Shown here: positions 1 to 64,000 of the stretch, one piece after another
Layout of the letters: each line of letters starts with the position of its first letter
Numbering within the stretch: the stretch's first letter is position 1
Made by a program: the position numbers and the translations under genes
Assembly: GCA_963772255.1 (NCBI GenBank)
Contig: CAVYWK010000022.1
Coordinates: 65,388-129,387 of the forward strand
Direction of reading: 5' to 3'
DNA length: 64,000 nucleotides
From: an uncultured Acidobacteriota bacterium
GTDB lineage: Bacteria; Acidobacteriota; UBA4820; DSQY01
Notes under the pieces: generated by a model
The model's database searches: none
What the model saw: the letters and a program-made list of their open reading frames with translations, nothing else
What the model was told of the DNA's origin: nothing

Positions 1-1499
1 GCGAGCCACCACGCCGTGACGGGTGAATAGCGGGGCATCTCCGAGATCGAAAATCCGCCGTACCCCGTGAGGAAGCACGGGGCGCTCCCGTTTCTGACGA
101 GGCCCTTCTTATGGACCAGGAACATGGAGATCCGGGTGCCATCCTTGCTCGGAACCCAGACCTGTTCCGTCACCACGTCGCCGAGATTCACCGAAACTTT
201 GGGTTGGAAAAAGGGTACCAGGTCGTTCCTCGCGAAGTCGTAACGGTAGACCGAGGGCGGGGTCGCGAAGGATGTGAAGGGGAGGAACACAAGGTCGCTG
301 TTCCACCGGCCCGACACGCCCGAGACCGTGCCCAGCGAAGGGAGGGGAATTTCCTGCTGGAGCTCGCCGTCCAGGCCGTAGAGCCTGAGCTGGGACGTGG
401 CGTCGTGGAGCATCTGCACGAGCAGCCGGCCGTTCATGACGCCGATGCTCTGGATGGCGTCCTTGCTCTCCGGGATGAGAAGCTCCCAGGCGTCGCGCTG
501 GGGCTTTTTGAGGTCCACGGCGAACACCTGGCCGTTGGGAGCCCCTTCGGTGGTCCGGCAGAAGAAGACATCCCCCAGGATCTCTCCGTCATAGGCGTCG
601 TGGGACCCCTTGGCGAGCTGCATGAGGGCTCCCGTCTGAAGATCCTTCACGTAGATTTCCGTGTTGCGGTCGCTCCCCTCCGCCGCGGTGATGAGGAGGT
701 AGCGGTTCGTGCTCGACAGGCCCAGCTCAAAACCTACTTCCTTCTTGGCGGGTATGGAGAATACGAGAGTGTCCTGCTCGGGATCCGTGCCCAGCTTGTG
801 GAAGAGGATTCGCTGGTTGTAGTTGATCTCGTTGGGGGAAACGGTCCCCGGCCTGGGAAATCGGGTGTAGTAAAAGCCGCTTTCGTCCCGGAGCCAGGCG
901 ATGGAGCACGAGCGGCAGCCGTCCATCACATCGGGGCGGTCCTTGCCCGTAGCCGTTTCGCGCACGCGAAGAACGCTCTGCTCATCCCCGTTGGTGGAAG
1001 CTCCGTAAGCGACGAAGGCGCCCTTTTCGCTGGGGTACCACCAGTCCAGGGCCACGGTGCCGTCGGAGGAGAGCGCATTGGGGTCGATGAGCACCCTCGG
1101 CGTACCCGCCAGCCCCTCCTGGACATAGACGGGTGACTGGTTCTGCAATCCGTCGTTTTTGGAATAGAAGAGATAGGGGCCGGCCTGGGCGGGCGTCCCG
1201 TGGCGGGGGTAGTCCCAAAGCGTTTTGAGCTGGCGTGCGATGAGGGCCCTTTCGGGGAGCGCGTCCAGGAACTTGCGGGTGAGCGCGTTCTGGGCCTCGG
1301 TCCACGCCAGTACCTCCGGATTGTCGCCCTGCTCCAACCATCGATAGGGATCCTCCACCTTGGTGCCGAAGTAGTCGTCCGTCACCGTCCGGATCGGCGT
1401 AGGGGGATAGGCGGGCCTGGTGGGAGGTGCCGCCGAAGCGGCGAGGAGCGCGGACGCGGCACCGAATAGGAGGCACAGGGTAATGAGTTTTTTAGGCAC
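1..1499 (-). CDS. prolyl oligopeptidase (peptidase S9A), N-terminal ~500 aa; the 3' end runs off the window
   Basis: Absent from the ORF track because it has no in-window stop. Reading the reverse complement from GTG at 1499-1497 (AAGGAGAA upstream) gives VPKKLITLCLLFGAASALLA (signal peptide) ..TVTDDYFGTKVEDPYRWLE..NPEVLAWTEAQN..FYSKNDGLQNQ..VPSKDGTRISMFLVHKKG. The frame is open and protein-like down to position 1. Confidence 0.85.
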   Translation of the reverse strand, partial: MPKKLITLCLLFGAASALLAASAAPPTRPAYPPTPIRTVTDDYFGTKVEDPYRWLEQGDNPEVLAWTEAQNALTRKFLDALPERALIARQLKTLWDYPRHGTPAQAGPYLFYSKNDGLQNQSPVYVQEGLAGTPRVLIDPNALSSDGTVALDWWYPSEKGAFVAYGASTNGDEQSVLRVRETATGKDRPDVMDGCRSCSIAWLRDESGFYYTRFPRPGTVSPNEINYNQRILFHKLGTDPEQDTLVFSIPAKKEVGFELGLSSTNRYLLITAAEGSDRNTEIYVKDLQTGALMQLAKGSHDAYDGEILGDVFFCRTTEGAPNGQVFAVDLKKPQRDAWELLIPESKDAIQSIGVMNGRLLVQMLHDATSQLRLYGLDGELQQEIPLPSLGTVSGVSGRWNSDLVFLPFTSFATPPSVYRYDFARNDLVPFFQPKVSVNLGDVVTEQVWVPSKDGTRISMFLVHKKGLVRNGSAPCFLTGYGGFSISEMPRYSPVTAWWL

Positions 1500-1622
1500 G
1501 AGATTCTCCTTAATCCATGGCGAGGCGGGCCCGGCGGTCCGGGCCAGGGTTTAGTTTAGCCGCTTGGCCCTCCGGAGCCAAACGCCTGCCGTGATAAGAT
1601 AGTTGTCATGGAGGTGCAGGAC

Positions 1623-1994
1623 ATGGACCCTCGCAAGCTCTGGGCGCTCGTGCTGGGAAGCTGCACGCTGGTGATCCAGGGCGTGTCGCTGCTGCTCGCC
1701 TGGGGACCCTTCGATGCAGAAGGCGCCGGCGCTCCCTATTTCCTCATGGTCCTGATCGGCGGTCCGGTGTGCCTTCTGGCCGGACTTGTTCTCGGACTGC
1801 GTTGGAGCCGAACGGCGGGAGTGGCCCTGTGGATGGGCGGGGCTCTGGAGGCCTTGGGCATCGCGCTGAGGAGCGGGTCCATGGTGGGCCGTTACTTCCT
1901 GGGCTTGGTTCTCTTCGTCGTGCCGCAGGTCATCGTTGCCAGCCTCCTCTTGCTGTACGCCCGGGATTCCCAAAAGAGCTCCCGATCCCGCTGA
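1623..1994 (+). CDS. hypothetical integral membrane protein (about 4 TM segments)
   Basis: ORF track 1608..1994. It has four long hydrophobic stretches. The second ATG (1623) has GGAGG 8 nt upstream, so I prefer it over 1608. Confidence 0.5.
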   Translation: MDPRKLWALVLGSCTLVIQGVSLLLAWGPFDAEGAGAPYFLMVLIGGPVCLLAGLVLGLRWSRTAGVALWMGGALEALGIALRSGSMVGRYFLGLVLFVVPQVIVASLLLLYARDSQKSSRSR

Positions 1995-2038
1995 CGGTTT
2001 GCCGCGAGGGGCGGACCTTGACTTGCCTGGAGGAATGC

Positions 2039-2851
2039 ATGCCCCACGACCACTCCAAAGAAGCCGACGCCCTGCTGGACCAGGAGTTCCCCGTCCTCGA
2101 CAAGGGGTTCGTTCGCCTCGTGGATTACATGGGCGGCGATGGACGGATCGTGGCCTCGGCCCGAGTCTCCTACGGCAAGGGCACCAAGACCCTTCGCGAG
2201 GACGAGGTGCTCATCAACTACCTCATGCGGCACGAGCACACGTCGCCCTTCGAGCAGGTGGTTCTGACCTTTCACGTGAAGTTGCCCATCTTTGTGGCGC
2301 GGCAGTGGATCCGCCACCGCACGGCGCGCGTGAACGAGATTTCCGGGCGCTATTCAGTGATGAAAGATGAGTGTTACATGCCCGACCGGGAGACCCTCCG
2401 GACCCAGAGCGACATCAACAAGCAGGGGCGTGCTGAGGTGCCGGTCTCACCGGAGGCCGCCCGGCGCATCCTCTCGGAGCTCGAGACCGGCCAGCGCGAG
2501 GCCTACGGCCGATACGAGGCCATGCTCGGGGACGACCTTGCCCGCGAGGTGGCTCGCGTGGCGCTGCCGCTCAGCCTCTACACGGAATGGTACTGGCAGA
2601 TCGATCTGCACAACCTCTTCCACTTCCTCAAACTCAGGCTTGATGCCCACGCCCAGTGGGAGATCCAGCAGTACGCCAAAGTCATGGCTCAGATCACCAA
2701 GGCCGTGGCCCCGCTCGCCTACGCGGCCTTCGAGCGTTACGAACTGAGAGAAGTGAAATTCAGCCTGGAGACGCTGGAGTGGCTGCGGAAGCACGTCTCG
2801 CGTGACCAGGACTTACCCCTGGAGCTCCGCGAGCGGCTGGATGTGAAGTAG
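2039..2851 (+). CDS. thyX: flavin-dependent thymidylate synthase ThyX
   Basis: This is the inner part of ORF 1769..2851. It contains the RHRX7S ThyX motif (WIRHRTARVNEISGRYS). ATG 2039 is preceded by GGAGGA. The upstream part of the long ORF overlaps the preceding membrane gene and is not protein-like. Confidence 0.9.
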   Translation: MPHDHSKEADALLDQEFPVLDKGFVRLVDYMGGDGRIVASARVSYGKGTKTLREDEVLINYLMRHEHTSPFEQVVLTFHVKLPIFVARQWIRHRTARVNEISGRYSVMKDECYMPDRETLRTQSDINKQGRAEVPVSPEAARRILSELETGQREAYGRYEAMLGDDLAREVARVALPLSLYTEWYWQIDLHNLFHFLKLRLDAHAQWEIQQYAKVMAQITKAVAPLAYAAFERYELREVKFSLETLEWLRKHVSRDQDLPLELRERLDVK

Positions 2852-2916
2852 GACCCCGCGCCGTCCCGGGAGCACGCATAACGAGACATCCATGAGGGTC
2901 GGATTGGAGAACTGGC

Positions 2917-3135
2917 GTGTCCTTTGACCCCACTTGGTTATTTCTGTCCGTCATCATCAGCGGCGTGGGCCTGGCCCTGTTCATCTACGGCAAGAAGCAG
3001 GCGCGCATCCCGCATCTCGTGGCAGGCCTGATCCTCATGGTCTACACCTACGTCGTGACGGGCACCCTGTGGATGCTTATCATCGCTGCGGTCGTCCTGC
3101 TTGCCCTTTGGTGGGCCGTGAGGCAGGGGTGGTAG
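2917..3135 (+). CDS. small hydrophobic membrane protein (72 aa), function unknown
   Basis: ORF track. It has two long TM-like stretches and is followed directly by a GTGAAAA-type repeat array. Confidence 0.5.
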   Translation: MSFDPTWLFLSVIISGVGLALFIYGKKQARIPHLVAGLILMVYTYVVTGTLWMLIIAAVVLLALWWAVRQGW

Positions 3136-3142
3136 AAGGGAT

Positions 3143-3185
3143 AGTGAAAAGTAAAGAGTGAAAAGTGAGAAGTAGGAGAAAGTGC
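3143..3185. repeat. period-7 tandem repeat array (GTGAAAA/GTGAGAA type), single arm
   Basis: The sequence agtgaaaagtaaagagtgaaaagtgagaagtaggagaaagtg lies directly after the stop of the 2917..3135 gene. Confidence 0.7.
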
Positions 3186-3304
3186 CAACCCGGAGAAGAG
3201 TCGAGATGGTCGCGAGCCGGTGGGACAGGGGACATAAGAGAGGCCGTTACCAGCGGTAGCTTCTGACGGGTATCGCACCATTTTCAGTTCAAGATCCGTC
3301 TGGC

Positions 3305-3493
3305 CTACTTCTGTCCCCCGCCCCCATGCTCCTCCGTCTTTTCACTTCGCCGCTTCCCCTTCCGCTCCTCCACGGCCCGCTTGAGGACATATTCGATCTG
3401 CCCGTTCACGCTGCGCAGTTCGTCCGAGGCCCAGCGGTTCAGCTCGGCCCAAAGTTCGGGAGAGATCCTAAGGAGGAAGGCCTTCTTTTCCAC
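3305..3493 (-). CDS. ribbon-helix-helix (Arc/CopG-like) small DNA-binding protein
   Basis: 62 aa. The N-terminal [35 protein letters not shown] matches the beta-strand plus two-helix RHH pattern. Confidence 0.55.
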
Positions 3494-3540
3494 AGAGTCC
3501 TCCCACTTTCCGCCCTGCCTGTTCCCACCTCAGGGGGTGC

Positions 3541-3568
3541 CTCTCCCGCTCCCTGCTCCCGGCTCCCA
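3541..3568. repeat. period-7 repeat array (GCTCCCN, complement of GGGAGCR), single arm
   Basis: The sequence ctctcccgctccctgctcccggctccca lies between the SPFH gene stop and the RHH gene start. Confidence 0.7.
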
Positions 3569-3576
3569 GATTTCGC

Positions 3577-4482
3577 CTAGTACAGGCTTCCGGTGTTCAC
3601 CACGGGATGGGGGTCCCGGTTCCCGCAGAGCACCACGAGGAGGTTGCTGATCATGGCGGCCTTGCGCTCCTCGTCCAGCTCCACCACGTGCTCCTCGCTC
3701 AGTTTGGCCAGGGCCATCTGGACCATGCTCACGGCGCCCTCCACGATCTTCCGGCGCGCTGCGATGATGGCTGAAGCTTGCTGGCGCTGGAGCATGGCGC
3801 CGGCGATCTCCGCGGCATAGGCAAGATGGCTCAGCCGGGCCTCCTCGACCTTGACGCCCGCCTTGGTGAGGCGCTCGTGCAGCTCCTTTTCCAGCGCCAC
3901 GGACACCTCGTCGATGTTGGCGCGAAGGGAGATGGCCCGATCGTCCCCCTCCTCCCACGAATCGTAGGGGTAGGTGCTGGCCAGGTGCCGCAGGGCCGAC
4001 TCGCTTTGGACCTTGACGAAATCCGCGTAGTTCACCACATCGAAGCACGCGGCGAAAGTATCCTGGACTTTCCACACCACCACCGCGGCGATCTCGATGG
4101 GATTGCCGGCCTTGTCGTTGACCTTCAGCTTGTCTCCGTTGAGGTTGTAGGAGCGCAGGGAGATTTTGCGCTTCACCGAGAAGGGGTTCACCCACCAGAA
4201 TCCGTAGGCCTTCACCGTGCCCGTGTAGCGGCCGAAGAGCGTCAGGACTCCCGCCTCGTTGGGGAGGAGGATGAAGAACCCCTTGGTGGTGATGGCCCCC
4301 GCGGCCACCAGCAGGCCACCGCAGACCATGAGCGCGATCCCCAACACGGGGACTCTGCCGGCGCTCTTTTCCAAATGGGTGGCGCCGTTGATGAGCAAGA
4401 CGGGCGCCGCCAAGAATAGAAGGACATTGACGAACACCATGGGCCAGCCGTTGATTGCGGAAGTGATCTTTTCCTGGTACAT
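3577..4482 (-). CDS. SPFH/band-7 (stomatin/prohibitin-like) membrane protein
   Basis: 301 aa. It has an N-terminal TM region followed by a band-7-like core ([24 protein letters not shown]..) and an Ala/Gln-rich coiled C-terminal part ([21 protein letters not shown]). Confidence 0.85.
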
Positions 4483-4517
4483 GAGAACCCTCCAATTGAT
4501 ACCTATATGATATCACT

Positions 4518-5612
4518 ATGATTTCACTTTGTCAAGGGGGGGTGGCCACCGCCCAACCGCGGGGTGACTTGCGCGTCACCGCAAGAATGGCTAATCTTCC
4601 AAAGGGCGATGGCGACCCGCCCCGCCCGGAGGCGTGCTCGGTGCGTAAACGGACTCGGCTGGCTTTGTTTCTGATCTTGAACGCCCTCCTCGTCTCGGGA
4701 GGGTTGGCCTGGCATATCGTCCCACCGCGTCGTTCGCTCTCGCCATCGTTGCCTTCGCCTCCTCCTCACGATGAGCATGGAAGGGCACCGCGCCGTGAGT
4801 GGGCGGGGCTGGACCGGACCCGCCTGGCCCTCCGGTCGAGCGCCGCTCTGGTGGCCGACCAGGGCACGGGTGAACTGCTCTACGAGAAGGATGCGGAACG
4901 CGTGACCTCCATCGCCTCCATCACCAAACTCATGACGGCCATGGTGATTCTCGACGCGCGGTTGCCCATGGGCGAGCCGGTGACGGTGACCCAGGACGAT
5001 GTGGACACTCTTCGCAACTCCCTCTCTCGCCTTCCCGTGGGCTGGACGCTGACCCGCGAGGAGATGCTTCGCCTAGCCCTCATGGCCTCGGAAAACCGTG
5101 CCGCATCGGCCCTGGCCCGAACCTTCCCGGGCGGGACCGAAGCCTTCGTCGCCGCCATGAATGCCAAGGCCCTGGCCCTGGGAATGGGGCATACCCGCTT
5201 CGTGGATCCGCACGGACTCCACGCCGACAACGCCTCCACGGCGAGGGATCTCCTCCTCATGGCCAACGCCGCCTACGGTTACCCGACGATCCGGCGGATG
5301 ACCACGACGCCAAGCTATACCGTCGTCTCTCTGGGCTCGGGCCGAAGCCGTACCTTCGGCAACTCGGACTACCTCGTGGCGAGCGACCGCTGGGTGGTGG
5401 GATTGAGCAAGACCGGGTTCATCAACGAGTCGGGCTACTGCCTCGTCCTCCAGGCCACCATCAAGGAGCGGCCCGTGGTCATGGTCTTTCTGGACAGTGT
5501 CGGCAAGCACTCCCGTCAGGGAGATGCGGCGCGCGTCCGGGCCTGGCTGGAGACGGGTTCCGGAGACATGGCACTGGGCAGGAGAAGCCTCGACAGACAG
5601 CCTGCGGGGTAG
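4518..5612 (+). CDS. D-alanyl-D-alanine endopeptidase/carboxypeptidase (peptidase S11, PBP7/PbpG-like)
   Basis: Motifs SxxK (SITK), SxN (SEN) and KTG (SKTG) occur in the right order. The start is uncertain (4518, or ATG 4587). Confidence 0.8.
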   Translation: MISLCQGGVATAQPRGDLRVTARMANLPKGDGDPPRPEACSVRKRTRLALFLILNALLVSGGLAWHIVPPRRSLSPSLPSPPPHDEHGRAPRREWAGLDRTRLALRSSAALVADQGTGELLYEKDAERVTSIASITKLMTAMVILDARLPMGEPVTVTQDDVDTLRNSLSRLPVGWTLTREEMLRLALMASENRAASALARTFPGGTEAFVAAMNAKALALGMGHTRFVDPHGLHADNASTARDLLLMANAAYGYPTIRRMTTTPSYTVVSLGSGRSRTFGNSDYLVASDRWVVGLSKTGFINESGYCLVLQATIKERPVVMVFLDSVGKHSRQGDAARVRAWLETGSGDMALGRRSLDRQPAG

Positions 5613-5639
5613 GGGCGGACTCCACCCGGTCTGACCAGA

Positions 5640-6629
5640 TCACGCCTCATCACGGTGTCGACATTCCCGCGCCAAACCTTGGGCCAGCGCAGAGATGTGG
5701 GCCGCATCCGTGCCACAGCACCCGCCGAGCACCCGCAGGCCGAACCGGTCGCGCAGGGCGCACATGCCCGAAGCGAACGCCTCCGGTGCCTCCCCCTCCA
5801 GTTCCTCGGCGCCGTCCAGCTCTTCGGGGCTCTTGGGGGACGTATTGGCTTGGAGGCCCAGGAGCCTGCCCGTGTTCAGGGCGCGGCGGCCGGCCGGTGC
5901 GCACAGGGCCGAGCTCAAAGCCGAGCTGTGCACGCAGTTCACCAGGTAGCCTAGAGGACGTGGAGACACCTCTTCGTCCATGCGCCACATGGCCTCATCC
6001 ATGGGTGTGCCATCCAGCAGCCGGCCCGAAGGGCGCACGATGAAGCTCACCAGATAGGGACACCCGGTGGACGCGAGCGCCTCCGCCATGCCCAGCGCCT
6101 CGTGGATCTCGGGCATGGTGGAGGCCATGAGGACGTCGGCCCCCGCTCCGGCCAAGGCCCTCGCCTGGTCTTTGTGAAATACGCTCGCCACTTCCCTGGG
6201 GAGGGCCTCCTCGGGCTTGTACGCATCGCCACGACAGCCCATGAGTCCACCGATGTAGACCTGTGCGGCATAGTCGCCGAAGGCCGTCCGAATTTCCTGG
6301 AGAAACCGGACCGCGTCCCCGTTGAGATCGCGCCCCGCAAAGGCCGACGCGGCGACCCGTTCCGGATTGGCCCGCCACGTGGGCGTCAGGCTGAGGAGCG
6401 GCAGGTCGTTGGAGCGCCCGATCTCCATGTATTCGCTATAGATTTGCCGAAGAAGAACGCGCCCCGCCTCCATGTAGATCAAGGGCGCGTTCATGAGGAG
6501 AGGATCTAGCAGGCTCGGCGCGCCCCGGCGGATGCGCTCCACCACCGCGCCTTCCATGAGCACGGGCATCGAGGCCGAGAAGAGTTCGGCCAAGGACCGC
6601 TGCCTTGCCGACGCGGGCATTCTAGACAC
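5640..6629 (-). CDS. homocysteine S-methyltransferase family protein
   Basis: 329 aa with the C-terminal zinc-binding GGCCGT motif and overall Pfam S-methyl_trans-like layout. Confidence 0.8.
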   Translation of the reverse strand: MSRMPASARQRSLAELFSASMPVLMEGAVVERIRRGAPSLLDPLLMNAPLIYMEAGRVLLRQIYSEYMEIGRSNDLPLLSLTPTWRANPERVAASAFAGRDLNGDAVRFLQEIRTAFGDYAAQVYIGGLMGCRGDAYKPEEALPREVASVFHKDQARALAGAGADVLMASTMPEIHEALGMAEALASTGCPYLVSFIVRPSGRLLDGTPMDEAMWRMDEEVSPRPLGYLVNCVHSSALSSALCAPAGRRALNTGRLLGLQANTSPKSPEELDGAEELEGEAPEAFASGMCALRDRFGLRVLGGCCGTDAAHISALAQGLARECRHRDEA

Positions 6630-6635
6630 GCCCCA

Positions 6636-7769
6636 TCAGTCGGAGACTTCGACGAATTTGCCCTGGTTCACCTGCCAGACGGTGTATCGCACCTCTGTGC
6701 GGTCGCCCTTGTCGTTGAAGCGGATGGGCCCGTAAACCGTCGGAAAGACCTCCCGGTGGAGGGCGTCGCGGATGGTGCGTGCAGAGATGGGCGTCACCGC
6801 CTTGGAGACCGCCGCCAAGCCCACCTGGGCCGCCATGTAGCCGTAAACCCCGAAAGGCCCCGGTTCGGCTCCGTACTTCTGGAGGTAGGCCGCTCGAAAA
6901 GCCATGACGTCGGCGCTCGATGACTTTGCGGGGTCCGGGTAGAAGGTGACCAGCGTCCCTTCGGCGGCTTCCGGACCCGCCGCGGTGATAAAGGCGGGAC
7001 CGAAGCACCCATCCCCCGACATGAACTGGGCCCCGATGCCCGCCGCCCGCAGCGTCTTCAAGAGTCCTCCGCCCTCGGCTTCGACCCCCCCGAAGTAGAT
7101 GATCTCGGGGCGCGCCGCCTTGACCTTGGCCACCAGGTCCTCCACCTTGGAGACGCTCCCGGGAAGCTCCTCGTGGAGCACCACTGCGGCGCCGGAGAGG
7201 AACTCCAGGGCTTTGGTGAATTCGTCCCCGAGGCCTCGCCCGTAGTCCGAGGGGGCGTAGATGACCGCGATCCTGTGTCCGGGCGCGTGCGCCGTGAGCC
7301 ATACGGCCGCGGCCTTTCCCTGCGCATCATCCCGTCCGCAAACCCGGAAGGCCCCCGTGTCGCCGCTGTCCGTCAGGCGGGTGTTGGTGGCCGTCGGCGA
7401 GATCATGACGACCCCGTGAGCCTTGTAGATGGGGAAGGTGGCGAGGGAGCACCCCGAATCCACATGACCCACCACAAAGAGGGGATGGCGCGCCACGAGG
7501 ATCTCGGCCACCTCAGCGGCCTTCAGGGGAGAATCCAAATCGTCTTCCGAAAACACTTCGATCTTTCGCCCCCGGACGCCGCCCAAGGCGTTCCATTCGT
7601 CGGCCGCCAGGGTGGCACCGTTGAGGACCTCCCGCCCGATGGTCGATTGGGGCCCCGTGAGGGGTCCCGCCACCGCCATGCGGACCTCCCTGGGGCGGTC
7701 GCAAGAAAGCAAACCAAGCAAGAACAGCCCTGCGCTGATTCCGGCGAAGAACTTTGCCCGCTTATTCAT
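6636..7769 (-). CDS. ABC transporter substrate-binding lipoprotein, branched-chain amino acid (LivK/Leu-Ile-Val-binding) family
   Basis: 377 aa. It has a lipoprotein signal (LLGLLSC) and the type-I periplasmic binding protein pattern (MAVAGPLTGPQSTIGREVLNGATLAADEWN). Confidence 0.85.
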   Translation of the reverse strand: MNKRAKFFAGISAGLFLLGLLSCDRPREVRMAVAGPLTGPQSTIGREVLNGATLAADEWNALGGVRGRKIEVFSEDDLDSPLKAAEVAEILVARHPLFVVGHVDSGCSLATFPIYKAHGVVMISPTATNTRLTDSGDTGAFRVCGRDDAQGKAAAVWLTAHAPGHRIAVIYAPSDYGRGLGDEFTKALEFLSGAAVVLHEELPGSVSKVEDLVAKVKAARPEIIYFGGVEAEGGGLLKTLRAAGIGAQFMSGDGCFGPAFITAAGPEAAEGTLVTFYPDPAKSSSADVMAFRAAYLQKYGAEPGPFGVYGYMAAQVGLAAVSKAVTPISARTIRDALHREVFPTVYGPIRFNDKGDRTEVRYTVWQVNQGKFVEVSD

Positions 7770-7867
7770 GGCCCCCCTCCAAGCTTTGCATATAATATAG
7801 GCCGAATTTCACATTTGGGCACTGTTGGTTGCGGCAGATTGTTTGCGGGGTCCTTCGGCAGTGCCCT

Positions 7868-8380
7868 TCAGCCCTCCCAGGCGTGTCCGCACGAGGCGCA
7901 CCTGAGCCATCCGCGTCCCGTGGCCGCTGAAACGAGGCTCTCGAAGAGGCTTTCTCGGATACCCTCGGGGGGCGTGGTGGATTCTACCTCTTCCGCCCCA
8001 CAGGAGGGACATTGGGGCGCACGGTTGGGGACGGGGCAGAGGTCGTGGGGATCGATGGCCTTCACGCCGTCCGCTTCCTGCACTTCTCCCTCGCCCGCCT
8101 GTGACTCCTGGCCCTCGTCTCGTTCTGGGTCTTCTGGCCCGCCAAAGGGCTTCCGGTGCATCTCCATGGCGCAGAGAATCTCCTCGGCATCTGCGGCCTT
8201 CGACGCCGGTACCTGCACGCGGACGGGACTGGGAAACGGAGCGAGGGTGTTCGCGTTGCGGTCGGGAATGAAGCAGCAAATCCCGGCCGCCGCCAAGATG
8301 TTTTGCGCCCAGTCGGCTTCCATGGGCACGGAGTATTCGCGGATGGTCACGATGGCTTCGTCGTGCGGGTTTCTGTCCAT
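7868..8380 (-). CDS. DUF2007-like (putative signal-transducing) domain protein with C-terminal CxxC..CxxC zinc ribbon
   Basis: 170 aa. The N-terminal ~65 aa resemble DUF2007, followed by an acidic linker. The C-terminal part has CPSCG ... CASCGH. Confidence 0.5.
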   Translation of the reverse strand: MDRNPHDEAIVTIREYSVPMEADWAQNILAAAGICCFIPDRNANTLAPFPSPVRVQVPASKAADAEEILCAMEMHRKPFGGPEDPERDEGQESQAGEGEVQEADGVKAIDPHDLCPVPNRAPQCPSCGAEEVESTTPPEGIRESLFESLVSAATGRGWLRCASCGHAWEG

Positions 8381-8562
8381 ATCGGAACAATAGGCTTCTC
8401 AAGCCTGTCGCGCAAGCGGGGAGGCGGGACACGGGCGTTCCACCGCGGTCTGACCCGATGCGAGGAAGGCGAGCCGGATGAGCCGAGGCATGCTTTAGCC
8501 TGCGTCGCAGGCCCGGACGGCGAGCCTGACAAAGCAGGCGGCCTGGCCCCGGCAGTGCCTCC

Positions 8563-9465
8563 CTATTGCGCCCATCGTTCGATGGACCCCAGCCCCGCCG
8601 CCCCCCCCACCGCCCCCAGCAGGATGCCGGCGCCTATGAGCAGCCCCTGGTCGCCCAACTCCAAAAATCCGTGGGAGACCCAATCCAACAGGAGCGCATC
8701 GGAGCCCCCGAACCGCTGGAGACAAAAGTGCACGGCGAGCAGAACCGAGAGGGCGCCCACGGCGGCCAGGGCGCCCATCATGAGGCCGCCGACTACGAAG
8801 GGCCCGCGGATGCTCGATCCGGTGGCGCCCACGAAGTGCAGGATGACGATCTCCTCCCTCCGGTTCAGTGCGATGATCCGGCAAATGGCGGCCACGGTGA
8901 AGACCGCCGCCAGACCGAGTGCACCGAAAAGCACCCATCCGAGCAACCCCACGAAGCGTGAATAGACCCTCAGCCGGTCAACCCAGTCCCAGTCGAAGAG
9001 AACCTGGGCCACTCCCGGCTCCTTTGCCGCGCGGGCGACGAGGGACCGGACCCGCGCCAGATCCAGGGGCGCCTTGAGCTTGAGGGAGAGGGACGGAGGG
9101 AGGGGGCTCGCGCCCGGGGTGGAACCCGCGGCCTGAAACGCCGGGGCGAGCCGCGCCAGAACCTTGAGGGCCTCCTCCGGCGAGATGTACTCCACCGAGC
9201 CTACGCAGGGATCCTGGCCGAAGATTTGCTCCAGCGCCTTCAGCCTTGAGGAACCCAGGTCGTCATCGAGGAAGACGCGCACCTCCAGGTCTTTCTCCCA
9301 CGTGCGGAGCAGGGCGTTCACGTTTCCGGTGATGTAACGAGAGAAGCCCAGCACGAACAGGGAGAGCGCCATGACGAACCACGCGAAACCGTAGAGCGCC
9401 TTGTTCCTCCTCAGATCCAGCAGGGCCTCCTGAAAAAAATAGATGAGGGTCCGCAGGAGGGTCAT
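8563..9465 (-). CDS. ftsX: cell division ABC transporter permease-like protein FtsX
   Basis: This is the inner part of ORF 8563..9588, starting at MTLLRTLIYFFQEALLDLRRNK. It has the periplasmic domain plus C-terminal TM bundle and lies downstream of ftsE. The longer ORF start lies inside a repeat hairpin. Confidence 0.85.
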   Translation of the reverse strand: MTLLRTLIYFFQEALLDLRRNKALYGFAWFVMALSLFVLGFSRYITGNVNALLRTWEKDLEVRVFLDDDLGSSRLKALEQIFGQDPCVGSVEYISPEEALKVLARLAPAFQAAGSTPGASPLPPSLSLKLKAPLDLARVRSLVARAAKEPGVAQVLFDWDWVDRLRVYSRFVGLLGWVLFGALGLAAVFTVAAICRIIALNRREEIVILHFVGATGSSIRGPFVVGGLMMGALAAVGALSVLLAVHFCLQRFGGSDALLLDWVSHGFLELGDQGLLIGAGILLGAVGGAAGLGSIERWAQ

Positions 9466-9470
9466 GGGGA

Positions 9471-9598
9471 GGAGGCCTCCGCGGAGAATGTGGAATGTGG
9501 AATGTGGAATGTGCGAATGTGGGAAGGGACATGCGCGAGGCCTCCTTGAGGGGAAGACGCCGCACATTCGCCATTCGCCCTTCGCCATTCGCCATTCG
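9471..9598. repeat. inverted pair of period-7 repeat arms (GGAATGT x4 / CATTCGC x5) between ftsE and ftsX
   Basis: Left arm: gagaatgtggaatgtggaatgtggaatgtgcgaatgtggg. Right arm: cacattcgccattcgcccttcgccattcgccattcg. Both are framed by GGAGGCCTCC palindromes at 9471 and 9537. Confidence 0.85.
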
Positions 9599-9604
9599 AG
9601 TCAT

Positions 9605-10267
9605 CTACTCCCCATCGTCCACCAACCGGCCCTTGTCGAGGAGGATCACGCGGCCGCCCGATTCGGCGATGAGCTGCCGGTCGTGGGTGGCCACCACCAC
9701 CGTGGTGCCCGCGGCGTTCACCTCGCGAAAGAGCGCGAGGATCTCCCTGGCCAGCTCCGGGTCCAGGTTCCCCGTGGGCTCGTCGGCAAGGAGGATCACG
9801 GGGCGGTTGATGAGGGCGCGCGCGATGGCCACCCGCTGCTGCTCTCCTCCCGAGAGCTGCTCGGGGAACGAGGACATGCGATTCTGCAGGCCTACCCAGC
9901 GCAGGGCCTCAAACCCCCGGCGCTTGCGCTCCTTGGCGGGCACGCCCTGGATGGTGAGCACGAGGGCCACGTTTTCGTAGACCGTGCGGGTGGGAATGAG
10001 GCGGAAGTCCTGGAACACCACGCCCACCCGGCGCCTGAAGGCCGGCATCTGGGTCCGTGTGAGGGCCTCCAGGTTCCTTCCGTTCACGAGGATTTGGCCG
10101 GCTGTGGGCCGGGCCTCCCGGATGACCAGCTTGAGCAGGGTGCTCTTCCCGGCGCCGGAGGATCCCGTGATGAAGCAGAACTGGCGCGGGTGGATCGTCA
10201 GGGACACTTCGCTGAGAGCGTGGTGCTCACCGCGGTAGGTCTTGTCCACATTGTAGAAGCGGATCAT
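9605..10267 (-). CDS. ftsE: cell division ATP-binding protein FtsE
   Basis: Starts at MIRFYNVDKTY. It has Walker A GSSGAGKST, the ABC signature LSGGEQQR and Walker B ILLADEP. Confidence 0.9.
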   Translation of the reverse strand: MIRFYNVDKTYRGEHHALSEVSLTIHPRQFCFITGSSGAGKSTLLKLVIREARPTAGQILVNGRNLEALTRTQMPAFRRRVGVVFQDFRLIPTRTVYENVALVLTIQGVPAKERKRRGFEALRWVGLQNRMSSFPEQLSGGEQQRVAIARALINRPVILLADEPTGNLDPELAREILALFREVNAAGTTVVVATHDRQLIAESGGRVILLDKGRLVDDGE

Positions 10268-10403
10268 GGTTGTGGCCAAGCCGGGAGCGGGTAGGCGGAC
10301 ATGCTTCGATGGCCCTCCTCCCTCTCGACCCATGAGCCACTGAAAAGGTCCCCCACGGGACGCCGCCGCTTTGTGGGAGCGCTCTCCAGCGCGCGATCCT
10401 CTC

Positions 10404-11363
10404 TCAGCCCGCCTTGCGCTTCATCAGCTGCCTCGCCTGTTCGGCGATGGATGCGGCGTCGAGGCCGAAGTGCCTGAGGAGCTCCCCGGGCTTGCCGGAG
10501 AAGCCGAATGCATCGCGAACGCCCACGCGGTAAACGGGCACGGGGAAGCGCTCGGAGAGGGTCTCGCACACCGACGAGCCCAGGCCTCCGTAAACGGAGT
10601 GCTCCTCGGCGGTGAGGATGGCGCCCGTCTTGCGGGCCAGCGCCTCCACGGCATCGGCATCGAAGGGTTTGAGGGTGGAGACGTTCAGGACCTCCGCCTC
10701 GATACGCTCCTGGGCCAACAGATCCGCGGCCTCCAGGGCGGCGTGGACCATGAGGCCGCAGGCCACCATGCCGATGTCCTTTCCCTGGCGCACGGTGTGG
10801 GCCTTGCCGAAGGTGAAGGGGCAGGCGTCTTCGGGGTAGAGGACGGGGAACTTCTCGCGGCTCAGGCGGACGAAGAAGGGACCCTGCGCGCCCGCCACGA
10901 AGCGCACGGCGGCCACCGTCTCGGCGTAGTCGCAGGGCACGATGACGCTCATGTGCGGCAGGCCGCGCATGAGCGAGATGTCCTCGAGCATCTGGTGCGA
11001 CCCGCCGTCCTCGCCCACGGTGACTCCCGCGTGCGTCACGACGATCTTGACGTTGGCCTCGCTCAGGCAGACGGACTGGCGGATCTGGTCGTAGCACCGC
11101 CCCGTGCCGAAGACCGCGAAGGTGCTGGCGAAGGGGATGAGCCCCACGGCGGCGAGCCCCGCGGCCGTGCCGATCATGTCCGCCTCCGCCACGCCGGCGT
11201 TGAAAAACCGATCGGGGAACTCCTTGGCGAACCAGTTGGACCGGGTGGAGGAGCTCAGGTCGGCATCGAGGGCGACGATGAGCGGGTTCTCCTTCCCGAG
11301 GGCCAGGAGGGTCTTGCCGTAGGCGTCGCGCAGGGCCTTTTTCTCGGTCTTCGCCTCGCTCAT
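10404..11363 (-). CDS. transketolase, C-terminal (pyrimidine-binding) subunit
   Basis: Begins MSEAKTEKKALRDAYGKTLLALG at ATG 11363. This is the typical second half of a split transketolase. In the given sequence it is in frame with the upstream subunit (ORF 10404..12227). Confidence 0.85.
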   Translation of the reverse strand: MSEAKTEKKALRDAYGKTLLALGKENPLIVALDADLSSSTRSNWFAKEFPDRFFNAGVAEADMIGTAAGLAAVGLIPFASTFAVFGTGRCYDQIRQSVCLSEANVKIVVTHAGVTVGEDGGSHQMLEDISLMRGLPHMSVIVPCDYAETVAAVRFVAGAQGPFFVRLSREKFPVLYPEDACPFTFGKAHTVRQGKDIGMVACGLMVHAALEAADLLAQERIEAEVLNVSTLKPFDADAVEALARKTGAILTAEEHSVYGGLGSSVCETLSERFPVPVYRVGVRDAFGFSGKPGELLRHFGLDAASIAEQARQLMKRKAG

Positions 11364-12206
11364 ACCGCACCTCCCAGGCCGCAGAGGATCTGGTCGAGCT
11401 CCGCGAGTCCCACCCGGAGTTCCTCGTCGTTGGGGGCGCTTGCCGTGGAAGTTCACGTTGTTCTCCATGTAGGACACGTCCTTGCCCTTGACCGTTTCGG
11501 CCACGATGACCGTGGGGGCGCCCTTGGTCTCGCGGGCTTCCTCCAGCGCGCCGAGGATGGCGTCGTAGTCGTGCCCGTCGATGTGGTGAGCGGCCCAGCC
11601 GAAGGCGGCAAACTTTTCGGGGACGGGCTCCTCGTTCTTGATCTCCTCCACCACGCCGTCGATCTGGAGGTGGTTGTGATCCAGGAGGACGCAGAGGTTG
11701 TCGGTCTTCCGGTGGCCAGCGGCCATGATGGCCTCCCAGGTCTGGCCCTCCTGGAGTTCGCCGTCCCCCACCACGCAGTAGACCCGCTGGCTCCCGCCCC
11801 GAAGCTTCAATCCCAGGGCCATGCCGTGGGCCACGCTCAGGCCCTGCCCCAGGCTGCCCGTGGAGATCTCCACGCCGGGCAGGTACTTGCACTCGGGGTG
11901 GCCCTGCAACCTGGACTTGAACTTGCGGAAGGTCAGGAGCTCCTCGTGGGGGAAGTACCCGACTTGGGCGAGGACCCCGTATAGCGCGGGGCTGGCGTGG
12001 CCCTTGGACAGGACGAAGCGGTCCCGCCCCTCCCACTCGGGATCCTTGGGATCCAGGTTCATGTCGTGAAAGTAGAGGCAGGTCATGAGGTCGATGGCGG
12101 AGAGGGACCCGCCGGGATGACCCGATTGGGCCGCGTGGGTCATGACCAAGATGTCCTTCCGGATCGAGGTCGCGATCTGCTTGAGGCGTCTGATTTCGGG
12201 GTCCAT
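11360..12206 (-). CDS. transketolase, N-terminal (TPP-binding) subunit; its 3' end is frameshifted into the downstream subunit
   Basis: Starts MDPEIRRLKQIA (GGAGGG upstream of ATG 12206) and contains GHPGGSLS and GDGELQEG. After FHGK the frame changes at the G5/C5 run 11432-11436. Without the extra base it reads ..PNDEELRVGLAELDQILCGLGGAV, with a stop at 11360 overlapping ATG 11363. Confidence 0.8.
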
Positions 12207-12313
12207 TGTCCCTCCGGGATGATGCAAGGCTTCATCTTAGCGGAGGGGGGGCGCCGGGGCAAGGCGGGGGACGGGATGCGGAATTGGCCTTGGTGATGGC
12301 GGAAAAGTGGAGA

Positions 12314-13937
12314 TCAGCGCTGAGGGCGTCGGAGGTGGCCATAGGGTGGCAGGGTGGTGAGGCGCGGGTCGTCCAGGGGGCTTCCGACGGTGAAGTGGTA
12401 GAGGGACTGAAAGGTCTCGTCTCGGAGCCCGAGGAGACGGTGGACCTCGTCGTCGAAATAGCATCCGATGCCCGTTCCACGAAAGCCCCAGGCCTCGCTT
12501 TCCAGGTAGAGCACCTGCCCGAGGGCGCCCGCCTCCCAGAACAGGTGGCGGTAGGCCCACGGACCCTCTGCCAGCGCTCCCTCGACCTGCGCGATCATGC
12601 CCAGCGAGAACGCCGAATCGGCGGCGATGTCCTGGTGGCAGGAGACGATGCGAGCCACCTGGGACACATCCCCGGCCAGGAGGAGGCTCAGCCGAATGTG
12701 CTGCGGGCAGCCCGGCACGCGGCTCCAGGCCCACCTCGTCCCCATGTGTTCCCGGAGCGCCTCCTCTCCCTCCTCGGACCGCGCCATGAGATAGAGACCC
12801 GGGGCGAGGCCCTGCACGCGGTGAACGAAGAGGGCGAAGTGGACGCGGGGCGGCCACGGAAGGGCGTCCAACGGGGGTACGAGGGGGCGGGGCAAGCACG
12901 CGTCGAGCACGGCGAAGAACGCGTCCGCCGGCATGGCCGTCTCCCCGTCGAAGGCCTGGGCGCTCCGGCGCTGGCGGAACAGGTCGGCCGCCGAGAGACC
13001 CGCGGGGGGAGACAGGGCCTCGGGGAGAAGGGTCGGAGGAGGTGTATCGTGCTGGTTCGGTCGCGCGGTTTGCGGCAAGCACGTTCGGCGGCGTTGATGA
13101 CCTCCCATCGGACATTTCGTGGACTCAACCGGTTGGCGCGCCCCGACCAGGACGAGTTGGCCACCGCCGCGAGCAGTGCATCGGGATCGGGGGGCTCCGT
13201 CCCTGGGCCCGACCCAGAGGATGAGGTCAGGGGTCTCGGGTTCCGCACCTTCAAAATCCTCTTTCCGGTCCAGGCCCAGCAAGCGGGCCAACTCCTCGTC
13301 GCCCCAGTGATCGAGGAGGCGGGCCCGCCACCCCAGCGCCGCCCCTGCATAGCGAAGGGCGGCGAGGGCGTGGCCCGGCATCGTGCTGGCAGTAGCGGTA
13401 GGCTCGCTCTCCGTATTTCCAAGCCTCCCGCCAGTGGATCGAGGAGAGCCCCACGAGAACCCCGCCGGGCGGGAAGGCACCATTCCACTCCGTGCCCGGT
13501 TCGGCGCGGCGCTCGAGGGCGTGATCCCCCGGCGCGTAGTGGTAGATCCCACGGCCCAGCCCGGGCAGGTCGGGGCAGAGGAGATAGCCTTCGGTGGGGT
13601 GCAGGTTTCCGCTGGACGGGTTGCAGCGTAGCGCCCACGAGGACCCGCCGTAGGCCTTCCACGCCGAAAGGCCGAGGGAGACCTCGAAGAGCACTCCAAG
13701 GTTTTCCCCGGTGAGGGGAGCCGTCGGGGTGGTTCCGGGGCGGCGCAGCAGGGCGTACGGCGCATGAAGTCCATCGGCGGCCAGTGCCCAGTCGTGCCTG
13801 GGGGCGCCTGCAAAGATGCGGAAAGGATCGGGCTGGTTCGCCCAATCGAGCCCGTTGGGGCCCCGAGCATAATGGGTCAGGGCGTGCTTGGTCCGCCGGT
13901 GATATTCGCGCACGAGGTCTTCCGGCCGGTCCACCAT
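12314..13937 (-). pseudogene. two-domain SagB-type/nitroreductase-family protein, interrupted by about 3 frameshifts
   Basis: The N-terminal part is in ORF 13251..13937 (EYHRRTKH..SSGNLHPTEGY..AYRYCQHDAG). It continues in the frame of ORF 12314..13870 (HALAALRYAGAALGW..). It probably makes a short excursion into the frame of ORF 12688..13944 (GTEPPDPDALLAAVANSSWSGRANRLSP..). It then returns for the second domain (LFRQRRSAQAFDG..GIGCYFDDEVHRLLGL). Confidence 0.75.
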
Positions 13938-14049
13938 TTTCCACTACCCTCGGAGGTGTTAATGTAACTTATGTGAGCGAGCCCGCATTCCCGGAGTTCC
14001 CTGGCATGAACCACGCGATGGCGTTGTTGAGTGGGCAAAGGAGGTTTTC

Positions 14050-14442
14050 ATGCAGAAAGTGACGGTCCCTTTCTTGGTCGGGATAGTACTGATCGCAGCC
14101 GGAGCCTTGGCGCAGGGGGTGGCACCCAGCTTTGTCGAGGGCGTGCAGCCCATATTTGACCGGGAATGCGTGAAGTGCCACGGAGCCAAGGAAAGAAAGG
14201 GCAAGCTCGACTTGAGCGCTCCGGATTCATACAAAGCCCTGGTGAACGTCCCCTCCCGGGAAGCCCCGGCCACCCTCCGCGTGAAGCCGGGTGACCCCGA
14301 GCAGTCTTACCTCTGGCTGAAACTGGAGCACCGCACCGAAGAGGGAAGCGGAATGCCCAAAGGTTTCTTCTCCGCCAAGAGGCTTGCCCAAAAGGACCTG
14401 GATGTCGTGAAGGCCTGGATCGCCGCGGGAGCCCAACCCTGA
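14050..14442 (+). CDS. secreted monohaem c-type cytochrome domain protein (planctomycete cytochrome C / PSCyt1-like)
   Basis: 130 aa with a signal peptide. VQPIFDRECVKCHGAKERKGKLDLS is the PSCyt1 signature and includes CxxCH. AAGGAGG precedes the ATG. Confidence 0.65.
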   Translation: MQKVTVPFLVGIVLIAAGALAQGVAPSFVEGVQPIFDRECVKCHGAKERKGKLDLSAPDSYKALVNVPSREAPATLRVKPGDPEQSYLWLKLEHRTEEGSGMPKGFFSAKRLAQKDLDVVKAWIAAGAQP

Positions 14443-14745
14443 ACCCATCGTTTCGGTCCCCAACCCGATAAGCGCCGTTTGCCCCACTCTCGGGGCGCGA
14501 TGGCCTTTTAGAAGAGGCTGCGGAAGAACCCTTTCCGTTTCCGTGCTAGCCAGTAATTAGTCATTAATTTATAGCCATTTTTGCCAACAAGCCGCCATCG
14601 ATACAAATTCAAAACTGGGTGATATGCCTCTATTTTCTGGTGAATCCATCGGGGGCCCTTCTGTTTTTCTTTCAAATCGGGCGGAGTTTCACTACAGTAC
14701 CCTCTAACTGCAGCGGAGTGAACCGCTGCCGAGGAGGGACGGATC

Positions 14746-16552
14746 GTGGCGCAAAAGGGGCAAGGGCTATACCGCAATACTACGAGCTATTTTGGCGGGC
14801 TGATCGTCCTGTTCAGCGCCGCCCTGATGATCGCCACCATGCTCTGGGAACTGGGGCTCAAATCTCCGAGCCCCTACCTGGGCATTTTCACCTACATGAT
14901 TTTCCCGGGGGTGCTTTCCTTCGGCGCGCTCCTCTTTTTCTACGGCATGCGCCGCGAGAGCCTGAGGCGCCGCAGGGCGGGATCCGACGAGGCCCTTCCT
15001 TACCCGAGCCTGGATCTCAATGACCCATATCAGCGCAAGCGCTTCGGCATCATCCTGGTGGGCGGCTCCCTGCTCGCCATTCTCATGGCCTTCGTGGGGT
15101 ACAACGCGTTCATCTTCACCGAATCGGTGACCTTCTGCGGGAGGGTCTGCCACACGGTGATGCAGCCCGAGTACGTGGCCTACCTCAACTCGCCGCACGC
15201 CAAGGTGCGTTGCGTGGAGTGCCACGTGGGTTCCGGCGCCCAGTGGTACGTGAAGTCCAAGATGTCGGGTCTCTACCAGGTCTACGCGGTCCTCACGCAC
15301 AGCTACGAGACCCCCATCCCCACCCCCGTCAAGAACCTGCGCCCCGCCCGCGAGACCTGCGAGGAATGTCACTGGCCCCAGAAGTTCTTCGGCGCCCAGC
15401 TCATGCAGATCCCCCATTTCCGGTACGACGAGAAGAACACCCCCGAGCAGATCAGCCTCGTGGTCAAAACGGGCGGAGGTAGCCCCAAGCTGGGCCTGAA
15501 CGCGGGCATCCACTGGCACATGATCATCAACAACACCGTGACCTTCGCGCCCGAGGACGAGCACTACCAGAAGATCCCCTGGGTCCAGGTGAAGCACGCC
15601 GACGGCAGGGTGACGGTTTACACGGACAAGGCCTCGCCGCCCACCGCCGAAGCGCTGGCCGCCATGCCCCGCCACGTCATGGACTGCATGGACTGCCACA
15701 ACCGCCCCTCTCACATCTATCCCGCGCCCGAAACGGCCGTGGACAAGGCCATGGCGGGCGGCGGCATCTCTCCCGACCCTTCCGTGGATCAAGAAGCTGG
15801 CCGTGGACGCGCTGGTCAAGGATTACAAGACCCGCGAGGAGGCCCGCGAAGGCATCCGAAAGGCCGTGGGCGATTTCTATCTGAAGAATTACCCGGAGGT
15901 CATGAGGACCCGGAAGTCCGACGTGGAGGCGGCCGCCCAGGCGGCCTGCGACATCTACGACCACAGCGTCTTCCCCGATATGAACGTGAACTGGACGAGC
16001 TACGCCATGAACATCGGCCACCGCAACTGGCCGGGGTGCTTCCGGTGCCACGACGGCAACCACGTGAGTGCGGACGGCAAGGTGCTGAGCAAGGAATGCA
16101 CGACCTGCCACACCATGCCCCAGCGTGGTCCCCTCGGACCTCTGGGCAGCGCCGTACCCACCAGCAGCGAGAACTGGCACCCCCTGCCCCTCCAGGGCAA
16201 GCACGCCGACCTGCTTTGCAACCGGTGCCACGCCGCGGGCTTCCGCCCTACCATGGACTGCGCCGGGTGCCACAAGCTCAAGGCCGATGCCCCCATGATG
16301 GGCGACTGCACGACTTGCCACAGCGCCCCGGGCGTCAAGCTCCCCCTGGCCGACTGCAAGACCTGCCACGACACGCTGGGGGGGCTCCACAAGAAGGGCG
16401 GCCACCCCGACGCCTCCTGCATCGACTGCCACGCCAAACACGTCTGGACCGTCACCTCGCGCGAGGCTTGCCTCGCCTGTCACGACGACAAGAAGGACCA
16501 CAACGCTCCCACGTTTTGCGGCGATTGCCACGAGTTCAAGGGGAAGGTCTGA
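14746..16552 (+). pseudogene. membrane-anchored multihaem cytochrome c (12 CxxCH + 1 CxxxCH), split by one frameshift
   Basis: ORF 14746..16617 is protein-like only up to ..AMAGGGISPD. The sequence continues in the frame of ORF 15803..16552 (..LPWIKKLAVDALVKDYKTREE..). The shift is at the C-run 15787-15789. Haem motifs: CGRVCH, CVECH, CEECH, CMDCH, CFRCH, CTTCH, CNRCH, CAGCH, CTTCH, CKTCH, CIDCH, CLACH, CGDCH. Confidence 0.8.
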
Positions 16553-16607
16553 TGACGGCGGGCTGCCCTCCTTCAAGAAGGGTCCGGCGGTGGGCGTCTG
16601 AGAGGGG

Positions 16608-17081
16608 ATGTTCATGAACGCCAGGTTCAAGGACAAGGAGCACCTCATCCGCATGGGCGCTCTCTTCGTGGGCGCCTTCGTCCTCTTTCTCATCCTGAGG
16701 GCCGTTTTCGTGCCGAAGGGGTTCGGCGCCTACGGCCACTACCGCGCCGGAGCGCTCGCGGACAACAGGGACCATGCCCTCGCATTCGCGGGACGGCGGG
16801 CGTGCGAGGATTGCCATTCCGATGTGGCCCTCGTCAGGAAGGGAAGCAAGCACGAACGGATCGCCTGCGAAGCCTGCCACGGAGCCCAATCCGCGCACGC
16901 CTCCGCCGACGACCCCGCCGCGACCAAACCCAAACTGCCCGACGCCAAGACCCTCTGCCTCGTGTGCCACCAGGACAACGTGGCCAAGCCCAAGGGATTC
17001 CCTCAGGTCAATCCGAAGGAGCACGGCGACGGTGGGCCGTGCACCTCGTGCCACAAACCTCACCACCCCGAAGTCTCATAG
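16608..17081 (+). CDS. membrane-anchored tetrahaem cytochrome c
   Basis: 157 aa with an N-terminal TM helix and four CxxCH motifs (CEDCH, CEACH, CLVCH, CTSCH). The start could be the second ATG (16614). Confidence 0.8.
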   Translation: MFMNARFKDKEHLIRMGALFVGAFVLFLILRAVFVPKGFGAYGHYRAGALADNRDHALAFAGRRACEDCHSDVALVRKGSKHERIACEACHGAQSAHASADDPAATKPKLPDAKTLCLVCHQDNVAKPKGFPQVNPKEHGDGGPCTSCHKPHHPEVS

Positions 17082-17091
17082 GAGCCAGAGC

Positions 17092-17858
17092 ATGGCCATC
17101 GGACCGCCGGGAATTCCTGAAGACCACGGGGACTTTCCTGATCCTCACGGGGGCGGCCTCCCTCGCCTGGGACCAAATCCTGGCGGGAGAGCCTGAGAAA
17201 GCCCCCAACTACAACATGGCCGACCACTGGTGGGCCATGGCCATCGACATCGAGAAGTGCATCGGATGCGGCAACTGCGTGCGCGCCTGCAAAGCGGAAA
17301 ACGGCGTCCTGCTGGAGCCTTTCTACTTCAGGACCTGGGTGGAGCGCTACCACGTCCCCGAGGGCGAACTCGAACACCCCCAGGTGGACTCGCCCGACGG
17401 CGGCTACGACGGATTCCCGGAGAAGTACAGGCCCGGCGACGGGTCCAAGAACTTCTTCGTCCCGAAGCTCTGCAACCACTGTGCGCACAGCCCGTGCGTG
17501 CAGGTGTGCCCGGTGGGCGCCACCTTCGAGAGCCCCGACGGCGTGGTCCTCGTGGACAAGAGCTACTGCCTGGGCTGCCGCTACTGCGTCCAGGCCTGCC
17601 CTTACGGATGCCGCTACATCGACCCGCGCACCAGCACGGTGGACAAGTGCTCCCTCTGCTACCACCGGATCACGAAGGGCCTCACCACGGCCTGCTGCGA
17701 GACCTGCCCCACGAGTGCCCGCGATGCTGGGCGATCTCAAGGACCCGCTGGACCCCATCCACGAGTTCCTCAGAACGCACAAGGTGCAGGTCCTGAAGCC
17801 GCAGATGGCCACCGGCTCCAAGACTTACTACAACGGCCTCGACGGCTCGGTCAGGTAG
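17092..17858 (+). pseudogene. Tat-exported 4Fe-4S ferredoxin-type subunit (NrfC/HybA/PsrB-like), two frameshifts
   Basis: ATG 17092 gives MAI, then there is an extra base at ~17101. The corrected read is MAIDRREFLKTTGTFLILTGAASLAW, a twin-arginine signal. The body is in ORF 16802..18028 (CIGCGNCVRAC, CNHCAHSPC, CLGCRYCVQACP). A second extra base at ~17722 moves the tail (ARMLGDLKDPLDPIHEFL..GSVR) into the frame of ORF 17481..17858. Confidence 0.8.
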
Positions 17859-17868
17859 GGGGGCGACC

Positions 17869-19050
17869 ATGGAATCCATCCTCTACCACGTCCAGGGCTT
17901 CATGTACCCCAACGAAGTGGAGCTCCAGTGGAGCATCCTCATCGTCCTCTACCCCTTCATCACGGGCCTCGTGGCGGGCGCCTTCATCCTCGCGTCGCTG
18001 GAGCGGGTCTTCAATGTGGAGGCGGTGAAGCCCACCTACCGGCTCGCCCTTCTCACGGCCCTCTCGTTCATGCTGGTGGCGCCCCTGCCCCTCCAACTCC
18101 ACCTGGGACACCCCGAGCGCTCCCTCGAGATGTACCTCACGCCCCACACCTCCTCGGCCATGGCCATGTTCGGCTTCGTCTACCTCTGGTACCTCATGGT
18201 CGTGCTCGTCCTGGAAATCTGGCTCGACTACCGAAAGGACATCGTCCTGCAGGCGCGCGCCACCACGGGCTGGACCCGGAAGCTCTACCGCGCCATGGCG
18301 CTCTGGTCCGACAACATCAGCGAGCGCTCCCTCGAAATCGACGACAAGGTGGGACGGTTCATCACCATCGTGGGCATCCCCTCCGCCTTCCTGCTCCACG
18401 GGTACGTGGGATTCATCTTCGGGTCCATCAAGGCGAACCCCTGGTGGTCCACGCCCCTCATGCCCATCGTCTTCCTCTTCTCGGCCATCGTGTCGGGCAT
18501 CGTGCTCGTGATGCTGATGTACATGGTCGTCTCGTGGGTCCGGAGGACGCCGATCGACATGCGGTGCCTGGACACCATCGGGCGTTACTTCATGTACGCC
18601 TTCATCATCGACTTCTCCCTGGAAATGCTGGACCTGATCCACCGGATCTACGAGGCGGACGAGTCCTTCAAGAGCCTCAACTTCATGGTGCACACCAAGC
18701 TCTACACCTCTCAGGTCATCATCCAGATCGTCATGGGGACGGTGGTGCCCATCGGGGTCCTGGCCCTCATCCAGCTCGTGAGGCTGTCCGACACGGCGCG
18801 GAAGGGCCTCTACGCGCTCGCGGGCGGGCTGGCCATGATGGGCATCTTCGCCATGCGGTGGAACGTGGTCATCGGCGGCCAGCTCTTCTCTAAGAGTCTC
18901 CTGGGGTACACCACCTACAAAATGGCCTTCGCCACGCGGGAGGGGCTCTTGGCCACCGTCATCCTCCTCACGCTGCCCTTCGTGATCCTCTGGGTTCTCG
19001 TCAAGCTCCTGCCCCCTTGGCCGGAGAAGGCCGGGGGCGAAACCCGCTAG
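17869..19050 (+). CDS. NrfD/PsrC-family integral membrane quinone-interacting subunit
   Basis: 393 aa and polytopic, with an NrfD-like N-terminus (LQWSILIVLYPFITGLVAGAFILASL). It directly follows the FeS subunit. Confidence 0.85.
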   Translation: MESILYHVQGFMYPNEVELQWSILIVLYPFITGLVAGAFILASLERVFNVEAVKPTYRLALLTALSFMLVAPLPLQLHLGHPERSLEMYLTPHTSSAMAMFGFVYLWYLMVVLVLEIWLDYRKDIVLQARATTGWTRKLYRAMALWSDNISERSLEIDDKVGRFITIVGIPSAFLLHGYVGFIFGSIKANPWWSTPLMPIVFLFSAIVSGIVLVMLMYMVVSWVRRTPIDMRCLDTIGRYFMYAFIIDFSLEMLDLIHRIYEADESFKSLNFMVHTKLYTSQVIIQIVMGTVVPIGVLALIQLVRLSDTARKGLYALAGGLAMMGIFAMRWNVVIGGQLFSKSLLGYTTYKMAFATREGLLATVILLTLPFVILWVLVKLLPPWPEKAGGETR

Positions 19051-19121
19051 CGCCCGACAGAGCGGGAGGCGCGGGGCCCACCCGCGGGATGGGGTCTTCC
19101 CGCATCAGATGGAGGTAGGAC

Positions 19122-19775
19122 GTGGCCGAGAAGGCTCCGCATGCTCAGGCGGGCGGATTCGTATCGCGGAAGGCGCGCCCCGGGGTCTCCCTGCTCCTTT
19201 GCGCCGCCGTCGCCACTGTGACCGCCGCCGGCTATTCCTGGGCCCAGGCCCCACCCCCTCTTCGCCCAGAGGCCAAAATCCCTCAGGCTAAGGACCCGCA
19301 GGTCGCGGCGAGCGTAGGATCTTCGGGGGGGCAGGATATCCAGGTGCCGCCTCCCCCGTTCACGGAGGGGATTTTCCCCTGCACCCAATGCCACGACGGC
19401 AAGACGGTCAAGCTGAATACCACGCCGCGAAAGCTCGTGGACATGCACGACGACATCGTCCTCAAGCACGGACCAAACCGGTGGTGCCTCGACTGCCACA
19501 GCGCGGAGCACCGGGACCAGTTGCACCTCGTGGACGGCCAGCTCATCGACTTTTCCAAGTCCTATCTCCTTTGCGGGCAGTGCCACGGGGACAAGCTGCG
19601 CGACTGGAGATTGGGGGTCCACGGCAAGCGGACGGGAGAGTGGAACGGCAAGAAGCAGTACCTGCTCTGCGTCAACTGCCATAACCCACACTCGCCCCAT
19701 TTCAAGCCCCTCAAGCCCCTGCCCCCGCCCCTCCATCCAACGGAGATCAACATCCAGCAAGGAGGCCGGCCATGA
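19122..19775 (+). CDS. periplasmic tetrahaem cytochrome c
   Basis: GTG start with GGAGG upstream and a signal peptide. Four CxxCH motifs: CTQCH, CLDCH, CGQCH, CVNCH. Confidence 0.8.
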   Translation: MAEKAPHAQAGGFVSRKARPGVSLLLCAAVATVTAAGYSWAQAPPPLRPEAKIPQAKDPQVAASVGSSGGQDIQVPPPPFTEGIFPCTQCHDGKTVKLNTTPRKLVDMHDDIVLKHGPNRWCLDCHSAEHRDQLHLVDGQLIDFSKSYLLCGQCHGDKLRDWRLGVHGKRTGEWNGKKQYLLCVNCHNPHSPHFKPLKPLPPPLHPTEINIQQGGRP

Positions 19776-20713
19776 GCGACGAGCGCCGCCTCGACCCTCC
19801 GTCCGAGAGGCTCCCCGCCCGGGACCGCCCCGCCTCCGATTCACGCCGCAAGTTCCTGCAGGCCGCCGGCTGCGCCGCCGTGGCCACCGCCCTCACGGGG
19901 TGCAAGCACCTGACCATGGAGGAGTTTCTCCAGCACAACTTCAGGGAACTGAACAAGGAGGAGCTGCGGCAGATCATCGCGCGCCTGGAAAAGGAATACT
20001 CGGCCAAGTTCGGTAAGGCGGTGACGGTGGGGACCGAGCCTCCCATGAAGGGCGTGGTCTTCGGATACGCTCTGGACCTCTCGCGGTGCATCGGGTGCCG
20101 GCGGTGCGTGTACGCCTGCGTGAAGGAGAACAACCAATCGCGGGACCCGCAGATCCAGTGGATCCGAGTCCTTCAGATGGACAAGGCGGAAGGCGTCAAC
20201 ATCCGCCACGCGGACCCCTACTACGATCCGCCCCTCGTCCCCCAGGAGGGCCACTTCTACATGCCCGTCCAGTGCCACCAGTGCAAGAACCCGCCCTGCG
20301 TGAAGGTCTGCCCGGTGAAGGCCACGTGGCAGGAGCCCGACGGCATCACGGTGGTGGATTACAACTGGTGCATCGGGTGCCGCTACTGCATGGCCGCGTG
20401 CCCTTACGGCGCGCGCCACTTGAACTGGGGCGAACCGAACCTCCCCAAGGAAGAGATGAACCCCGTCACCCACTACCTGGGAAACCGGCCCAGGGCCAAG
20501 GGGGTGGTGGAGAAGTGCACGTTCTGCATCCAGCGGACGCGCAAGGGCCTCTATCCCGCCTGCGTGGAGGCGTGTCCCACGGGGACTCGCAAGTTCGGCA
20601 ACCTCCTGGATCCCCAGAGCGAGATACGGTACATCATCGAGAACAAGCGGGTCTTCCTCTTCAAGGAGGATCTCAACACCCAGCCCAAGTTCTACTACTT
20701 CTACGGAGTCTGA
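19772..20713 (+). CDS. Tat-exported 4Fe-4S ferredoxin-type subunit (NrfC/HybA/PsrB-like)
   Basis: 313 aa. Tat motif SRRKFLQAAG. Cluster motifs CIGCRRCVYAC, CHQCKNPPC, CIGCRYCMAACP, CTFC..C. It overlaps the upstream stop by 4 nt. Confidence 0.85.
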   Translation: MSDERRLDPPSERLPARDRPASDSRRKFLQAAGCAAVATALTGCKHLTMEEFLQHNFRELNKEELRQIIARLEKEYSAKFGKAVTVGTEPPMKGVVFGYALDLSRCIGCRRCVYACVKENNQSRDPQIQWIRVLQMDKAEGVNIRHADPYYDPPLVPQEGHFYMPVQCHQCKNPPCVKVCPVKATWQEPDGITVVDYNWCIGCRYCMAACPYGARHLNWGEPNLPKEEMNPVTHYLGNRPRAKGVVEKCTFCIQRTRKGLYPACVEACPTGTRKFGNLLDPQSEIRYIIENKRVFLFKEDLNTQPKFYYFYGV

Positions 20714-20714
20714 G

Positions 20715-21950
20715 GTGAGAGAGACCGTGCGGTCGTTCTGGCACTTCTGTCTCGAAAGCCCCAGGCTCCTCGTGGTGGGCAACCGGTACTACTACGGCTG
20801 GGTGGCCTTCCTCCTGGCCCTCATCGGGGCGGGGATCTTCGCCTACATGGGACAGGTCCAGGAGGGCCTCATCCAAACCCACATGCGGGACCAGGTCTCG
20901 TGGGGCTTCTACATCGGCAACTTCACCTTCCTCGTGGGGATCGCGGCGGCGGCCATCATGCTGGTGATCCCCGCCTACGTCTACGAGTGGAAGCCCATCA
21001 AGGAGGTCGCCATCCTGGGCGAGCTCCTCGCCATCAGCGCCCTCGTCATGTGCCTCTGCTTCGTCCTGGTGGACATCGGCCGGCCCGACCGGTTCTGGCA
21101 CATCACCCCCATCGTGGGGCTCCTGAACTTCCCGAGCTCCCTCCTGGCCTGGGATGTCCTGGCGCTCAACGGCTACCTGCTCCTCAACTGGTTCGTCGTC
21201 ACCTACCTGCTCTACTGCGCCTACACGGACCGGCACTACATCAAGAACCTCGTCTACCCGCTGGTGTTCCTCTCCATCCCCATGGCCGTGAGCATCCACA
21301 CGGTAACGGCCTATCTGTACAACGGCCTGGGGGCGAGGCCCTACTGGAACTCCGCCATCCTGGCGCCGCGCTTCCTCGCCTCGGCCTTCTGCTCGGGGCC
21401 AGCCATCCTCCTCATCCTTTTGCAGATCCTGCGCAAGACCACGCGGCTGGAAATCAAGGACGAGGCCATTTTCAAGATCGCCGAGCTCATGGCGTACACC
21501 ATGGGGTTCAACCTCTTCCTCACCGCTGCGGAGGCCTTCAAGGAGTTCTACACGAACAGCGAGGACGTGGTTTTCATCCGGTACCTCTACCTGGGGCTCG
21601 AGGGCCACCACACCCTGGTGCCTTACGCATGGGCGTCCGTGGGCTGCGGCCTGGTGGCCTTTCTCCTGTTCCTCGTGCCCAGGACCCGCAAAAACTGGAT
21701 CACGCTCAACATCGGGTGCGTCCTGATCTACGCCAGCGTCTACATCGAGAAGGGCATGGGACTCATCATCCCGGGGCTCACGCCGGACACCCTGGGCGAA
21801 ATTTACACCTACAGGCCTTCGGCGACGGAGATCTTCGTGGCCGCGGGCATTTTCGCCCTGGGGTTCCTGGTCTTCACCCTCATGCTGAAGATCGCCGTAC
21901 CTCTCATGCTGGGCGAGTTCACCGCCACCAAACGATGCCCTTCCGTTTGA
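20715..21950 (+). CDS. NrfD/HmcC/DsrP-like integral membrane subunit
   Basis: 411 aa and polytopic. A GTG start lies 1 nt after the FeS gene stop, indicating tight coupling. Confidence 0.85.
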   Translation: MRETVRSFWHFCLESPRLLVVGNRYYYGWVAFLLALIGAGIFAYMGQVQEGLIQTHMRDQVSWGFYIGNFTFLVGIAAAAIMLVIPAYVYEWKPIKEVAILGELLAISALVMCLCFVLVDIGRPDRFWHITPIVGLLNFPSSLLAWDVLALNGYLLLNWFVVTYLLYCAYTDRHYIKNLVYPLVFLSIPMAVSIHTVTAYLYNGLGARPYWNSAILAPRFLASAFCSGPAILLILLQILRKTTRLEIKDEAIFKIAELMAYTMGFNLFLTAAEAFKEFYTNSEDVVFIRYLYLGLEGHHTLVPYAWASVGCGLVAFLLFLVPRTRKNWITLNIGCVLIYASVYIEKGMGLIIPGLTPDTLGEIYTYRPSATEIFVAAGIFALGFLVFTLMLKIAVPLMLGEFTATKRCPSV

Positions 21951-22029
21951 CAGCCCCCGAACCGGGCTGATAGGCTCAGTCTTCGGCGGGGCCTGCGGTT
22001 GCCTCCGCTATCCGGTCCGGGGGGCCCTG

Positions 22030-22827
22030 GTGATACGCCGTCTTCGCATTCTCTTCCAGGTTGTGATGGTGGTGGCTGCAGCGGCGGTCGGTATCCGTTA
22101 CGCCATGGGCTGGGCGCTCACTTCGGTGGAGAAATACTGCCCCTTCGGAGGCCTGGAGACGGCCTACGCCCTCATCGCGCGAAAGCGATTCACCTGCGCC
22201 GCGGGGGAGCTGAACCTGGCCCTCTTCATCGCCCTCATCGCCCTCACGCTCCTGGCGAGGAAAGCCTTTTGCGGGTGGGCCTGCCCCCTGGGGGCCGTCT
22301 TCGAATGGACGGGGCGCCTGGGCAGGCGTCTGTTCAAGCGTGAGACGTTCCAGGGGCTCTGGATCATTCCTCCCAAGGTGGACGCGGCGCTCAAGATCGC
22401 CCTCCGATGCATCGTGACGGCCGTCATCCTCGCGGCCACCTGGGCCACGGGAGAGCTGGTCTTCCGGGGGTACGACCCCTACTACATCCTCTTCAGCGCC
22501 CACGGACACGATGTGCGGATGTGGAGCTACGGCATACTGGGGGCGCTGGTCCTCCTGGGATTGCTGGTCCCTCTGTCCTGGTGTAAATACCTCTGCCCGC
22601 TGGGAGCCGTCCTCTGGCCCTTCTCCGCCGCGGGGCGCCTCCGCCTGGAACGCTCGGAGGACCACTGCACGGGATGCGGATCGTGCGACGATGCCTGTCC
22701 TCAGGCGCTGGATGTGTCGGAGGTCTTGGGCGTACGCTCCGGAGAGTGCACGCTCTGCCTGGAATGCACGGCTGCATGCCCCGCGCAGGGCGCGTTGGAG
22801 CTGCGATGGAAGGGCGTGGCCCCATGA
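22030..22827 (+). CDS. NapH/MauN-like membrane-bound 4Fe-4S protein
   Basis: 265 aa. It has repeated CPxG motifs within TM segments (CPFGG, CGWACPLG, CKYLCPLG) and a C-terminal 2x CxxCxxC ferredoxin part (CTGCGSCDDACP, CTLCLECTAACP). Confidence 0.75.
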   Translation: MIRRLRILFQVVMVVAAAAVGIRYAMGWALTSVEKYCPFGGLETAYALIARKRFTCAAGELNLALFIALIALTLLARKAFCGWACPLGAVFEWTGRLGRRLFKRETFQGLWIIPPKVDAALKIALRCIVTAVILAATWATGELVFRGYDPYYILFSAHGHDVRMWSYGILGALVLLGLLVPLSWCKYLCPLGAVLWPFSAAGRLRLERSEDHCTGCGSCDDACPQALDVSEVLGVRSGECTLCLECTAACPAQGALELRWKGVAP

Positions 22828-23219
22828 AGACGCCCCAGTGGGTCGTGCCCGCGCTCGTCGTTCTCTTCGCCGCCCTGGGCATCGGAGGAGCGAGGCTCCT
22901 CGCCATCCCGAGCGTGGTGAGAGACTTCGCCCCCGCCGGATCGGGACCCCTGCGGACGACGCTCCTGGTCGTGGACGGCGTGAAGTGCGTGGACACGGCC
23001 GAGCGCGCTGCGAACCAATTCAAAGAAGTGCCGGGGGTCGTGCGCCTCGTGGCCTACGCCTCGCGCAACCGCGTCGAGGTGACCTTTCGGCCCGAGGTCA
23101 CCGATGTGACGAAGATCAAGGACGCCATCGAGGGACCGGTGTATGATGAGACCTCGAAGGAGTATCTCTTCGGCGTCTACAAGGTCGTCGAAGTGGATGG
23201 GGTGGAAGTCCAACGCTAA
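22824..23219 (+). CDS. membrane-anchored protein with an HMA-like (ferredoxin-fold) domain lacking the CxxC metal site
   Basis: This is the inner start of ORF 22674..23219, with an ATGA overlap on the upstream stop. It has an N-terminal TM helix. LLVVDGVKCVDTAERAANQFKEVPGVVRLVAYASRNRVEVTF resembles a heavy-metal-associated fold. The assignment is tentative. Confidence 0.45.
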   Translation: MKTPQWVVPALVVLFAALGIGGARLLAIPSVVRDFAPAGSGPLRTTLLVVDGVKCVDTAERAANQFKEVPGVVRLVAYASRNRVEVTFRPEVTDVTKIKDAIEGPVYDETSKEYLFGVYKVVEVDGVEVQR

Positions 23220-23295
23220 TACCGTGTTCCCCGCCGGGAAACGGCCGGGGCTACTTCAGTCAGCGAAACGCGCTGAACCACACAGGAGGATCGGA

Positions 23296-23712
23296 ATGTC
23301 GTTCAAGAAGCTCGCCGTCATCGCCCTCGCCTCGCTCGTCCTCGCCGCCCTTCCCCTCTTGGCCGGGGACGCCGTTCCCGCCGGAAACGCAACGACGAAG
23401 GTCGAAGCAGCCAAGGGCCCAGAAACGGCCGTCTTCGCCATCCCCGGCCTGAAAGATGAAGCCCTCGTCAAGAACCTCAACTCGGCCCTCGCCAAGGAGG
23501 TCGGCATCATGGCGGCCAAGGCCGACGCCGAGAATGGCAAGTTCATGGTCACCTTCGAGCCGGGCAAGACCAATCCCGAAACCCTCGGCAAGGCCCTCGC
23601 CAAGGTCTCCCCCGAAGCCAAGTTCGAGAAGGTCCAGGCCGCTGACCCGGCGGCCGCCAAGCACGACTGCTCCAAGTGCCCGAGCAAGTCCACCTGCGGC
23701 AAGCACAAGTAG
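23296..23712 (+). CDS. secreted HMA-like domain protein with Cys-rich C-terminal tail (CSKCPSKSTCGKHK)
   Basis: This is the inner start of ORF 23143..23712, with AGGAGGA upstream of ATG 23296. It has a signal peptide, and AVFAIPGLKDEALVKNLNSALAKEVGIMAAKADAENGKFMVTF is HMA-like. Confidence 0.45.
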   Translation: MSFKKLAVIALASLVLAALPLLAGDAVPAGNATTKVEAAKGPETAVFAIPGLKDEALVKNLNSALAKEVGIMAAKADAENGKFMVTFEPGKTNPETLGKALAKVSPEAKFEKVQAADPAAAKHDCSKCPSKSTCGKHK

Positions 23713-23815
23713 AAAGTGAAAGGTTAGAAGTGAGAAGTGAAAAGTCAGCAGGGAAACGGGGGTGAGTATCTGGATTCGCTCTTGCTTTTCACTTCTTACT
23801 TTTCACTTTTTACTG
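23711..23815. terminator. long hairpin made of period-7 repeats (GTGAAAA/GTGAGAA vs CTTTTCA/CTTCTTA) between convergent genes; likely bidirectional terminator
   Basis: The left arm 23711-23750 and right arm 23778-23815 are near-complementary. They are followed by the palindrome CTGTTAACTAACAG, which carries stops in several frames. Confidence 0.6.
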
Positions 23816-23826
23816 TTAACTAACAG

Positions 23827-24297
23827 CTAACCCTTCTCCAGTTTGAGGAGTTGCTTTTTCATCTTCGGCCCGCCGCCGAACCCGCCGAGCCCCTCTTTGG
23901 CCACGACCCTATGGCACGGGATGATGACGGGGATGCGGTTGGCCCCGCAGGCCCCGCCGACGGCGCGCACGGCCTTGGGGCGACCGGCCCAGCGGGCCAA
24001 GTCGCCGTAGCTGACGACCTCTCCGTAGGGCACCTCGCGCAGGGCGGCCCACACATTGCTTTGGAAGGCCGTGCCGGGAGGATCCGGGTCGAGGGGCAGG
24101 TCAAAAGCCTGGCGGCGCCCTTGGAAGTACTCCTCAAGCTCCTTCTTGACCCTTTTGAAGAGCGGCGCCACGGGCCTGGGGACGGGACCGTCGGGCGCCA
24201 CGCCCCCGAAGTCGATGCGATGCACGGCGTCCTCGGAGAGGGTCACGTCGAGGCGTCCGATGGGGCTCTCCAGCCCCAGGGTGATCTTGCCCTTCAT
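23827..24297 (-). CDS. ogt: methylated-DNA--protein-cysteine methyltransferase
   Basis: Starts MKGKITLGLESPIG and has the active-site PCHRVV. Its ATG overlaps the queF stop (ATGA). Confidence 0.85.
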   Translation of the reverse strand: MKGKITLGLESPIGRLDVTLSEDAVHRIDFGGVAPDGPVPRPVAPLFKRVKKELEEYFQGRRQAFDLPLDPDPPGTAFQSNVWAALREVPYGEVVSYGDLARWAGRPKAVRAVGGACGANRIPVIIPCHRVVAKEGLGGFGGGPKMKKQLLKLEKG

Positions 24298-24692
24298 GAT
24301 CCGAACCCCCCTTTCTTGGCGTAGGTGGCCACCACGGAAGCGCTCAGCCCGCCGCGCGCGTTGAACACGCCCGTGAGGCTCGCCTGCTCGGGCTTGCACG
24401 CGGCCACCACGTCACGAAGCACGCGGTTCACCGCGTTCTCGTAAAAAATGCCCAGGCTCCGGTAGGCGAGAAGGTACTCCTTGTACGACTTGAGTTCCAG
24501 GCAGGCCTTCCCCGGCGTGTACCGCAGGACGAGGAGGCCGAAGTCGGGCAGGCCCGTTTTGGGACAGACGGACGTGAACTCGGGGGACTCGATGGTGATC
24601 TCGTAGCTCGGAAACTGGTTGGGCCAGGTCTCGATGGCCGGGAGTCTTTCGTCCAGACCCTTCTTCGCGTGCTCCTTCGTATAGCCGTTCAT
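24294..24692 (-). CDS. queF: NADPH-dependent 7-cyano-7-deazaguanine (preQ0) reductase
   Basis: Starts MNGYTKEH. It has the catalytic Cys context SVCPKTGLPDF and the QueF motif ELKSYKEYL. Confidence 0.85.
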   Translation of the reverse strand: MNGYTKEHAKKGLDERLPAIETWPNQFPSYEITIESPEFTSVCPKTGLPDFGLLVLRYTPGKACLELKSYKEYLLAYRSLGIFYENAVNRVLRDVVAACKPEQASLTGVFNARGGLSASVVATYAKKGGFGS

Positions 24693-24719
24693 GGGGGCAG
24701 CCCTCCGCAGGGTAAAGGT

Positions 24720-24800
24720 GATCAAGGGATCGGGTGATCGGGTGATGCGGTGATCACTGGGCCACTCGATCACTTGGTCACCTGGTCACTCGATCACCTC
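24720..24800. repeat. inverted pair of period-8 repeat arms (GATCGGGT-type / GATCACYT-type)
   Basis: The sequence gatcaagggatcgggtgatcgggtgatgcggtgatcac | tgggccactcgatcacttggtcacctggtcactcgatcacc. The right arm includes the last five codons and the stop of the glutaredoxin gene. Confidence 0.8.
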
Positions 24801-25052
24801 TTTAATCAGCTTCTCCAACTCGCCGCTCCTGTTCAACGCCTCCAGGTCGTCACAGCCTCCGATGTGCTTGTCTCCGAAGAAAATCTGGGGTACCGTCTGT
24901 CGCCCCGAACGCCTCTCGCACTCCCCCCAACGCTCCGGGTGGTGGTCCAGGTTCACTTCCTCGAAGGCCACCCCCTTCTTCTTGAGCATCTTCTTCGCGG
25001 CGATGCAATAGGGACAGATGGTCATGGTGTAGATGATCACGTTCGCCGACAT
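24786..25052 (-). CDS. glutaredoxin
   Basis: 88 aa with the CPYC active site and a GGxdD motif (HIGGCDDL). GGAGGA precedes the ATG. Confidence 0.9.
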   Translation of the reverse strand: MSANVIIYTMTICPYCIAAKKMLKKKGVAFEEVNLDHHPERWGECERRSGRQTVPQIFFGDKHIGGCDDLEALNRSGELEKLIKEVIE

Positions 25053-25110
25053 GGTTCCTCCATCTCACCCGGCCACGGTAGCATCGAGCGGTACGGGAGG
25101 CAAAGGCGAA

Positions 25111-25310
25111 GGAGCCGGGAGCAGGGAGTGGGAAGCAGGGAGCCGAACCTAAATCCCATGGCCGGCGTATTCTCAGTTCCCCGGTTTCCTAGCCCCGAAG
25201 TCCACAATCACCCAATCACGAACTTTGGATGGCGATCAGAGTGGAGCGGCCCAACGGGACCCATGCTTTCCCCTGCTCCGTTCTCCCTACTCCCTGCTCC
25301 CTGCTCCCTG
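25111..25310. repeat. GGGAGCR period-7 arm (25111-25145) and complementary GCTCCCY arm (25266-25310) about 120 bp apart in a divergent promoter region
   Basis: The arms ggagccgggagcagggagtgggaagcagggagccg ... ctttcccctgctccgttctccctactccctgctccctgctccctg lie between the grx start and the dedA start. Confidence 0.75.
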
Positions 25311-25382
25311 ATAGCGTCTTATCATTTGACTTTCCCGGCCTCATCTTGCATCCTCAGGATTCGCTTTAGGGGGACCGCAAGC

Positions 25383-26057
25383 ATGGAACTGCTGAAGGAA
25401 CTGCTGGGCGCGCTGCACGACCCCGACAAGCTCCGGGCCCTCATCCTCTGGGGGAGCTACCCCGTCCTCTTCGGCATCGTCTATTCGGAAACGGGGCTCA
25501 TGGTGGGGTTTTTCCTGCCCGGCGATTCCCTGCTGGTGACGGCGGGGATCCTGGCGGGTCAAGGGTATTTGAACCCCTGGACCCTGTGCGGGCTGCTCAT
25601 CGCCGCCGCCGTGCTGGGAGACAACACGGGCTACTGGATCGGTCGGAAGACCGGGCCCCTCCTGTTCACCCGGCCCAAGTCGCTCCTCTTCAACCCCTCC
25701 CACGTGAAGCGCGCCCAGGGCTTTTACGACAAATACGGAGCCAAGACCGTGGTGCTCTGCCGCTTCGTGCCCATCGTGCGGACCTTCGCCCCGGTGGTGG
25801 CCGGCGTGGGCAAGATGGTTTACCGGCGGTACGTGGCCTTCAGTATCATGGGGGGCATCGCCTGGATTTCGAGCATGATCCTCACGGGTTACTTTCTGGG
25901 GAGCATCCCGGGAGTGAACCGCTATCTCCACCTCATCATCCTCTCGGTCATCTTCCTTTCCATCCTGCCCGCCATCATCGAAATCTGGCGCGAGAGGAAA
26001 AAGCGACCGACAGGGAGCGGGGAGCGGGGAGCAGGAGTGGGGGACGAAAACCCCTGA
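25383..26057 (+). CDS. DedA-family inner membrane protein
   Basis: Starts MELLKELLGAL and has the DedA signature (GFFLPGDSLLVTAGILAG .. GRFVP-like CRFVPIVRTFAPVVAGV). The last ~12 codons (GSGERGAGVGD) are encoded by a GGGAGCR repeat array at 26011-26045. Confidence 0.85.
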   Translation: MELLKELLGALHDPDKLRALILWGSYPVLFGIVYSETGLMVGFFLPGDSLLVTAGILAGQGYLNPWTLCGLLIAAAVLGDNTGYWIGRKTGPLLFTRPKSLLFNPSHVKRAQGFYDKYGAKTVVLCRFVPIVRTFAPVVAGVGKMVYRRYVAFSIMGGIAWISSMILTGYFLGSIPGVNRYLHLIILSVIFLSILPAIIEIWRERKKRPTGSGERGAGVGDENP

Positions 26058-26099
26058 CAACCAAGGATGGCCTCTGGCTGGCATCGCGCGGCCCATGCG

Positions 26100-27734
26100 G
26101 GTTTACTCGGCGGTCTTTTAGCTACGAACGAAATTTCCCTAATGACCTCGTAGCACGGCAGCGGCGCCCGCAGCCCCTTCACCTTCACATCGCCGATCTT
26201 GCGGCACTCGAATTTCCCGCCCAGGTGCTGGCGGGTGTGTTCGCCGACGATGATCTGGCCCGGTTCGGCCACCTGGGACTGGAGGCGCGACGCGGCGTTC
26301 ACGGTGGTGCCCAGGACGCTGTACTCCATGCGCCGGGGGCTTCCGATGTCTCCCGCCACCACGGACCCCGTGTTCACGCCGATGCGAAAATTGAGCGGCG
26401 CCACACCGGGCCGGCTCGCGTTGAAGTCCGACAGGGCAACTCTCATCTCCAGGGCCGCGCGCACAGCCCTGCACGGCGTGGTCCCCCGAGGCCAGGGGCG
26501 CTCCGAAAATGGCCATGATGCAGTCGCCGATGAACTTGTCCAGCGTGCCCTCGTGGGCGAAGATCACATCGGTCATGGTGGCGAAGTACGCGTTGAGGAG
26601 CGTGGCCACATCCCGGGGCGACATGGCCTCGGACATGGAGGTGAATCCCACCAGGTCCGCGAAGAGCACCGTCGCGTCCAGCTCCCGCACCTCGAGGGTG
26701 AAGTCCTCCCGCGGTACCGCTCCCGACGATCCGCTCCACCACGGACGGGGAGTGGTAGCGCTCCAGGCGGCTCTTGGCGATGCGCTCCGCCTCGAGGACC
26801 GCGCGGAGATCGGCCTGCTGGATGCCCACCGCCGCATACCCTCCCAGAGCGGTGAGAAGGTCCAGGTCCAACTCTTCGTAGGCCTTCACCTTCATGGGGG
26901 TGTCCACATAGATGAGGCCCAGGACCTTGTCCTCCGCCTTGAGGGGAACGCACAGCGCCGACCGGATGCCCAGGAAGCGGATGGACTCGCCCGCCTCGAA
27001 TCTCGGGTCCACCTGGGCGTCCTGGCTCAGGATCGCCACGCCTTCCTTGAAGACCTTGTGGGCGATGGTGCGGCTGATCTGGATGGTGCCCTTGGATTCT
27101 CCCAGCTGGCGCACGCACCGGGGTTGCAGCTCGCCCGACACCGGGTCGGACAGGAGGATCGCGGCCCGCTGAGCTTGAACGTGCTGAAAGATCACATCCA
27201 TGATCTTCTCGAGGACCTGTTCCACGGTGGCCGCGGAGAGGAGCGTCCGGCTCACCTCCGAGAGGACCACGAGGATGCGGCTGGCCCTCGCGAGGCGGTC
27301 GATGCCCTTCTGGTCCGAGGACCCGCCGCTCGGCGGCGGGCGCCGCGGAGAGCATGTCCCTCACCTCCTCGGGGGAACGAATGATGGTCCCCTCGCCGAT
27401 GGGCGTGTCCAGTCCCCCACCCCCGGGCTCGATGCGCACTTCGGAGTTCAGCTCCTCCTCGAACCGCACCTCGAACCGCCCGAAGACCAGCGTGCTTCCG
27501 GGCATCAGCCTGGACTCCTGGACGAGAAGCGCCGTTGACCTGCGTCCCGTTTCGGGAACCCAGGTCGCGAAGGCTCCACCCCGACGCGGTGCGGACCAGC
27601 TCGGCGTGGTTCCGGGAGACGGTGTGATCGGCCAGGACCAAGTCGTTGTCGGCCATGCGCCCGATGGTCACCCGGTCCTTCTTCAGAGGAACGGAGCGGG
27701 TCTCATCGTTGAGCGTATAAACGAGCCTGAACAT
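26100..27734 (-). pseudogene. FHA - GAF - class III adenylate/guanylate cyclase, interrupted by four (possibly five) frameshifts
   Basis: FHA domain: [33 protein letters not shown] (ORF 27252..27794). Linker (ORF 26573..27505). GAF domain (ORF 26443..27270). Cyclase core: ATVLFADLVGFT..FIGDCIMAIFGAP (ORF 26139..26837) and RIGVNTGSVVAGDIG..YSVLGTTVNAASRL (ORF 25922..26464). The native stop is uncertain. As given, the last frame stays open to 25922 and overlaps dedA. Confidence 0.8.
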
Positions 27735-27809
27735 GGAGACCTCGATTCTTGGGGCTGAACCCGCAATATTCTCCCAAATATCCGCGGGGCGCACAATGGG
27801 GGGAGATCA

Positions 27810-28120
27810 TCCTAATTCCGCGATTGAATTCACTTGCCTTCGAATCGTGGGTGGTTTCGGATGCGTGCGGCTCGACCTCCGGGACGGGGAAGGCCCATTC
27901 CCTCCACGCCCCGCGGGCAAAGCCCGACGGAGCGCTCAGTCACCCTTTGGGGCCCTCCACGCCCCGCGGGCAAAGCCCGACGGAGGACCCCAACCCACCC
28001 TTGGGGCTTTCCCGCCAGAAAGCATCTCGAGCGGAGGTGGCCCCGCTCACCTGCCCGGTGAACGGAGCATGTCGGCAAAGGTGCTTTAGGCCCATTCTGG
28101 CCGCCCTCATCGCGGAACCT
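27810..28120 (+). mobile_element. MITE-like element, copy 1 (~311 bp) with imperfect terminal inverted repeats and a 9-bp flanking direct repeat
   Basis: The left end is tcctAATTCCGCGATTGA and the right end is TCATCGCGGAACCt. It is flanked by GGGAGATCA at 27801-27809 and 28121-28129. It is related over most of its length to 49437-49764 (reverse orientation). It contains an internal tandem duplication (27900-27952 / 27953-28005). Confidence 0.7.
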
Positions 28121-28294
28121 GGGAGATCAATGCACTCTGCTCTCTTGGCGGCCTTCCATGCCTGAGGGCCGTCCGCGCGCCTTGGAGATTTCGGCGCACA
28201 GCCGGGCCACCTCCCCAAGCTAGACAAACGGCTGCCGCAGGCGTCTATTAGTAAGGAGCGCACGGGCGGAACCCGGCGTGCGAAGGAGCGGTTC

Positions 28295-30886
28295 ATGACG
28301 AGTCTCGGATTGAAGCGGGGATGCCTTGCGGCGATCCTCTTCGGGTTTTCTTGCGCGCTTTGGGCCGCGGGAAACCTCGTGCCCAAGTGGAACTACTACG
28401 CGCCGGCGGCCATCCTCTTCACCCCGACGGTGGGCTGGGACGGTTCGGTCTACATGGCCACGGACGACAGCCTGATCCGGGCCGTGTCCCCCGATGGACA
28501 GACGCTATGGGCGGTGGACCCGGGCGGTCGGCCTTCGGCGGCCATGGCGCTCCAGGGCAATCTGCTCTATTTCCCCACGAGCCAGGGAGATCTGGCGGCA
28601 TACGGTGTGGACGGAAGGCTCGCATGGCGAACGCACCTTGGCGGCGCGCTGAGCACCACGCCGGCCGTTGCGGCCGATGGGACGGTCTATGTGGGCGCCA
28701 TTTCTGGGCGCGTATACGCCATCGGGCAGCACGGGGTGATTCAGTGGTCCTTCAACACCGGCGATCCCATCATCACCAGCCCGGTCATCGGCAGTTCGGG
28801 GTGGATATTCGTGGCGTCCACGCACAACCTGTACGCCCTGAACTCGCACGGAGTTCCCCAGGCCATCACCCGGCTCCCCGACATGGTCACCTCCCCCCTT
28901 GCCCTCGACGCCGACGACAACCTCTTCTACGTGGACGCCGCGGGGTCCGCCTGGTCCCGCGCGCCGAACGGGGGCGAGCGCTGGCATTCGACGGGAAGCA
29001 CCACCCTCATCACCACCGCCGCCTCGCCGGTGATTTCTGCGGGGTCCGTGGTCCTCTCGGCCTCCTTCTCCACGCCGCCCGCGGCCACCTACTCCATCTC
29101 GGGAACCGTGACCCTGACGGACAACATCACCCCCGTACCCAACGTCTCGATCTCCACGGGAACCGTTTCCGCCCTCACGGATGCCACCGGAAAGTACACC
29201 CTCAACGGGCTGATCAGCGGGACCTACACGCTCACGCCCACGCTGTTGGATTTCGGCTTCACACCTTCCTCCATGAGCGTCATTGTGAACGGCGCCAACG
29301 AGACGGGAAAGGATTTCACCGCCCGGGCAGGGCGAAGCATCTCGGGGACGATCCTGGTCGGGTCCACCGGCCTCCCCGGGGTGACGGTCACCGAAACGAC
29401 CTACGGCACCACGGCCCTCACCGACACGGCGGGCGCCTACTCCCTCAAGGGCCTCGCGGACGGAGTCTACACGGTCACGCCCAGTTTAGCCTCCTATACC
29501 TTCGAGCCCATTTCGCAGGTCATCACCCTCCAGGGATTGAGCGTGGGGGGGGTGGATTTCTCGGCGACGCACACCACATCCTCCGCGGAGACGCCCGCCG
29601 CGGCCGGGGTGGCCGGCGTTGCGGAGGATGCCACGACCTACAAAGTGGGCTCCTACGACCGGTTCACCGGTGATCAGGACTGGACCCCGTTGAACATCGG
29701 GAGCCAATTCGGCCCCGCGATGTCTGCCGACGGTTTGCTCTTCGTACCCAGCACCGGCGACACGAAGGTCTATGTCCTTGACCGAGTTACGGGCAGCACG
29801 GAGGGCACCCTCATCCTCTCCGACGCCCCGGGTGACATGGTGCTGGCCGACACGGCTCCGGGGCCTCGACTCTACCTCATCTCGGGTACGCGGCTTCTGC
29901 TCTGCTACGGGGCCCTCTCCGGACCCGATCCCTCCGCCCCCTGGTCCCAGATCGGCGCCGGTCCCCGGCACCTCTACCGCCGCGATGACCCGCCCAGCGT
30001 CACACTCACCGCACCCAGCGCTGGACATGTTTCGGGCACGGTGCCCCTTGCCGCTACGGTCTCGGACGACCTCAGCCCCGATCTTCAGGTGCGGTATCTG
30101 GTGGATGGCATTTCCATCGGCTCGGCGGAACCGCCGACCTACGCATCCACCTGGAACACCCTGCTCTACCTCAACGGCTCTCACGTGGTGTCGGCGCAGG
30201 TGCGGGACTCGGCGGGCAGCGTCTCCGAGGACCATGTCACCGTCCTGGTGGCGAACTCCGGGACGCCGGTCACGGTGTACGCCGATTCTCCGCCCATGAC
30301 CTTCTCCTGGGCCGCGGGAACCGAGACCCAATTCCGCGTGGATGTGGCCTCCGACGGCGGCTTTCAGAACATCCTCGCAACGTCCAAGACTTCAGGGCAC
30401 AACTGGCTGGCAGACACGACCTGGACGCCCGGCGCGGGCGCCTGGAAAAATATTTTGTCATCGGCCAAGACGGCGGGATCCGACGATGCGTCCTTCTCCT
30501 GGCGCGTCGTGGGCAAATCCTCCAAGGCCTCCCTTCCGGGAGAGGGCGGGGTCGTCAGGATTGCCGGGCAGGTCCCGCCGACAGACCTGACACCGGACAA
30601 CGGGACCCCTGTCTCGCCAGAGACTCCCCCCGTGTTCACCTGGACCGCCCAGCACAACTCGTCCTTTCAAGTCCGGCTGAGCGAAACGCGGGAATTCAAT
30701 GTGGTTCGCCTCAAGAGCAAGGGCAAGAACGGGAAGTGGATCGCCGAGTCCACCTGGACCCCCGACGCGAAGGACTGGAAGAAGCTCGCGGGGAAGTACA
30801 GCCTTCTCTTCTGGGAGGTGGTGGGCGAGGATACCATCGGGCGAAAGAGCGCCAGCGTCGTCAACTCCCTCACCGTGGGGCCGTAA
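28295..30886 (+). CDS. large secreted protein: PQQ-like beta-propeller repeats + carboxypeptidase-regulatory-like (CarboxypepD_reg) repeats + Ig/Fn3-like C-terminal region
   Basis: 863 aa with a signal peptide. It has repeated ..DG(T/S)VY(V/M).. propeller blades and YSISGTVT..TDATGKYTLNGLISGTYTLTP-type repeats. Confidence 0.7.
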   Translation: MTSLGLKRGCLAAILFGFSCALWAAGNLVPKWNYYAPAAILFTPTVGWDGSVYMATDDSLIRAVSPDGQTLWAVDPGGRPSAAMALQGNLLYFPTSQGDLAAYGVDGRLAWRTHLGGALSTTPAVAADGTVYVGAISGRVYAIGQHGVIQWSFNTGDPIITSPVIGSSGWIFVASTHNLYALNSHGVPQAITRLPDMVTSPLALDADDNLFYVDAAGSAWSRAPNGGERWHSTGSTTLITTAASPVISAGSVVLSASFSTPPAATYSISGTVTLTDNITPVPNVSISTGTVSALTDATGKYTLNGLISGTYTLTPTLLDFGFTPSSMSVIVNGANETGKDFTARAGRSISGTILVGSTGLPGVTVTETTYGTTALTDTAGAYSLKGLADGVYTVTPSLASYTFEPISQVITLQGLSVGGVDFSATHTTSSAETPAAAGVAGVAEDATTYKVGSYDRFTGDQDWTPLNIGSQFGPAMSADGLLFVPSTGDTKVYVLDRVTGSTEGTLILSDAPGDMVLADTAPGPRLYLISGTRLLLCYGALSGPDPSAPWSQIGAGPRHLYRRDDPPSVTLTAPSAGHVSGTVPLAATVSDDLSPDLQVRYLVDGISIGSAEPPTYASTWNTLLYLNGSHVVSAQVRDSAGSVSEDHVTVLVANSGTPVTVYADSPPMTFSWAAGTETQFRVDVASDGGFQNILATSKTSGHNWLADTTWTPGAGAWKNILSSAKTAGSDDASFSWRVVGKSSKASLPGEGGVVRIAGQVPPTDLTPDNGTPVSPETPPVFTWTAQHNSSFQVRLSETREFNVVRLKSKGKNGKWIAESTWTPDAKDWKKLAGKYSLLFWEVVGEDTIGRKSASVVNSLTVGP

Positions 30887-30915
30887 ACGGTGCCTCCGGG
30901 AGATCCCGCGATTTC

Positions 30916-31275
30916 CTAGCGGTTTTCGGCCCGCGTGAGGACGGCGAAAAACGCAAGCGGTGCCGTCCCTGGGTTCGCCAACCCATGGGTGTGCCCCGCC
31001 TTGCACAGCCAGACATCGCCGGGGCCCACATCGAAGGACTCACCGTCCAGAAGCCCTACACCCTGGCCCTCCAGGACCAGATAGAGTTCCTCCGTCTCGG
31101 GGTGCAGGTGTTCGCCCACGGAGGCGCCCGGTTCCAGCGCGATCCGGCTCGCCATGAGGACCCCCGCCATCTCGTCAGGAGTCAGGTAGTCCACCGCCAG
31201 GGCTTTCCCCAATCCCCCGCGGATCTTCTCTTTGACCTGCGTAGGCAGGCTCTCAAGCCTCTTGATCATTTCCAT
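30916..31275 (-). CDS. cupin-domain protein
   Basis: Starts MEMIKRLES. It has the cupin motifs GASVGEHLHPETEELYLVLEG and GDVWLCKAGHTHGLAN. The longer ORF (to 31440) runs through a repeat array and a gene remnant. Confidence 0.8.
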   Translation of the reverse strand: MEMIKRLESLPTQVKEKIRGGLGKALAVDYLTPDEMAGVLMASRIALEPGASVGEHLHPETEELYLVLEGQGVGLLDGESFDVGPGDVWLCKAGHTHGLANPGTAPLAFFAVLTRAENR

Positions 31276-31276
31276 T

Positions 31277-31307
31277 CTCCCTGCTCCCCGCTCCCCGCTC
31301 CCGGTCC
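31277..31307. repeat. period-7 repeat array (GCTCCCY; GGGAGCR on the minus strand)
   Basis: The sequence tctccctgctccccgctccccgctcccggtcc lies between the aceF-end remnant and the cupin start codon. Confidence 0.7.
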
Positions 31308-31309
31308 TA

Positions 31310-31385
31310 CCCTTCCAGCGCCAAGAGCATGGGCTCCTCCAGGGCCTGGCAGACCCACCGGAGAAAGCGCGCGCCGTTGGCGCCG
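31310..31385 (-). pseudogene. orphan copy of the last ~25 codons of aceF (E2): ..GANGARFLRWVCQALEEPMLLALEG-stop
   Basis: It matches 36877-36952 (the real aceF 3' end) at 74/76 nt: one D->N change and one silent change, plus TAG instead of TGA just outside the aligned block. No upstream E2 sequence is attached. Confidence 0.85.
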
Positions 31386-31469
31386 GCCGGTCCAAGGCTT
31401 CAACGATAGCACGGGTCTCCCCGAGCCTCTCTTCCTTCACCCTGCGCTATACTGGCAAGTGAGGGTGCC

Positions 31470-32627
31470 ATGACCGTACCGGCCCGCGTCGACAGAGACA
31501 CCGACCCCGCCCTGTGGGCACTGCGCGAGCGAGTCAAGGAGCTCACCTGCCTCTATGGTATTGCCCAGATTGTGGACAGGACGGACATCTCCATGCAGGA
31601 GGTGGCCGAGCGCGTGGCTTCCCTCCTGCCTCCGGCCTGGCAGTATCCAGAATGCACCTGTGCCAGGGTGACTCTCAACGGCGAAGCCTTCCCATCCAAG
31701 CCCTTCCAAGAGAGCACTCAGCGCCTCGCTGCGGCGGTCGTGGTCGCCGATCACGCTCTTGGGCAAGTCGAGGTCTTTTACTCGGAAATCCGGCCGGCAG
31801 CGGACGAAGGCCCCTTTCTCAAGGAGGAGCGAAGCCTCATCAACGAAGTGGCCCGGCAGTTGTCCCTCATGGTGGAACGCCGCCAGGTGATGGAAGAAAA
31901 TATCCGGCTCGAGGATCAGCTCAGACACGCGGACCGGCTGGCCACCATCGGCCGACTTGCCGCCGGTGTAGCCCACGAACTCAACGAACCCCTTGGTGCC
32001 ATCCTTGGGTTTGCCCAGCTTACCCAAAGCAATTTCGGCATACCCGACCAGACGGCTCGGGACCTGGACAAGATCGTGAAGGCCTCGTTGAGGGCCAGGG
32101 AAATCGTCAAGAGACTGTTGATCTTCGCGCGCCAGACGCCCGCCCAGCGAGTACCCGTCGACCTCACCATGGTCGTGAAGGAGGGCATCTATCTTTTGAG
32201 GGCAAGGTGCGCTAAGGCGGGGATCTCCATCAAGCTGCATTTGGCGGCGGACCTCCCGGCCGTAGAAGGCGATGCGAACCTGTTGCAACAAGTGATCGTG
32301 AATCTGGCCGTGAACAGTATCCAGTCCATGCCCGGCGGAGGTGTGCTGGACATTACCGCCGGGGTGCATGAAGAATCCGTCGTGCTGAAAATCGAAGATT
32401 CCGGGGAGGGGATGACGGAGGAGGTGATGCGCCACGTGTTCACCCCCTTTTACACCACCAAGGATGTGGGTCAAGGAACCGGGCTCGGCCTTTCGGTCGT
32501 TCACGGCATCGTGACTTCGCACGGGGGACGGATCGAACTGGAAAGCGCCGTTGGAAAGGGAACGCGGGTAAGTATTCTCCTGCCTCGTGCGCATGAACCG
32601 GTCTGCGAAAAGAGGAGATCTCCATGA
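31470..32627 (+). CDS. sensor histidine kinase (cytoplasmic sensor domain + HisKA + HATPase_c)
   Basis: 385 aa. H-box AAGVAHELNEPL, N-box VNLAVNSIQSM, G-boxes DSGEGM and GTGLGLS. Confidence 0.85.
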   Translation: MTVPARVDRDTDPALWALRERVKELTCLYGIAQIVDRTDISMQEVAERVASLLPPAWQYPECTCARVTLNGEAFPSKPFQESTQRLAAAVVVADHALGQVEVFYSEIRPAADEGPFLKEERSLINEVARQLSLMVERRQVMEENIRLEDQLRHADRLATIGRLAAGVAHELNEPLGAILGFAQLTQSNFGIPDQTARDLDKIVKASLRAREIVKRLLIFARQTPAQRVPVDLTMVVKEGIYLLRARCAKAGISIKLHLAADLPAVEGDANLLQQVIVNLAVNSIQSMPGGGVLDITAGVHEESVVLKIEDSGEGMTEEVMRHVFTPFYTTKDVGQGTGLGLSVVHGIVTSHGGRIELESAVGKGTRVSILLPRAHEPVCEKRRSP

Positions 32628-33880
32628 CGGCTGTCCAGCGGACCGCGCGAATTCTCCTTGTCGACGATTCGCCGGACACCCTGGAAGTGTTGGAGCGGAA
32701 TCTGGCCAAGCACGGATTTACGGTCATGACCGCGCTGGATGCGCGGGAGGCCATGGCCATTCTTGAGCGAAGCTCCGTGGATCTGCTCATTACCGACGTG
32801 CGGATGCCGGGAATGAACGGTCTGGAACTTCTTCGCCACGTCCGGGAAACGTTTCCCGATACGCAAGTCATGCTGATCACCGGCTACGCCACCATCGAGG
32901 GTGCCGTAGAAGCGATGAAAACGGGCGCCGAAGAATACCTCTCCAAGCCGTTCACAACGGAGGAGCTTCTCGCCGCCGTGGGCCGGGTGCTCGAGAAACT
33001 CCGTACGATCCGCTCACGAAGGGCGGGAAGGTCCCCCGATCATTGGGGACTGGTCGGATCGTCCGAGGTCATGAGGCTCCTGTTTGACGCCGCGGATCGG
33101 GCCGCCCCGTCGCACACTCCCTTGCTCATGTTGGGGGAGGATGGGACCGGGCGGGAGAGCCTCGCGCGTGCGCTTTGTAATGCTGGCCCCCGCGCCGATC
33201 AGCCCTTTCTGGTCTTGAACGGGGAGACGACTCCCCCGGATACGCAGGGCAGGGAAATTGAGCACGGCCTAACTTTCACCCAAGGAGGCACACTGTTTCT
33301 CCGGGCTATTGAGTGCTGGTCGCCCGAGCTGGTGGAAGGGGTCGCTAAGCGTGCCGCAGATACCGCGCCTGGCTGCCGGTTCATGGTCTGTGCGGGATCG
33401 CAATTCCGGTTTCTGGTGGAACGCGGCGCCCTGCCCGGACAGATGGGCCCGCTCCTCAGCTGGGAGACCCTTCGGCTGCCTCCTCTGCGAGAGCGCGGGA
33501 TGGATGTCCTCCTGCTTGCCGAGAGCTTCGCACGGTCCATTGCAACAAACTGCGGCCTCAGGGTACCTGGGATGACGCCGCTTTTCCGTCAGGCGCTCCT
33601 GGCCTACCCCTGGCCCGGCAATGTGAGGGAACTCCGATCTGCGATCTCGGCAGCGGTTCGGGATGGCGCTTCCGATCCGCTGGATCTTCCGGATCTGCCC
33701 TCCACGATCAGGTCATGGAGCCCTTCCGGCGCGCCCGCGACGCGCCCGCTGGGCGAGGTGGAAGCGGAGTATATCCGCGTGGTATTGTCGAGCGTGCAAG
33801 GCAACAAGAGCCGCGCCGCCGAGATCCTCGGCATCGACCGCAAGACCCTCCGCGAAAAACTAAAGTCGGATACATCCTAG
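32624..33880 (+). CDS. NtrC-family response regulator (REC + degenerate AAA+ sigma54-interaction domain + Fis-type HTH)
   Basis: 418 aa. REC domain: ILLVDDSPD..DLLITDVRMPGMNG. Central domain: GEDGTGRE, GGTLFLRAIE, PGNVRELRSAI. C-terminal HTH: GNKSRAAEILGIDRKTLREKLK. Its ATG overlaps the kinase stop. Confidence 0.85.
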   Translation: MTAVQRTARILLVDDSPDTLEVLERNLAKHGFTVMTALDAREAMAILERSSVDLLITDVRMPGMNGLELLRHVRETFPDTQVMLITGYATIEGAVEAMKTGAEEYLSKPFTTEELLAAVGRVLEKLRTIRSRRAGRSPDHWGLVGSSEVMRLLFDAADRAAPSHTPLLMLGEDGTGRESLARALCNAGPRADQPFLVLNGETTPPDTQGREIEHGLTFTQGGTLFLRAIECWSPELVEGVAKRAADTAPGCRFMVCAGSQFRFLVERGALPGQMGPLLSWETLRLPPLRERGMDVLLLAESFARSIATNCGLRVPGMTPLFRQALLAYPWPGNVRELRSAISAAVRDGASDPLDLPDLPSTIRSWSPSGAPATRPLGEVEAEYIRVVLSSVQGNKSRAAEILGIDRKTLREKLKSDTS

Positions 33881-33990
33881 GAACCCAAAGAAAACTCTTG
33901 ACCGCAAAGGACGCTAAGGGCACGAAGAAGAAAGGAACACCTTTGGGCGTCCTTTGCGCTCTTCGCGGTTCGATGTTGCCTTCAGAACTC

Positions 33991-35148
33991 TTAGAAAATG
34001 ACCAGCAGGTTCAGGGCCGCGGTGAACTGGCGGTCCGTGAACCCTCCGCCCTTCTGGAACACGGGCCGATTGGACCAGTCCTGGCGGAAATCGGCGCGCA
34101 CGAGCAAATGCCCGCCGATTTTGTAGGACGGGGTGAGCGTGATCTCTTCAAGGCGCTGCGGCGTGCCCGTTCTCGCCCCGTCGCAATCGTCGAGGCGTTC
34201 CGCGCGCAAGGCCAAACCGAATCGGTCCGTAAACCCGTACACCGCGTACAACGCGGCGCCATACCATCGCGCGCTCGCCCCCGATGCCAAGGCGCCCCGC
34301 TCGTACCCGTCGTCCACGTTGAGTCCGAGGGTCAGCGCGTTCGTGGCTTTCCACGTGGCGCAGAAGTCGATCACGTTTCGCCAATTGGAGTTGTTGCTGT
34401 CCTGCTCGGGGCCACCGATGTAGTTCAGGGTCAAGGCGAGCGGGTCGACGGGTGTCACCACTACCTGTGCGCCGATGGTCTTCCCCGTGTTGTTGTCGCA
34501 GACATTGTCCCAGCCCTGCACGACCATGACGGAGCCCGAGACCTGGTCGGAGAAGGGGTAGGAGATCCTCAGACCTGTATTGGTGAAGGGGGCTGAGAAA
34601 CCGAAGAGGAAGGAGCGGCTGAAGTTGTCGTTGTAGGCATCGTAGCGGTCGATGGACTCGTACCCCACCGGCGCAAAGAACTTGCCAAGGTCAAAGCGTA
34701 GCCCGCGGCCGGCTTTGGCGACGTAGCTCACGTAGGCCTGCTCTATATCGAAGTGGCTCGCCTCGCCCGTCTCCACGTTCCTGAACAGACCGCTCGCCGC
34801 CGTGATCTCCGGCAGGGACTGCCCTCCGGCGAGATCCATGCGGAACCCGAATTCCCCCTGGGAGGCCGCGGCCTTCTGGACGGCGAGAGACAGCACATCG
34901 AGTTTCGCCGCATCGCTCTCGAAGTCGAAGATCCTGTAGCCATTGAGATCCGAATCGGGGTGGTTGTCGTTGTAGGTGTAGGAAAGGGAGGCGAAGAGAT
35001 CCACCTGGATTTTCTTGGTCCAGGGTCCGCTTTCGTCAGGCTTGAGGAGCGCCTGGGATCGGGCGGACAGGGGGGCGGCCAGCGCCGCCACCCCTGCCAG
35101 AACCCAGATGGCCGCCCGCCTAGCGGAGCTAAGGCTGGGAGGAGTCAT
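33991..35148 (-). CDS. outer-membrane beta-barrel porin (type commonly found next to amtB)
   Basis: 385 aa with a signal peptide, alternating amphipathic strands rich in Y/G/D/N, and a terminal ..NLLVIF (C-terminal Phe signature). It lies 3 nt downstream of amtB. Confidence 0.7.
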   Translation of the reverse strand: MTPPSLSSARRAAIWVLAGVAALAAPLSARSQALLKPDESGPWTKKIQVDLFASLSYTYNDNHPDSDLNGYRIFDFESDAAKLDVLSLAVQKAAASQGEFGFRMDLAGGQSLPEITAASGLFRNVETGEASHFDIEQAYVSYVAKAGRGLRFDLGKFFAPVGYESIDRYDAYNDNFSRSFLFGFSAPFTNTGLRISYPFSDQVSGSVMVVQGWDNVCDNNTGKTIGAQVVVTPVDPLALTLNYIGGPEQDSNNSNWRNVIDFCATWKATNALTLGLNVDDGYERGALASGASARWYGAALYAVYGFTDRFGLALRAERLDDCDGARTGTPQRLEEITLTPSYKIGGHLLVRADFRQDWSNRPVFQKGGGFTDRQFTAALNLLVIF

Positions 35149-35151
35149 GGC

Positions 35152-36399
35152 TCAGACGCCCTCTAGGTAGGCCTGTTCGCCATGTAGTCCCTCGTCCAAT
35201 CCCACCGTTTCGTGGGCTTCCTCAACCCTGACCTTCGTGATCTTGTTGATAACCCAGAGCATGGCCAGGGTGAAAACGAAAGCCCATATCGAGGAGAAAA
35301 CAACGGCCCACAACTCCACCAAGAAGAAATGGACGTTGCCCCTGAGCAGGCCGTCCACGCCGCCCGACGAGGCTGGATTAAATGCCGTGGTCGCGAAGAT
35401 GCCACACAGCACGATGCCCAGGAATCCGCCCACTCCGTGGACGCCCCAGACATCCAATGCATCGTCCCACTCCAACTTGTTTTTTAGGGCTACGGCATAG
35501 AAACAGACCACGCCCGCGATGATACCGATGAGGGCGGCGGTGGTGGGCGAGACGTAGCCCGCGGCCGGAGTGATGGTGGCCAGGCCCGCCACGGCGCCCG
35601 TGAGGAGGCCGAGAAACTTGGGCTTCTTGGAGGTCATCCAGTCCATCACCAACCACGCGATGGCGGCGAAGGAAGCGGAGATGTCCGTGTTGAGGAAGGC
35701 CACCGCCGTAACCGAGTCCACGCGAAACTCCGAACCGGCGTTGAACCCGTACCACCCGAACCACAGCAGTCCCGTCCCCAGGGCCACGAGGGGGATGCTG
35801 TGCGGCCCGCGGTCGAGGACCTTGCGCTTGCCCACATAGAGGATGGAGGCGAGGGCGGCGATGCCCGCGATGTTATGCACCACGATGCCGCCCGCAAAGT
35901 CCTTCACTCCCCAAGCGGCCATGATGCCGCCGCCCCACACCATATGGACGAAGGGGAAATAGACGAACAGCAGCCAACCCGTGAGGAAGAGCATATAGGC
36001 CTTGAATGTGACTCGGTTGGTGAAGGCCCCCGTGATGAGGGCCGGCGTGATGATGGCGAACATCATCTGGTAGGCGCAGAAGACGATCATGGGAATGGTG
36101 TCATTGGGAGAGGGCATATCGAGGGTAATGCCCCGAAGAAAGGCCCAGTGGAAATTCCCGACGATCCCGGCGAAGTCAGTTCCGCTCTGCAGGTCGCCCG
36201 AGAAGCACATGGAGAACCCCACGGCCCACCAGAGGACCGTCGTCCAACCCATGGAGACGAAGCTCTGGATCATGATGGCGAGCACGTTCTTCCGGCCCAC
36301 CAGCCCCCCGTAGAAAAACGCCAGCCCGGGGGTCATGAGCATGACCAGGCTGGAGCACAACAACATGAACGCGGTATTTCCCGTGTCGAGATGGAGCAT
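35152..36399 (-). CDS. amtB: ammonium transporter
   Basis: 415 aa, Amt/MEP family throughout (DTGNTAFMLLCSSLVMLMTPGLAFFYGG .. DFAGGIVVHNIAGIAALA .. WGVHGVGGFLG). Confidence 0.9.
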   Translation of the reverse strand: MLHLDTGNTAFMLLCSSLVMLMTPGLAFFYGGLVGRKNVLAIMIQSFVSMGWTTVLWWAVGFSMCFSGDLQSGTDFAGIVGNFHWAFLRGITLDMPSPNDTIPMIVFCAYQMMFAIITPALITGAFTNRVTFKAYMLFLTGWLLFVYFPFVHMVWGGGIMAAWGVKDFAGGIVVHNIAGIAALASILYVGKRKVLDRGPHSIPLVALGTGLLWFGWYGFNAGSEFRVDSVTAVAFLNTDISASFAAIAWLVMDWMTSKKPKFLGLLTGAVAGLATITPAAGYVSPTTAALIGIIAGVVCFYAVALKNKLEWDDALDVWGVHGVGGFLGIVLCGIFATTAFNPASSGGVDGLLRGNVHFFLVELWAVVFSSIWAFVFTLAMLWVINKITKVRVEEAHETVGLDEGLHGEQAYLEGV

Positions 36400-36873
36400 C
36401 GTCCCCCCCTTTCATTCCGTTTTCCCGGGGCACGCCCCGGACCCAACCTGCCCCTCGGTCATCAGGCACCGGTGGGCGAACACCGAAAATGCGGGGGCTT
36501 TCTCCCCACAATACGATTCAAGATGCTCCGGACTCGTAGGGTTGAGAAGTCGTGCGGAAAAGACACGACAAAATAGGGCGATATACCCCGATTAGTGGGT
36601 ATTATTTCCTCAGGTAGCCAGGTGGGAGGTTTGCATTTTGGGCACGGCTTCTAGCAGGAGCCACGGGCTTTGGCTCCGTGTTCCGGAGCACTGCCGCGGA
36701 CGGAGCGCAGTCCAGCCAGTTCACCCGGACAAAGTCACCGCGGGAAGGGGTGCGCTCCACCCCTCAACGAGTCGCCTCCTGCTTTTCCGAGGCAGGAGGC
36801 CGGGGTTCTTCACGGGTCCCCTGCTCACCAACTCTCCTACTCACCTGCGTTCCTTAATCTCAATCCCCAACGT

Positions 36874-38211
36874 TCACCCTTCCAGCGCCAAGAGCATGGG
36901 CTCCTCAAGGGCCTGGCAGACCCACCGGAGAAAGCGCGCGCCGTCGGCGCCGTCGATGAGGCGGTGGTCGTAGGAGAGGGAGAGGGGCAGGATCGTGCGC
37001 GGCTGGAATTGGCCCTCCCTCCAGACCGGCTGAATCTCGGACCGCGACACGCCCAGGATGGCCACCTGGGGCCAGTAGACGATGGGCGAGAACCCCACGC
37101 CCCCGATGCCGCCGAGGTTCGAGAGCGTAAAGGTGCCACCCTCCATGTCCTCGGGCGAAATGCGCTTCGTCCTGGCCTTTTCGGCGAGGGCGGCGATCTC
37201 CGCGGAGAGCGCGGTGATGTTCTTTTTGTCCGCGTCGCGCACCACGGGAACGAGGAGGCCTCGGTCCGTGTCCACGGCCACGCCCAGGTTCACGAACTCC
37301 TTGAAGACGATCTCGCCGTGCTCCACATCCAAGCTCGCGTTGAACTGCGGGAAGGCCCTGAGCGCGCCCGCCAGGACCTTCACGAGGATGGCCGTCATGG
37401 TGAGTTTGCCGCCCGCCGCTTCGACCCTCTTGGCGTGCTTGGCCCGGAAAACCTCCAGGTCGGTGATGTCGGCCTTGTCGTACTGGGTGACCGTGGGCAC
37501 GGTGGCCCAGGCGTGGGCCATGCTCTCGGCGGTGATCCTGCGCACCTTGCTCATGGCCTCCCGGCGAACCGGGCCAAACCGGGCGGGATCGGGCAAGGCC
37601 TTGGACGGGACGGCGGCCCCGGGCACCGCGGGCACCCCCGCGCCCATGACGAGCTTGGCGTGGATCTTCACATCGTCCGCCGAGACGCGCCCTCGCGGGC
37701 CCGTCCCCGTGACCTGGGTGATGTCCACGCCGAGTTCCCGGGCGAGCCTGCGCACCGACGGCGCCGCCGGCGTGGAGGGCTTGGGCATGGAGGCATCCGG
37801 GCCGGCCATGGGCCTGGCGGGTTGAACGGCGGGTGGCGGGGTGGCGCGTGCCGGGCGCGAGGGCTCGGGAGCTGGTGACGGGTTCGGAGGAGGATTGTTT
37901 GGGAGCGGCGCGGGAGCCGCAGTGGCCTTGGCGGCGGCGGGCGCGGCGGGCGTGGCTGCCCCGGCCTCAGCGCCCGCGGCTTCCACCCGCACCACGACCT
38001 GCCCCACCTTGATGCTCGTTCCCTTCTGGGCCAGCACCTCCACCACGGTCCCCGCCTCGGTGGATGGCATCTCGAAGACGGCCTTGTCGGTCTCCAGCTC
38101 CAGGAGGGGCTGGTCCAGGACCACCGCGTCGCCCACTTTGACGAGCACTTTCACCACGTCCGCGGCGTTGGTGCTCTCCGACAGTTCGGGAAGCTTGATG
38201 TCTTTGATCAT
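36874..38211 (-). CDS. aceF: dihydrolipoamide acetyltransferase, E2 of the pyruvate dehydrogenase complex
   Basis: 445 aa. It has a lipoyl domain (LELETDKAVFEMPS), an Ala/Pro linker, a subunit-binding domain (PSVRRLARELGVD) and a catalytic domain (SLSYDHRLIDGADGARFL). Confidence 0.9.
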   Translation of the reverse strand: MIKDIKLPELSESTNAADVVKVLVKVGDAVVLDQPLLELETDKAVFEMPSTEAGTVVEVLAQKGTSIKVGQVVVRVEAAGAEAGAATPAAPAAAKATAAPAPLPNNPPPNPSPAPEPSRPARATPPPAVQPARPMAGPDASMPKPSTPAAPSVRRLARELGVDITQVTGTGPRGRVSADDVKIHAKLVMGAGVPAVPGAAVPSKALPDPARFGPVRREAMSKVRRITAESMAHAWATVPTVTQYDKADITDLEVFRAKHAKRVEAAGGKLTMTAILVKVLAGALRAFPQFNASLDVEHGEIVFKEFVNLGVAVDTDRGLLVPVVRDADKKNITALSAEIAALAEKARTKRISPEDMEGGTFTLSNLGGIGGVGFSPIVYWPQVAILGVSRSEIQPVWREGQFQPRTILPLSLSYDHRLIDGADGARFLRWVCQALEEPMLLALEG

Positions 38212-38224
38212 TTAAACCCCTTTT

Positions 38225-38431
38225 CGGGAGCGGGGAGCGGGGAGCGGGAGCGGGAAAAGCAGGAGGCGAAGAAGTGGCAAAAGCTGCTCCGTGTGTCCCT
38301 TCAGCTCCCCGCTCCCTGCTCCCGGCTTCCGCCCTTTTTTCGTAAGCGGTGAGCAGTGAGCGGAATAAGATAAAGACGATGCTTCGCGTTCATTCTCGGC
38401 TCCCTGCTCCCCGCTCCCTGCTCCCGGCTTC
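38225..38431. repeat. aceE-aceF intercistronic repeat cluster: GGGAGCG x4 arm, two GCTCCCY arms, and a GTGAGCR array
   Basis: Arms: gggagcggggagcggggagcgggagcggg (38226-38254), cagctccccgctccctgctcccggcttcc (38302-38330), gtaagcggtgagcagtgagcgg (38342-38363), ggctccctgctccccgctccctgctcccggcttc (38398-38431). Confidence 0.85.
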
Positions 38432-41123
38432 ACGAAAACACCGGGTTGGGCTTCTCGGGCGGAATCCCCAACTCTTCCATGGCGCGTTTCACGGTACCCT
38501 CGTCCACTTCGCCCCGCCGGGCGAGCTGGTGGAGGGCCGCCAGGGCGATGAACCGGGCGTCCACCTCGAAGAAGTCCCGGAGGGCGGCGCGGTTGTCGCT
38601 CCGTCCGAAGCCGTCGGTCCCCAGCGCGTGCAGCGGCCCGGGGAACCACTTGGCCACGCCCAGGGGCAGGACCTTGAGATAGTCGCTCGCCGCCACGAAC
38701 ACGCCCGACTCGCCCGCCAGGGCCTTGGCCACGAAGGGCTCCTGCCGGGGCTCCCCGGGGTGGAGGGCGTTCCAGCGCTCCGCGTCGGCGGCGTCGCGGT
38801 AGAGCTCCTTGTAGCTCGTCACGCTCCAGACGTCGGCGGAAACGCCGAAGCGTTCGGCCAGGAGCGCCTGGGCTTTGACGGCCTCGTTGAGGATGGTGCC
38901 GCTTCCGAGCAGGTGCGCCTTGGGACCCTTCGCCGCTGAGGCGCTGAACTTGTACATCCCCCGGAGGATCCCGTCCTCCGTGGAGAAGGGGTGCCCCGCG
39001 GGAGCCGCCGGCATGGGCGGCTGGGCGTAGAACTCGTTCATGACGGTGATGTAGTAGAACGCGTTCTCCTGGTTCACGCACATGCGGCGGATGCCGTCGC
39101 GGATGATCACCGCCAGCTCGTAGCCGTAGGCCGGATCGTAGGCCCGCAGGTTGGGGACGGTGAGCGCCAGGGCGTGGCTGTTGCCGTCCTGGTGCTGGAG
39201 GCCCTCGCCCGCGAGGGTCGTCCTGCCCGCCGTGCCGCCCAGGAGGAAGCCGCGCGCCCGCATGTCCCCCGCGGCCCAGATCAGGTCGCCGATGCGCTGG
39301 AAACCGAACATGGAGTAGAAGATGAAGAAGGGGATCGTGTGGAGACCGTGGGTGGCGTAGGCCGTGGCGGCCGCCACGAAGGAGGACATGGCGCCCGCCT
39401 CGGTGATGCCCTCCTCCAGGATGGCCCCGTCCTTGGCCTCCTTGTAGTAGAGGAGGATGTCCTTGTCCACCGGGTCGTAGAGCTGTCCCGGGTGGGCGTA
39501 GATACCCACCTGGCGGAAGAGGCTCTCCATGCCGAAGGTGCGCGCCTCGTCGGGCACGATGGGGACGATGAGCTTGCCCAGGTTCGGGTCCTTCAGGAGC
39601 TTGGCGAGGAGGTGGACGAAGACCATGGTGGTGGCCACCTCGCGGCCGCCGCTCCCCTCGTAGAACTCCTGGTAAATCTCGTCCGGTGGGGCCTCGATGG
39701 GGTCCACGGCGGTGGTCCGGCGGGGCACGAAGCCGCCCAGCTGACGCCGTTTTTCGAGCAGGTATTTCATCTCCTCGCTGCCCTCGGGCGGCCGGTAGAA
39801 GGGCACCTCGTTCAGGTCCTCGTCGGAGACGGGGATGCCGAAGCGGCTGCGGAACTCCCTCAGCTCCTGCTCGTTGAGCTTCTTCTGCTGGTGGGTGATG
39901 TTCTTGCCCTCGCCCGCCTCGCCCAGGCCGTAGCCCTTGATGGTCTGCGCCAGGACCACCGTGGGCGAGCCCCGGTGCTCCACGGCGGCCTTGTAGGCCG
40001 CGTAGACCTTCTCCGGGTCGTGTCCACCCCGGCGCATCTTGCGGATCTGCTCGTCCGAGTAGTTCTCCACCATGGCGAGCAGCTCGGGAGACTTGCCGAA
40101 GACATCCTGGCGGATGTAAGCCCCGTCCGAGACGGTGTAGCGCTGCATCTGCCCGTCCACGAGCTCGCCCAGCCGCCGCGCCAGGAGCCCGTCCGCGTCC
40201 TTCTCCAGGAGGGGGTCCCAGTCGTCGCCCCAGAGGACTTTGAGCACGTTCCACCCCGCGCCCCGGAAGGCCGCCTCCAGCTCCTGGACGATCTTGCCGT
40301 TGCCGCGCACGGGGCCGTCGAGGCGCTGGAGGTTGCAGTTCACCACGAAGATGAGGTGCTCGAGCTGCTCCCGGGAGGCCAGCGTGATGGCGCCCAGGCT
40401 TTCGGGCTCGTCCATCTCGCCGTCGCCCATGAAGGCCCACACCTTCTGGTCCGAAGCGGGCTTGAGACCCCGATCCACGAGGTACTGGTTGAAGCGCGCC
40501 TGGTAGATGGCCATGATGCTCGTGAGGCCCATGGACACCGTGGGGAACTCCCAGAAGTCGGGCATGAGGTAGGGGTGCGGGTAGGAGGAGAGGCCTCCCC
40601 CGGGCTGGAGCTCCCGCCGGAAGCGCCGCAGGTCCGCCTCGCTCAGGCGCCCCTCTAAAAAGGCTCGCGCATAGATGCCGGGCGACGCGTGGCCCTGGAA
40701 GTAGACGATGTCACCCTCCCGGCCCTCCGTCTTCCCCCTGAAAAAGTGGTTGAAGCCCACTTCCAGAAGTGTCGCCGCCGAAGCGTAGGTGGAGATATGC
40801 CCGCCGATGCCGTGGTCCTCCCGGTTGGCCCGCACCACCATGGCCATGGCGTTCCATCTCAGGATGCTCTTGATGCGGCGCTCGATCTCCCGGTTGCCCG
40901 GAAAGGGCGGCTGGAGGTCCCGCGGGATCGTGTTCAGGTAGGGCGTGTTGGCCGTGAAGTGGGGACGGACGCCGTAGTGCGATGCGCGGATATGGAGGTG
41001 CCACAGGAGCTCCCGCACCCGCTCGGGGCCCTGCTCCTGGAACACGTCGTCCAGCGACTGCACCCACTCCCGGTTCTCGATTTCCTTCGCCACCCCCGGC
41101 TGCGGTTTCTTGGTTTCGCTCAT
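38430..41123 (-). CDS. aceE: pyruvate dehydrogenase E1 component, homodimeric type
   Basis: 897 aa, AceE-like end to end (GGHISTYASAATL, GDGEMDEPES, transketolase-like C-terminal half). Confidence 0.92.
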   Translation of the reverse strand: MSETKKPQPGVAKEIENREWVQSLDDVFQEQGPERVRELLWHLHIRASHYGVRPHFTANTPYLNTIPRDLQPPFPGNREIERRIKSILRWNAMAMVVRANREDHGIGGHISTYASAATLLEVGFNHFFRGKTEGREGDIVYFQGHASPGIYARAFLEGRLSEADLRRFRRELQPGGGLSSYPHPYLMPDFWEFPTVSMGLTSIMAIYQARFNQYLVDRGLKPASDQKVWAFMGDGEMDEPESLGAITLASREQLEHLIFVVNCNLQRLDGPVRGNGKIVQELEAAFRGAGWNVLKVLWGDDWDPLLEKDADGLLARRLGELVDGQMQRYTVSDGAYIRQDVFGKSPELLAMVENYSDEQIRKMRRGGHDPEKVYAAYKAAVEHRGSPTVVLAQTIKGYGLGEAGEGKNITHQQKKLNEQELREFRSRFGIPVSDEDLNEVPFYRPPEGSEEMKYLLEKRRQLGGFVPRRTTAVDPIEAPPDEIYQEFYEGSGGREVATTMVFVHLLAKLLKDPNLGKLIVPIVPDEARTFGMESLFRQVGIYAHPGQLYDPVDKDILLYYKEAKDGAILEEGITEAGAMSSFVAAATAYATHGLHTIPFFIFYSMFGFQRIGDLIWAAGDMRARGFLLGGTAGRTTLAGEGLQHQDGNSHALALTVPNLRAYDPAYGYELAVIIRDGIRRMCVNQENAFYYITVMNEFYAQPPMPAAPAGHPFSTEDGILRGMYKFSASAAKGPKAHLLGSGTILNEAVKAQALLAERFGVSADVWSVTSYKELYRDAADAERWNALHPGEPRQEPFVAKALAGESGVFVAASDYLKVLPLGVAKWFPGPLHALGTDGFGRSDNRAALRDFFEVDARFIALAALHQLARRGEVDEGTVKRAMEELGIPPEKPNPVFS

Positions 41124-41350
41124 AGATTTCCCCTCGCGACTGAGCCGTCCTTCAATTGTTTTTAATTATACTCTCATGAGAAGAGTCAACGCCCTGGGAC
41201 ACCCCTCCAATTCCACCCCGGCGGCACTCCCAGGGCGCCTTAGCAAATGGTTTTCCGCCCGCCCTCGTGGTTCCTCGGGATATCGGGCTCGCGGGGTCAT
41301 GGGGTTGGGGATTTGCTTTTACCCCATCCCCCCATTTCCCTACCTCCCCC

Positions 41351-41475
41351 TCTATCTCTCCGGTACCACCTTGTACCCGTACGCGACGACGCCGGACTCC
41401 CCGGCCTCCTAATCTTGCGGATCTCCAGAGCGACTTTGAGGCCGATGGCCAGGCGCTCGGGCTCGCAGTCGGCGA
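41351..41475 (-). pseudogene. orphan, frameshifted copy of the last ~40 codons of the DUF35 gene
   Basis: It aligns to 43441-43566. The inner 38 nt are identical. The outer ~88 nt carry 13 substitutions (mostly silent or conservative) plus a 1-nt deletion. With the deletion repaired it reads DCEPERLAIGLKVALEIRKI.EAGESGVVAYGYKVVPER-stop. Confidence 0.85.
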
Positions 41476-41610
41476 AAGGCTTGAACCTTTTCCGCGGGGT
41501 GGTAGCATGGCCGCACATCGGGTGACATCGTCTGGAGAGGTTTCGGGGGGCCGTCAATCTGAGATGTGGGCGTTACAAAGAACAGGGACAAGATCAGAGG
41601 GGAGGGACCG

Positions 41611-43284
41611 ATGGAACATCCTGTATGGGATACCGTGAACAAGGCTTTCAGGTGGACGGCTCTAGGCAGCCTGCTGGCGGCGGCCACGATCCTGTGCGCC
41701 GCTCAGGGGGCGGCCCCGGGCAAGGCGGAAGCGGCGCCAAAGGCGGCAAAGAAACCCAACATCGTGGTCATCATGACCGACGACGTGGGCTGGGGCGACC
41801 TGGGATGCTACGGCGGCGGGGAGACCCGCGGGGCGCCGACCCCCCATCTGGACCGCATGGCCGCGGAGGGCATGCGCTTCACCAACTACTACGGCCAGGC
41901 GAGCTGCACCGCTGGACGGGCGTCCTTCATCACGGGGCGCATCCCCCTGCGGACGGCCCTGTCCGTCGTGCTGGCCCCCGGCGACCTGAATGGGATCAGG
42001 GCGGAGGACCCCACCGTGGCCGAGGCCATGAAGCAGCTCGGCTACCGCACGGTGCAGTTCGGCAAGTGGCACCTGGGCGACCGGCCGGACACCTTCCCCA
42101 CCGCGCACGGGTTCGACGAGATGCACCACATGCTGCCCTACTACGCCGGGGTCTACGCCTACGACCACCTGGCCCTCCAGCCCGATTTCCCCATCCACAA
42201 CAAAAAGATGATGGCGATGTGGGAGAGCTACAACCGCAGCGAATGGTCGGGGAAGGCGGGGCAGCCCCCGGAGGTCACCAAGAAGAGGTTCGGCTACGAC
42301 GATCTGGCCACCGCCGACGACATCATGCGTGCCGATGCGATCCAGTACATCCAGGCGCACGCCAAGGACGATCAACCCTTCTTCATGTACCTCTGCTTCA
42401 TGAAGGTGCACAACCCCAACAACCCGTCGCCGCGCTTCAAGGGAAAATCCCCCGGCGGCGGCAACTATCTCGATGCCCTGATGGAGCTGGATGACAACTC
42501 GGGTCAGGTCCTTCAGGCGATCCGCGATGCGGGCATCGGGGAGGACACCCTGGTCGTCTGGACCACGGACAACGGCGCGTGGATCGACGCGTGGCCCGAC
42601 GCCGGCTACACGCCCTTCCGCGGCACGAAGGGAACGAGCTTCGAGGGCGGCTTCCGGGTGCCGGCCATCGTCTGGTGGCCCGGCCACGTGAAGCCGGGCA
42701 CCGTCGCCAACGGCATGATGTGTCACATGGACTGGTGGCCCACCTTCGTGAAGCTGGCCGGCGGCACGCCGCCGACCCACATCTGGAAGGACAACAACGG
42801 CAAGGGCATCGTCTTCGACGGCATCGAGAACAGCGACTACGTTCTGGGCAACGGGCCCTCGAACCGGGACCATTTCTTCTACATCAACGACCTGTCCTTC
42901 GGCGGCGTCAGGGTCGAGAACTTCAAGATGCTGTTCACCTCCAAGGACACTTGGCTGGGACCCGAGCTCAACCTGGATTTCCCGGCGGTCTACAACCTCT
43001 ACTGGGATCCGGGCGAGCAGTACGACATGATGTTCCGAGGTGCGGCTCCCACCCGGGGCGACCTGCGGACCTCTCCCGGCCGGTACTCGGGAGAGGACCA
43101 CGGCTGGATGAGCATCGTCATCGGGCCCTACACGAGCCAGTTCTTTGGTGAGCTCGCGAAGTATCCCAACCGGCCCACCATCCCCTCGGCGGGGTCCATG
43201 GATCAGTTGGCACGTGCGGTGAACGATCCGCCGGAGCTCATGCGCCTATTGGAAATTCATCCACCCGAGCCACAGGGGAAGTAG
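41611..43284 (+). CDS. arylsulfatase (formylglycine-dependent sulfatase family)
   Basis: It has a signal peptide, PNIVVIMTDDVGWGDLG, and the CTAGRASFITGR (C-x-A-x-R) FGly motif. ATG 41611 has GGGGAGGG upstream. The ORF track starts at 41566. Confidence 0.85.
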   Translation: MEHPVWDTVNKAFRWTALGSLLAAATILCAAQGAAPGKAEAAPKAAKKPNIVVIMTDDVGWGDLGCYGGGETRGAPTPHLDRMAAEGMRFTNYYGQASCTAGRASFITGRIPLRTALSVVLAPGDLNGIRAEDPTVAEAMKQLGYRTVQFGKWHLGDRPDTFPTAHGFDEMHHMLPYYAGVYAYDHLALQPDFPIHNKKMMAMWESYNRSEWSGKAGQPPEVTKKRFGYDDLATADDIMRADAIQYIQAHAKDDQPFFMYLCFMKVHNPNNPSPRFKGKSPGGGNYLDALMELDDNSGQVLQAIRDAGIGEDTLVVWTTDNGAWIDAWPDAGYTPFRGTKGTSFEGGFRVPAIVWWPGHVKPGTVANGMMCHMDWWPTFVKLAGGTPPTHIWKDNNGKGIVFDGIENSDYVLGNGPSNRDHFFYINDLSFGGVRVENFKMLFTSKDTWLGPELNLDFPAVYNLYWDPGEQYDMMFRGAAPTRGDLRTSPGRYSGEDHGWMSIVIGPYTSQFFGELAKYPNRPTIPSAGSMDQLARAVNDPPELMRLLEIHPPEPQGK

Positions 43285-43308
43285 GACCCGAAGCGCCATG
43301 AGTCGCAC

Positions 43309-43343
43309 AAAAAGGGCGGGCACGATGCCCGCCCTTTCTTTTC
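43309..43343. terminator. bidirectional rho-independent terminator
   Basis: The sequence aaaaaGGGCGGGCacgatGCCCGCCCtttctttt has an 8-11 bp GC stem with A-run and T-run flanks. It sits between the convergent sulfatase gene and the DUF35 operon. Confidence 0.8.
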
Positions 43344-43440
43344 GCTTTGCCGCTTTGCTTCTTTGCTTCTTGCTTCTTTGCTTTCCTTGCTTCTTCTTTG
43401 TATCTCTTCGTGGCCTCGTGGTCCCGTGGGCTCGTGGATC
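43343..43440. repeat. pyrimidine-rich short-period arrays (GCTTYTT-type 7-9 nt units, then four CGTGGNNN octamers)
   Basis: The sequence cgctttgccgctttgcttctttgcttcttgcttctttgctttccttgcttcttctttg ... cttcgtggcctcgtggtcccgtgggctcgtgg lies directly downstream of the DUF35 stop. Confidence 0.75.
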
Positions 43441-43441
43441 T

Positions 43442-43837
43442 CTATCTCTCCGGTACCGCCTTATACCCGTACGCAATAACTCCCGACTCCCCGGCCTCCT
43501 GGATCTTGCGGAACTCCAGGGAGACCTTGAGGCCGATGGCCAGGCGCTCGGGCTCGCAGTCGGCGATCTGGCACAGGAGGCGCGTGCCGTCGCTCAGCTC
43601 CACGACGCCCATGCAGTAGGGGGCCTCATCCGAGAAACCCCTGGGGGGCGTTCTGATAACGGTATGTGAGATGACCTGACCCTCTTCGGGCAGAGTGTAG
43701 GCCTTGAACTTGCGGCTTTGGCAATCATCGCAGATCAGGCGCGGGGGGAAGAAGACCTTGCCGCACTTGGCGCACTTGGCCGCTTCCATGCGGTAGCGCT
43801 GGGGGGTGTTCCTGCGGACGATGGCTGGCGTGAGCAT
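43442..43837 (-). CDS. DUF35 OB-fold/zinc-ribbon protein (scaffold of the archaeal-type thiolase/HMG-CoA synthase complex)
   Basis: 131 aa. It has the zinc ribbon CAKCGKVFFPPRLICDDC followed by an OB-fold part. Its ATG overlaps the thiolase stop. Confidence 0.85.
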   Translation of the reverse strand: MLTPAIVRRNTPQRYRMEAAKCAKCGKVFFPPRLICDDCQSRKFKAYTLPEEGQVISHTVIRTPPRGFSDEAPYCMGVVELSDGTRLLCQIADCEPERLAIGLKVSLEFRKIQEAGESGVIAYGYKAVPER

Positions 43838-44994
43838 CACAGCACCTCCAGGATGTGGACGACGGCGCTGCCGCCGGAACCGCCCATGTTCTGGGCGAGG
43901 CCGCGGCGCACGTTCTTGAGCTGGCGCTTGCCGGCCTCGCCGCGGAGCTGGGTGACGATCTCGTGGATCTGGGCGATGCCCGTGGCGCCCACGGGGTGCC
44001 CCTTGGACTTGAGGCCGCCGGAGGGGTTCACGGGGTACTTGCCGTCGCGCGCCGTGAAGCCTTCGCGCGTGGCCTTGCCGCCCTGGCCCTTCTTCACGAC
44101 GCCCAGGGCTTCGAGCACGCAGATCTCGGCGATGGTGAAGCAGTCGTGGACCTCGGCGAAGTCGATGTCCAGGGGTTTCACGCCGGCCATCTTGTAGGCG
44201 CGGGCGGCGGCGTCGGCGGTGGACCTGAGCCAGGTCATGTCGGCGCGCTGGTGGAGGGCGATGGTGTCCGTGGCGTGGGCCGATGCGGCGATCTTGACGA
44301 GGGGTTTCTTCTTGAGCTTTTTGGCCATCTCCAGGGGGCAGATGATGACCGCCGCCGCGCCGTCCGTAATAGGCGAGCAGTCCAGGATGTTGAGGGGATC
44401 GGCCACCTTCACGCTGTTGATGACCTGGTCCACCGTGATCTTCATGCGGTACTGGGCGTGGGGGTTGAGCAGGCCGTTGTCGTGATTCTTCACGGCCACC
44501 TGGGCCAGGTCTTCCCGCTTGGTGCCGTACTTGTGCATGTGGGCGGTGGCCATGAGGGCGTAGAGCCCCGGGAAGGTGGCGCCGTGGAAGGCCTCGTAGT
44601 CCTGGTCCGCGGCCGTGGCCAGGGCGTAGGTGGCCTGGGCGCCGCTCACGTCGGTCATCTTCTCCACGCCGCCGCACAGGACGATGTCATGCATTCCCGA
44701 GGCGACGTAGGCGATGCCCGTCCTCAAGGCCATGCCGCCGGAGGCGCAGGCCGATTCCACGCGCACGCCGGGGATGGGCGCCTGGCCGAGGTAGTCCGCG
44801 AGCAGGGAGCCGATGTGCTCCTGGCCGGCGAAGAGCCCCGGGCTCATGCAGCCCGCCACGAGGCCGTCGATGTGGTCCACGCCGGCGTCGTCCATGGCCT
44901 CCAGGGCCGCCTTCACGAATAGGTCCCTCAGGGAGTCGTTCCAGAGCTCCCCGAAGTCCGTCATGCCGATGCCGATGATGGCGATGTCGCGCAT
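43837..44994 (-). CDS. archaeal-type acetyl-CoA C-acetyltransferase (thiolase)
   Basis: 385 aa: [16 protein letters not shown].., the active-site Cys context VESACASGG, and C-terminal [15 protein letters not shown]. Confidence 0.9.
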
Positions 44995-44998
44995 GGCC

Positions 44999-46051
44999 TC
45001 AGTCCTCCACGTTCTTCCGGATCTTGCGGCGGAATTTCACGTACGTGCCGTAGTCCAGATAGAAGGGGTTGTTGTCGAGATAGTCCCGGGTCTTTTTCGC
45101 CTTGCCCTGGACCTTGGGAAGGGCCTTGGTGGCGGTGAAGATGAAGCCGTCCGAACCCGCGCCCGAGCCGAAGGAGCACATGAGGATGGCGTCGCCCGGC
45201 TTGGCCTCGTCCAGGATGGCCGAGAGGCCCAGGGGCGAGGCGCCCGAGTAGGTGTTGCCCAGCGTCGGCACGAGCAGGCCCGTCTTCACCTGGTCCTCGG
45301 TGAAGCCCAGGTCCTTGGCCATGCGCACGGGGAACTTGCCGTTGGGCTGGTGGAAGACGATGTACTTGAAGTCCTTGGGCTTGGCGCCCGCCTTCTTGAG
45401 GAGGCCCTCCACGCCGCCGCGCACGTGTTTGAAGTAGGCCATGTCGCCCGTGAAGCGGCCCGCGTGGCGCGGGTAGTGCATGTACTCCCGGCGCCAGAAA
45501 TCGGGGGTGTCGCTCATGTAGGAGAACTGGCAGTCCAGGCTGGCCACCACGTTCGTCTTGCCCATGATGAAGGCCGCGCCGCCCGCCGCCGCCGAGTACT
45601 CCAGCGCGTCTCCGGGCGCTCCCTGGGAGGTGTCCGAGCCGATGCCGAGGGCGTACTCCACCTCGCCCGACTTGACCAGGCCGAAGGCCAGGAACATGCC
45701 CTCCGAACCGGCCTTGCACGCGAAGGAGAGATCCGCGCAGTGGCAGTCGTTCACGGCCCCGAGGACCTCCGCCACGGCCGTGCCCGAAGGCTTCACGGCG
45801 TAGGGGTGCGACTCGGAACCCACGTAGATCGCCCCGATCTTGGCGGCGTCGATGCCCGCCCGGCGGAGGGCGTTCTTGGCCGCCTCCACCGAGATGGTGA
45901 TGGTGTCCTGGTCCGGACCGGGGACCGATTTTTCTCTCAGCATCAGACCCTTTTTGTAGCTGGGCGCATCCGCTCCCCAGACCTTGGCGATCTCCTCCAC
46001 CTTGATCCGGTAGCGGGGAATGTACGCCCCGTATCCCACGATTCCTACCAT
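44999..46051 (-). CDS. hydroxymethylglutaryl-CoA synthase, archaeal type
   Basis: Starts [22 protein letters not shown] (GAGGAGG upstream). It also has [22 protein letters not shown] and HQPNGKFP. Confidence 0.9.
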
Positions 46052-46292
46052 GAAGACCTCCTCAGTCGAGCGCTTGGCATGGCGAAACGAGAAAGAGGGT
46101 AATGTACTGGTTTTCTCGTGTGGAGGCAAGGCCGGAGGGTGGAGCAAACGGTCCTAAGCCGAGTCCCGTCCCCATTCTTGAAGGGAGGAATCGGGAGGGT
46201 GCGCCGTGTCCTGTCTTTGTTGCCTATGGACTCTGAGCGGGTCGCTCGAAGCCTCAATCTTCAGGGTGTTCGCGGTTCAGGGTGCCTTCCCC

Positions 46293-47225
46293 TCAGCGGC
46301 CGCCTCGACCGCCTCCGGCTCCGCCGCCTCCGGGGCCGCCGCCAGAGCCACCGGAGCCACCCGATCCCCCGGCGCCGCCGGAACCGCTGCCCCCGCTGCC
46401 CCCGCTCCCTGCCCCAGAAGATCCCGCGCCAGGCGGACCCCAGCCTCTGCCGGGACCTCCCTGCTGGCGGCCCCAGCCCTGTCCCCGACCCGCGCCCGGG
46501 CCCCGAAGACCCGCCTCCTCCGCCCACTGCCGCATGAGCGCCGAAGGCAATGCTCCAGCTCCCACCTGGCGGAACATCGCTTGAAGGACATCCGCATCGG
46601 CCATGCCGCAGCGACGTCCCACGAAGAACGCCGACGGGATGCGCCGGATCTCTTTGTCGTCCAGGGACGCGGGCACGGCACCGAGCACCATCAGGGTGGC
46701 TTTGTCCCCCACTTTCAGGACCCTCAGATGGGCGAGGGCTTCGCTTCCCGCCAGGACGCGTGGGAGCAGGTCGGTTCGGAGCGCTTTCTGGACCGCATCC
46801 AGGTCGGAGGAGGTCACTTCCCCCGTTTCCAGCGTGTCGGCCAGATCTTCCACGGCGCTCCATTCATACCCCGATGGGGAGTCCTTCAACCCCCGCGCCT
46901 TCATCCCGTCCACCAGGAGGCGTGCGGCGCGCGTGTCTTCCACCGCGCCCTCGGCCCGGGCTCGCAGGCCTTCCGACGAGGCGCCCTTCGAAATGCACTC
47001 CACCATGCGCTCCACGAAGCGCTCCGTGGGAAGCCCTTCGGCCTCGAGCACGTCCAGGCTCGACAGGGCCGGGATGAGGGCGGACTCGGGCGTGGAGGCG
47101 CGCTGGGCCGCGGCCAGGATGCGGCCCATGCCGGTCTGGGGAACCTCGGCGGGCTGGGCGAGCGGCGCGGTGACCTGGGCCAAGCCGAGGAAAACAGCGG
47201 CGGTGAACATCCATAGCTTTTTCAT
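46293..47225 (-). CDS. secreted hypothetical protein with a ~90-aa Gly/Ser/Arg-rich C-terminal tail
   Basis: 310 aa with a signal peptide (MKKLWMFTAAVFLGLAQVTAPLA). It is the last gene of the ECF sigma operon. The tail is GPGAGRGQGWGRQQGGPGRGWGPPGAGSSGAGSGGSGG... Confidence 0.55.
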   Translation of the reverse strand: MKKLWMFTAAVFLGLAQVTAPLAQPAEVPQTGMGRILAAAQRASTPESALIPALSSLDVLEAEGLPTERFVERMVECISKGASSEGLRARAEGAVEDTRAARLLVDGMKARGLKDSPSGYEWSAVEDLADTLETGEVTSSDLDAVQKALRTDLLPRVLAGSEALAHLRVLKVGDKATLMVLGAVPASLDDKEIRRIPSAFFVGRRCGMADADVLQAMFRQVGAGALPSALMRQWAEEAGLRGPGAGRGQGWGRQQGGPGRGWGPPGAGSSGAGSGGSGGSGSGGAGGSGGSGGSGGGPGGGGAGGGRGGR

Positions 47226-47226
47226 G

Positions 47227-47829
47227 TCAGAGCCTCAACACGGCATTTTCGTTGCCCATGCCGTCCTGCCTCAGCTCGAGGGCGTTGGGATCCGATTCAT
47301 ATCGCGACCCATCCACCAGAAACAGGTATTCGTGCCGGCCCTGAGGAAGGCTCACCTGGATCGTCCAGATCCCATCCTTGCCACGGTTCATGGGTGCCTT
47401 TTCCGGGTTCCAGTCGTTGAAGGTTCCCACGAGGGAGACGGACTTGGCCTTGGGCGCGTAGAAGACGAAGGTGACGGGCGCCAGTGGCCCGAGGGCGGCC
47501 TGGGGACGGGAGACCATCTTGGCTTTCATGGACGCCGTGTCGCCGGGAGAAGGGACCGCGTGTTGCCCCGCATGGCGCCAGATTCCCCCGAGAATGCCCA
47601 GCAGGACGACAAAAATCGCCGCCCTGTAGGCCCACACCGTTCGAGGCTGCTGCGGGTTGGCCCAGAGGCGGCGCCATTTGGACCTGTGGGGCGGAGGGAG
47701 CTTGGCAAGCCCGGAGGCGACGGTCGAGGCCAGGCTCTCCGGAGGGAGATCCTGCCTCAAGTTGCGGAGGGATTCGCCCAGGGCCCGCAACCCGGGTTCC
47801 TCGGATTCGGATGGTTCCTTGAAGCTCAT
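47227..47829 (-). CDS. single-pass membrane protein, putative anti-sigma factor, with an extracytoplasmic CBM48/AMPK-beta-like (E-set) domain
   Basis: Its ATG overlaps the sigma gene stop (ATGA). It has a TM helix (AAIFVVLLGILGGIW). The C-terminal part is VTFVFYAPKAKSVSLVGTFNDWNPEKAPM..DGIWTIQVSLPQGRHEYLFLVDG. Confidence 0.6.
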   Translation of the reverse strand: MSFKEPSESEEPGLRALGESLRNLRQDLPPESLASTVASGLAKLPPPHRSKWRRLWANPQQPRTVWAYRAAIFVVLLGILGGIWRHAGQHAVPSPGDTASMKAKMVSRPQAALGPLAPVTFVFYAPKAKSVSLVGTFNDWNPEKAPMNRGKDGIWTIQVSLPQGRHEYLFLVDGSRYESDPNALELRQDGMGNENAVLRL

Positions 47830-48398
47830 GTCGCCTCTCCCGATTCCCCGCCCGCCATGCAGTCGCGTAGCAGGGTCAAGCCTCGCTGTATCCTCATCTT
47901 CGCCGCGGAGAGCCCGATGCGGAGCTGGTCCGCCACCTCCTGGAGAGAGAGGTCCTCCTGGTAGCGAAGGAGGAGGGCCGCCCGCAGGGTGCTGGGCACC
48001 CGGCCGAGACATCCCCTCACCTGGGCCTCGTCCTGGGCCGCCATGAGGGTGTCCACCGCGGTGGGCTGGTCAGACGCCATCACGGCCTCCGCATCATCCG
48101 AAAGCGGCCGCTCCCGCTCCCATGCACGCCGGCGCCGCTTGCCCGCATCGTAGCAGACGTTCACGGCGATGCCGCACAGCCAGCTGTAGAAACGCGTCCG
48201 CCCGTCGAATTTGCCCAGGTCCCTGTACGCCCTGAAGAAGGTCTCCTGTACCACATCCGATGCCTCCGAGGGGCCGCCCATCATTTTGAAGGCCAGGTTG
48301 TAAAGGGCCGGAGTGTACGCGTCTACGATGGGCGTGAAGCGGTCCGGTTCCCCGTCCAGCACCCGATCGAGCAACGCCGTCACCACCCGCTCCTCCAT
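47826..48398 (-). CDS. ECF (sigma-70 family group IV) RNA polymerase sigma factor
   Basis: 190 aa. Region 2: YTPALYNLAFKMMGGPSEASDVVQETFFRAY..FYSWLCGIAVN. Region 4: EDLSLQEVADQLRIGLSAAKMRIQRG. Confidence 0.9.
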   Translation of the reverse strand: MEERVVTALLDRVLDGEPDRFTPIVDAYTPALYNLAFKMMGGPSEASDVVQETFFRAYRDLGKFDGRTRFYSWLCGIAVNVCYDAGKRRRRAWERERPLSDDAEAVMASDQPTAVDTLMAAQDEAQVRGCLGRVPSTLRAALLLRYQEDLSLQEVADQLRIGLSAAKMRIQRGLTLLRDCMAGGESGEAT

Positions 48399-48552
48399 CA
48401 GCCCTCCCCCTCCCCCTCATTATTTCCCTTAATCCCCGAAAGGTCACGCTCGCCCGATTCTCGCCGGCCCCTGAGGAAAGAACGGCGGGGGCCCGTGCAT
48501 AATGCCCCGGGCTCCCGCCTTAGGAAGAGGCGAAAGCTGAAAGGAAGAAAGG

Positions 48553-49308
48553 TCAGTCCAGCCAGAGGGGAACACCCTGGTCGTCGCGGAGCTGGAGCAC
48601 CTCGCCCGTGGGCCGGGTCACCGAGAAGGCGACCCATTTGCCCTGGCAGAGGGCCATGCGGATCCGGACCGTCTCGCCCACCTGGAAGGTGAAGCCGTTC
48701 TGCGTCATGTACCAGTAGGGCCCCACGGACACGGTGTAGGAGATTCCCGCGCCCGTCTGCAAGGTCAGGGTGTTGTTGTGTGTGCCCAGCCCGCAGTTCA
48801 CGGCCGCGAGAGGGCCTTCCACCTCCATGAGGGTGGAAAGGTCCACGCTGAGGCCGGCGCCGTATCCGCCCATGCGGTGCCCGTTGCCGTTGTGGCCGCC
48901 GCCGTAGCCGTTCCCTCGCCCGTTCCCGCCCGTCCAGAGCGGGAGACCGTCGTCGCTCCGCAAGCTGATCTGTTTGCCCGTAGTCAGGTCGGTCACCTCG
49001 AAGGCCACCACTCCCATGGCACAGTTCGCCACCTTGGCGCTCACCTGGTCACCCACGGCCAGCGAGAAGTTGTTGGCCACCAGGTAGAAGTAGGGGCCCA
49101 GATTGACCGTGAGCGCTCCTTCCTGGGTGGAATTCATGGTGAAGCCCGGATGGCTCAGGCCGTAGTCCATCGCCACCGCCGTCACTTCGCCGGTCACCGT
49201 CCTCACCGTGGAGAGGTCCACCTTGTTGCCACCCTTTTTCTTGGCTCCCGCAAACGCAACCGCCGTCGCCATGATCAGCACCATCGCAATTATTGCCGCT
49301 CGTTTCAT
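48553..49308 (-). CDS. secreted protein made of two homologous ~100-aa domains joined by a Gly/Asn/His-rich linker
   Basis: Starts MKRAAIIAMVL (AAGGAGGA upstream). Both halves share VDLST..GPY(F/W)Y..F(S/T)..VG(D/E)..C..VAF(E/S)VT..TG..L(S/Q)LR(S/D)D(D/Q)G(L/V)PLW. Confidence 0.6.
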   Translation of the reverse strand: MKRAAIIAMVLIMATAVAFAGAKKKGGNKVDLSTVRTVTGEVTAVAMDYGLSHPGFTMNSTQEGALTVNLGPYFYLVANNFSLAVGDQVSAKVANCAMGVVAFEVTDLTTGKQISLRSDDGLPLWTGGNGRGNGYGGGHNGNGHRMGGYGAGLSVDLSTLMEVEGPLAAVNCGLGTHNNTLTLQTGAGISYTVSVGPYWYMTQNGFTFQVGETVRIRMALCQGKWVAFSVTRPTGEVLQLRDDQGVPLWLD

Positions 49309-49436
49309 GCGATCCTCCTTGCCGTCTGGTCCCTCTCGGCGACCGCCCAAGGGCCGCCTCCACCCCGATATTTCCGGCACCGGGGTCGGGGTCACATCGG
49401 GCGGCTTTTCCCCCACCCCGCGATTCGGGGGTTAGC

Positions 49437-49764
49437 CCCCAATTCCGCGATTCGAGCAGGTCAAACGGGTTGAAGGCCTTGCTGGACATGAGCTTGATCA
49501 CCATGCCCCATTCACCAAGCAGGTGAATGGGGCGGTCTCCGAGCCGCATGCTTGCCGAGCAGAAAAGTCCCAAGGGCGGGGTGGGGTCCCCGGCGGGCTT
49601 CGCCCGCGGGGCGGGGAACCCGGAGGGCAACATCCCGGACCGTCTGGCTTCGCCAGCGGTTCGGGAAGTAAACGCATGGGCCCTCCCCGTCTCGGAGACC
49701 GAGCGGAATACACCCGGGACCACCCCTTTTTCCGAAGGCAGAAAATTCAATCGCGGAATTAGGC
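49437..49764 (-). mobile_element. MITE-like element, copy 2 (~328 bp), same family as 27810-28120
   Basis: It has terminal inverted repeats AATTCCGCGATTCGA (49441-49455) and TTCAATCGCGGAATT (49746-49760). The interior aligns with copy 1 in reverse orientation, including the near-terminal hairpin CCCCATTCACC..GGTGAATGGGG. Confidence 0.7.
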
Positions 49765-49813
49765 TTTGCCCCAAGCCTTGCCCCCGAGCGAGCGCCTCTG
49801 ACATAATGAACGC

Positions 49814-51085
49814 ATGCCTGACCTCCACCTGGAAAACCTTTTCGATGGCTCTCCGTCGCATCTCCCGTCCGATCTGTTCGACCGCATGGCTCCCGCCATG
49901 GAGGGCCTGCGCCACGCACTGCTCTCCCTGTCGAAGGATCCCGGCCATCCCTTTCACCACATGCCCCCGTCCCCGGGGGTCGTGCACGCCGTAAGGAGCC
50001 AGGCCAAGGCCCTTCGGAGGGAGGCCAAAATCCTTGTGGTGGTGGGGATCGGTGGGTCGTCGCTGGGGTCCAGGGTCCTGTGCGAACGCCCCGGCGGGGG
50101 CGTCCGGTTCTTCGAGGGTCTGGACCCCCAGAACATCTCCGCGCGACTCGGTGATATTCCGTGGGATCAGGCCGCGCTCAACATCGTTTCAAAGTCCGGG
50201 GGAACGCTCGAGACTCTCGCCAATTCGGCTCTGGCGCTGGAACGGCTCAAGCGGGCCGCTCCCGATCGGTGGCGGCACCGCGTGGTGGTGACGGCGTCTC
50301 CGGGAGAAGGCCGTCTTCAGAAGTGGGCACTGGAGGAGGGCATTCCCACTCTGGACATCCCCCCGGGCGTGGGCGGGCGCTATTCCGTGCTGACGCCGGT
50401 GGGGCTGCTTCCGGCCGCCTTTGATGGCATCGATCCGGCGGCCCTCGTCACGGGAGCGCGGGCGGGCGCCGACAAGGCCCTGCTGCTCCAGGGAGCCGCC
50501 AACCCGGCCCTCACGCTGGCGCTCACGCTCTTTTCTCTTTACTCCCAGGGCAAGCTCGAGGTGGACCTCTGGGGCTATGGGGCCAGGTGTCACCTGCTCG
50601 CCCTGTGGCTCCAACAGCTCTGGGGGGAATCCCTCGGCCGCAGATTGGGCGAGGGCGCCGGAGCGCCGAAGGTCGGCCCCTCTCCGCTGGCATGCCTGGG
50701 GAGCGAGGATCAGCACTCCCTGCTTCAGCTCTTCGTGGATGGTCCGCCCCACCGGTGGGTGCTCCTGCTCACGGCGGACTCGGCGGGGCCAGCGTTCTCG
50801 GCAAGGGCCCGGAGCTTCATCGGCCTCCCCGAGCGAGCGCTCAACGCGGGCTCGGTTCAGCGGGCTCTCTGGCAAGGCACCGGGCGGGCGCTGACGGAGG
50901 CGGGCGTCCCAACGGTGCGTTATGACCTGGGTGAAGCCGACGCTTCGTCCCTCGGGGAGGCGTTCTTCGTCCTCATGGCCGCCACGATTTACACCGCTGC
51001 CCTGTTCGAGATCGACCCCTTCGGCCAACCCGGGGTCGAGGCCGGCAAGCGATTCACCAGGGACTTCCTGGAGTCCGGAGCCTAG
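49814..51085 (+). CDS. pgi: glucose-6-phosphate isomerase (short bacterial/archaeal type)
   Basis: 423 aa with the motifs VVVGIGGSSLGSRVL, SKSGGTLET, GGRYSVLTPVGLLP and EDQHSLLQLF. Confidence 0.85.
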   Translation: MPDLHLENLFDGSPSHLPSDLFDRMAPAMEGLRHALLSLSKDPGHPFHHMPPSPGVVHAVRSQAKALRREAKILVVVGIGGSSLGSRVLCERPGGGVRFFEGLDPQNISARLGDIPWDQAALNIVSKSGGTLETLANSALALERLKRAAPDRWRHRVVVTASPGEGRLQKWALEEGIPTLDIPPGVGGRYSVLTPVGLLPAAFDGIDPAALVTGARAGADKALLLQGAANPALTLALTLFSLYSQGKLEVDLWGYGARCHLLALWLQQLWGESLGRRLGEGAGAPKVGPSPLACLGSEDQHSLLQLFVDGPPHRWVLLLTADSAGPAFSARARSFIGLPERALNAGSVQRALWQGTGRALTEAGVPTVRYDLGEADASSLGEAFFVLMAATIYTAALFEIDPFGQPGVEAGKRFTRDFLESGA

Positions 51086-51103
51086 GCGGACCCATTGGCG
51101 GGT

Positions 51104-54013
51104 TCAGCCTCGGGTGACCACCGCATCCCAGACGCCGACCACCGCCTCCCGATGGCCCATCCAGAGCCTCTCCAAAGTATCGGCGCTCTGGGGTTCCAAG
51201 GCCCCCGAGGGCCGAGGAAGCCAGAGCGCATCCAATTCGGCCAACAGCCCTCTGGGCCAGCCACGGCGGGGGGAGTGCGCGAAGCGGAGGCGGGACCGAT
51301 GCAGGAATCCCTCCATGAATGAGCGGGCCCGGTAGAGAATCTCCCGGTGCTCGGAGGATAGGATGCCGGCCGATTCCAACCTCGCGAGAATCTCCCCGAA
51401 TCCTCCTCCCGCCGGAACGAGCCCCGCCCTGAGTTGGAGAGAGAGGGCGAGGAGGTCCTGGTGGAGCAGCCCCCCCGGCCGAAACTTGAGGGCGCTCTCA
51501 AAATCGGAGGATCCCGATTCGAGGCCTTGGCGCAAACCCAAGAGTTCTTCCATCTCAGGAGGCGTCGCGCGCCGCGGAAGACTCGTCGCCCACACCGCCT
51601 CCAGCGCCTCTCGACCAAGATCCCCGTTGCCCGCCACGGGCCTCGCTTTGAGATAGGAGAGCCGCTCCCAGAGTTGGGCCGGCCCCGCGAAGTAATCCCG
51701 AAGGGCTTGAAGGGACTGGAGGGGCGATCCCGACGCGCCGTAGGGGCGAAGGCGAAAGTCGGTCTCGTAGAGGGAACCGTGCCGGGTGACCGCCGCCAGG
51801 GCGCCGGCCATTTCGCGGAGCAACTGGGCCTCCACCCGGGCCGAGCGCTCCGGGTCATCGTGCAGGACCCAAGCGTTGCGCTTGACGAAGACCAGGTCCA
51901 GGTCGGAGCGGGGGTGCATCTCCCGGAGGCCCAGGCGCCCCAAGCCCAGCAATCCTACGGACTGGACGAGCAACCCGGGCTCCAGTCCCTCTCGGGCCTC
52001 CACCGAAGCGCAGGCCGCGGTGAGCACGGCGGCGCAGGCGCGCTCGGCCAACCCGGAATGGATCTCCTGGGACCAGGCCACCGATTCGCCCAGGACGATC
52101 TCCCGGGCCTGGACCAGTACCATGATCTCCTTCTGCCATCGACGAAGGGCATCGGGGCCCTCCTCCGGGAGTGGCACTCGGCCCAGACGATCGGTGATCT
52201 CCCGCATGGCATCGAACCCGATGAGGCCCACGAGGGCCGGCATCCGGATGAGCGTCTCGGTCAAAGCCTCGCTCTGGTGGGCCAGGCGGAAGAGCATGCG
52301 GGGCAGGCGCGGGCGGTCCAGGAGCGCTTCCAGGGAACCGGGCTCACCGGCCAGAGCCCGGGCGAGCTTGTGCAAGGCCGCCAGTCCCTTGTAGGGGTCC
52401 GCGGTTCGGGCGAATTCTCCCCGCAGCGAATAGTGGATTCGGACCAAGTTCTCCTTCCGCTGGGGCGTGGTGAGGTGAGGCGTGAGCGTGGCGTAGATTC
52501 CCGAGAGCAGGGGTAGAGCCCGCACGGGATCTTGAAACCGCCCCTGCTGCAAGACCGAATACATGCCGTCGGGGGTGAGTATGGACGCCATGCCGTCCCG
52601 GTCCGCGTCCTTGCTCTCCAGTTCCTCCAGGGTGCGCAAGAAGAGGTGGCGCAGTTCCTTCCGGGCCTGGCCCACGGCCGCGAGGGCTTCTCCGGCGGTG
52701 GAAAGATGAAGGAACCGGGAGAGCGGCCCCCAGGACCCCTCCTCCTCGGGCAGCTTGTGGGCCTGCCGCATGTGCTGTACCTGAACCCAGTGTTCGGCCT
52801 GACGGAGCAGGGTGTAGTGCTGGGCAAAGGACGCCTGGCGGGTGGTGGAAACGAGCCCCTTCTGCGCGAGTTTGCTCAGGGCAAGAAGCGTCTGCCCCTC
52901 CCGAACCCATCGGTCCTCGGGGCCGTGGGCAAGCTGGAGGGCCTGGACGGAGAACTCGGCGTCCCTGATTCCGCCGGGGCCCTCTTTCACATCCTCCTTG
53001 GCGGCATGTCCGAGCTTGGCTTCGGCCCTCTGCCTCATGCGGCGGACCTGCTTGGCGATTCCCTCCCACGAGTAGGGCTGGTAGACCACGGGCTCCATGA
53101 GCTTCAGAAAGCGCGCGCCAAGCTCTGGGTCCCCGGCGCAGGGGCGGGCCTTGATCCACGCCTGCCGCTCCCAGAGGTCCGCCCATTCTCGGTAGTAGGC
53201 CAGGGCCCCATCGGCGGCCAGGGTCAACTCTCCGTCACGGCCCCTGGGGCGGAGGTTCAAGTCCACGCGCAGGCACGGCCCATCGGGAGTCATGGTCGTC
53301 AGAAGGGCCACGGCGGCCTGCACCCAGGCGTTGAAGAATGCCCCGTTGGGCCGGCCGAGATCGGTGACGCCCTCGGCCCCGTAGAGGGCGATCAAATCCA
53401 CATCGGAGGCATAGTTCAGTTCCCGCGCTCCGAGCTTGCCGAGGGCGAAGAGGGTCATGCCGCATGGCGCCGGCCGGCCCTCCGGGGTCATGGCCATGGG
53501 GAGGCCCATGCCCTCGCGCAGGGGTTGGTAGGTGAGCGCCAGGCTGCGCTGGATGAGCACATCGGCCAGAGCACTCAGCTCCCGGGTGACCGACTCGAAG
53601 GGTAGGATGCCCAAAACATCTTGCAGAAGGATGCGCGCCGTCTGGAGCGCGCGGAAGGCCGCCAGCGCCGACGCCGTCGAGGGCCAGCGCCCCAGCAGGA
53701 GAAAGCGGGCCAAGGCCTCATCCATGCCCTCGAGCCCCTGTCCATCCGCTGCGCTCACCTGGAAAGACAGGCTGCCCAGCTGTCCCGGGTGACGCAAGAG
53801 CGCAAGAAAGAGGGCCTCACTCGTCCCTGCCAGGTAGAGCAGATGGAGGAAGGACCCGTCGTTCTCCGGTGGCGCCGCGGTGTCAAACCATCTGCCCATG
53901 AGGCTCTTCGCCGCATCCCCATGGGGGAGGCGCTCGCGGTGAGCCATCCACAGCCGCCTCTGGGACGGGGTCCATCGTGGATCGGCGTCGGAGAGGGGAG
54001 AGCGGTGTGGCAT
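51104..54013 (-). CDS. glnE: bifunctional glutamine synthetase adenylyltransferase/adenylyl-removing enzyme
   Basis: This is the inner start of ORF 51104..54238. It has two nucleotidyltransferase modules (YASDVDLIALYG.. and PRSDLDLVFV..), each followed by a GlnE helical domain. The start codon is uncertain. Confidence 0.85.
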   Translation of the reverse strand: MPHRSPLSDADPRWTPSQRRLWMAHRERLPHGDAAKSLMGRWFDTAAPPENDGSFLHLLYLAGTSEALFLALLRHPGQLGSLSFQVSAADGQGLEGMDEALARFLLLGRWPSTASALAAFRALQTARILLQDVLGILPFESVTRELSALADVLIQRSLALTYQPLREGMGLPMAMTPEGRPAPCGMTLFALGKLGARELNYASDVDLIALYGAEGVTDLGRPNGAFFNAWVQAAVALLTTMTPDGPCLRVDLNLRPRGRDGELTLAADGALAYYREWADLWERQAWIKARPCAGDPELGARFLKLMEPVVYQPYSWEGIAKQVRRMRQRAEAKLGHAAKEDVKEGPGGIRDAEFSVQALQLAHGPEDRWVREGQTLLALSKLAQKGLVSTTRQASFAQHYTLLRQAEHWVQVQHMRQAHKLPEEEGSWGPLSRFLHLSTAGEALAAVGQARKELRHLFLRTLEELESKDADRDGMASILTPDGMYSVLQQGRFQDPVRALPLLSGIYATLTPHLTTPQRKENLVRIHYSLRGEFARTADPYKGLAALHKLARALAGEPGSLEALLDRPRLPRMLFRLAHQSEALTETLIRMPALVGLIGFDAMREITDRLGRVPLPEEGPDALRRWQKEIMVLVQAREIVLGESVAWSQEIHSGLAERACAAVLTAACASVEAREGLEPGLLVQSVGLLGLGRLGLREMHPRSDLDLVFVKRNAWVLHDDPERSARVEAQLLREMAGALAAVTRHGSLYETDFRLRPYGASGSPLQSLQALRDYFAGPAQLWERLSYLKARPVAGNGDLGREALEAVWATSLPRRATPPEMEELLGLRQGLESGSSDFESALKFRPGGLLHQDLLALSLQLRAGLVPAGGGFGEILARLESAGILSSEHREILYRARSFMEGFLHRSRLRFAHSPRRGWPRGLLAELDALWLPRPSGALEPQSADTLERLWMGHREAVVGVWDAVVTRG

Positions 54014-54142
54014 GGTTCCAGTGTAATACGACTCGCCCGCCGCGCGGGGCGGGGGCCTTTCACCCAATGTCTTGACGAGGCCCCCGTTCCTTGACAGTGG
54101 ACCGACGCGACCCCTATGCTGGGGTTCCCGGGGGAGGAGAGG

Positions 54143-54502
54143 ATGCCAGCCATTGAACCCGTCGTCCTGGTGCTCACGACCACAGGCTCGGAGGAGCAGG
54201 GCATCAACATCGCGGAGGCGCTTGTAGAGCGCGGCCAATCCGCATGCGTGAACATCGTCAAGAAGATCCGCTCCATCTACCGCTGGAAGGGCGAGATCTG
54301 GGACGATGAGGAATACCTTCTCGTCATCAAGACCCGGGAGAGCTGTTTCGCGCAGGTGCGGGAAACGATCCGCGAACTACACAGCTACGAACTTCCCGAA
54401 GTGCTGTGCGTCCCCGTGACGCTGGCCGATGAGAAGGTCCAGGCCTGGATCGTCGGTGCCACCGGCGGCCATCCCGCCCGCACCGAAAAAGCCGCCGAGT
54501 AA
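54143..54502 (+). CDS. cutA: divalent-cation tolerance protein CutA
   Basis: The pattern VVLVLTTTGSEEQGINIAEALVERGQSACVNIV..IRSIYRWKGEI..EEYLLVIKT..HSYELPEV is present. GGGGAGGAGAGG lies upstream of ATG 54143. Confidence 0.85.
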   Translation: MPAIEPVVLVLTTTGSEEQGINIAEALVERGQSACVNIVKKIRSIYRWKGEIWDDEEYLLVIKTRESCFAQVRETIRELHSYELPEVLCVPVTLADEKVQAWIVGATGGHPARTEKAAE

Positions 54503-54529
54503 TTTACGCGGATTCTTTAGAATGGACAG

Positions 54530-54563
54530 CGGGCCGGGAGAAAACTCCCGGCCCGTTTAGTCT
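54530..54563 (+). terminator. rho-independent terminator of cutA
   Basis: CGGGCCGGGAG aaaa CTCCCGGCCCG followed by TTTAGTCTT. Confidence 0.65.
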
Positions 54564-54612
54564 TCACCGTTCCTTATTCCCACCTACGTACCTACTCACC
54601 TACTCACGCCCT

Positions 54613-54654
54613 TCACACCGCTTCTACCGCCATGGCGACCCCATTTCCTCCCCC
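54613..54654 (-). pseudogene. displaced, diverged copy of the thiolase 3' end ([13 protein letters not shown]-stop)
   Basis: It differs from the in-gene copy (55051-55092, [13 protein letters not shown]-stop) at 12/42 nt. Six of the differences are silent third-position changes. It is followed by a period-8 array (CCTACTCA type, 54581-54610). Confidence 0.8.
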
Positions 54655-54829
54655 CAGGTCGCGCCTCACGCGCTCCCCCAGGGGGCCTCAGCCGGCCCCC
54701 TAGGGCGGGCCCTTCGTGCCCTGTGACCCCCTGCCCTCATGCGGGAAGCCCTTCGCTCGGGGGAACCTCCTCGTTCCCCCGCACCCCCTCGCCGCCTCGG
54801 CGGCAAATCGCCAAGGTCCGCCCGCTGAA
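54655..54829 (-). mobile_element. ~175-bp GC-rich structured element E' (distal copy)
   Basis: It is homologous to 54872-55050. The ~75 nt next to the gene-end copy are near-identical. The remaining ~100 nt are diverged but keep an 8-bp hairpin through a compensatory change. Confidence 0.7.
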
Positions 54830-55050
54830 CTACATCGATTCGATGGCCATGGCGACGCCGTTCCCGCCGCCCAGGCGTCGCGCGCAAGCACGCTCCCCCC
54901 AGGGGGGCTCTGCCGCCCCCCTAGGGCGGATGCTTCGCATCCTGTGACCCCGGGCCCTCCCGTCAGGAGACCTCTGCTCGGGGGAACCTCCTCGTTCCCC
55001 CGCACCCCCTCGCCGCCTCGGCGGCAAATCGCCAAGGTCTGCCCGCTGAA
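54830..55050 (-). mobile_element. second exact copy of the thiolase 3' end (54830-54871) plus ~179-bp structured element E (54872-55050)
   Basis: 54830-54871 is identical (42/42) to 55051-55092. E contains perfect hairpins GGGGGAAC-ctcctc-GTTCCCCC (54980-55001), AGGGGGGC-tctgcc-GCCCCCCT (54901-54922) and GGATGC-ttc-GCATCC (54928-54942). Confidence 0.75.
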
Positions 55051-56234
55051 CTACATCGATTCGATGGCCATGGCGACGCCGTTCCCGCCGCCGAGGCACA
55101 GGCTCACAATCCCCCTCCGGGCGCCCCGGTCCTTCATGGCGTAGAGGAGGGTGAGCAGGCAACGGGTGCCCGATGCGCCGATGGGGTGCCCCAGGGCCAC
55201 GGCACCGCCGTTCACGTTCACCTTTTCGGCGGGAGGCCCAGGACCTTGAGGAGGGCGCAGGACTGGGCTGCGAAGGCCTCGTTGAGCTCGAAGAGGTCCA
55301 CGCTTTTCAGGTCCCAGCCCGCCTTGGTTGCCGCGGCCCGCACGGCGGGTTCAGGGGTCATCATGACCCACCGGGGTTCGAGCCCAGAAGTGGCGTAGGC
55401 CACGATGCGCCCCAGCGGAGCCACGCCCTTCTTCTCCGCCACAGACGCCGTGGTCACCACCACCGCCGCCCCGCCGTCGTTGATTTGGCTCGCGTTCCCC
55501 GCGGTCACTACGCCGTCCTTCTTGAAGGCCGGGCGGAGCTTGGCCAGGCCCTCGAGGGAGACATCGGCGCGGATACCCTCGTCCGCGCGGAACTGGACGG
55601 GGTCCCCCTTCTTCTGCGGGATGGGCACGGCGAAGGTCTCCCCGTCGAACCTGCCCGCAGCCCACGCGGCGGCGGCCCGGCGGTGGCTCTCCACGGAATA
55701 GGCGTCCATCTCCTGGCGGGAGATCTGATGCTCGCCGGCCACGAGCTCGGCGGTGAGTCCCATGTGCTGGCCATCGTATGCGTCGGTGAGGCCGTCGGCC
55801 ACCAGGGAGTCGGTCACCTCCCCGTGTCCCAAGCGGAAGCCCGTGCGCCCCTGCCTCAGCAGGTAGGGCGCGTTGGACATGGACTCCATGCCGCCCGCCA
55901 GGATCAACGCCGCGTCTCCCGCCCTGATGGCCTGGGCCGCCAGCATGACCGCCTTGAGCCCCGAACCGCAGACCTTGTTCACGGTGAAGGCGGCCACCGA
56001 GACGGGCAAGCCGGCCTTGAGGGCCGCCTGCCGCGCCGGGTTCTGTCCCACTCCCGCCTGGAGGACGTTGCCCAGGATGACCTCTTCTACCTCTGCGGGA
56101 TCCACCTTGCCGCGCGAGAGGGCCTCCCGGACGGCCACCGAACCGATTTCAGGTGCGGTCATGGCCGCCAGCGGGCCCTGGAATTTGGCGATGCCCGTTC
56201 GGGCTCCTGCGAGAATGACGATGGGATCCGACAT
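55051..56234 (-). pseudogene. bacterial-type acetyl-CoA C-acetyltransferase (thiolase II), one frameshift near the 3' end
   Basis: Starts [20 protein letters not shown] (GGAGGA upstream) and has [14 protein letters not shown] 55218..56279 stops after ..GLPPKR. Adding one base at ~55227 restores ..[60 protein letters not shown]-stop (55051). Confidence 0.85.
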
Positions 56235-56312
56235 GGTGTCCTCCTGGGGTGATGGGTGGGGGTTAGAAGCCTTCCTCATGCCACGGTGCGACCATGTCCC
56301 GTGAGCGGAACG

Positions 56313-57296
56313 CTAAGTCATGAACTGTTTGAGGGCGGGGCCCAGAACGATGAGGGAGTCGCCCGCATGGATCGGTGTGGACCCCTCCGGGTTGAACGCC
56401 ATGGTCCCGTCCGTGCGCTTGATGGCCACCACGAGAATCTTGTGCTTGCGGAGGAGGCCCGTTTCGGTCAGGGTCTTCCCCGCCAGCGAGCTCGTGGCCT
56501 TGACCGTGAATTCCTCCATCTGAAGCTGCAGGTTCTGCTTCTCCGTGGCCATTTCGATGAAGTCCGTCACGTGGGGGTTGAGGATCATTCGCGCGATGCG
56601 TTTGCCTCCCTCCCGGTGGGGGCTGATGACGTGGCTCGCGCCGGCATTCTGTAGGCGCTTGTCGGCGGAGGGGTCGTTGGCCCTGGCGATGATGTTCAGA
56701 TTTGGGTTCATGTCCCGGGCGGCGAGGATGAGGTAGAGGTTGTCCGCGTCCGCGGGCAGGAGCGCGATGAGGCCCCTGGCGCGCTCCACGCCGGCCTGCC
56801 TCAGGACGCTCTCCTCCCTGGCATCGGCTTGCATGGCCAGCACGCCACCGGCCTCCAATTCGGCCACCGTCTTGGGGTCGGACTCCACGACCACCAGAGG
56901 CGTTCCCTTCTTGATCAGCTCCGCGGTGACGATGGAGCCGATGCGGCCGTGCCCGCAGACGATGTAATGGTCCTGGAGTTCTCCGATTTTCCTGGTCATG
57001 CGACGCGCTCCGAAGGTCTCGATGAAGCCCTTCTCGAGGAGGACCCCGAACAGCTGGGTCAGGTGGTAGGAGAAGGTCGCCACGCCCACCACGATGAATG
57101 CGATGGTGAACAGTTTACCTTCCACGCTCAGAGGCTTCAACGTCCCGTACCCCACCGTCGACAGCGTGATCACGGTGAGGAAGAGCGCGTCCAGGAAAGG
57201 CATCCGCTCGATGAGCGCGAAGCCGAACGTGCCCACGGCCAGAAGGACCACCAGGCTGGCGACCAGCGTGATGAGCTTGTACCGCGATCGGGTCAC
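56313..57296 (-). CDS. potassium channel with TrkA-N/TrkA-C (RCK) domains
   Basis: Selectivity filter TLSTVGYG, Rossmann motif IVCGHGRIGS, and a C-terminal TrkA-C domain. GTG 57296 has AAGGGGG upstream, and TATAAT lies at 57316-57321 on the minus strand. The ORF track start is 57362. Confidence 0.85.
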   Translation of the reverse strand: MTRSRYKLITLVASLVVLLAVGTFGFALIERMPFLDALFLTVITLSTVGYGTLKPLSVEGKLFTIAFIVVGVATFSYHLTQLFGVLLEKGFIETFGARRMTRKIGELQDHYIVCGHGRIGSIVTAELIKKGTPLVVVESDPKTVAELEAGGVLAMQADAREESVLRQAGVERARGLIALLPADADNLYLILAARDMNPNLNIIARANDPSADKRLQNAGASHVISPHREGGKRIARMILNPHVTDFIEMATEKQNLQLQMEEFTVKATSSLAGKTLTETGLLRKHKILVVAIKRTDGTMAFNPEGSTPIHAGDSLIVLGPALKQFMT

Positions 57297-57315
57297 GACG
57301 CCCCCTTCTGTGCCG

Positions 57316-57321
57316 ATTATA
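57316..57321 (-). promoter_or_regulatory. candidate -10 box (TATAAT) for the K+ channel gene
   Basis: A perfect TATAAT on the minus strand ~20 nt upstream of the proposed GTG start. No convincing -35 box. Confidence 0.3.
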
Positions 57322-57421
57322 GCAGGCCGCAGGCGGAAGGTTGGGGGGAGGGGGGATGGCAAGGGGGTGCGGGAGATCTCGGAGAGAAGGACCCTCGATC
57401 CGAACGGGCCAGGGAGCCCTC

Positions 57422-58444
57422 TCAGGCCGAGTCGGACATGACCGGAGAGCTGCCCACGAGCCTGCGCGCCTCTTCGATCACCGCCTCCTGGGCCTCGCCA
57501 AGGGGCGACTGGACGCAGAATCCGGAAGCGAGGGGGTGGCCGCCTCCGCCGAAACGGTGGGCCAGGGCGTTGGCCCTCACGCGTCCCTTGCTTCGGGCGG
57601 AAACCTTGACGCTACCGGGCGTCACTTCCACGAAGAGGAGCGCCAGCTCCACCCCGGCCAGGGAGAGCGGGATGTTCACGACGGCGGAAAGGTCCATGGG
57701 ATCGACCCGGTTCCTGCGGAGCATTTCTGCGGTGACCTCCGAGTAGGCCACCTCTCCCGAGGGGTCCAGGCGCATGCGGGCGATGACTTCGCCCTCCATT
57801 CGGACCTCCTCCAAGGAGCGCTGCCAGTTCAACGCCATGTGGATCTTGTAGGGCTCCGCCCCGGCGGCCACGAGCTCCGAAGCATACTGGAAGGTTCGGG
57901 GAGAGCACCGCTCGTAGGAGAAGGAGCCGGTGTCGACGCTGATGGCCGCGAAGAGCGGCGCGGCCACTCGCGGGTCCATGCGGATCCCCGCGACCTTCAG
58001 GAGGCGGTAGAGAATTTCCCCCGTGGACCCCGAGGAGGAGTCCGAAAGGGAGTGTGCAAACGCCGGGTCCGCGTCCAAGTGGTGGTCCAGGCAAATCTTT
58101 GTGGCACCACTCTTCAGGAAGACCTCCTCCAGCCGGCCCAGGCGATAGGTGAGGCCCACGTCCAGCACCACGATGGCATCGGCGCGGGAGAGGAACTCCC
58201 CGTCTCGCGCGGGGTCATAGACCAGGATCTCGTCGGGATCCTCTTCCAGAAATCGGAGCGGTCGGGGCACGGCCGTGTCGTTGATGATCCGCGCCTCCTT
58301 TCCCATAGCCCTCAGCGCCCGCAGCAGGGCGAGTTCGCACCCGATGCCGTCACCGTCGCTCTTCACGTGGGTGGTCAGCCAGAGGACGCGCGCGCCCAAG
58401 AGGGCACGGGCGGGTGCAACGAAGTCGCTCTCGGTGAGTTTCAA
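57422..58444 (-). CDS. nrnA: DHH-family phosphoesterase (NrnA-like oligoribonuclease/pAp phosphatase)
   Basis: Motifs HVKSDGDGIG, DHH (CLDHHLD), DTGSF and GGGGHPLASG. A TTG start at 58444 overlaps the rsmI stop. The longer ORF (to 58714) overlaps rsmI. Confidence 0.8.
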   Translation of the reverse strand: MKLTESDFVAPARALLGARVLWLTTHVKSDGDGIGCELALLRALRAMGKEARIINDTAVPRPLRFLEEDPDEILVYDPARDGEFLSRADAIVVLDVGLTYRLGRLEEVFLKSGATKICLDHHLDADPAFAHSLSDSSSGSTGEILYRLLKVAGIRMDPRVAAPLFAAISVDTGSFSYERCSPRTFQYASELVAAGAEPYKIHMALNWQRSLEEVRMEGEVIARMRLDPSGEVAYSEVTAEMLRRNRVDPMDLSAVVNIPLSLAGVELALLFVEVTPGSVKVSARSKGRVRANALAHRFGGGGHPLASGFCVQSPLGEAQEAVIEEARRLVGSSPVMSDSA

Positions 58445-59253
58445 GTCCTGCTCCCCTTCACGATGGCGTAGACTTCCCTGCGCGGCACGCCCATCTCCCG
58501 GGCGACCCTGCGGAGGGCCTCCTTTTCCTCGATCCCCTCGTCGACGAATTGCCCCACGCGTCTCGCCGCTTCCTCGGGCGAACAGGGCACTGCTACCGGA
58601 GTGGGCGGAGGTCCGAACAGGACCACGAACTCGCCGCGCTCCGGAATCTGTTCCGGGTCCGACACGGGCCCCACCCACTCGAAGCGCTTGGTGAGCTCCC
58701 GCCCGACCACGCACTCCCTGCCGCCAAAGGCCGTCAGCGCCTCTTTCAGAAAGGACCTGACGCGGTGGGGCGCCTCATAAAAAACCAGGGTGGACGGATC
58801 TCCAGCCAGGCTCGAAAGAAACCTGGCGCGCTCCTGGGTTTTCCGGGGTGGAAATCCCAGGAATAGCACCCTCTGCGCCGGCAGGCCGCTCACCGAGAGC
58901 GCGGTGGCCAGGGCGGACGGTCCGGGGATGGGCACCACCGGAATCCCCGCCTGCCTGCATGCCCTGACGAGAAGGTATCCCGGGTCCGAAACGCCCGGTG
59001 TGCCGGCATCGGTCACGAGGGCGATGGAGTCCGTTCCCTTGAGGCGCTCGAGAATGGGCCCCAGCCGGCGCTCTTCATTTCCTGCGAAGTACGATTTCAG
59101 AGGCTTTTGGATGCCGTAACGGGCCGTGAGGGTTCGCGTGACCCGGGTGTCCTCGCAGAGGATGAGGTCCACGGATTTCAAGGTTTCCAGGGCACGCAGA
59201 GTGATATCTTCCAGATGCCCGATCGGTGTCGCCACCATGTAGAGTGTTCCCAT
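58441..59253 (-). CDS. rsmI: 16S rRNA (cytidine1402-2'-O)-methyltransferase
   Basis: Starts MGTLYMVATPIGHLEDITLRALETLKSVDLILCEDTR. It also has DAGTPGVSDPG and FYEAPHR. Confidence 0.9.
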   Translation of the reverse strand: MGTLYMVATPIGHLEDITLRALETLKSVDLILCEDTRVTRTLTARYGIQKPLKSYFAGNEERRLGPILERLKGTDSIALVTDAGTPGVSDPGYLLVRACRQAGIPVVPIPGPSALATALSVSGLPAQRVLFLGFPPRKTQERARFLSSLAGDPSTLVFYEAPHRVRSFLKEALTAFGGRECVVGRELTKRFEWVGPVSDPEQIPERGEFVVLFGPPPTPVAVPCSPEEAARRVGQFVDEGIEEKEALRRVAREMGVPRREVYAIVKGSRT

Positions 59254-59290
59254 GCTGTTTACCCACCCCAGGGTCGGCGGATTATAGCAC

Positions 59291-59296
59291 AAACGG
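59291..59296 (-). promoter_or_regulatory. candidate -10 box (TATAAT) for rsmI
   Basis: The minus strand reads gtgcTATAATccgcc 38 nt upstream of the rsmI ATG. The -35 candidate is weak (TTTTGT). Confidence 0.3.
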
Positions 59297-59735
59297 GCTG
59301 AGCACAAAATGACGGAGACGGGATGCCCAGCCATGACGAGATCCCTGGCCCGCGGCTTCGGGGCAGAAACCCATGCGCAATTTGCTCCGTTTGAACATGC
59401 CGGTGGCGGACCGGGAGCAAAAGTGCATCGTCCTTTCGAGACAGCAGCCGCCGGACGCCCATCCCATGTGCACACCGATTTGTACGGGAGTCCCTTTCAG
59501 GCAAAGACCCCGGCGAGCGGACATGAACCTGCAATAGATTCTTTGCCGCTTGGGACCCCAGTCAGTGCTCGCCCGGTTCGGCCCGATCCGAATCCCCATC
59601 GGGGACCTTCATGGAGCCGCCCTGGGAAAGACCGCAGGCTTCCTCCCACGTCTGGATTTGATCCTCAGGGCGAAGTGGAGTGGAATAAGATCTTTGCTGT
59701 GTTACAATTATCTCTGAATCATAAGTGAGGTTGAG

Positions 59736-60146
59736 ATGGCTCAGGATTCCAAAGAAACGGAGATCACCGTCACCATCGGACGGGTATCCGTGGAGACGGG
59801 ACTACCCATCAGCACCATCCGTTATTACGAAAAGGAATTCGGGAGTTACCTCCAGTTGCCCAAGACCCCCGGAGGTCACCGCAGGTTCCGCACCGAGGAT
59901 GTGGAGAAACTAAAGCGCATTCACTATCTGATTCACACCCAGGGACTCTCCCTCAAGGACGCCAAAACCAAACTCGTTTCGGATCGAGATCCGGTGTTGA
60001 TGAGGCGAGACCTCGATCTACTCCTGGAGGTTTTTGAAACCCTGGTGAGCGAAAACATCAAATTGCATCGAGCCATCGAGGACATGACGGCCCGTCTGCT
60101 CGCTCTGGAGGAGCAGGCCAAGAAGAAAAAATTCAAGCTTTTTTAG
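59736..60146 (+). CDS. MerR-family transcriptional regulator
   Basis: 136 aa. HTH: TIGRVSVETGLPISTIRYYEKEFG. It also has PGGHRRFRTEDVEKLKRI and a C-terminal coiled coil. Confidence 0.8.
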   Translation: MAQDSKETEITVTIGRVSVETGLPISTIRYYEKEFGSYLQLPKTPGGHRRFRTEDVEKLKRIHYLIHTQGLSLKDAKTKLVSDRDPVLMRRDLDLLLEVFETLVSENIKLHRAIEDMTARLLALEEQAKKKKFKLF

Positions 60147-61308
60147 GGACGAACCTCAGGCGCGCCACCCAGCCGTCGCCCGACCTCATGAGCTGGCCCG
60201 CTTCCGCCAGCACCCCGCCAGGGATGGCGTGGCGCTTCTGCCCGCTGACGACTTGCAGGGCGATGTGGATCCCCTCCAGATCCTGAAGGAACTCGGCGGG
60301 CACCTCCACGACGATGTCCGCCTCCACTCGCTTGGCTTGTTCCGCCACCAGGGCCAGGTCGTCCAGGGCCGGTTTCAGATCTCTGACCTTCGGCGCGCTG
60401 GGCGCCAAAATGGGACCTAAAAGGCTTTCCCGGATCCGATCCAGCTCGGAGGCGACGCGGCGTGCAGTCACCGAGACGGTTTTGACCTTGGGTGCCGTGG
60501 TGGCCAGCTCCTTCTCGTCCCCCTTGGTCTGGCGGGTGTCGAACTCGACGACCGGAACGGGAACCGGCGGCTGGGGCACAGGCGCCACCGCGGCGGAAGC
60601 GGACGCCACCTGAACCGGAGGCACAGGCGCAGGCGCAGGCGGAGTGAGCGGGGCCATCGCGGGGCGTGGAGCCGTCACAGCGGAGGCGGGGCTTGGGGCT
60701 GCCACTGCCGGCTCCGGCTTGGATAGCTTGTGCTTGAGGCTCCCGAGCGTGAGGCGGCTGATGGACTTGAGGGTGTCGAAAACCCCCATGCCGTTCACCG
60801 CGCTCGATTCGACCCGGGGCCACCCGTGCCAGTTCAGGTCTCTGTCCAGTTCCTCCGGGGTCAGGAGGTTGGTCAGGTCGCGCTTGTTGTACTGAAGGAC
60901 GAGGGGGATGTTCTTGATCTGGAGGCTCATTTCCTGGAGGTTTTTCTCCAGGTCCTTCAGGCTTTCGATGTTGGCCTCGCGCATGGGCCGCTGGGAATCC
61001 GCCACGAAGACCACGCCGTCCACGCCCCGCAGGACCATGCGGCGGGTCTCTCCGTAAAAGACCTGGCCAGGCACGGTGTAAAGCTGGAACCGGGTCTTGA
61101 ATCCGGCGATGACTCCCACCTCGAGCGGGAGGAGGTCGAAGAAGAGCGTCCGGTCCGACTCCGTCTCGAGCGAGACCATCTCCCCCCGGGACTTGGCGGA
61201 GGTCTTGTTGTAGATGTACTGGAGGTTGGTGGTCTTCCCGCACAGGCCGGGGCCGTAGTACACGATCTTGGCCGCCATCTGCATGGTCGCGTAGTTGAAA
61301 AATGCCAT
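60133..61308 (-). CDS. MglA-like Ras-superfamily GTPase with a ~200-aa C-terminal extension
   Basis: The N-terminal 195 aa are MglA-like (KIVYYGPGLCGKTTNL, YTVPGQVFY, LQYNKRDL). They are followed by a Pro/Ala-rich linker and a ~140-aa domain I cannot place. Confidence 0.8.
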   Translation of the reverse strand: MAFFNYATMQMAAKIVYYGPGLCGKTTNLQYIYNKTSAKSRGEMVSLETESDRTLFFDLLPLEVGVIAGFKTRFQLYTVPGQVFYGETRRMVLRGVDGVVFVADSQRPMREANIESLKDLEKNLQEMSLQIKNIPLVLQYNKRDLTNLLTPEELDRDLNWHGWPRVESSAVNGMGVFDTLKSISRLTLGSLKHKLSKPEPAVAAPSPASAVTAPRPAMAPLTPPAPAPVPPVQVASASAAVAPVPQPPVPVPVVEFDTRQTKGDEKELATTAPKVKTVSVTARRVASELDRIRESLLGPILAPSAPKVRDLKPALDDLALVAEQAKRVEADIVVEVPAEFLQDLEGIHIALQVVSGQKRHAIPGGVLAEAGQLMRSGDGWVARLRFVPKKA

Positions 61309-61325
61309 GGTTCCCCGCTCCAGAA

Positions 61326-62225
61326 CTATTTACTTTGCCATTCCGAGAGAAGCTTTGCAAGCGCGTCGTACGCTTCGGTCCGCTCCGGGTTTCTGCGCCG
61401 AGATAGGTCCAGGGCTCCGAGGGCGAGAACCCGATAGCGCTCTCTCACCTGTGGCCAGCGCTTCAGGGCCTGGAGGTGGTTCTTCACGGTCCGCGCGTCC
61501 CCTCTTTCCACGGGCCCAGTGATGGCGGCCACCGCCCCGCCAGCATAGAAATTTTCCACCGTTCCATCCACGAGTTGGTGAAAGGCCTCGTGGGCCGAAG
61601 CCGGATCCACTCCGGCCTTCACGAGCATGTCCTGGCTGTCGGCGAGCAGGGTCAGGACATGATTGGAGGCCATGACGGCGGCGGCGTGGTACAGGGTTTT
61701 GCCCCGGGGGGAGAGGATGAAGCTCTTTCCCGCCAGGGACTGGGCCATGGCCCTCATGACCTCCACCGCGGCGGGACGGCCCTCGATGGCGAAGGTGGCA
61801 CCCCTCAGGCGGCGTGCACCCGTCAGCGGATCGGGCAGGGTCATGATGGGATGGAAGGAACCCACGCTGGCACCCCGGAGACGGCAGATTTCGAGCGCGC
61901 GCGACGGCAGAGCGCCACTGAGGTGCAGGATCACCCGGCCCTCAAGGTGCTGGTCCTCCACGGCGATCCTCCGGTCCACCTCCGTGAAGGCGCCCTCGGG
62001 AACTCCCAGGATGATCACCACGCCCGGCGGCACCTCCGCCACGGATTGCAGGATCTGGCAGGCCAGCCACTGGGCGCCCTGCTCGGCGGATTGGGAGGTG
62101 ATGCACAGGCACCCGGCCACCTCCCATCCGGCGCTTTTCAGCGCCAGGGAGAGCGAGAGTCCCGCCTTCCCGCATCCGAGGAGAGCCAGCCGCTTGTTCG
62201 AGGGCGAGACGGCAAAGTCAGCCAT
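61326..62225 (-). CDS. Rossmann-fold oxidoreductase-like protein with DUF2520-type C-terminal domain
   Basis: Starts MADFAVSPSNKRLALLGCGKAGLSL (dinucleotide-binding GxGxxG). The C-terminal part is YHAAAVMASNHVLTL..ITGPVERGD. Confidence 0.7.
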   Translation of the reverse strand: MADFAVSPSNKRLALLGCGKAGLSLSLALKSAGWEVAGCLCITSQSAEQGAQWLACQILQSVAEVPPGVVIILGVPEGAFTEVDRRIAVEDQHLEGRVILHLSGALPSRALEICRLRGASVGSFHPIMTLPDPLTGARRLRGATFAIEGRPAAVEVMRAMAQSLAGKSFILSPRGKTLYHAAAVMASNHVLTLLADSQDMLVKAGVDPASAHEAFHQLVDGTVENFYAGGAVAAITGPVERGDARTVKNHLQALKRWPQVRERYRVLALGALDLSRRRNPERTEAYDALAKLLSEWQSK

Positions 62226-63210
62226 GGGTTCGGAAGGCCTCCATGATCGACAAAAACTCTTCGGGCAGGGGCGATTCCACGACCACCTCACCCGCCGCCG
62301 GACTGCGAAAGGAGAGCCGATGGGCGTGGAGGAAGAAGCGTCCCGCCGAGCGCACCCTCTCCTGAAGGATCTTGGATGGCAGACCGTTTTCGGGGTGGCC
62401 CCCGTACAGCGCATCCCCGAGCACGGGATGGCGGAGCAGGGCCAGGTGGAGCCGGACCTGGTGCGTGCGACCCGTACGGGGTTCGGCCTCCAGGAGGCTC
62501 ACGTGCGGCAGGCGCTCCCGCGTGGTCACCCGGGTCTGCGCGGGACGGCCGTCCTCCCTGATCGCCATCTTCTTCCGGTTCACCGCATGGCGGCCGATGG
62601 GGGCGTCCACCTCCACGGGTTCCCGGTCCAGGCTTCCCCAGGCGATGGCGAGGTACAGCTTGTGCACGGTCCGATCCCGAAACTGCTCCGAGAGTGCGGC
62701 GTGGGCCCGATCCGTCTTGGCCACGAGCAGGACCCCCGAAGTCTCCTTGTCCAGCCGGTGGAGGATGCCGGGGCGGTCGGGGGCCGACCCCGACGAGAAA
62801 ACCCGCCCGCTCCCCACGAGGGCGTTCACGAGGGTGTCGTCCCAGTGGCCCTTGGCCGGGTGGGTGACGAGCCCGGAAGGCTTGTCCACCGCGATGCAGG
62901 CTTCGTCCTCGTAGAGGAGGGTCAGGGGGAGGTCCATGGCCACGATTCCCGAGGGACGGGGTTCGGGCAGTTCCAGGATCACCACCTCTCCCTGTCGGGC
63001 CTCCGCGGAGGCCTTGGCGGGCGAGCCGCCCGCAGTAACCAACCCTTCGTCCATGAGCCTGCGGATTTGGGAGCGGGTCAGTCCCTGGTCTCTGAGCAGC
63101 CGAGCGAGGAGGGCGTCGAGCCGGCGCCCGCCCTCGGGCAATGTCACCGTGAGGCGCCGATACCGCGATGGCGGCACCGAAAGGGGCGGAATTTGAGTGC
63201 GCCGGGACAT
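62218..63210 (-). CDS. rluD: 23S rRNA pseudouridine synthase, RluA/RluD family
   Basis: It has an S4 domain (RLDALLARLL..LTRSQIRRLMDEG) and the catalytic HRLDKETSGVLLVAK. The start at MSRRTQIPP lies 3 nt after the lgt stop. The longer ORF overlaps lgt. Confidence 0.9.
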   Translation of the reverse strand: MSRRTQIPPLSVPPSRYRRLTVTLPEGGRRLDALLARLLRDQGLTRSQIRRLMDEGLVTAGGSPAKASAEARQGEVVILELPEPRPSGIVAMDLPLTLLYEDEACIAVDKPSGLVTHPAKGHWDDTLVNALVGSGRVFSSGSAPDRPGILHRLDKETSGVLLVAKTDRAHAALSEQFRDRTVHKLYLAIAWGSLDREPVEVDAPIGRHAVNRKKMAIREDGRPAQTRVTTRERLPHVSLLEAEPRTGRTHQVRLHLALLRHPVLGDALYGGHPENGLPSKILQERVRSAGRFFLHAHRLSFRSPAAGEVVVESPLPEEFLSIMEAFRTHG

Positions 63211-63212
63211 GG

Positions 63213-63989
63213 TCACCGGGTGATGGCGGCCTTCCGCCGCCAGAGGTAGACACCCGCGGCCGCGCCGAAAGCCACCACCGCCACGATCTGGGAAAGGGAG
63301 ACGGCGCCGCCGAAGTAGAGGCCGCGCACGTCGTCGCCCCGCAGGAACTCCAGCAGGCCCCGGGCCACGGCGTAGGTCATCACATAGACGAGGAAGACCT
63401 GGCCGGAAAACGCGCGCCGCCTGAAGAGCCAGAACAGGAGCGCGAAGATGGCCCAGTCCGCCAGGCTCTCGTAAAGGGGCCACGGGTGGATGTGGGTCCC
63501 GTCCGCGCAGATCGGCACCGCGGGGAACACCATCCCCCAGGGCAGCTGGGTCGGCTTCCCGTAGCAGCACCCCGCGAAGAAGCATCCCCACCGGCCCATG
63601 GCCTGCCCCATGGCGAGACACACCACCGTCACGTCCGCCGCGTCGTAGAAGCGGATCTTGTGCTTGCGCAGGTAGTAGACGGCCACGAGGACGCCGGCGA
63701 TAAACCCGCCGTAGAACGCCCCGAAAGATCGCAGGTTCTCGATCATGAACTGCACGGGGTGATCCGCGAAGGCGCTGAAGTCCCCGATGATGAGGGCCAC
63801 CTTGGCTCCCACGAAAGCGCCCAGGAGGCTGAAGACGAACAGGTCCACGAGCTTCTCGGGGTCCAGTCCGGCCTGGGGGGCCAGCATCCGGCCCAGGGCG
63901 ATGGCCGCCAGGGCCGCGATGGCCAGGAGCACGCCGTACGTGCCCACGGGAAAACTACCGATGGTGAACAGGATCGGGTGCATGGTCAC
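63213..63989 (-). CDS. lgt: prolipoprotein diacylglyceryl transferase
   Basis: 258 aa. It has the Lgt signature GRWGCFFAGCCYGKPT and a polytopic membrane profile. Confidence 0.9.
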   Translation of the reverse strand: MTMHPILFTIGSFPVGTYGVLLAIAALAAIALGRMLAPQAGLDPEKLVDLFVFSLLGAFVGAKVALIIGDFSAFADHPVQFMIENLRSFGAFYGGFIAGVLVAVYYLRKHKIRFYDAADVTVVCLAMGQAMGRWGCFFAGCCYGKPTQLPWGMVFPAVPICADGTHIHPWPLYESLADWAIFALLFWLFRRRAFSGQVFLVYVMTYAVARGLLEFLRGDDVRGLYFGGAVSLSQIVAVVAFGAAAGVYLWRRKAAITR

Positions 63990-64000
63990 CCTCCGGAGTG

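What the first reader, a model, noticed from the sequence alone, without database searches (positions are those of the whole stretch)
41351..43566. Arylsulfatase cassette bracketed by two versions of the DUF35 gene's last ~40 codons
43441-43566 (the in-gene 3' end of the DUF35 gene) is repeated at 41351-41475. Between the copies lie only the sulfatase gene with its own upstream region, a strong bidirectional terminator and short-period arrays.

The inner 38 nt of the two copies are identical (41438-41475 = 43529-43566). This could be a crossover core. The outer ~88 nt differ by 13 substitutions that are mostly silent or conservative (K-K, I-I, S-S, G-G, V-V, Y-Y; S/A, F/I, I/V, A/V) plus a 1-nt deletion that kills the distal copy.

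The distal copy is followed by its own GC hairpin and then the aceE upstream region, as expected for a displaced native gene end. The sulfatase therefore looks like a ~2 kb single-gene insertion that brought a replacement 3' end for its target.
Basis: partly seen in the sequence, partly recalled or inferred. Interest (0 to 1): 0.72.

Follow-up and report, generated by a model that had tools for sequence, protein, structure and literature searches.

The report
Displaced gene end beside acquired sulfatase
A dead 125-base copy of the end of a mevalonate-pathway gene sits beyond a neighbouring sulfatase gene; it is a scar of ordinary recombination at a gene-swapping hotspot, not a new kind of mobile element.

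Summary
The repeat is real. Window 41350-41475 is a decayed direct copy of the last ~41 codons plus stop of the intact DUF35 gene (43440-43566). The two copies share an identical 38-nt stretch. They bracket only a sulfatase gene, its upstream block, a terminator and short arrays.

Related contigs change the interpretation.
- A relative (L081, sulfatase 93% aa) has the same DUF35-then-convergent-sulfatase layout but no second copy. Its homology to the window stops exactly at the inner edge of the distal copy.
- Another relative (L177) has HMGCS-thiolase-DUF35-arrays-terminator, then a different reverse-oriented cargo gene, then aceE. So the arrays and terminator are the native 3' flank of DUF35.
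- Five lineages with 86-93% nt identical aceE have five different upstream contexts.
- No genome with DUF35 directly abutting aceE was found.
- The 38-nt "core" is mostly conserved coding sequence, and there is no recombinase.

Best reading: the distal copy is the displaced 3' end of a second DUF35 allele. It was left when an L081-like DUF35-tail-plus-sulfatase segment was joined to a DUF35-aceE locus. The join was either a single crossover of a circularised fragment or one-sided homology plus an illegitimate join. This is a known kind of event with a modest level of interest.

The parts
43442..43837 (-). Intact DUF35 gene (Zn-ribbon/OB-fold protein, 131 aa). It is the last gene of the HMGCS (46051-44999), thiolase (44994-43837), DUF35 operon.
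   Evidence: Pfam PF12172 and PF01796. Operon order is conserved in 80 loci.
43440..43566 (-). Proximal repeat copy: the in-gene last ~41 codons, the TAG stop and 2 further nt.
   Evidence: Closest to the L081 tail, with 7 differences in 122 nt.
43529..43566 (-). 38-nt stretch identical to 41438-41475 (codons ADCEPERLAIGLK).
   Evidence: It is also 38/38 in L081 and 37/38 in L166.
43345..43437 (.). Short-period (8-nt) arrays in the DUF35 3' flank.
   Evidence: TRF. Homologous arrays follow DUF35 in L081 and L177.
43304..43344 (.). Bidirectional GC-rich terminator hairpin between the convergent DUF35 and sulfatase genes.
   Evidence: I8; z = -3.8 and -4.2. Conserved in L081 and L177.
41611..43284 (+). 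Sulfatase gene (557 aa, N-terminal hydrophobic signal-like segment, C-T-A-G-R formylglycine-type motif). It is under purifying selection.
   Evidence: Pfam PF00884. dN/dS against L081 is 0.037/0.266. Homologues of 81-84% identity lie in unrelated contexts.
41476..41610 (+). Sulfatase upstream block. It has a putative -35 TTGAAC (41481-41486) and -10 TAGCAT (41503-41508) with a 16-nt spacer, conserved in L081.
   Evidence: Alignment. This is a weak consensus match that the promoter scan did not report.
41469..41479 (.). Rearrangement junction. The distal copy ends at 41475 and homology to L081 begins at 41476-41480. The 6-nt TCGGCG (41469-41474) is also present at the corresponding place in L081.
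   Evidence: Reading TCGGCG as junction microhomology is an inference.
41350..41475 (-). Distal copy: a pseudogene fragment of the DUF35 3' end. It has a 1-nt deletion, CAG>TAG, and F>I, I>V and A>V changes.
41124..41349 (-). Spacer of 226 nt between the distal copy and the aceE start. It includes a GC-rich hairpin (core 41299-41335). No relative examined shares this sequence.
38430..41123 (-). aceE (PDH E1). This is the conserved right flank of the variable interval. Homology to relatives starts at its start codon.

Best explanation
The distal copy (41350-41475) is the displaced, now decaying 3' end of a second DUF35 allele that once sat about 226 nt upstream of aceE.

A segment with the layout seen in L081 was joined to that locus by host recombination, not by an element-encoded recombinase. 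That segment comprised the DUF35 3' end, arrays, terminator, a convergent sulfatase and its upstream block.

Two routes fit the anatomy.
- (a) A ~2.09 kb donor fragment circularised at the TCGGCG microhomology. It then integrated by a single (Campbell-type) crossover inside the 126-nt homology, most likely in the 38-nt identical stretch. This duplicates exactly that homology.
- (b) Homology-facilitated illegitimate recombination: a homologous anchor in or upstream of DUF35, with an illegitimate join at TCGGCG inside the resident gene.

Either route leaves the live DUF35 gene intact, adds a functional sulfatase, and orphans the old gene end.

The event took place in an interval (DUF35 terminator to aceE start codon) that is a gene-content hotspot in this Acidobacteriota clade.

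Shown: the repeat, the junction position, the L081 and L177 layouts, and the decay pattern. Inferred: the direction of transfer, the circular intermediate, and the role of the microhomology.
For: - Repeat and junction.
- L081 is collinear with the window from 41480 to 43930. It diverges exactly at the inner edge of the distal copy.
- Homology between the two copies ends at the stop codon plus 2 nt, as expected for alleles with different downstream contexts.
- Polarised differences: 6-7 changes are unique to the distal copy, including a frameshift, a nonsense codon and hits on invariant residues. A further 5-6 third-position changes are derived on the proximal branch, some shared with L081. Third-position excess has P = 0.019.
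- Distal-specific decay is ~0.05 per site. That is less than half of the sulfatase dS between the window and L081 (0.27). The junction therefore looks younger than that split.
- L177 shows the same site holding a different reverse-oriented cargo between the DUF35 terminator and aceE.
- Five different contexts lie upstream of aceE in close relatives.
- No difference falls in the 38 nt: P ~ 0.008 under a uniform model and ~0.014 allowing for constraint.
- Experimental precedent: single crossovers of circular molecules carrying part of a target gene end gave 109-950 bp duplications. HFIR joints usually show 3-10 bp microhomology (PMC3240628).
- Natural precedents of 3'-end displacement: PMC5361080 and PMC2935791.
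Against: - No relative with DUF35 directly upstream of aceE (an empty site) was found.
- The 226-nt aceE upstream spacer matches no relative, so its 'native' status is unverified.
- The direction of transfer cannot be fixed. After removing decay, the distal tail is no closer to L166/L177 than to L081.
- Evidence for a breakpoint inside DUF35 is weak. The tail/5' divergence ratio for window versus L081 (0.17) is matched by L166 versus L177 (0.17), and Fisher P = 0.33.
- DUF35 generally has a higher dS than the thiolase.
- The TCGGCG microhomology is 6 GC-rich nt with a 1-nt offset, compared against a contig that is ~23% divergent in that block.
Confidence: 0.6

Rival explanations
1. The same kind of junction arose in the opposite direction. 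The DUF35-sulfatase arrangement is resident and vertically inherited, as in L081. The incoming DNA was an aceE-side fragment carrying a foreign DUF35 3' end plus the 226-nt spacer. It was anchored by homology in aceE and joined illegitimately just upstream of the sulfatase promoter, deleting whatever lay there (region Z of L081).
For: - L081 has a different sequence left of the sulfatase promoter.
- Homology of every aceE relative ends at the aceE start codon, so that position is a recurrent recombination boundary.
- The spacer plus distal copy is unique to the window.
- HFIR typically deletes recipient DNA (PMC3240628).
Against: There is no positive evidence that the window's aceE has a different origin from its neighbours. 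dS values to L177 are 0.49 for aceE and 0.34-0.63 for the HMGCS, thiolase and DUF35 genes, which is not discordant. This model gives no reason for the complete identity of the 38-nt stretch.
Confidence: 0.2
2. A purely intragenomic origin. The lineage once carried two HMGCS-thiolase-DUF35 operons in the same orientation, arising by duplication or by an earlier additive acquisition. A microhomology-mediated deletion then removed everything from upstream of the sulfatase promoter to the middle of the second DUF35 gene.
For: - The distal copy is truncated at one clean breakpoint with a TCGGCG microhomology.
- The position of the operon is very fluid among relatives. PGI-H-T-D is seen in L004, L006, L166 and L177. 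H-T-D followed by the sigma block and aceE is seen in L002. H-T-D is convergent with aceE-E2 in L113.
Against: No relative examined has two operon copies. There is no further DUF35 core match in the 64 kb window. This model needs an extra unobserved intermediate.
Confidence: 0.1
3. A site-specific mobile cassette. The sulfatase unit targets the DUF35 3' end through the 38-nt core as an att site and carries a replacement gene end. This would resemble prophages and islands that insert into the 3' ends of genes.
For: An identical 38-nt direct repeat brackets a single gene with its own upstream block. The absence of any change in the core is mildly non-random.
Against: - The 2.1 kb holds no recombinase, only a sulfatase.
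- The window has no tRNA genes and no Rfam hits.
- The core is conserved coding sequence in relatives that lack any insertion.
- L081 has the sulfatase at the same place without a second core copy.
- L177 has a different cargo without any DUF35 repeat.
- Sulfatase homologues of 81-84% identity sit in unrelated contexts with no DUF35 fragment.
Confidence: 0.04
4. An assembly chimera between co-existing strains, with no biological junction.
For: The relatives are all metagenome-assembled. Contigs of one related population break 10-33 nt after the DUF35 stop in seven samples, which shows that this region is hard to assemble.
Against: A k-mer chimera would switch paths inside the shared 38-mer, giving 5' DUF35, core, then the other tail. 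It would not create a sulfatase-promoter/core junction that shares only 6 nt. The distal copy also carries pseudogene-type lesions.
Confidence: 0.03

Closest known systems
Single-crossover (Campbell-type) integration of a circular molecule carrying a truncated end of the target gene, and homology-facilitated illegitimate recombination (HFIR). Described in S. pneumoniae, A. baylyi, P. stutzeri and E. coli (PMC3240628).
   Same: - Foreign DNA is added next to a short homologous anchor.
- The single-crossover outcome duplicates the homologous gene-end segment. The experimental range is 109-950 bp, and this case is 126 bp.
- A short microhomology lies at the non-homologous joint.
- No element-encoded recombinase is involved.
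   Different: This is a natural, old event inferred from sequence in an uncultivated Acidobacteriota lineage. The donor, the recipient and the circular intermediate were not observed. Classical HFIR usually deletes recipient DNA rather than duplicating it.
C-terminal or 3'-end displacement at rhs, CDI and T6SS effector-immunity loci (PMC2935791, PMC5361080).
   Same: An incoming segment that shares the conserved upstream part of a gene brings a new 3' end plus linked cargo. The old 3' end is pushed downstream as an orphan fragment. The proposed mechanism is HFIR.
   Different: The target here is a housekeeping gene of the mevalonate-entry complex. The new and old ends encode essentially the same peptide. 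There is a single displacement rather than an array. The cargo is a metabolic enzyme rather than a toxin/immunity pair.
Prophages and islands that integrate into the 3' end of a protein gene and supply a replacement end. The e14 / phage 21 insertion in E. coli icd is the example, recalled from general knowledge and not checked here.
   Same: The intact gene end is supplied by the incoming DNA, and a displaced native end with many synonymous differences lies beyond the insert.
   Different: No integrase, no phage or island genes, and an insert of only 2.1 kb. The same gene adjacency exists in L081 without the displaced end.
Flexible genomic islets, meaning hotspots of gene gain and loss between conserved core genes. 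This is a general concept cited from knowledge.
   Same: The flanks are conserved (the HMGCS-thiolase-DUF35 operon and aceE-aceF). Related lineages carry different cargo: a sulfatase, an AAA_14/DUF4143 gene, or other genes.
   Different: The left flank itself moves among relatives. The scar of one exchange event is preserved here.

Membership tests
Integrase-mediated integrative element with a replacement 3' gene end | A tyrosine or serine recombinase gene inside the element, next to an att site | tested here: not met
   The only real ORF between the repeats is the sulfatase (PF00884). No recombinase domain was found.
Integrase-mediated integrative element with a replacement 3' gene end | Identical core (attL/attR) flanking the element, beyond what conservation explains | tested here: inconclusive
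   A 38-nt identical core is present. However, it is 38/38 in L081 and 37/38 in L166, and its first 24 nt are identical in L001-L004. Residual P ~ 0.01.
Integrase-mediated integrative element with a replacement 3' gene end | The same element with the same two ends recurs in other genomes, or empty sites exist | tested here: not met
   L081 has the sulfatase beside DUF35 but no distal repeat. No empty DUF35-aceE site was found.
Additive integration by single crossover or HFIR (host recombination) | A homologous anchor shared by the incoming and resident DNA at one side of the insert | tested here: met
   126-nt homology that includes a 38-nt identical run.
Additive integration by single crossover or HFIR (host recombination) | An illegitimate joint with 3-10 bp microhomology at the other side | tested here: inconclusive
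   TCGGCG is present at the junction in the window (41469-41474) and at the corresponding place in L081. There is a 1-nt offset, and the surrounding block is only 77% identical.
Additive integration by single crossover or HFIR (host recombination) | A donor-type contiguous arrangement exists elsewhere | tested here: met
   L081 is collinear over window 41480-43930 and runs on with unrelated sequence beyond the junction.
Additive integration by single crossover or HFIR (host recombination) | A recipient-type (pre-insertion) arrangement exists elsewhere | tested here: not met
   No DUF35-spacer-aceE locus was found among 80 genome loci, 80 metagenome loci and 6 close aceE contigs. The nearest is L177, with other cargo at the site.
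Flexible genomic islet / insertion hotspot | Conserved flanking genes with different intervening genes in close relatives | tested here: met
   The window, L177, L173, L174 and L175/176/178 have five different contexts upstream of aceE at 86-93% nt identity.
Integron gene cassette | An attC recombination site at the cassette end and an intI/attI platform | not tested
   No attC model was run. The unit has its own upstream block and terminator. No intI-like ORF lies between 36 and 50 kb in the ORF list.

The most novel reading that the evidence does not exclude
The DUF35-terminator-to-aceE interval might be serviced by a recombinase-free cassette-exchange process. In this reading, small circularised single-gene fragments (a sulfatase here, an AAA_14/DUF4143 gene in L177) repeatedly enter by a single crossover in the ultra-conserved DUF35 3' end. 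Each would carry a replacement gene end and could be lost again by recombination between the 38-nt identical repeats.
Probability: 0.07. Interest if true: 0.6.

Novelty: new member of a known kind. Interest (0 to 1): 0.3.

Why it matters
This is a clean natural example, in an uncultivated Acidobacteriota lineage, of how a single metabolic gene can be added next to an essential operon without damaging it. The incoming DNA supplies a working gene end, and the old end is left behind as a datable scar. The locus also marks the interval between the mevalonate-entry operon and the pyruvate dehydrogenase operon as a gene-content hotspot. The direct repeats predict that the sulfatase can be lost again by homologous recombination. 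It does not reveal a new mechanism or a new type of mobile element.

Tried and rejected
- **Exact-sequence look-ups.** Look-ups of the window's DUF35 and sulfatase proteins found nothing on record.
- **JGI metagenome scan with aceE.** It gave no close relatives (best 77%) and no DUF35-aceE adjacency. L113 has the operon convergent downstream of aceE.
- **aceE upstream region.** Aligning it with L002 and L083 gave no usable homology.
- **Composition.** The sulfatase is 63-68% GC against 65-70% in the flanks, so there is no compositional sign of foreign origin.
- **Non-coding RNA and tRNA.** There are no tRNA genes and no Rfam families in the window, so no tRNA-type integration site.
- **Promoter scan.** It found no sigma-70-like site in 41000-43900. 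I first read TTGACT...TATAAT upstream of aceE as a strong promoter, but its spacer is only 13 nt, so I dropped the claim.
- **Recombination breakpoint inside DUF35.** This rested on dS of 0.51 for codons 1-90 against 0.23 for the tail versus L081. It did not survive controls with other pairs.
- **Scar at the sigma-block insertion.** I looked for a similar scar at the 3.3 kb sigma-block insertion and found none.
- **Repeats around the L177 cargo.** None flank it.
Full report
**1. Observation**

All the relevant genes lie on the minus strand, in this order:
- an ECF sigma factor (48398-47826), an anti-sigma factor and a hypothetical gene Y (47225-46293);
- HMG-CoA synthase (46051-44999), a thiolase (44994-43837) and a 131-aa DUF35 Zn-ribbon/OB-fold protein (43837-43442);
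- beyond the region in question, aceE (41123-38430) and the E2 gene (38211-36874).

HMGCS, thiolase and DUF35 form a tripartite complex in other organisms (PMC12960953).

A sulfatase gene on the plus strand (41611-43284, PF00884, E = 6e-56) is convergent with DUF35.

The last ~41 codons of DUF35, its stop and 2 further nt (43440-43566) recur as a direct repeat at 41350-41475. The inner 38 nt are identical. That sequence occurs only twice in the window, against 0 expected by chance.

The remaining 88 nt carry 12 substitutions and a 1-nt deletion in my alignment. Once the frame is repaired, the distal copy also has CAG>TAG.

The terminator hairpin (43304-43344) and the 8-nt-period arrays (43345-43437) are confirmed. 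So is a GC-rich hairpin after the distal copy.

**2. Who the relatives are**

The thiolase query retrieved Acidobacteriota and Thermoanaerobaculia MAG contigs. The thiolases of L001 and L002 are 93% identical to the window's, and those of L003, L004 and L006 are 85-87% identical.

Protein searches followed by contig look-ups added closer material:
- L081: sulfatase 93% aa, 90.8% nt.
- L166: DUF35 87%, thiolase 94%.
- aceE relatives L173 (97% aa, 93% nt), L174 (91%), L175/L176/L178 (90%) and L177 (90%).

**3. What the relatives show**

(a) **L081 has the same layout without the second copy.** It carries DUF35, arrays, terminator and a convergent sulfatase. It is collinear with the window from 41480 to 43930. 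Left of that point it has unrelated sequence and no DUF35 fragment. The homology boundary therefore coincides with the inner edge of the distal copy. Position 41475/41476 is a true rearrangement junction. The L081-type arrangement is the parental state of the sulfatase side.

(b) **L177 has the same site with different cargo.** Its order is PGI, HMGCS, thiolase, DUF35, arrays, terminator, then a 91-aa ORF plus a reverse-oriented AAA_14/DUF4143 gene, then aceE and E2. It follows that:
- DUF35 and aceE are linked in this subclade;
- the interval between them carries different reverse-oriented cargo;
- the arrays and terminator are the native 3' flank of DUF35 rather than part of a sulfatase cassette.

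(c) **aceE's upstream side is highly variable.** Homology of all close aceE relatives to the window begins at the aceE start codon. Upstream contexts differ in every lineage:
- L173: GAF-like, S24-like and tRNA-synthetase genes.
- L174: PGI directly adjacent.
- L175/L176/L178: an unknown gene of at least 504 aa.
- L177: the AAA_14 cargo.
- More distant L002 and L083: the sigma, anti-sigma, Y block.

(d) **The predicted empty site was not found.** No locus has the DUF35 stop directly upstream of aceE.

(e) **More distant sulfatase homologues are elsewhere.** Homologues of 81-84% identity (L082, L163, L164) lie in unrelated, co-directional contexts.

**4. The nature of the two copies**

Homology between the copies stops 2 nt after the stop codon. 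This is what is expected of two alleles of one gene that come from different downstream contexts. It is not expected of a tandem duplication.

I polarised the 13 differences using seven relatives.
- Six or seven are unique to the distal copy. They include the deletion, the nonsense change, and F>I, I>V and A>V at residues that are invariant or nearly so in about 45 homologues. This is post-inactivation decay.
- Five or six are third-position changes derived on the proximal branch. Columns 83 and 89 are shared with L081, while the distal copy keeps the state seen in L166, L177 and L001-L004.

Overall, 8 of 12 substitutions are at third positions (P = 0.019). The distal copy was therefore a functional allele somewhat outside the (proximal + L081) pair before it was orphaned.

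Its private decay (~0.05 per site) is less than half of the sulfatase dS between the window and L081 (0.27). The junction thus looks younger than that split, consistent with point 3a. This estimate is rough.

**5. The 38-nt "core"**

The core is 38/38 identical in L081 and 37/38 in L166. Its first 24 nt are identical in L001-L004. Coding conservation therefore explains much of the identity.

Allowing for that, the probability that none of the 13 events fell in the core is still about 0.01. This mild excess is what one would expect if strand exchange occurred there. It does not require a site-specific att site.

**6. Mechanism**

The anatomy is a duplication of exactly the homologous gene-end segment around an insert. 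This matches the product of a single crossover between the chromosome and a circular molecule carrying a truncated end of the target gene. That outcome has been seen experimentally with 109-950 bp duplications (PMC3240628).

The same paper summarises HFIR as a homologous anchor at one end and an illegitimate joint with 3-10 bp microhomology at the other.

At the window junction, the sequence TCGGCG (41469-41474) ends the DUF35 core. The same hexamer lies at the corresponding place upstream of the sulfatase promoter in L081. This is compatible with three things: microhomology-mediated circularisation of a 2.09 kb donor fragment, an HFIR joint, or a deletion joint. It is an inference.

I tried to locate a breakpoint inside DUF35.
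- Against L081, dS is 0.51 for codons 1-90, 0.23 for the tail and 0.27 for the sulfatase.
- In the last 93 nt of the thiolase, the window is closest to L177 and L166 (1-2 differences, against 5 to L081). In the tail it is closest to L081 (7 differences, against 14-17).

These trends point to a mosaic, but they do not survive controls. L166 versus L177 has the same tail/5' ratio, Fisher P = 0.33, and DUF35 is generally faster than the thiolase. The choice between a single crossover and HFIR, and the direction of transfer, remain open.

**7. Rivals**

- **Mirror-image event.** An incoming aceE-side fragment brings a foreign DUF35 end into a resident DUF35-sulfatase locus. This is not excluded.
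- **Deletion between two operon copies.** Possible, but it needs an unobserved intermediate.
- **Recombinase-driven cassette.** Disfavoured. There is no recombinase. L081 and L177 lack flanking repeats. The core is ordinary coding sequence.
- **Misassembly.** Unlikely, because a k-mer chimera would switch inside the shared 38-mer and would not create the promoter/core junction. It can only be excluded with reads.

**8. Comparison with known systems, and verdict**

The closest known phenomena are 3'-end (C-terminal) displacement at rhs and T6SS effector loci (PMC2935791; PMC5361080) and the experimentally characterised single-crossover and HFIR integrations (PMC3240628). The locus behaves as a flexible islet between two conserved operons.

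The finding is real and neatly documents how a sulfatase was added without disrupting an essential gene. It is a new instance of a known process rather than a new system.

Its interpretation is partly supported: the displaced end is supported, but the self-contained cassette with a crossover core and the empty site are not.

Noticed in passing
window 46132-49436: A 3.3 kb block lies between PGI (49814-51085, plus strand) and the HMGCS promoter. It contains an unknown gene, an ECF sigma factor, an anti-sigma factor with a carbohydrate-binding-like C-terminus, and hypothetical gene Y. Relatives L177, L166, L004 and L006 have PGI directly next to HMGCS. In L002 and L083 the same sigma block sits directly upstream of aceE. 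No flanking repeat scar was found.
   Followed up: partly
window 54650-55100; L081 481-561; L085 7695-7772; L004 3784-3845: An intergenic element of about 240 nt is present as two tandem copies in the window. Related copies occur in other Acidobacteriota contigs, including one just upstream of the sulfatase promoter in L081. It may be a dispersed repeat family.
   Followed up: no
window 41123-41127 and loci L173-L178: Homology between the window and aceE relatives of 86-93% nt identity ends at the aceE start codon. Even the promoter-proximal region is not shared with the 97% aa relative L173. In contrast, L177 and L175/176/178 share about 145 nt of aceE upstream sequence with each other.
   Followed up: partly
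L166-L172: All seven Logan contigs that encode the same DUF35 protein (P0122) terminate 10-33 nt after the DUF35 stop. The cause could be population heterogeneity there, or assembly breaks at the short-period arrays.
   Followed up: no
L081 ~2432-2580 versus window 43285-43303: L081 has about 141 extra nucleotides between the sulfatase stop and the shared terminator. The window lacks them.
   Followed up: no
window 43837-46051 versus L001, L002, L166, L177: The HMGCS and thiolase genes are about 88-95% identical at the nucleotide level to relatives whose aceE, E2 and sigma-block genes are only 48-77% identical at the protein level. The cause could be strong codon-level constraint or exchange of the operon among lineages.
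   Followed up: partly
L002 13150-13260; window 43345-43437; L177 3705-3744: Short 8-nt-period arrays (CATCGCTT, CTTTGCTT, CAACGAG types) recur in intergenic regions downstream of genes in this clade. Their function is unknown.
   Followed up: no

Follow-up and report, generated by a model that had tools for sequence, protein, structure and literature searches.

Two tandem small non-coding cassettes at the 3' end of a thiolase gene, probably members of a family of minimal integrative elements

Integrases can insert an element at the end of a gene and leave the gene with a surrogate end, as is known for phage 21 and e14 in icd and for the islands that target tRNA genes. Decay of an ICE or IME, in which integration and transfer genes are lost but attL and attR are retained, gives rise to CIMEs (PMC5704250). 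In the window, i.e. the whole 64-kb stretch of DNA analysed here, the 3' end of a thiolase gene shows the order familiar from gene-end integrase elements: gene, surrogate end, insert, displaced native end. Shared with these elements are also a block of identity extending from the crossover as far as the end of the gene, a foreign surrogate with synonymous differences, and empty/occupied polymorphism. With CIMEs and accretion arrays the locus has in common the tandem arrangement at an att site and elements without an integrase of their own. Unlike gene-end integrase elements, however, the cassette measures only about 220 bp, contains no coding remnant and has no integrase in cis (44 loci), and one covarying 138-nt hairpin core serves many targets, with a closing stem matched to the target. 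We consider it probable that the window carries two tandem small non-coding integrative cassettes that were mobilised in trans and inserted at the 3' end of the thiolase gene (Table 1).

The initial annotation had described three thiolase ends on the minus strand with two related inserts between them, and we could confirm both coordinates and sequences. The inserts as delimited there, E (55050-54872, 179 nt) and E' (54829-54655, 175 nt), are parts of a natural unit of 221 and 219 nt, respectively, composed of 47 nt of gene end, 36 nt of spacer and 138 or 136 nt of core. It is this unit, closed by the stem SL0 (see below), and not E alone, that would be mobile. The repeated block comprises 47 nt and begins at GCCT, 5 bases ahead of the 42-mer first noted. 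Tandem Repeats Finder reported the array with a period of 221, 2.1 copies and a score of 694, and a repeat search returned a 202-nt direct repeat of 89% identity plus a three-member 44-nt family. Between the two units, the repeat and the first ~75 nt past the stop codon are nearly identical; the distal halves of E and E' are about 78% identical, with compensatory changes in the hairpins. The thiolase gene of the window is frameshifted near 55220, where the N-terminal ORF stops early. On the far side of the array, the GTRAGTAG tandem repeat belongs to the unoccupied site and not to the insert (8.6 copies in locus L008 according to Tandem Repeats Finder, versus 3.4 in the window), and the exact 119-aa cutA product was present on 19 contigs.

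Table 1. Features of the thiolase/cutA locus, in window coordinates.
Feature	Position	Strand	Evidence or remark
Thiolase, N-terminal part; body of the insertion target gene	55218..56279	-	Pfam Thiolase_N 1.6e-93; Thiolase_C profile positions 2-66; ORF list
Thiolase, C-terminal part, other frame	55051..55221	-	Pfam Thiolase_C profile positions 69-122, E 2.2e-20
Direct-repeat copy 1, 47 nt; putative element-borne surrogate end, last 15 codons + TAG	55051..55097	-	
Spacer 1, 36 nt, stop to core	55015..55050	-	
Core E, 138 nt, hairpins H1-H5, 3' end GCGCGAC	54877..55014	-	Covariance-model match 139.3 bits, E 2.9e-26; covariation; fold z-score -4.3
Direct-repeat copy 2; putative second surrogate end	54830..54876	-	Equals copy 1 save C to G at the fifth base
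Spacer 2, 36 nt	54794..54829	-	One mismatch to spacer 1; 11-nt SL0 3' strand unchanged
Core E', 136 nt, separate core lineage	54658..54793	-	Covariance-model match 121.8 bits
Direct-repeat copy 3; displaced native thiolase end	54613..54657	-	41/42 nt equal to the functional thiolase end of L009/L011, both empty sites
8-nt tandem repeat, GTRAGTAG on the minus strand, native downstream sequence	54581..54607	.	Tandem Repeats Finder, 3.4 copies
cutA, convergent neighbour; far-side marker of the integration site	54143..54502	+	Pfam CutA1 5.7e-31

The 42-mer of copy 1 (GGCGGCGGGAACGGCGTCGCCATGGCCATCGAATCGATGTAG, 55092-55051, minus strand) recurs in copy 2 (54871-54830) at 42 of 42 positions, and copy 3 (GGGGGAGGAAATGGGGTCGCCATGGCGGTAGAAGCGGTGTGA, 54654-54613, minus strand) differs at 12 of 42 nt, just as first described. 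If copies 2 and 3 are compared over 15 codons, thereby including the Leu codon 5' of the 42-mer, seven differences are synonymous and three non-synonymous, with the stop in frame; the longest identity within the E'/native pair is 11 nt. Copy 3 is the native allele and, because of the synonymous excess in the repeat differences, copies 1 and 2 are regarded as foreign coding ends, in support of the earlier claim that copy 3 evolved separately as coding sequence. At the protein level, the tail swap changes AVEAV to AIESM.

In related metagenome contigs the thiolase-cutA locus was found with zero, one and two inserts. Empty sites are present on CutA-anchored contigs (L002, L004, L007, L008, L009, L010 and L011), a single insert in L003, a JGI contig from an independent assembly, and two inserts in the window. 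Both the copy-number variants and the empty sites that the initial annotation had proposed to look for, the latter with a thiolase ending in AVEAV beside cutA, therefore exist. The thiolase end of L009 and L011 reads GGAGGAGGAAATGGGGTCGCCATGGCGGTAGAAGCGGTGTGA (..AVEAV*, TGA stop), which equals copy 3 of the window at 41 of 42 nt and is followed by GTRAGTAG repeats and a hairpin as in the window. The native end lies 140 nt from cutA in these two loci, and 111 nt in the window, L002, L004, L007 and L010. Native end and downstream sequence are preserved in the occupied loci, and the empty sites lack not a single nucleotide.

The core starts with GKCGARGGGG, ends with GCGCGAC and forms five independent hairpins, with H5 in a subterminal position 3 nt from the core 3' end. 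In the core alignment 95.4% of the cells are paired, and compensatory changes are seen in 13 of the 36 pairs; covariation scores 0.26, compared with 0.10 for shuffled and 0.03-0.07 for slid controls. The hairpins fold on either strand, the preference for the sense strand resting on about 20 G-U cells versus 6 A-C cells. The whole unit can be described as one closing stem-loop (gene end plus spacer) followed by the core, since the surrogate end pairs, through its first ~11 nt, with the ~11 nt immediately 5' of the core. In the window, the 5' strand of this stem, SL0, is the first 11 nt of copy 1 (GCCTCGGCGGC) and the 3' strand the last 11 nt of spacer 1 (GCCGCCGAGGC, 55025-55015), an exact reverse complement of the copy 1 start. 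The DNA-fold centroid closes the window unit by a 12-bp SL0 stem, and SL0 also closes most MFE folds of family members; L012 forms a local hairpin instead of the long-range SL0 fold. The A-sites, which are GC-rich, target-specific stretches of 9-14 nt inside coding sequences, show exact ext/A-site complementarity over a median of 9 nt (11 nt in the window, L045, L033 and L034), versus 5.5 +/- 1.4 nt for non-cognate pairs (Fisher p 2e-7). This match fits the left, element-borne copy, whereas the right copy shows no clear excess (5.4 versus 5.1 nt); a guide to the right (native) repeat copy was discarded on these figures, the signal being with the left copy only. In L045 and in the E'/native pair of the window, native site and stem share only about 55-70% identity, which makes target recognition by simple identity doubtful. 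The junction of core 3' end and surrogate start, as it would be present in a circle or a head-to-tail multimer, would read GCGCGAC followed by GCCTSGGCGGCGGGAAC.

The family was first extended by a genome scan and then by a metagenome scan, which led to 44 loci; the sample is biased because retrieval went through hairpin H1. The covariance model identified about 22 full-length cores, only two of them in the 64-kb window and usually one per contig. In an Acidobacteria MAG, the genome scan placed a core at the 5' end of an aldo/keto-reductase gene, accompanied by a diverged second copy of the gene start. The other target families number at least six (FtsX/MacB permease, radical-SAM/SPASM, CCG-domain, Lpd-like, aldo/keto-reductase and an unidentified gene in L030); in addition, L047 is situated at an intergenic hairpin, and the target in L049 is probably a tRNA-like gene. 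The cores are bordered by direct repeats of 35-90 nt that correspond to the end of the respective gene. The 3' boundary is discrete, the right copy beginning 0-6 nt past GCGCGAC; the gene body always lies 5' of the element and the spacer is not duplicated. Cores without a right-hand repeat were seen in L013, L018, L025, L037 and L056. Plain local tandem duplication, named at the outset as a finding that would speak against integration, is excluded, since the related elements at other genes carry gene-end duplications of their own. Family-wide, the repeat copies differ at about 50 synonymous versus 13 non-synonymous codons with in-frame stops kept (binomial p 8e-16). An extreme case is L045, where 27 of 72 nt differ (62% identity), comprising 18 synonymous and 3 non-synonymous codons. 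As the differences are mostly synonymous, the gene-proximal copy appears to be a foreign but functional surrogate end. The E' core is more similar to that of L012, its nearest neighbour (0.82), than to E (at most 0.78), and core relatedness does not follow the target genes, implying that cassettes have moved from one target to another.

In the 5 kb around the elements at the 44 loci, no family of recombinases, transposases or RTs is encountered repeatedly, nor did Pfam detect one among ten ORFs of the window, mostly neighbours of the locus; this agrees with the early remark that the inserts are tiny and non-coding with no integrase nearby. A search for longer elements with the same ends beside a tyrosine or serine recombinase, suggested at the same time, found none. 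In Rfam 15, the window gave no match at gathering score and positions 54400-55300, at permissive thresholds, only chance-level miRNA matches (E > 4); the unit matched no group I/II intron or ribozyme. BLAST searches of plasmids and phages with the array or core, two pattern scans of viral contigs, a profile search of the translated core for spurious ORFs and a literature search by sequence yielded no matches or nothing relevant. A first metagenome pattern (H3/H4 flank) likewise had zero matches although L003 contains it, so the collection searched lacks samples of the L003 type. The TrkA-like protein of the window, used to trace contigs of the same strain, was not on record. Neither a known tyrosine-recombinase site (the A-sites resemble neither dif nor attC boxes) nor terminal inverted repeats beyond GC-composition chance were found.

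Several further candidates were considered and rejected. A tRNA or tmRNA identity of the core does not fit. For a diversity-generating retroelement, the differences are not adenine-specific but mostly synonymous, and no RT was found. Simple target-site duplication disagrees with synonymously differing repeats, a gene body that is always 5' and an unduplicated spacer. An origin by RecA crossover in the repeats alone is contradicted by the 62% identity in L045 and the 11-nt longest identity of the E'/native pair.

With MITEs, REP/REPIN sequences (RAYTs) and IS200/IS605 derivatives, the cassettes share a non-coding, hairpin-rich and non-autonomous nature and the location at gene ends. Unlike MITEs, they lack terminal inverted repeats, and in place of a short target duplication of constant length they have foreign repeats of a variable 35-90 nt. 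REP sequences occur in high copy number, with REP pairs in inverted orientation, whereas the cassettes are of very low copy number (two in 64 kb) and strictly polar with respect to the target gene. IS200/IS605-type elements (PATEs) depend on TnpA(Y1) to excise or to insert 3' of a fixed tetra- or pentanucleotide without duplication; H5, at 3 nt from the 3' end, is reminiscent of them, but the long repeats are not. Nucleic-acid-guided elements include group II introns (EBS/IBS pairing), IS110 with its bridge RNA, and IscB/TnpB with guide RNAs. They are comparable in that an approximately 11-nt target-matched segment directly adjoins a conserved structured scaffold. The cassette, however, has no associated protein gene and no Rfam match, its segment pairs with its own surrogate end, and insertion leaves a long gene-end duplication.

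Among the competing explanations, classical double-stranded attP remnants come first: integrase islands that became CIMEs by internal deletion, with accretion through the integrase of an intact relative elsewhere. The CIME and accretion scheme is described (PMC5704250), and it would account for a repeat spanning the crossover point to the gene end, foreign surrogate ends, a target range of conserved motifs and, in L049, probably a tRNA-like gene, and a unit of about 220 bp, the minimal attP size. We nevertheless hold it to be unlikely: flanking repeats are present, but gene remnants are absent, no unit containing a coding remnant. One structured 138-nt core with compensatory stems is common to unrelated targets, where different integrases should have brought different arms. 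Inverted core-type sites around a 6-8 bp overlap are absent, an integrase was seen at none of 44 loci, and the SL0 pairing is not predicted.

A second possibility is that the 3' end of an upstream transcript, stopping at the core, is reverse-transcribed in trans with variable 5' extent and inserted at a homologous gene, either by SINE-like target-primed reverse transcription or by reverse splicing with SL0 as internal guide. A precise 3' junction combined with a fuzzy 5' side and variable repeat length, G-U wobble pairs favouring the sense strand, and guide-like complementarity next to a structured scaffold agree with such a scheme. Orientation cuts both ways, as element and upstream gene point the same way at 12 of 14 loci, but in L012 and L030 the element is antisense to the target gene. 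Target-primed reverse transcription typically yields 5'-truncated copies, whereas the truncated family members keep their 5' end, in a sample whose H1-anchored search could not retrieve 5'-truncated ones. Moreover, no RT is nearby, Rfam holds no matching intron or ribozyme, and the surrogate ends stem from other lineages, so that DNA transfer is needed; all in all, we judge an RNA-mediated copy improbable.

Little credence is also given to a non-mobile RNA module of the 3'-UTR (stabiliser, terminator or sRNA) that spreads among related lineages by homologous recombination, with local tandem duplication and gene conversion producing the repeats. The low copy number (two in 64 kb, one per contig), the covariation, the recurrence of the thiolase/spacer/core linkage in L018 and L019 (in L018 with a homologous spacer downstream of thiolase) and the strong conservation (spacer plus core of L003 and the window 98% identical, the flanking genes 92.5%) would suit such a module. 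Difficult to reconcile with it are the exact junction of core 3' end and gene at at least seven unrelated genes, L045 repeats of only 62% identity, core types that cross target families, repeat differences that are synonymous rather than signs of decay, and empty sites without nucleotide loss. An assembly artefact (collapsed or expanded repeat, or chimeric contig), for which the thiolase frameshift could be a sign of sequence errors, is very improbable, because the distal halves of E and E' differ by about 20% with compensatory changes and thus are not copies of one read pile, and given the independent JGI contig with a single insert, family members in other samples and further double arrays in L050 and L031.

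The reading we prefer, cassettes mobilised in trans, retains much of the initial proposal of tandem site-specific integration (accretion): the arrangement, the empty sites, the copy-number variants and the family speak for it, and site-specific recombination at the locus is what we infer from them. In the proposed course of events, the surrogate (last 15 codons plus stop) would have been acquired from the thiolase of another lineage. A circular copy of the unit, possibly folded single-stranded DNA, would display SL0 as a mimic of a duplex target, a recombinase encoded elsewhere would exchange one strand at the SL0 base, and replication would then fix the insertion. The cassette 3' end would thereby join the native gene exactly at the surrogate start, keeping the gene intact with a swapped tail and leaving the native end as a fragment; arrays could arise by repeated integration or by unequal crossing-over between the long repeats. 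Such a mechanism would follow the logic of CTX-phi/XerCD and integron attC sites, which provide precedents for recombination between single strand and duplex with replicative resolution (PMC3442271, PMC4792948). Like these IMEX/XerCD and attC systems, the cassettes form tandem arrays, and they are proposed to share small, non-autonomous circles with the enzyme encoded elsewhere, a folded strand with a duplex-mimicking stem, one strand exchange with replicative resolution, and structure-based recognition through covarying stems. On the other hand, neither element nor target has a dif-like site (two 11-bp arms and a 6-bp spacer), and RYYYAAC/GTTRRRY boxes are absent from the core, which has only AAC/GTT in H1 (GGGGGAAC/GTTCCCCC). 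The cassette stem also varies with the target gene, the loop holds the gene end, and the targets lie within protein-coding genes. More tentatively, SL0 of the protein-less cassette might serve as a re-writable mimic or guide for a site within a conserved gene, so that complementarity would set the target, with a core that either recruits a host enzyme or is self-catalytic, and with integration swapping the gene tail.

The family appears to represent a hitherto undescribed type of minimal integrative element. If real, its members would be the smallest known integrative elements with a surrogate gene end, at about 220 nt and without any gene, and one structured module would be retargetable to many housekeeping genes through the change of a short stem. 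Cassettes would then pass from one species-level lineage to another and exchange protein C-termini, as in the change of AVEAV to AIESM. This raises the question which enzyme recognises the folded 138-nt core. Integrase-free repeat/insert/repeat arrays at gene ends can thus be more than decayed islands and, if target choice is guided by base pairing, the cassettes would be attractive as a compact programmable insertion device and would form a new class of gene-end-swapping element.

The initial annotation had described the 3' end of the thiolase gene as present three times, and the coordinates and counts of the copies were confirmed; the finding is real, and its reading as tandem integration into a gene end was essentially right. 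A repeat search of the array returned a 202-nt repeat of 89% identity and a three-member short repeat family, and Tandem Repeats Finder a period of 221 with 2.1 copies. The repeated gene-end block comprises 47 nt and begins with GCCT. When the units of the first and second insert (E and E') are aligned, the gene-end repeat and the first ~75 nt past the stop are almost identical, and the distal halves are ~20% different, with paired changes in the hairpin stems. A frameshift near 55220 splits the thiolase: the Pfam Thiolase_C profile is covered in two frames, one giving positions 2-66 and the other 69-122. In this host gene of the cassettes a C-run is one base short (GGCCTCCC-GCCGAAAAGG vs GGTCTCCCCGCCGAGAAGG in the single-insert contig L003), which points to a sequencing error or else to a recent pseudogene. 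A second thiolase-like gene with an HMG-CoA-synthase-like partner lies ~9 kb from the array, and thiolase paralogues could in principle be donors of gene ends.

Positions of the features discussed in the text
Feature	Locus	Position	Strand	Remark
Thiolase end, copy 1	window	55092-55051	minus	42 nt
Thiolase end, copy 2	window	54871-54830	minus	exact recurrence of the 42 nt of copy 1
Thiolase end, copy 3	window	54654-54613	minus	12 nt differences from copies 1/2
Short C-run	window	55215-55225	minus	
GTRAGTAG tandem repeat	window	54581-54607	minus	3.4 copies
GTRAGTAG tandem repeat	L008	1344-1412		8.6 copies
Second thiolase-like gene and partner	window	43837-46153	minus	
Second thiolase-like gene and partner	L002	1-1942		
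Thiolase-motif match	window	23360-23383		26 nt
Structured repeat	L018	~4500-4700		
Structured repeat	L019	~4020-4170		
Structured repeat	L043	~11700-11830		
Miniature	L046	~4114-4182	minus	~42 nt
5'-only core fragment	L056	1650-1900		
5'-only core fragment	L037	6740-6811		

The same locus in other metagenomes was retrieved via the exact 119-aa CutA product. These contigs show 85-92% identity to the window and therefore represent different species-level lineages. Empty sites and copy-number variants, both predicted by the initial annotation, were recovered: alleles with no unit (L009, L011, L002, L004, L007, L010 and L008), exactly one unit at the thiolase/cutA locus of L003, and two in the window. 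The thiolase end of L009 and L011 (..AVEAV-TGA) agrees with copy 3 at 41/42 nt, bearing out the proposal that this copy is the displaced native end, and GTRAGTAG repeats and a hairpin precede cutA as in the window. This 8-nt repeat, directly past the native stop, differs in copy number among lineages.

No further core copy was found anywhere in the 64-kb window. One Acidobacteria MAG (L012) came up in a genome scan: here the core adjoins the 5' end of an aldo/keto-reductase gene, whose first codons recur in diverged form on the other side of the core. A metagenome scan keyed on hairpin H1 gave 44 loci, and a covariance model trained on 17 cores retrieved ~22 full-length cores and many fragments retaining the 5' part only. 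Besides the genes listed below, one element (L049) appears to sit at a tRNA-like 3' end. The core of L031 is nearest to that of L033, and the core of L024 to that of L012, each pair joining different target genes, and the E' core is nearer to that of L012 than to E. Cores are not grouped by target gene and therefore have moved between targets.

Targets, pairing of the ~11-nt extension (ext) with the gene segment (A-site), and differences between left and right repeats
Locus	Target (evidence)	ext / A-site	Pairing (nt)	Synonymous	Non-synonymous
window	thiolase (Pfam)	GCCGCCGAGGC / GCCTCGGCGGC	11	7 (E'/native)	3 (E'/native)
L003	thiolase (Pfam)			4	1
L024	thiolase (Pfam)		9		
L018	thiolase (Pfam)				
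L015	FtsX/MacB permease (Pfam)		9	5	2
L034	FtsX/MacB permease (Pfam)	GGCGCGGCGGG / CCCGCCGCGCC	11		
L038	FtsX/MacB permease (Pfam)		9	5	0
L022	FtsX/MacB permease (Pfam)				
L020	radical SAM/SPASM (Pfam)			6	0
L033	radical SAM/SPASM (Pfam)	CGCCGCCGCAG / CTGCGGCGGCG	11		
L031	CCG-domain protein (Pfam)		10		
L013, L023	CCG-domain protein (Pfam)				
L045	Lpd-like oxidoreductase (Pfam)	GGCGTGGCAGG / CCTGCCACGCC	11	18 (27/72 nt differ)	3
L050	Lpd-like oxidoreductase (C-terminal peptide read from DNA)				
L012	aldo/keto reductase (Pfam)				
L047	intergenic hairpin		10		
All clear coding repeats (L024, L033 included)				about 50	13

The core comprises 138 nt and five hairpins. In the alignment the paired cells amount to 95.4%, both-sided changes occur in 13 of 36 pairs, and the covariation score is 0.26, compared with 0.10 for shuffles and 0.03-0.07 with partners slid. 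The invariance of H1 has to be read with its use as the search key in mind. About 20 G-U cells versus ~6 A-C cells mildly favour the strand with the sense of the upstream gene. Neither array nor core matched anything in Rfam, the plasmid and phage sequences or the literature searched.

The 5' module GTCGAGGGGG with hairpin GGGGGAACGGGGAGGTTCCCCC seems common to several element families. It also opens a shorter repeat type, preceded by hairpin GTCCGCGAAGCGGAC (L021, L026, L028, L029, L035, L040, L041, L044, L051 and L053; in L044 in tandem with a 71-nt period), and a further type has a second hairpin GTGGGGGAAACATGGTTTCCCCCAC (L017, L032, L042 and L052). In three contigs E cores are interrupted or preceded by a further structured repeat (..GCGCTGCGGCCGAAGTGAATTCGGCCTCGCGC..); that of L018 lies within H5, and the 29 nt CCGCCGAGGCAGGGCGAGGGGGTGCGGGG come a second time after it. 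In the L046 miniature GCGCGAC comes directly after the 5' motif and H1, and a 9-nt direct repeat, GCCGCGGCG, stands on both sides. A tRNA-Gly and a tRNA-Asn gene lie ~75-80 nt upstream of the fragments in L056 and L037, which share the tRNA's orientation and have no gene-end repeat; L056 has the H2 region three times.

The order of parts is constant: gene body, left repeat, spacer (0-57 nt), extension, core ending in GCGCGAC, right repeat (beginning 0-6 nt past GAC) and native downstream sequence. The left repeat spans the final 12-25 codons through the stop or, in L012 and L030, the start and first codons. The gene body is on the element's 5' side in every case; the 3' junction is exact, the 5' side variable. 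L050 and L031, too, carry double arrays. The initial annotation missed that the left repeat opens with gene sequence to which the ~11 nt bordering the core on its 5' side are reverse-complementary. Cognate complementarity has a median of 9 nt, versus 5.5 +/- 1.4 nt for pairs across target families (Fisher p 2e-7, Mann-Whitney p 3e-7; p 4e-5 at one value per family). Against the right copy there was no clear excess over non-cognate pairs; the complementarity is to the left, element-linked copy. The unit therefore consists of a closing stem-loop, SL0, and the core after it; SL0 encloses surrogate codons, stop and spacer, and the unit runs from the SL0 base to GCGCGAC. The stem closes most folds from left-repeat start to core start, and also the DNA-fold centroid of the first window unit.

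Differences between left and right repeats are overwhelmingly synonymous, with the in-frame stop kept in both (binomial p 8e-16 vs 30% synonymous expected). This excess rules out that the repeats arose as a target duplication or a local tandem duplication that later decayed. Judged by these substitutions, both copies are functional alleles, the gene-proximal one a surrogate end brought in from another lineage. The comparisons show the array to be an insertion mobile between lineages and genes, with structure-defined ends and a foreign gene end carried along.

As initially noted, no integrase is nearby: the window neighbours are GlnE, CutA, thiolase, a TrkA-type channel, a DHH phosphoesterase and a methylase. 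When all ORFs lying up to 5 kb from the elements were compared with one another, target and synteny families alone emerged, with no enzyme in cis. The inferred mechanism is recombination between a circular form of the unit and the target at the SL0 base. As a folded single strand, its SL0 would mimic the duplex target, and one strand exchange at core-3'|A would yield body-[A..core]-A''B''stop'', matching the observed order exactly. Such an exchange would explain why it is the left copy that the stem matches, and would also account for the strand polarity, the arrays and the fact that insertions within genes are tolerated. Single-strand recombination has precedents in CTX-phi/XerCD and integron attC (PMC3442271, PMC4792948). 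Against the proposal, the units carry no dif or attC signature, SL0 stems vary and are short, the stem is poorly matched by some native sites, and L012 is an exception.

Among the rivals, a double-stranded attP remnant or CIME with accretion (scheme: PMC5704250) would share the surrogate end but would not predict the SL0 pairing; copies might also have arisen by an RNA/RT route, for which the mild strand preference of the core would speak. A non-mobile UTR module is at odds with cores at different targets, and an assembly artefact with zero, one and two units at one locus.

No description of the family was found in the resources searched. As a kind, integrative elements that bring a surrogate end and are mobilised in trans are already known; the form is new, with ~220 nt, a covarying core common to different targets and a target-matched closing stem. 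The evidence widens the initial finding to an element family of defined architecture.

Follow-up and report, generated by a model that had tools for sequence, protein, structure and literature searches.

The window analyzed here, a 64,000-nt stretch of a metagenome-assembled genome (MAG) of an uncultured Acidobacteriota bacterium, carries two GC-rich elements, E′ and E, behind the 3′ end of a thiolase gene, together with further copies of that gene end. The locus raises the questions of whether such elements act as RNA or as DNA, and of how they come to lie at the ends of genes. A sequence-only reading had described both as dense in hairpins and had noted an 8-bp stem preserved between them with a swapped base pair, proposing a function as folded nucleic acid, either as a small RNA transcribed with the thiolase 3′ UTR or as a DNA hairpin recognized by a recombinase or transposase.

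The motifs quoted in that reading are each present where it had placed them. In E, AGGGGGGC (54901–54908) pairs with GCCCCCCT (54915–54922) around the loop TCTGCC, and in E′, AGGGGGCC (54680–54687) pairs with GGCCCCCT (54694–54701) around TCAGCC. Both elements carry GGGGGAAC-ctcctc-GTTCCCCC (54760–54781 and 54981–55002), as well as the letters GCCGCC-tc-GGCGGC (54791–54804 and 55012–55025). The latter, which had been taken for a hairpin, are mostly an inverted copy of a site in the adjacent gene (X′, discussed below), the arm at 55015–55025 being the inverted copy of the thiolase site at 55087–55097.

Distribution and structure of the repeat family

E and E′ are members of a new GC-rich interspersed repeat family with five hairpins and a length of about 135–160 nt, of which the 3.49-Mb genome holds 13 copies, 10 of them full length (BLAST and nhmmer). 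When 40 relatives were searched, 21 of the 24 genomes of the same family, over six genera, proved to carry the element, compared with none of the 16 that represent other families within the order, class, or phylum. Species-representative genomes yielded 26 loci in a pattern scan, 25 of them from Acidobacteriota MAGs; going by their labels, one of these MAGs belongs to Ca. Aminicenantes and the lone non-Acidobacteriota genome to the Gaiellaceae. A covariance model built from eight copies matched 81 copies at 65 loci in about 30 Acidobacteriota MAGs. The viral contigs and plasmids searched held no copies, and our literature searches found no such element described. Even when read conservatively, this is a well-supported new structured repeat family of one Acidobacteriota family only.

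The fold is supported by covariation. Standard pairs occupy 92.1% of cells in the alignment, compared with 81.5% in column shuffles, and 29 of the 37 pairs change on both sides (287 cells vs. 103 in shuffles). With the 3′ partners slid by 1–3 columns, only about 50% of cells pair. Fitting the alignment to the model favors structure, yet the margin over these slid controls is still large. The swapped pair first seen between E and E′ (C-G to G-C) is a family-wide polymorphism, with CG in 38 copies and GC in 28 (alignment columns 70/144). Further genomic copies were thus readily found, the covariation grew stronger as sequences were added, and the proposed function as a folded nucleic acid is supported by five hairpins that covary across 79 distinct copies. 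Consistent with this, both strands of E and E′ fold better than dinucleotide shuffles (z −2.8 to −3.6). In a search of Rfam at E ≤ 10, no match explained the element: none fell within it, and two chance matches (E = 4.1 and E = 8.6) lay outside.

The strand on which the element folds is less evident. Over all pairs, G.T mismatches outnumber A.C mismatches (103 vs. 56) with the strand assignment ambiguous, and in the five best hairpins A.C mismatches are the more frequent (G.T 15 vs. A.C 36), leaving the folding strand undecided.

Gene-end copies at the host sites

Clustering of the flanks separated about 60 arrays into at least 25 different host sites. Most targets are the 3′ ends of protein genes running towards the element, among them two thiolases and an asd-like gene, or of tRNAs (tRNA-Gly, tRNA-Asn, and one further tRNA), and two (t05 and t14) are the 5′ ends of genes running away from it. 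All copies at one locus share their orientation, and the right end of the element always faces the adjacent gene. Relative to gene transcription, the element is antisense at 3′ ends and sense at the two 5′ ends.

The arrays are built in the following order: the flank, a displaced gene end, the element (5′-GTCGCGC...CC(T)TCGAC-3′), X′, a short spacer, the stretch of the gene from its boundary to a junction site X, and the rest of the gene. The duplicated gene end spans exactly the stretch from gene boundary to X, the boundary being a stop codon, the 3′ end of a tRNA, or a position a few nucleotides before an ATG. Direct repeats of 28–117 nt flank almost every copy with enough flank. The gene-near repeat is part of the gene, and the other is contiguous with the native downstream flank of genomes in which the site is empty. 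At no fewer than 14 independent targets the outer edge of the repeat lies 0–6 nt from the stop codon or tRNA end (at tRNA-Asn, at the CCA end); at a 5′-end target, it lies 6 nt before the ATG and the element tail supplies the Shine-Dalgarno sequence. There are departures from this layout. Copies at L039, L067, L068, and L081 have no duplication, and arrays at L035, L040/L089, L082, and L084 begin with the element and have no left gene end. For target t07, a copy of the duplication-less kind, a clean empty site was not obtained, the sole element-free congener having a replaced gene end. All of these data come from MAGs, in which the junctions recur across assemblies from different groups and assemblers, which argues against an assembly artifact.

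At the thiolase site, 13 genomes of the family carry the element and at least six do not; where the site is empty, cutA is followed directly by a terminator and then by the stop codon of the thiolase gene. A second site, geneX (contig C1), is occupied among congeners only in the source genome, with four other genus members empty, and is occupied in other genera as well. In the window, the thiolase array runs H″-E′-H-E-thiolase (Table 1), where H″ and H are the outermost and middle copies of the gene end, and Tandem Repeats Finder reported it as a 221-nt unit in 2.1 copies across 54629–55097.

Table 1. Layout of the array at the thiolase 3′ end (positions are those of the window).
Feature	Position	Strand	Remarks
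H″, outermost displaced thiolase 3′-end copy	54613–54658	−	46 nt
Element E′ (distal copy)	54658–54812	+	nhmmer and covariance model matches
Hairpins of E′	54676–54705, 54707–54721, 54758–54781		
X′ in the E′ tail	54794–54804		100% complementary to 55087–55097
Spacer	54813–54829		17 nt, separating the E′ tail from the stop codon of H
H, middle thiolase 3′-end copy	54830–54875	−	Stop codon, reverse complement CTA, 54830–54832
Element E (gene-proximal copy)	54877–55033	+	Starts GTCGCGC; nhmmer and covariance model matches
Hairpins of E	54897–54926, 54928–54942, 54979–55002		
X′ in the E tail, GCCTCGGCGGC	55015–55025	+	Inverted copy of the thiolase junction site
Spacer	55034–55050		17 nt, between the E tail and the thiolase stop codon
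True thiolase 3′ end	55051–55097	−	Stop codon, reverse complement CTA, 55051–55053; identified by C-terminal translation and orthologous loci
Junction site X, GCCGCCGAGGC	55087–55097		Duplicated thiolase-end copies stop here

The two displaced thiolase ends differ in their relation to the gene. The middle copy is identical to the real end at 45 of 46 positions. H″ is 71.7% identical to it, has its own stop codon TGA (reverse complement TCA, 54613–54615), and encodes a 14-residue peptide. Over 43 positions it shows 11 differences, 8 at the third position of a codon, which change 7 codons synonymously and 3 non-synonymously. The lineage from which H″ came was not found among the 24 sampled genomes, where the best match was 34/43.

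The same pattern held when we compared 16 pairs of displaced and gene-attached ends from 13 targets. Their 73 differences are distributed 15:8:50 over codon positions 1, 2, and 3 (68% third), with 47 synonymous and 19 non-synonymous codon changes, and all 5 of the stop codons that changed still read as stops on the displaced side. A uniform distribution does not fit these counts (p = 9e-10), nor does a duplicate-then-decay model in which the displaced copy decays neutrally and the gene copy accepts synonymous changes only (p = 2e-4, or p = 0.002 with one pair per target; the null is approximate). The third-position skew, together with the retention of every changed stop, indicates that the two gene-end copies are diverged alleles rather than a decaying target-site duplication, the displaced copies having evolved as working gene ends in another lineage. 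That the duplication stops at a stop codon, start region, or tRNA end reflects, on this account, the place where homology between diverged genomes ends. Read-through translation of the displaced copy was considered and rejected, the spacing of the copies being a multiple of three at only about 5 of 12 loci. At several loci the arms are 100% identical, namely C1 (77 nt), L036, L041, and L055, which counts against the recombination reading set out below unless the donor was conspecific or gene conversion has acted.

Elsewhere in the same window, a 2-kb sulfatase cassette is bracketed by 126-nt copies of a DUF35 gene end, which are 89–94% identical, start 2 nt before the reverse-complemented stop codon, and come with no element. 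Gene-terminal, allele-like duplications are therefore more general in this genome, with the element as one recurrent passenger or promoter of them.

These observations bear on what kind of molecule the element is. A structured non-coding RNA, serving as a 3′-UTR stabilizer or terminator, or as an antisense or guide-like RNA in which the displaced end targets the gene and the element is the scaffold, would account for the strong covariation of five helices and for the conserved loop and single-stranded motifs; G.U pairs are, moreover, enriched on the + strand in two helices, and X paired with X′ in the mRNA would form a stem enclosing the final codons and the stop. We nonetheless regard this as unlikely. 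Its strand relative to host transcription changes between 3′ and 5′ sites, which argues against a cis-acting role in the host transcript. A scan of the element for promoter-like or terminator-like signals found none, the best hairpins favor neither strand, and there is no counterpart in Rfam. The displaced ends, moreover, can be 100% identical at one locus and decayed, partly deleted, or missing at another, so that a guide is not maintained. Of the two functions first proposed for the locus, the DNA hairpin involved in recombination thus fits better than the small RNA, given the inconstant orientation, the missing promoter-like and terminator-like signals, and the signatures of recombination in the flanks.

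A non-autonomous transposon (MITE, PATE, or REP-like) that makes unusually long and variable target-site duplications appears very unlikely. Its copies would be dispersed, as here, with some perfect duplications, a left terminus GTCGCGC that is precise at many targets, and a short terminal inverted repeat (GTCG/CGAC). A true duplication decays randomly, however, which the third-position skew and the kept stops contradict; a transposase cannot explain why the duplication should begin equally at a stop codon, a tRNA end, or a start region, and no known transposase gives duplications of 28–117 bp or an inverted copy of its target. The Y1_Tnp genes that might supply the enzyme occur in 22 of the 24 family genomes, but are equally common outside the family (12 of 16). 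None of the three Y1 loci in the source genome has the element beside it, and the one that we checked is flanked by an unrelated inverted repeat of its own. On these grounds the REP/RAYT-like or IS200/IS605-like link that had been suggested from the sequence finds no support.

The idea of a SINE-like retroelement, in which a reverse transcript of the element RNA is attached to tRNA and mRNA 3′ ends, is hardly credible and disfavored. It would agree with one precise and one ragged end and with duplicated segments that end at a tRNA CCA end, but mRNAs do not end at stop codons, 5′-end targets exist, and the reverse transcriptase domain RVT_1 is missing from the source genome (G000) and present in only 8 of the 24 genomes of the family. 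Nor did an autonomous parent emerge, as the partial copies C6 and C32 adjoin kdp genes and a small DUF4160/HTH island with no recombinase. Neither an integrase nor a recombinase adjoins any copy examined. In the neighborhoods of the copies examined and in the RVT_1 and Y1_Tnp searches, with the source genome 86% complete, we could link no recombinase, reverse transcriptase, or RAYT to the element.

History of the thiolase array and the inverted junction site

Identity between E and E′ is 75.7% across the left ~100 nt and 98.3% across a right block of 119 nt, which starts at the GGGGGAAC hairpin and takes in helix 7, the tail, the spacer, and the adjoining gene-end copy; the two spacers (54813–54829 and 55034–55050) match at 16 of 17 positions. 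In a weakly resolved maximum-likelihood tree of 71 copies (150 columns), copies cluster by target, with 37 label changes compared with 51.5 after shuffling and none of 200 shuffles as low. The tree also contains lineage-specific clades that span several targets, which imply moves to new gene boundaries or concerted evolution. At least four sublineages are represented at the thiolase site. E clusters with the elements next to the thiolase gene in the congeners G001, G002, and G005 (SH-aLRT 99), and E′ falls in a different sublineage. In G001 and G002, the junctions are slightly shifted and the arms are 100% identical within each genome, which points to turnover or gene conversion at a shared site.

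Plain tandem duplication does not explain the array: the two elements come from different sublineages, and gene ends also flank copies that stand alone at other loci. The simplest history is that an E-type unit was inherited with the genus and then duplicated, which accounts for the 98.3% block, and that H″ and the left 100 nt of E′ were replaced from another lineage. The block common to the two units would be a recent product of duplication or of conversion. The left flank (cutA) is 70–72% identical to that of congeners, as distant as from other genera, and the right flank (thiolase) is 77–83% identical; this weakly suggests a recombination breakpoint at the array, the left flank being less similar but also faster-evolving in all pairs. 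Within the thiolase gene itself, no recombination tract was visible at 60-nt resolution.

The tail of the element carries a further signature. Directly after the right terminus (...CCCC(T)TCGAC, or TCGCC in thiolase copies) lies X′, an inverted copy, 8–12 nt long, of the gene site X at which the duplication stops. In the array of the window, 55015–55025 in E and 54794–54804 in E′ are each perfectly complementary over 11 nt to 55087–55097. Comparing the 26-nt tail with the first 190 nt of the gene, we found that the best inverted match averages 8.7 nt over 17 targets, compared with 6.45 nt in cross-target controls, and reaches at least 10 nt at 7 of the 17 targets vs. 1.5% of controls (Mann-Whitney p = 8e-8). 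At some loci (L057 and L060), X′ extends a few nucleotides past the junction into the gene, which indicates that it was templated on the intact gene, and X′ likewise occurs where there is no duplication, as at L039. Two stems could form as alternatives, one between tail and gene, enclosing the last 30–110 nt, and, at duplicated loci, one between tail and displaced copy, enclosing the element.

On the evidence as a whole, we put at about even the prospect that the element is a recombination cassette acting at the DNA level, attached to gene termini and spreading by recombination rather than by a transposase. How it might do so can be sketched only tentatively, and we infer every step from end products seen in MAGs. 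In the boldest form of this reading, which we rate as less likely than not, the element would be a selfish cassette that needs no transposase: having copied a nearby coding site in inverted form into its tail, it would use the resulting stem to set off a strand switch that duplicates element and gene end together, and would then home into empty alleles of other lineages by means of gene-end arms. Once the element had landed beside a gene boundary, its tail, unconstrained and GC-rich, would be templated into the complement of a nearby GC-rich coding site in a quasipalindrome-like manner, and the resulting X′:X stem would enclose the last 30–110 nt of the gene. A nascent strand ending at X could then switch to X′, copy GTCG as the complement of the right-terminal CGAC, and return at the left end of the element, giving the precise X|GTCGCGC junction and a tandem unit of element, tail, and gene end, that is, an element-first array. 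Against this switch stands the right end that it predicts, CGAC, since an exact TCGAC is found in only about half of the copies and thiolase copies have TCGCC.

A fragment consisting of gene end, element, and gene end with gene would have two homologous arms and could enter the empty allele of a related lineage by homologous recombination. Such entry would displace the recipient's own gene end and yield a gene-end-first array with allelic arms, and this displacement may be why the arms differ as alleles do and why they cease to match beyond the gene boundary. Unequal crossing-over and gene conversion would thereafter expand, contract, and homogenize the arrays. Perfection of imperfect inverted repeats by intramolecular strand switching is known from quasipalindromes, whose stems also bring distant sites together for slippage. 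In the sketch given above, the element would share with them the perfected inverted repeat and the stem-driven slippage. To our knowledge, these processes have been recognized in point mutations and small indels and not in the building of arrays of gene ends and elements.

Relation to known systems and implications

Genomic islands that target tRNA genes carry a substitute gene end, and the closest likeness in anatomy is to such islands and to prophages. In the e14 prophage, icd extends into the prophage and a C-terminal pseudogene, icdC, lies at the far end, with mainly synonymous differences between them (PMC13626634). As with e14 and phage 21 in icd, the insert at our loci supplies a new gene end, so that the gene stays whole, and displaces the native one to the far side, the differences are mostly synonymous, and, as in tRNA islands too, the duplication stops at the gene end and tandem accretion occurs.

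This likeness favors a rival in which the unit of replacement gene end, spacer, and element is the remnant of a miniature integrative element aimed at gene termini, or a non-autonomous one, moved in trans by a site-specific recombinase acting at X as a short core beside the left end of the element, the arrays being accretions of att sites. Tandem accretion, homeologous arms, gene-terminal direct repeats of which one is native and one element-borne, tRNA 3′ ends among the targets, and the sulfatase cassette of the same window between DUF35 gene-end copies beginning at a stop codon would all suit it. We consider this rival somewhat unlikely, because the targets number more than 25, are unrelated, and have differing junctions in which no common core was seen, and because the inserted DNA is the ~150-nt hairpin element alone, with no integrase beside it at any examined copy. 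In addition, the element is absent from viral contigs and plasmids, 5′ gene ends are used as well, and X′, an inverted copy of the crossover site borne by the element, is not a feature of known att sites.

The element resembles REPs, BIMEs, and REPINs as a GC-rich, structured, extragenic repeat that is family-specific, often lies between convergent genes, and occurs in tens of copies per genome. REPs, however, are single palindromes of 20–40 nt with a GTAG head that form inverted pairs and flank a RAYT gene, whereas the element has five different hairpins over 135–160 nt, no GTAG, no linkage to a RAYT, and gene-end duplications, which REPs lack. As in integron attC sites, which act as folded single strands, structure is conserved more than sequence. 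An attC site, unlike the element, consists of a single imperfect palindrome whose G|TT core is the point of recombination by IntI within cassette arrays, and at the element junctions we saw neither an integron integrase context nor an attC core motif.

Other classes are set apart by their termini and targets. MITEs, as non-autonomous transposons of the DDE type, carry terminal inverted repeats at least about 10 nt long together with a short duplication of fixed length; the two ends of the element have only the 4-nt GTCG/CGAC in common, and its duplications are allelic and vary from 28 to 117 nt. PATEs derived from IS200/IS605 insert 3′ of a fixed tetra- or pentanucleotide without duplication, whereas the left flanks here are GGC, CGC, CAG, TCC, and others, next to long duplications. 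A diversity-generating retroelement, which has a template repeat near the 3′ end of a single target gene, is likewise at odds with tRNAs and more than 25 genes as targets, with differences that are synonymous and not A-specific, and with the lack of a reverse transcriptase in the source genome.

A further likeness is to the uptake of foreign DNA in natural transformation, which can be added where a homologous anchor exists on one side and during which repeats can direct duplications (PMC3240628, PMC3784515). Homology-facilitated illegitimate recombination and merodiploids of this kind are sporadic and have random joints, whereas here the element terminus is constant and the cassette is recurrent and heritable.

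For work on these genomes, the repeat family should be modeled, as it otherwise confuses gene calls and causes displaced gene ends to be annotated as pseudogenes. If the recombination cassette described above is real, small structured repeats would be able to spread without an enzyme of their own by borrowing host gene ends as recombination arms, a new route of mobility for non-coding DNA that would also account for "att-like" arrays without integrases. Should the strand-switch reading hold, the arrays would be a concrete case of hairpin-driven template switching that builds heritable structures rather than point mutations. In uncultured bacteria such as these, the element would then serve as a sequence marker for, and a promoter of, recombination between diverged lineages at gene boundaries.

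Possible trace of the element at geneX, and element copies at tRNA-Asn

At geneX, a second element site, which lies on contig C1 of the genome containing the window (G000), the element is absent in two related genomes, G007 and G019 (loci L127 and L129). There the geneX stop codon is directly adjoined by a 'solo tail' of 15-17 nt (CTTCGCCGCGCCGCC). The geneX site in G015 and G011 is occupied by an element subfamily whose tail has exactly this sequence. The solo tail may be the footprint of element loss.

At locus L061, the insert that follows the truncated element copy is bounded by ACTTGCGATTTACTTGCGAT repeats and codes for two proteins, DUF4160 and HTH_37, which are toxin-antitoxin-like. Right after the insert comes a fragment of tRNA-Asn, followed by a complete element and then by the tRNA-Asn in intact form. 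A left junction near-identical to that of L061 is present on G000 contig C6, by kdpB and kdpC.

Features in the window and elsewhere in G000
Feature	Location	Description
Y1 transposase gene	G000 contig C1 297557-298547 (locus L178 2058-3048)	~300 aa; IS200-like/RAYT-like
Locus L061	G000 contig C32 3135-4862	truncated element copy (positions 15-88), then ~1.6-kb lower-GC insert
Short tandem repeat	window 54581-54607	7-8 nt unit, CACCTACG
3'-end copies of DUF35-type gene (n=2)	window 41350-41475 and 43440-43566	126 nt; 89-94% identical
Host thiolase	window 55051-56279, minus strand	two frames, break near 55216-55230

Other repeats and the thiolase frame

The Y1 transposase gene carries a 28-nt inverted repeat (AAGGGTCAGGTCTTGTATTTTAACAATT) on both sides, and together they form a separate REP-like system with no relation to the hairpin element. 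Tandem repeats of 7-8 nt also lie in the flanks of many related loci (e.g., L067, L083, L160 and L166), with units outside the window including GAGTGAGG, GGAAGTGA and AGACGRTAG; they often occupy intergenic DNA by stop codons in the host's bacterial family, and are frequently found just beyond the outer edge of element arrays. In the thiolase gene adjoining element copy E, a 353-aa ORF ends at 55218 and the final 54 codons lie in a different frame; this break, ~165-175 nt ahead of the stop codon, reflects a frameshift or, alternatively, a sequencing error.

Gene-end copies around a sulfatase gene

Within the window, the DUF35-type gene-end copies stand on either side of a sulfatase gene of ~2 kb that has a terminator of its own; the repeat starts 2 nt before the reverse-complement stop codon CTA. 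The hairpin element is absent from this cassette (window 41350-43566), which follows the same gene-terminal, allele-like duplication logic as the element sites, with a cargo gene in addition.
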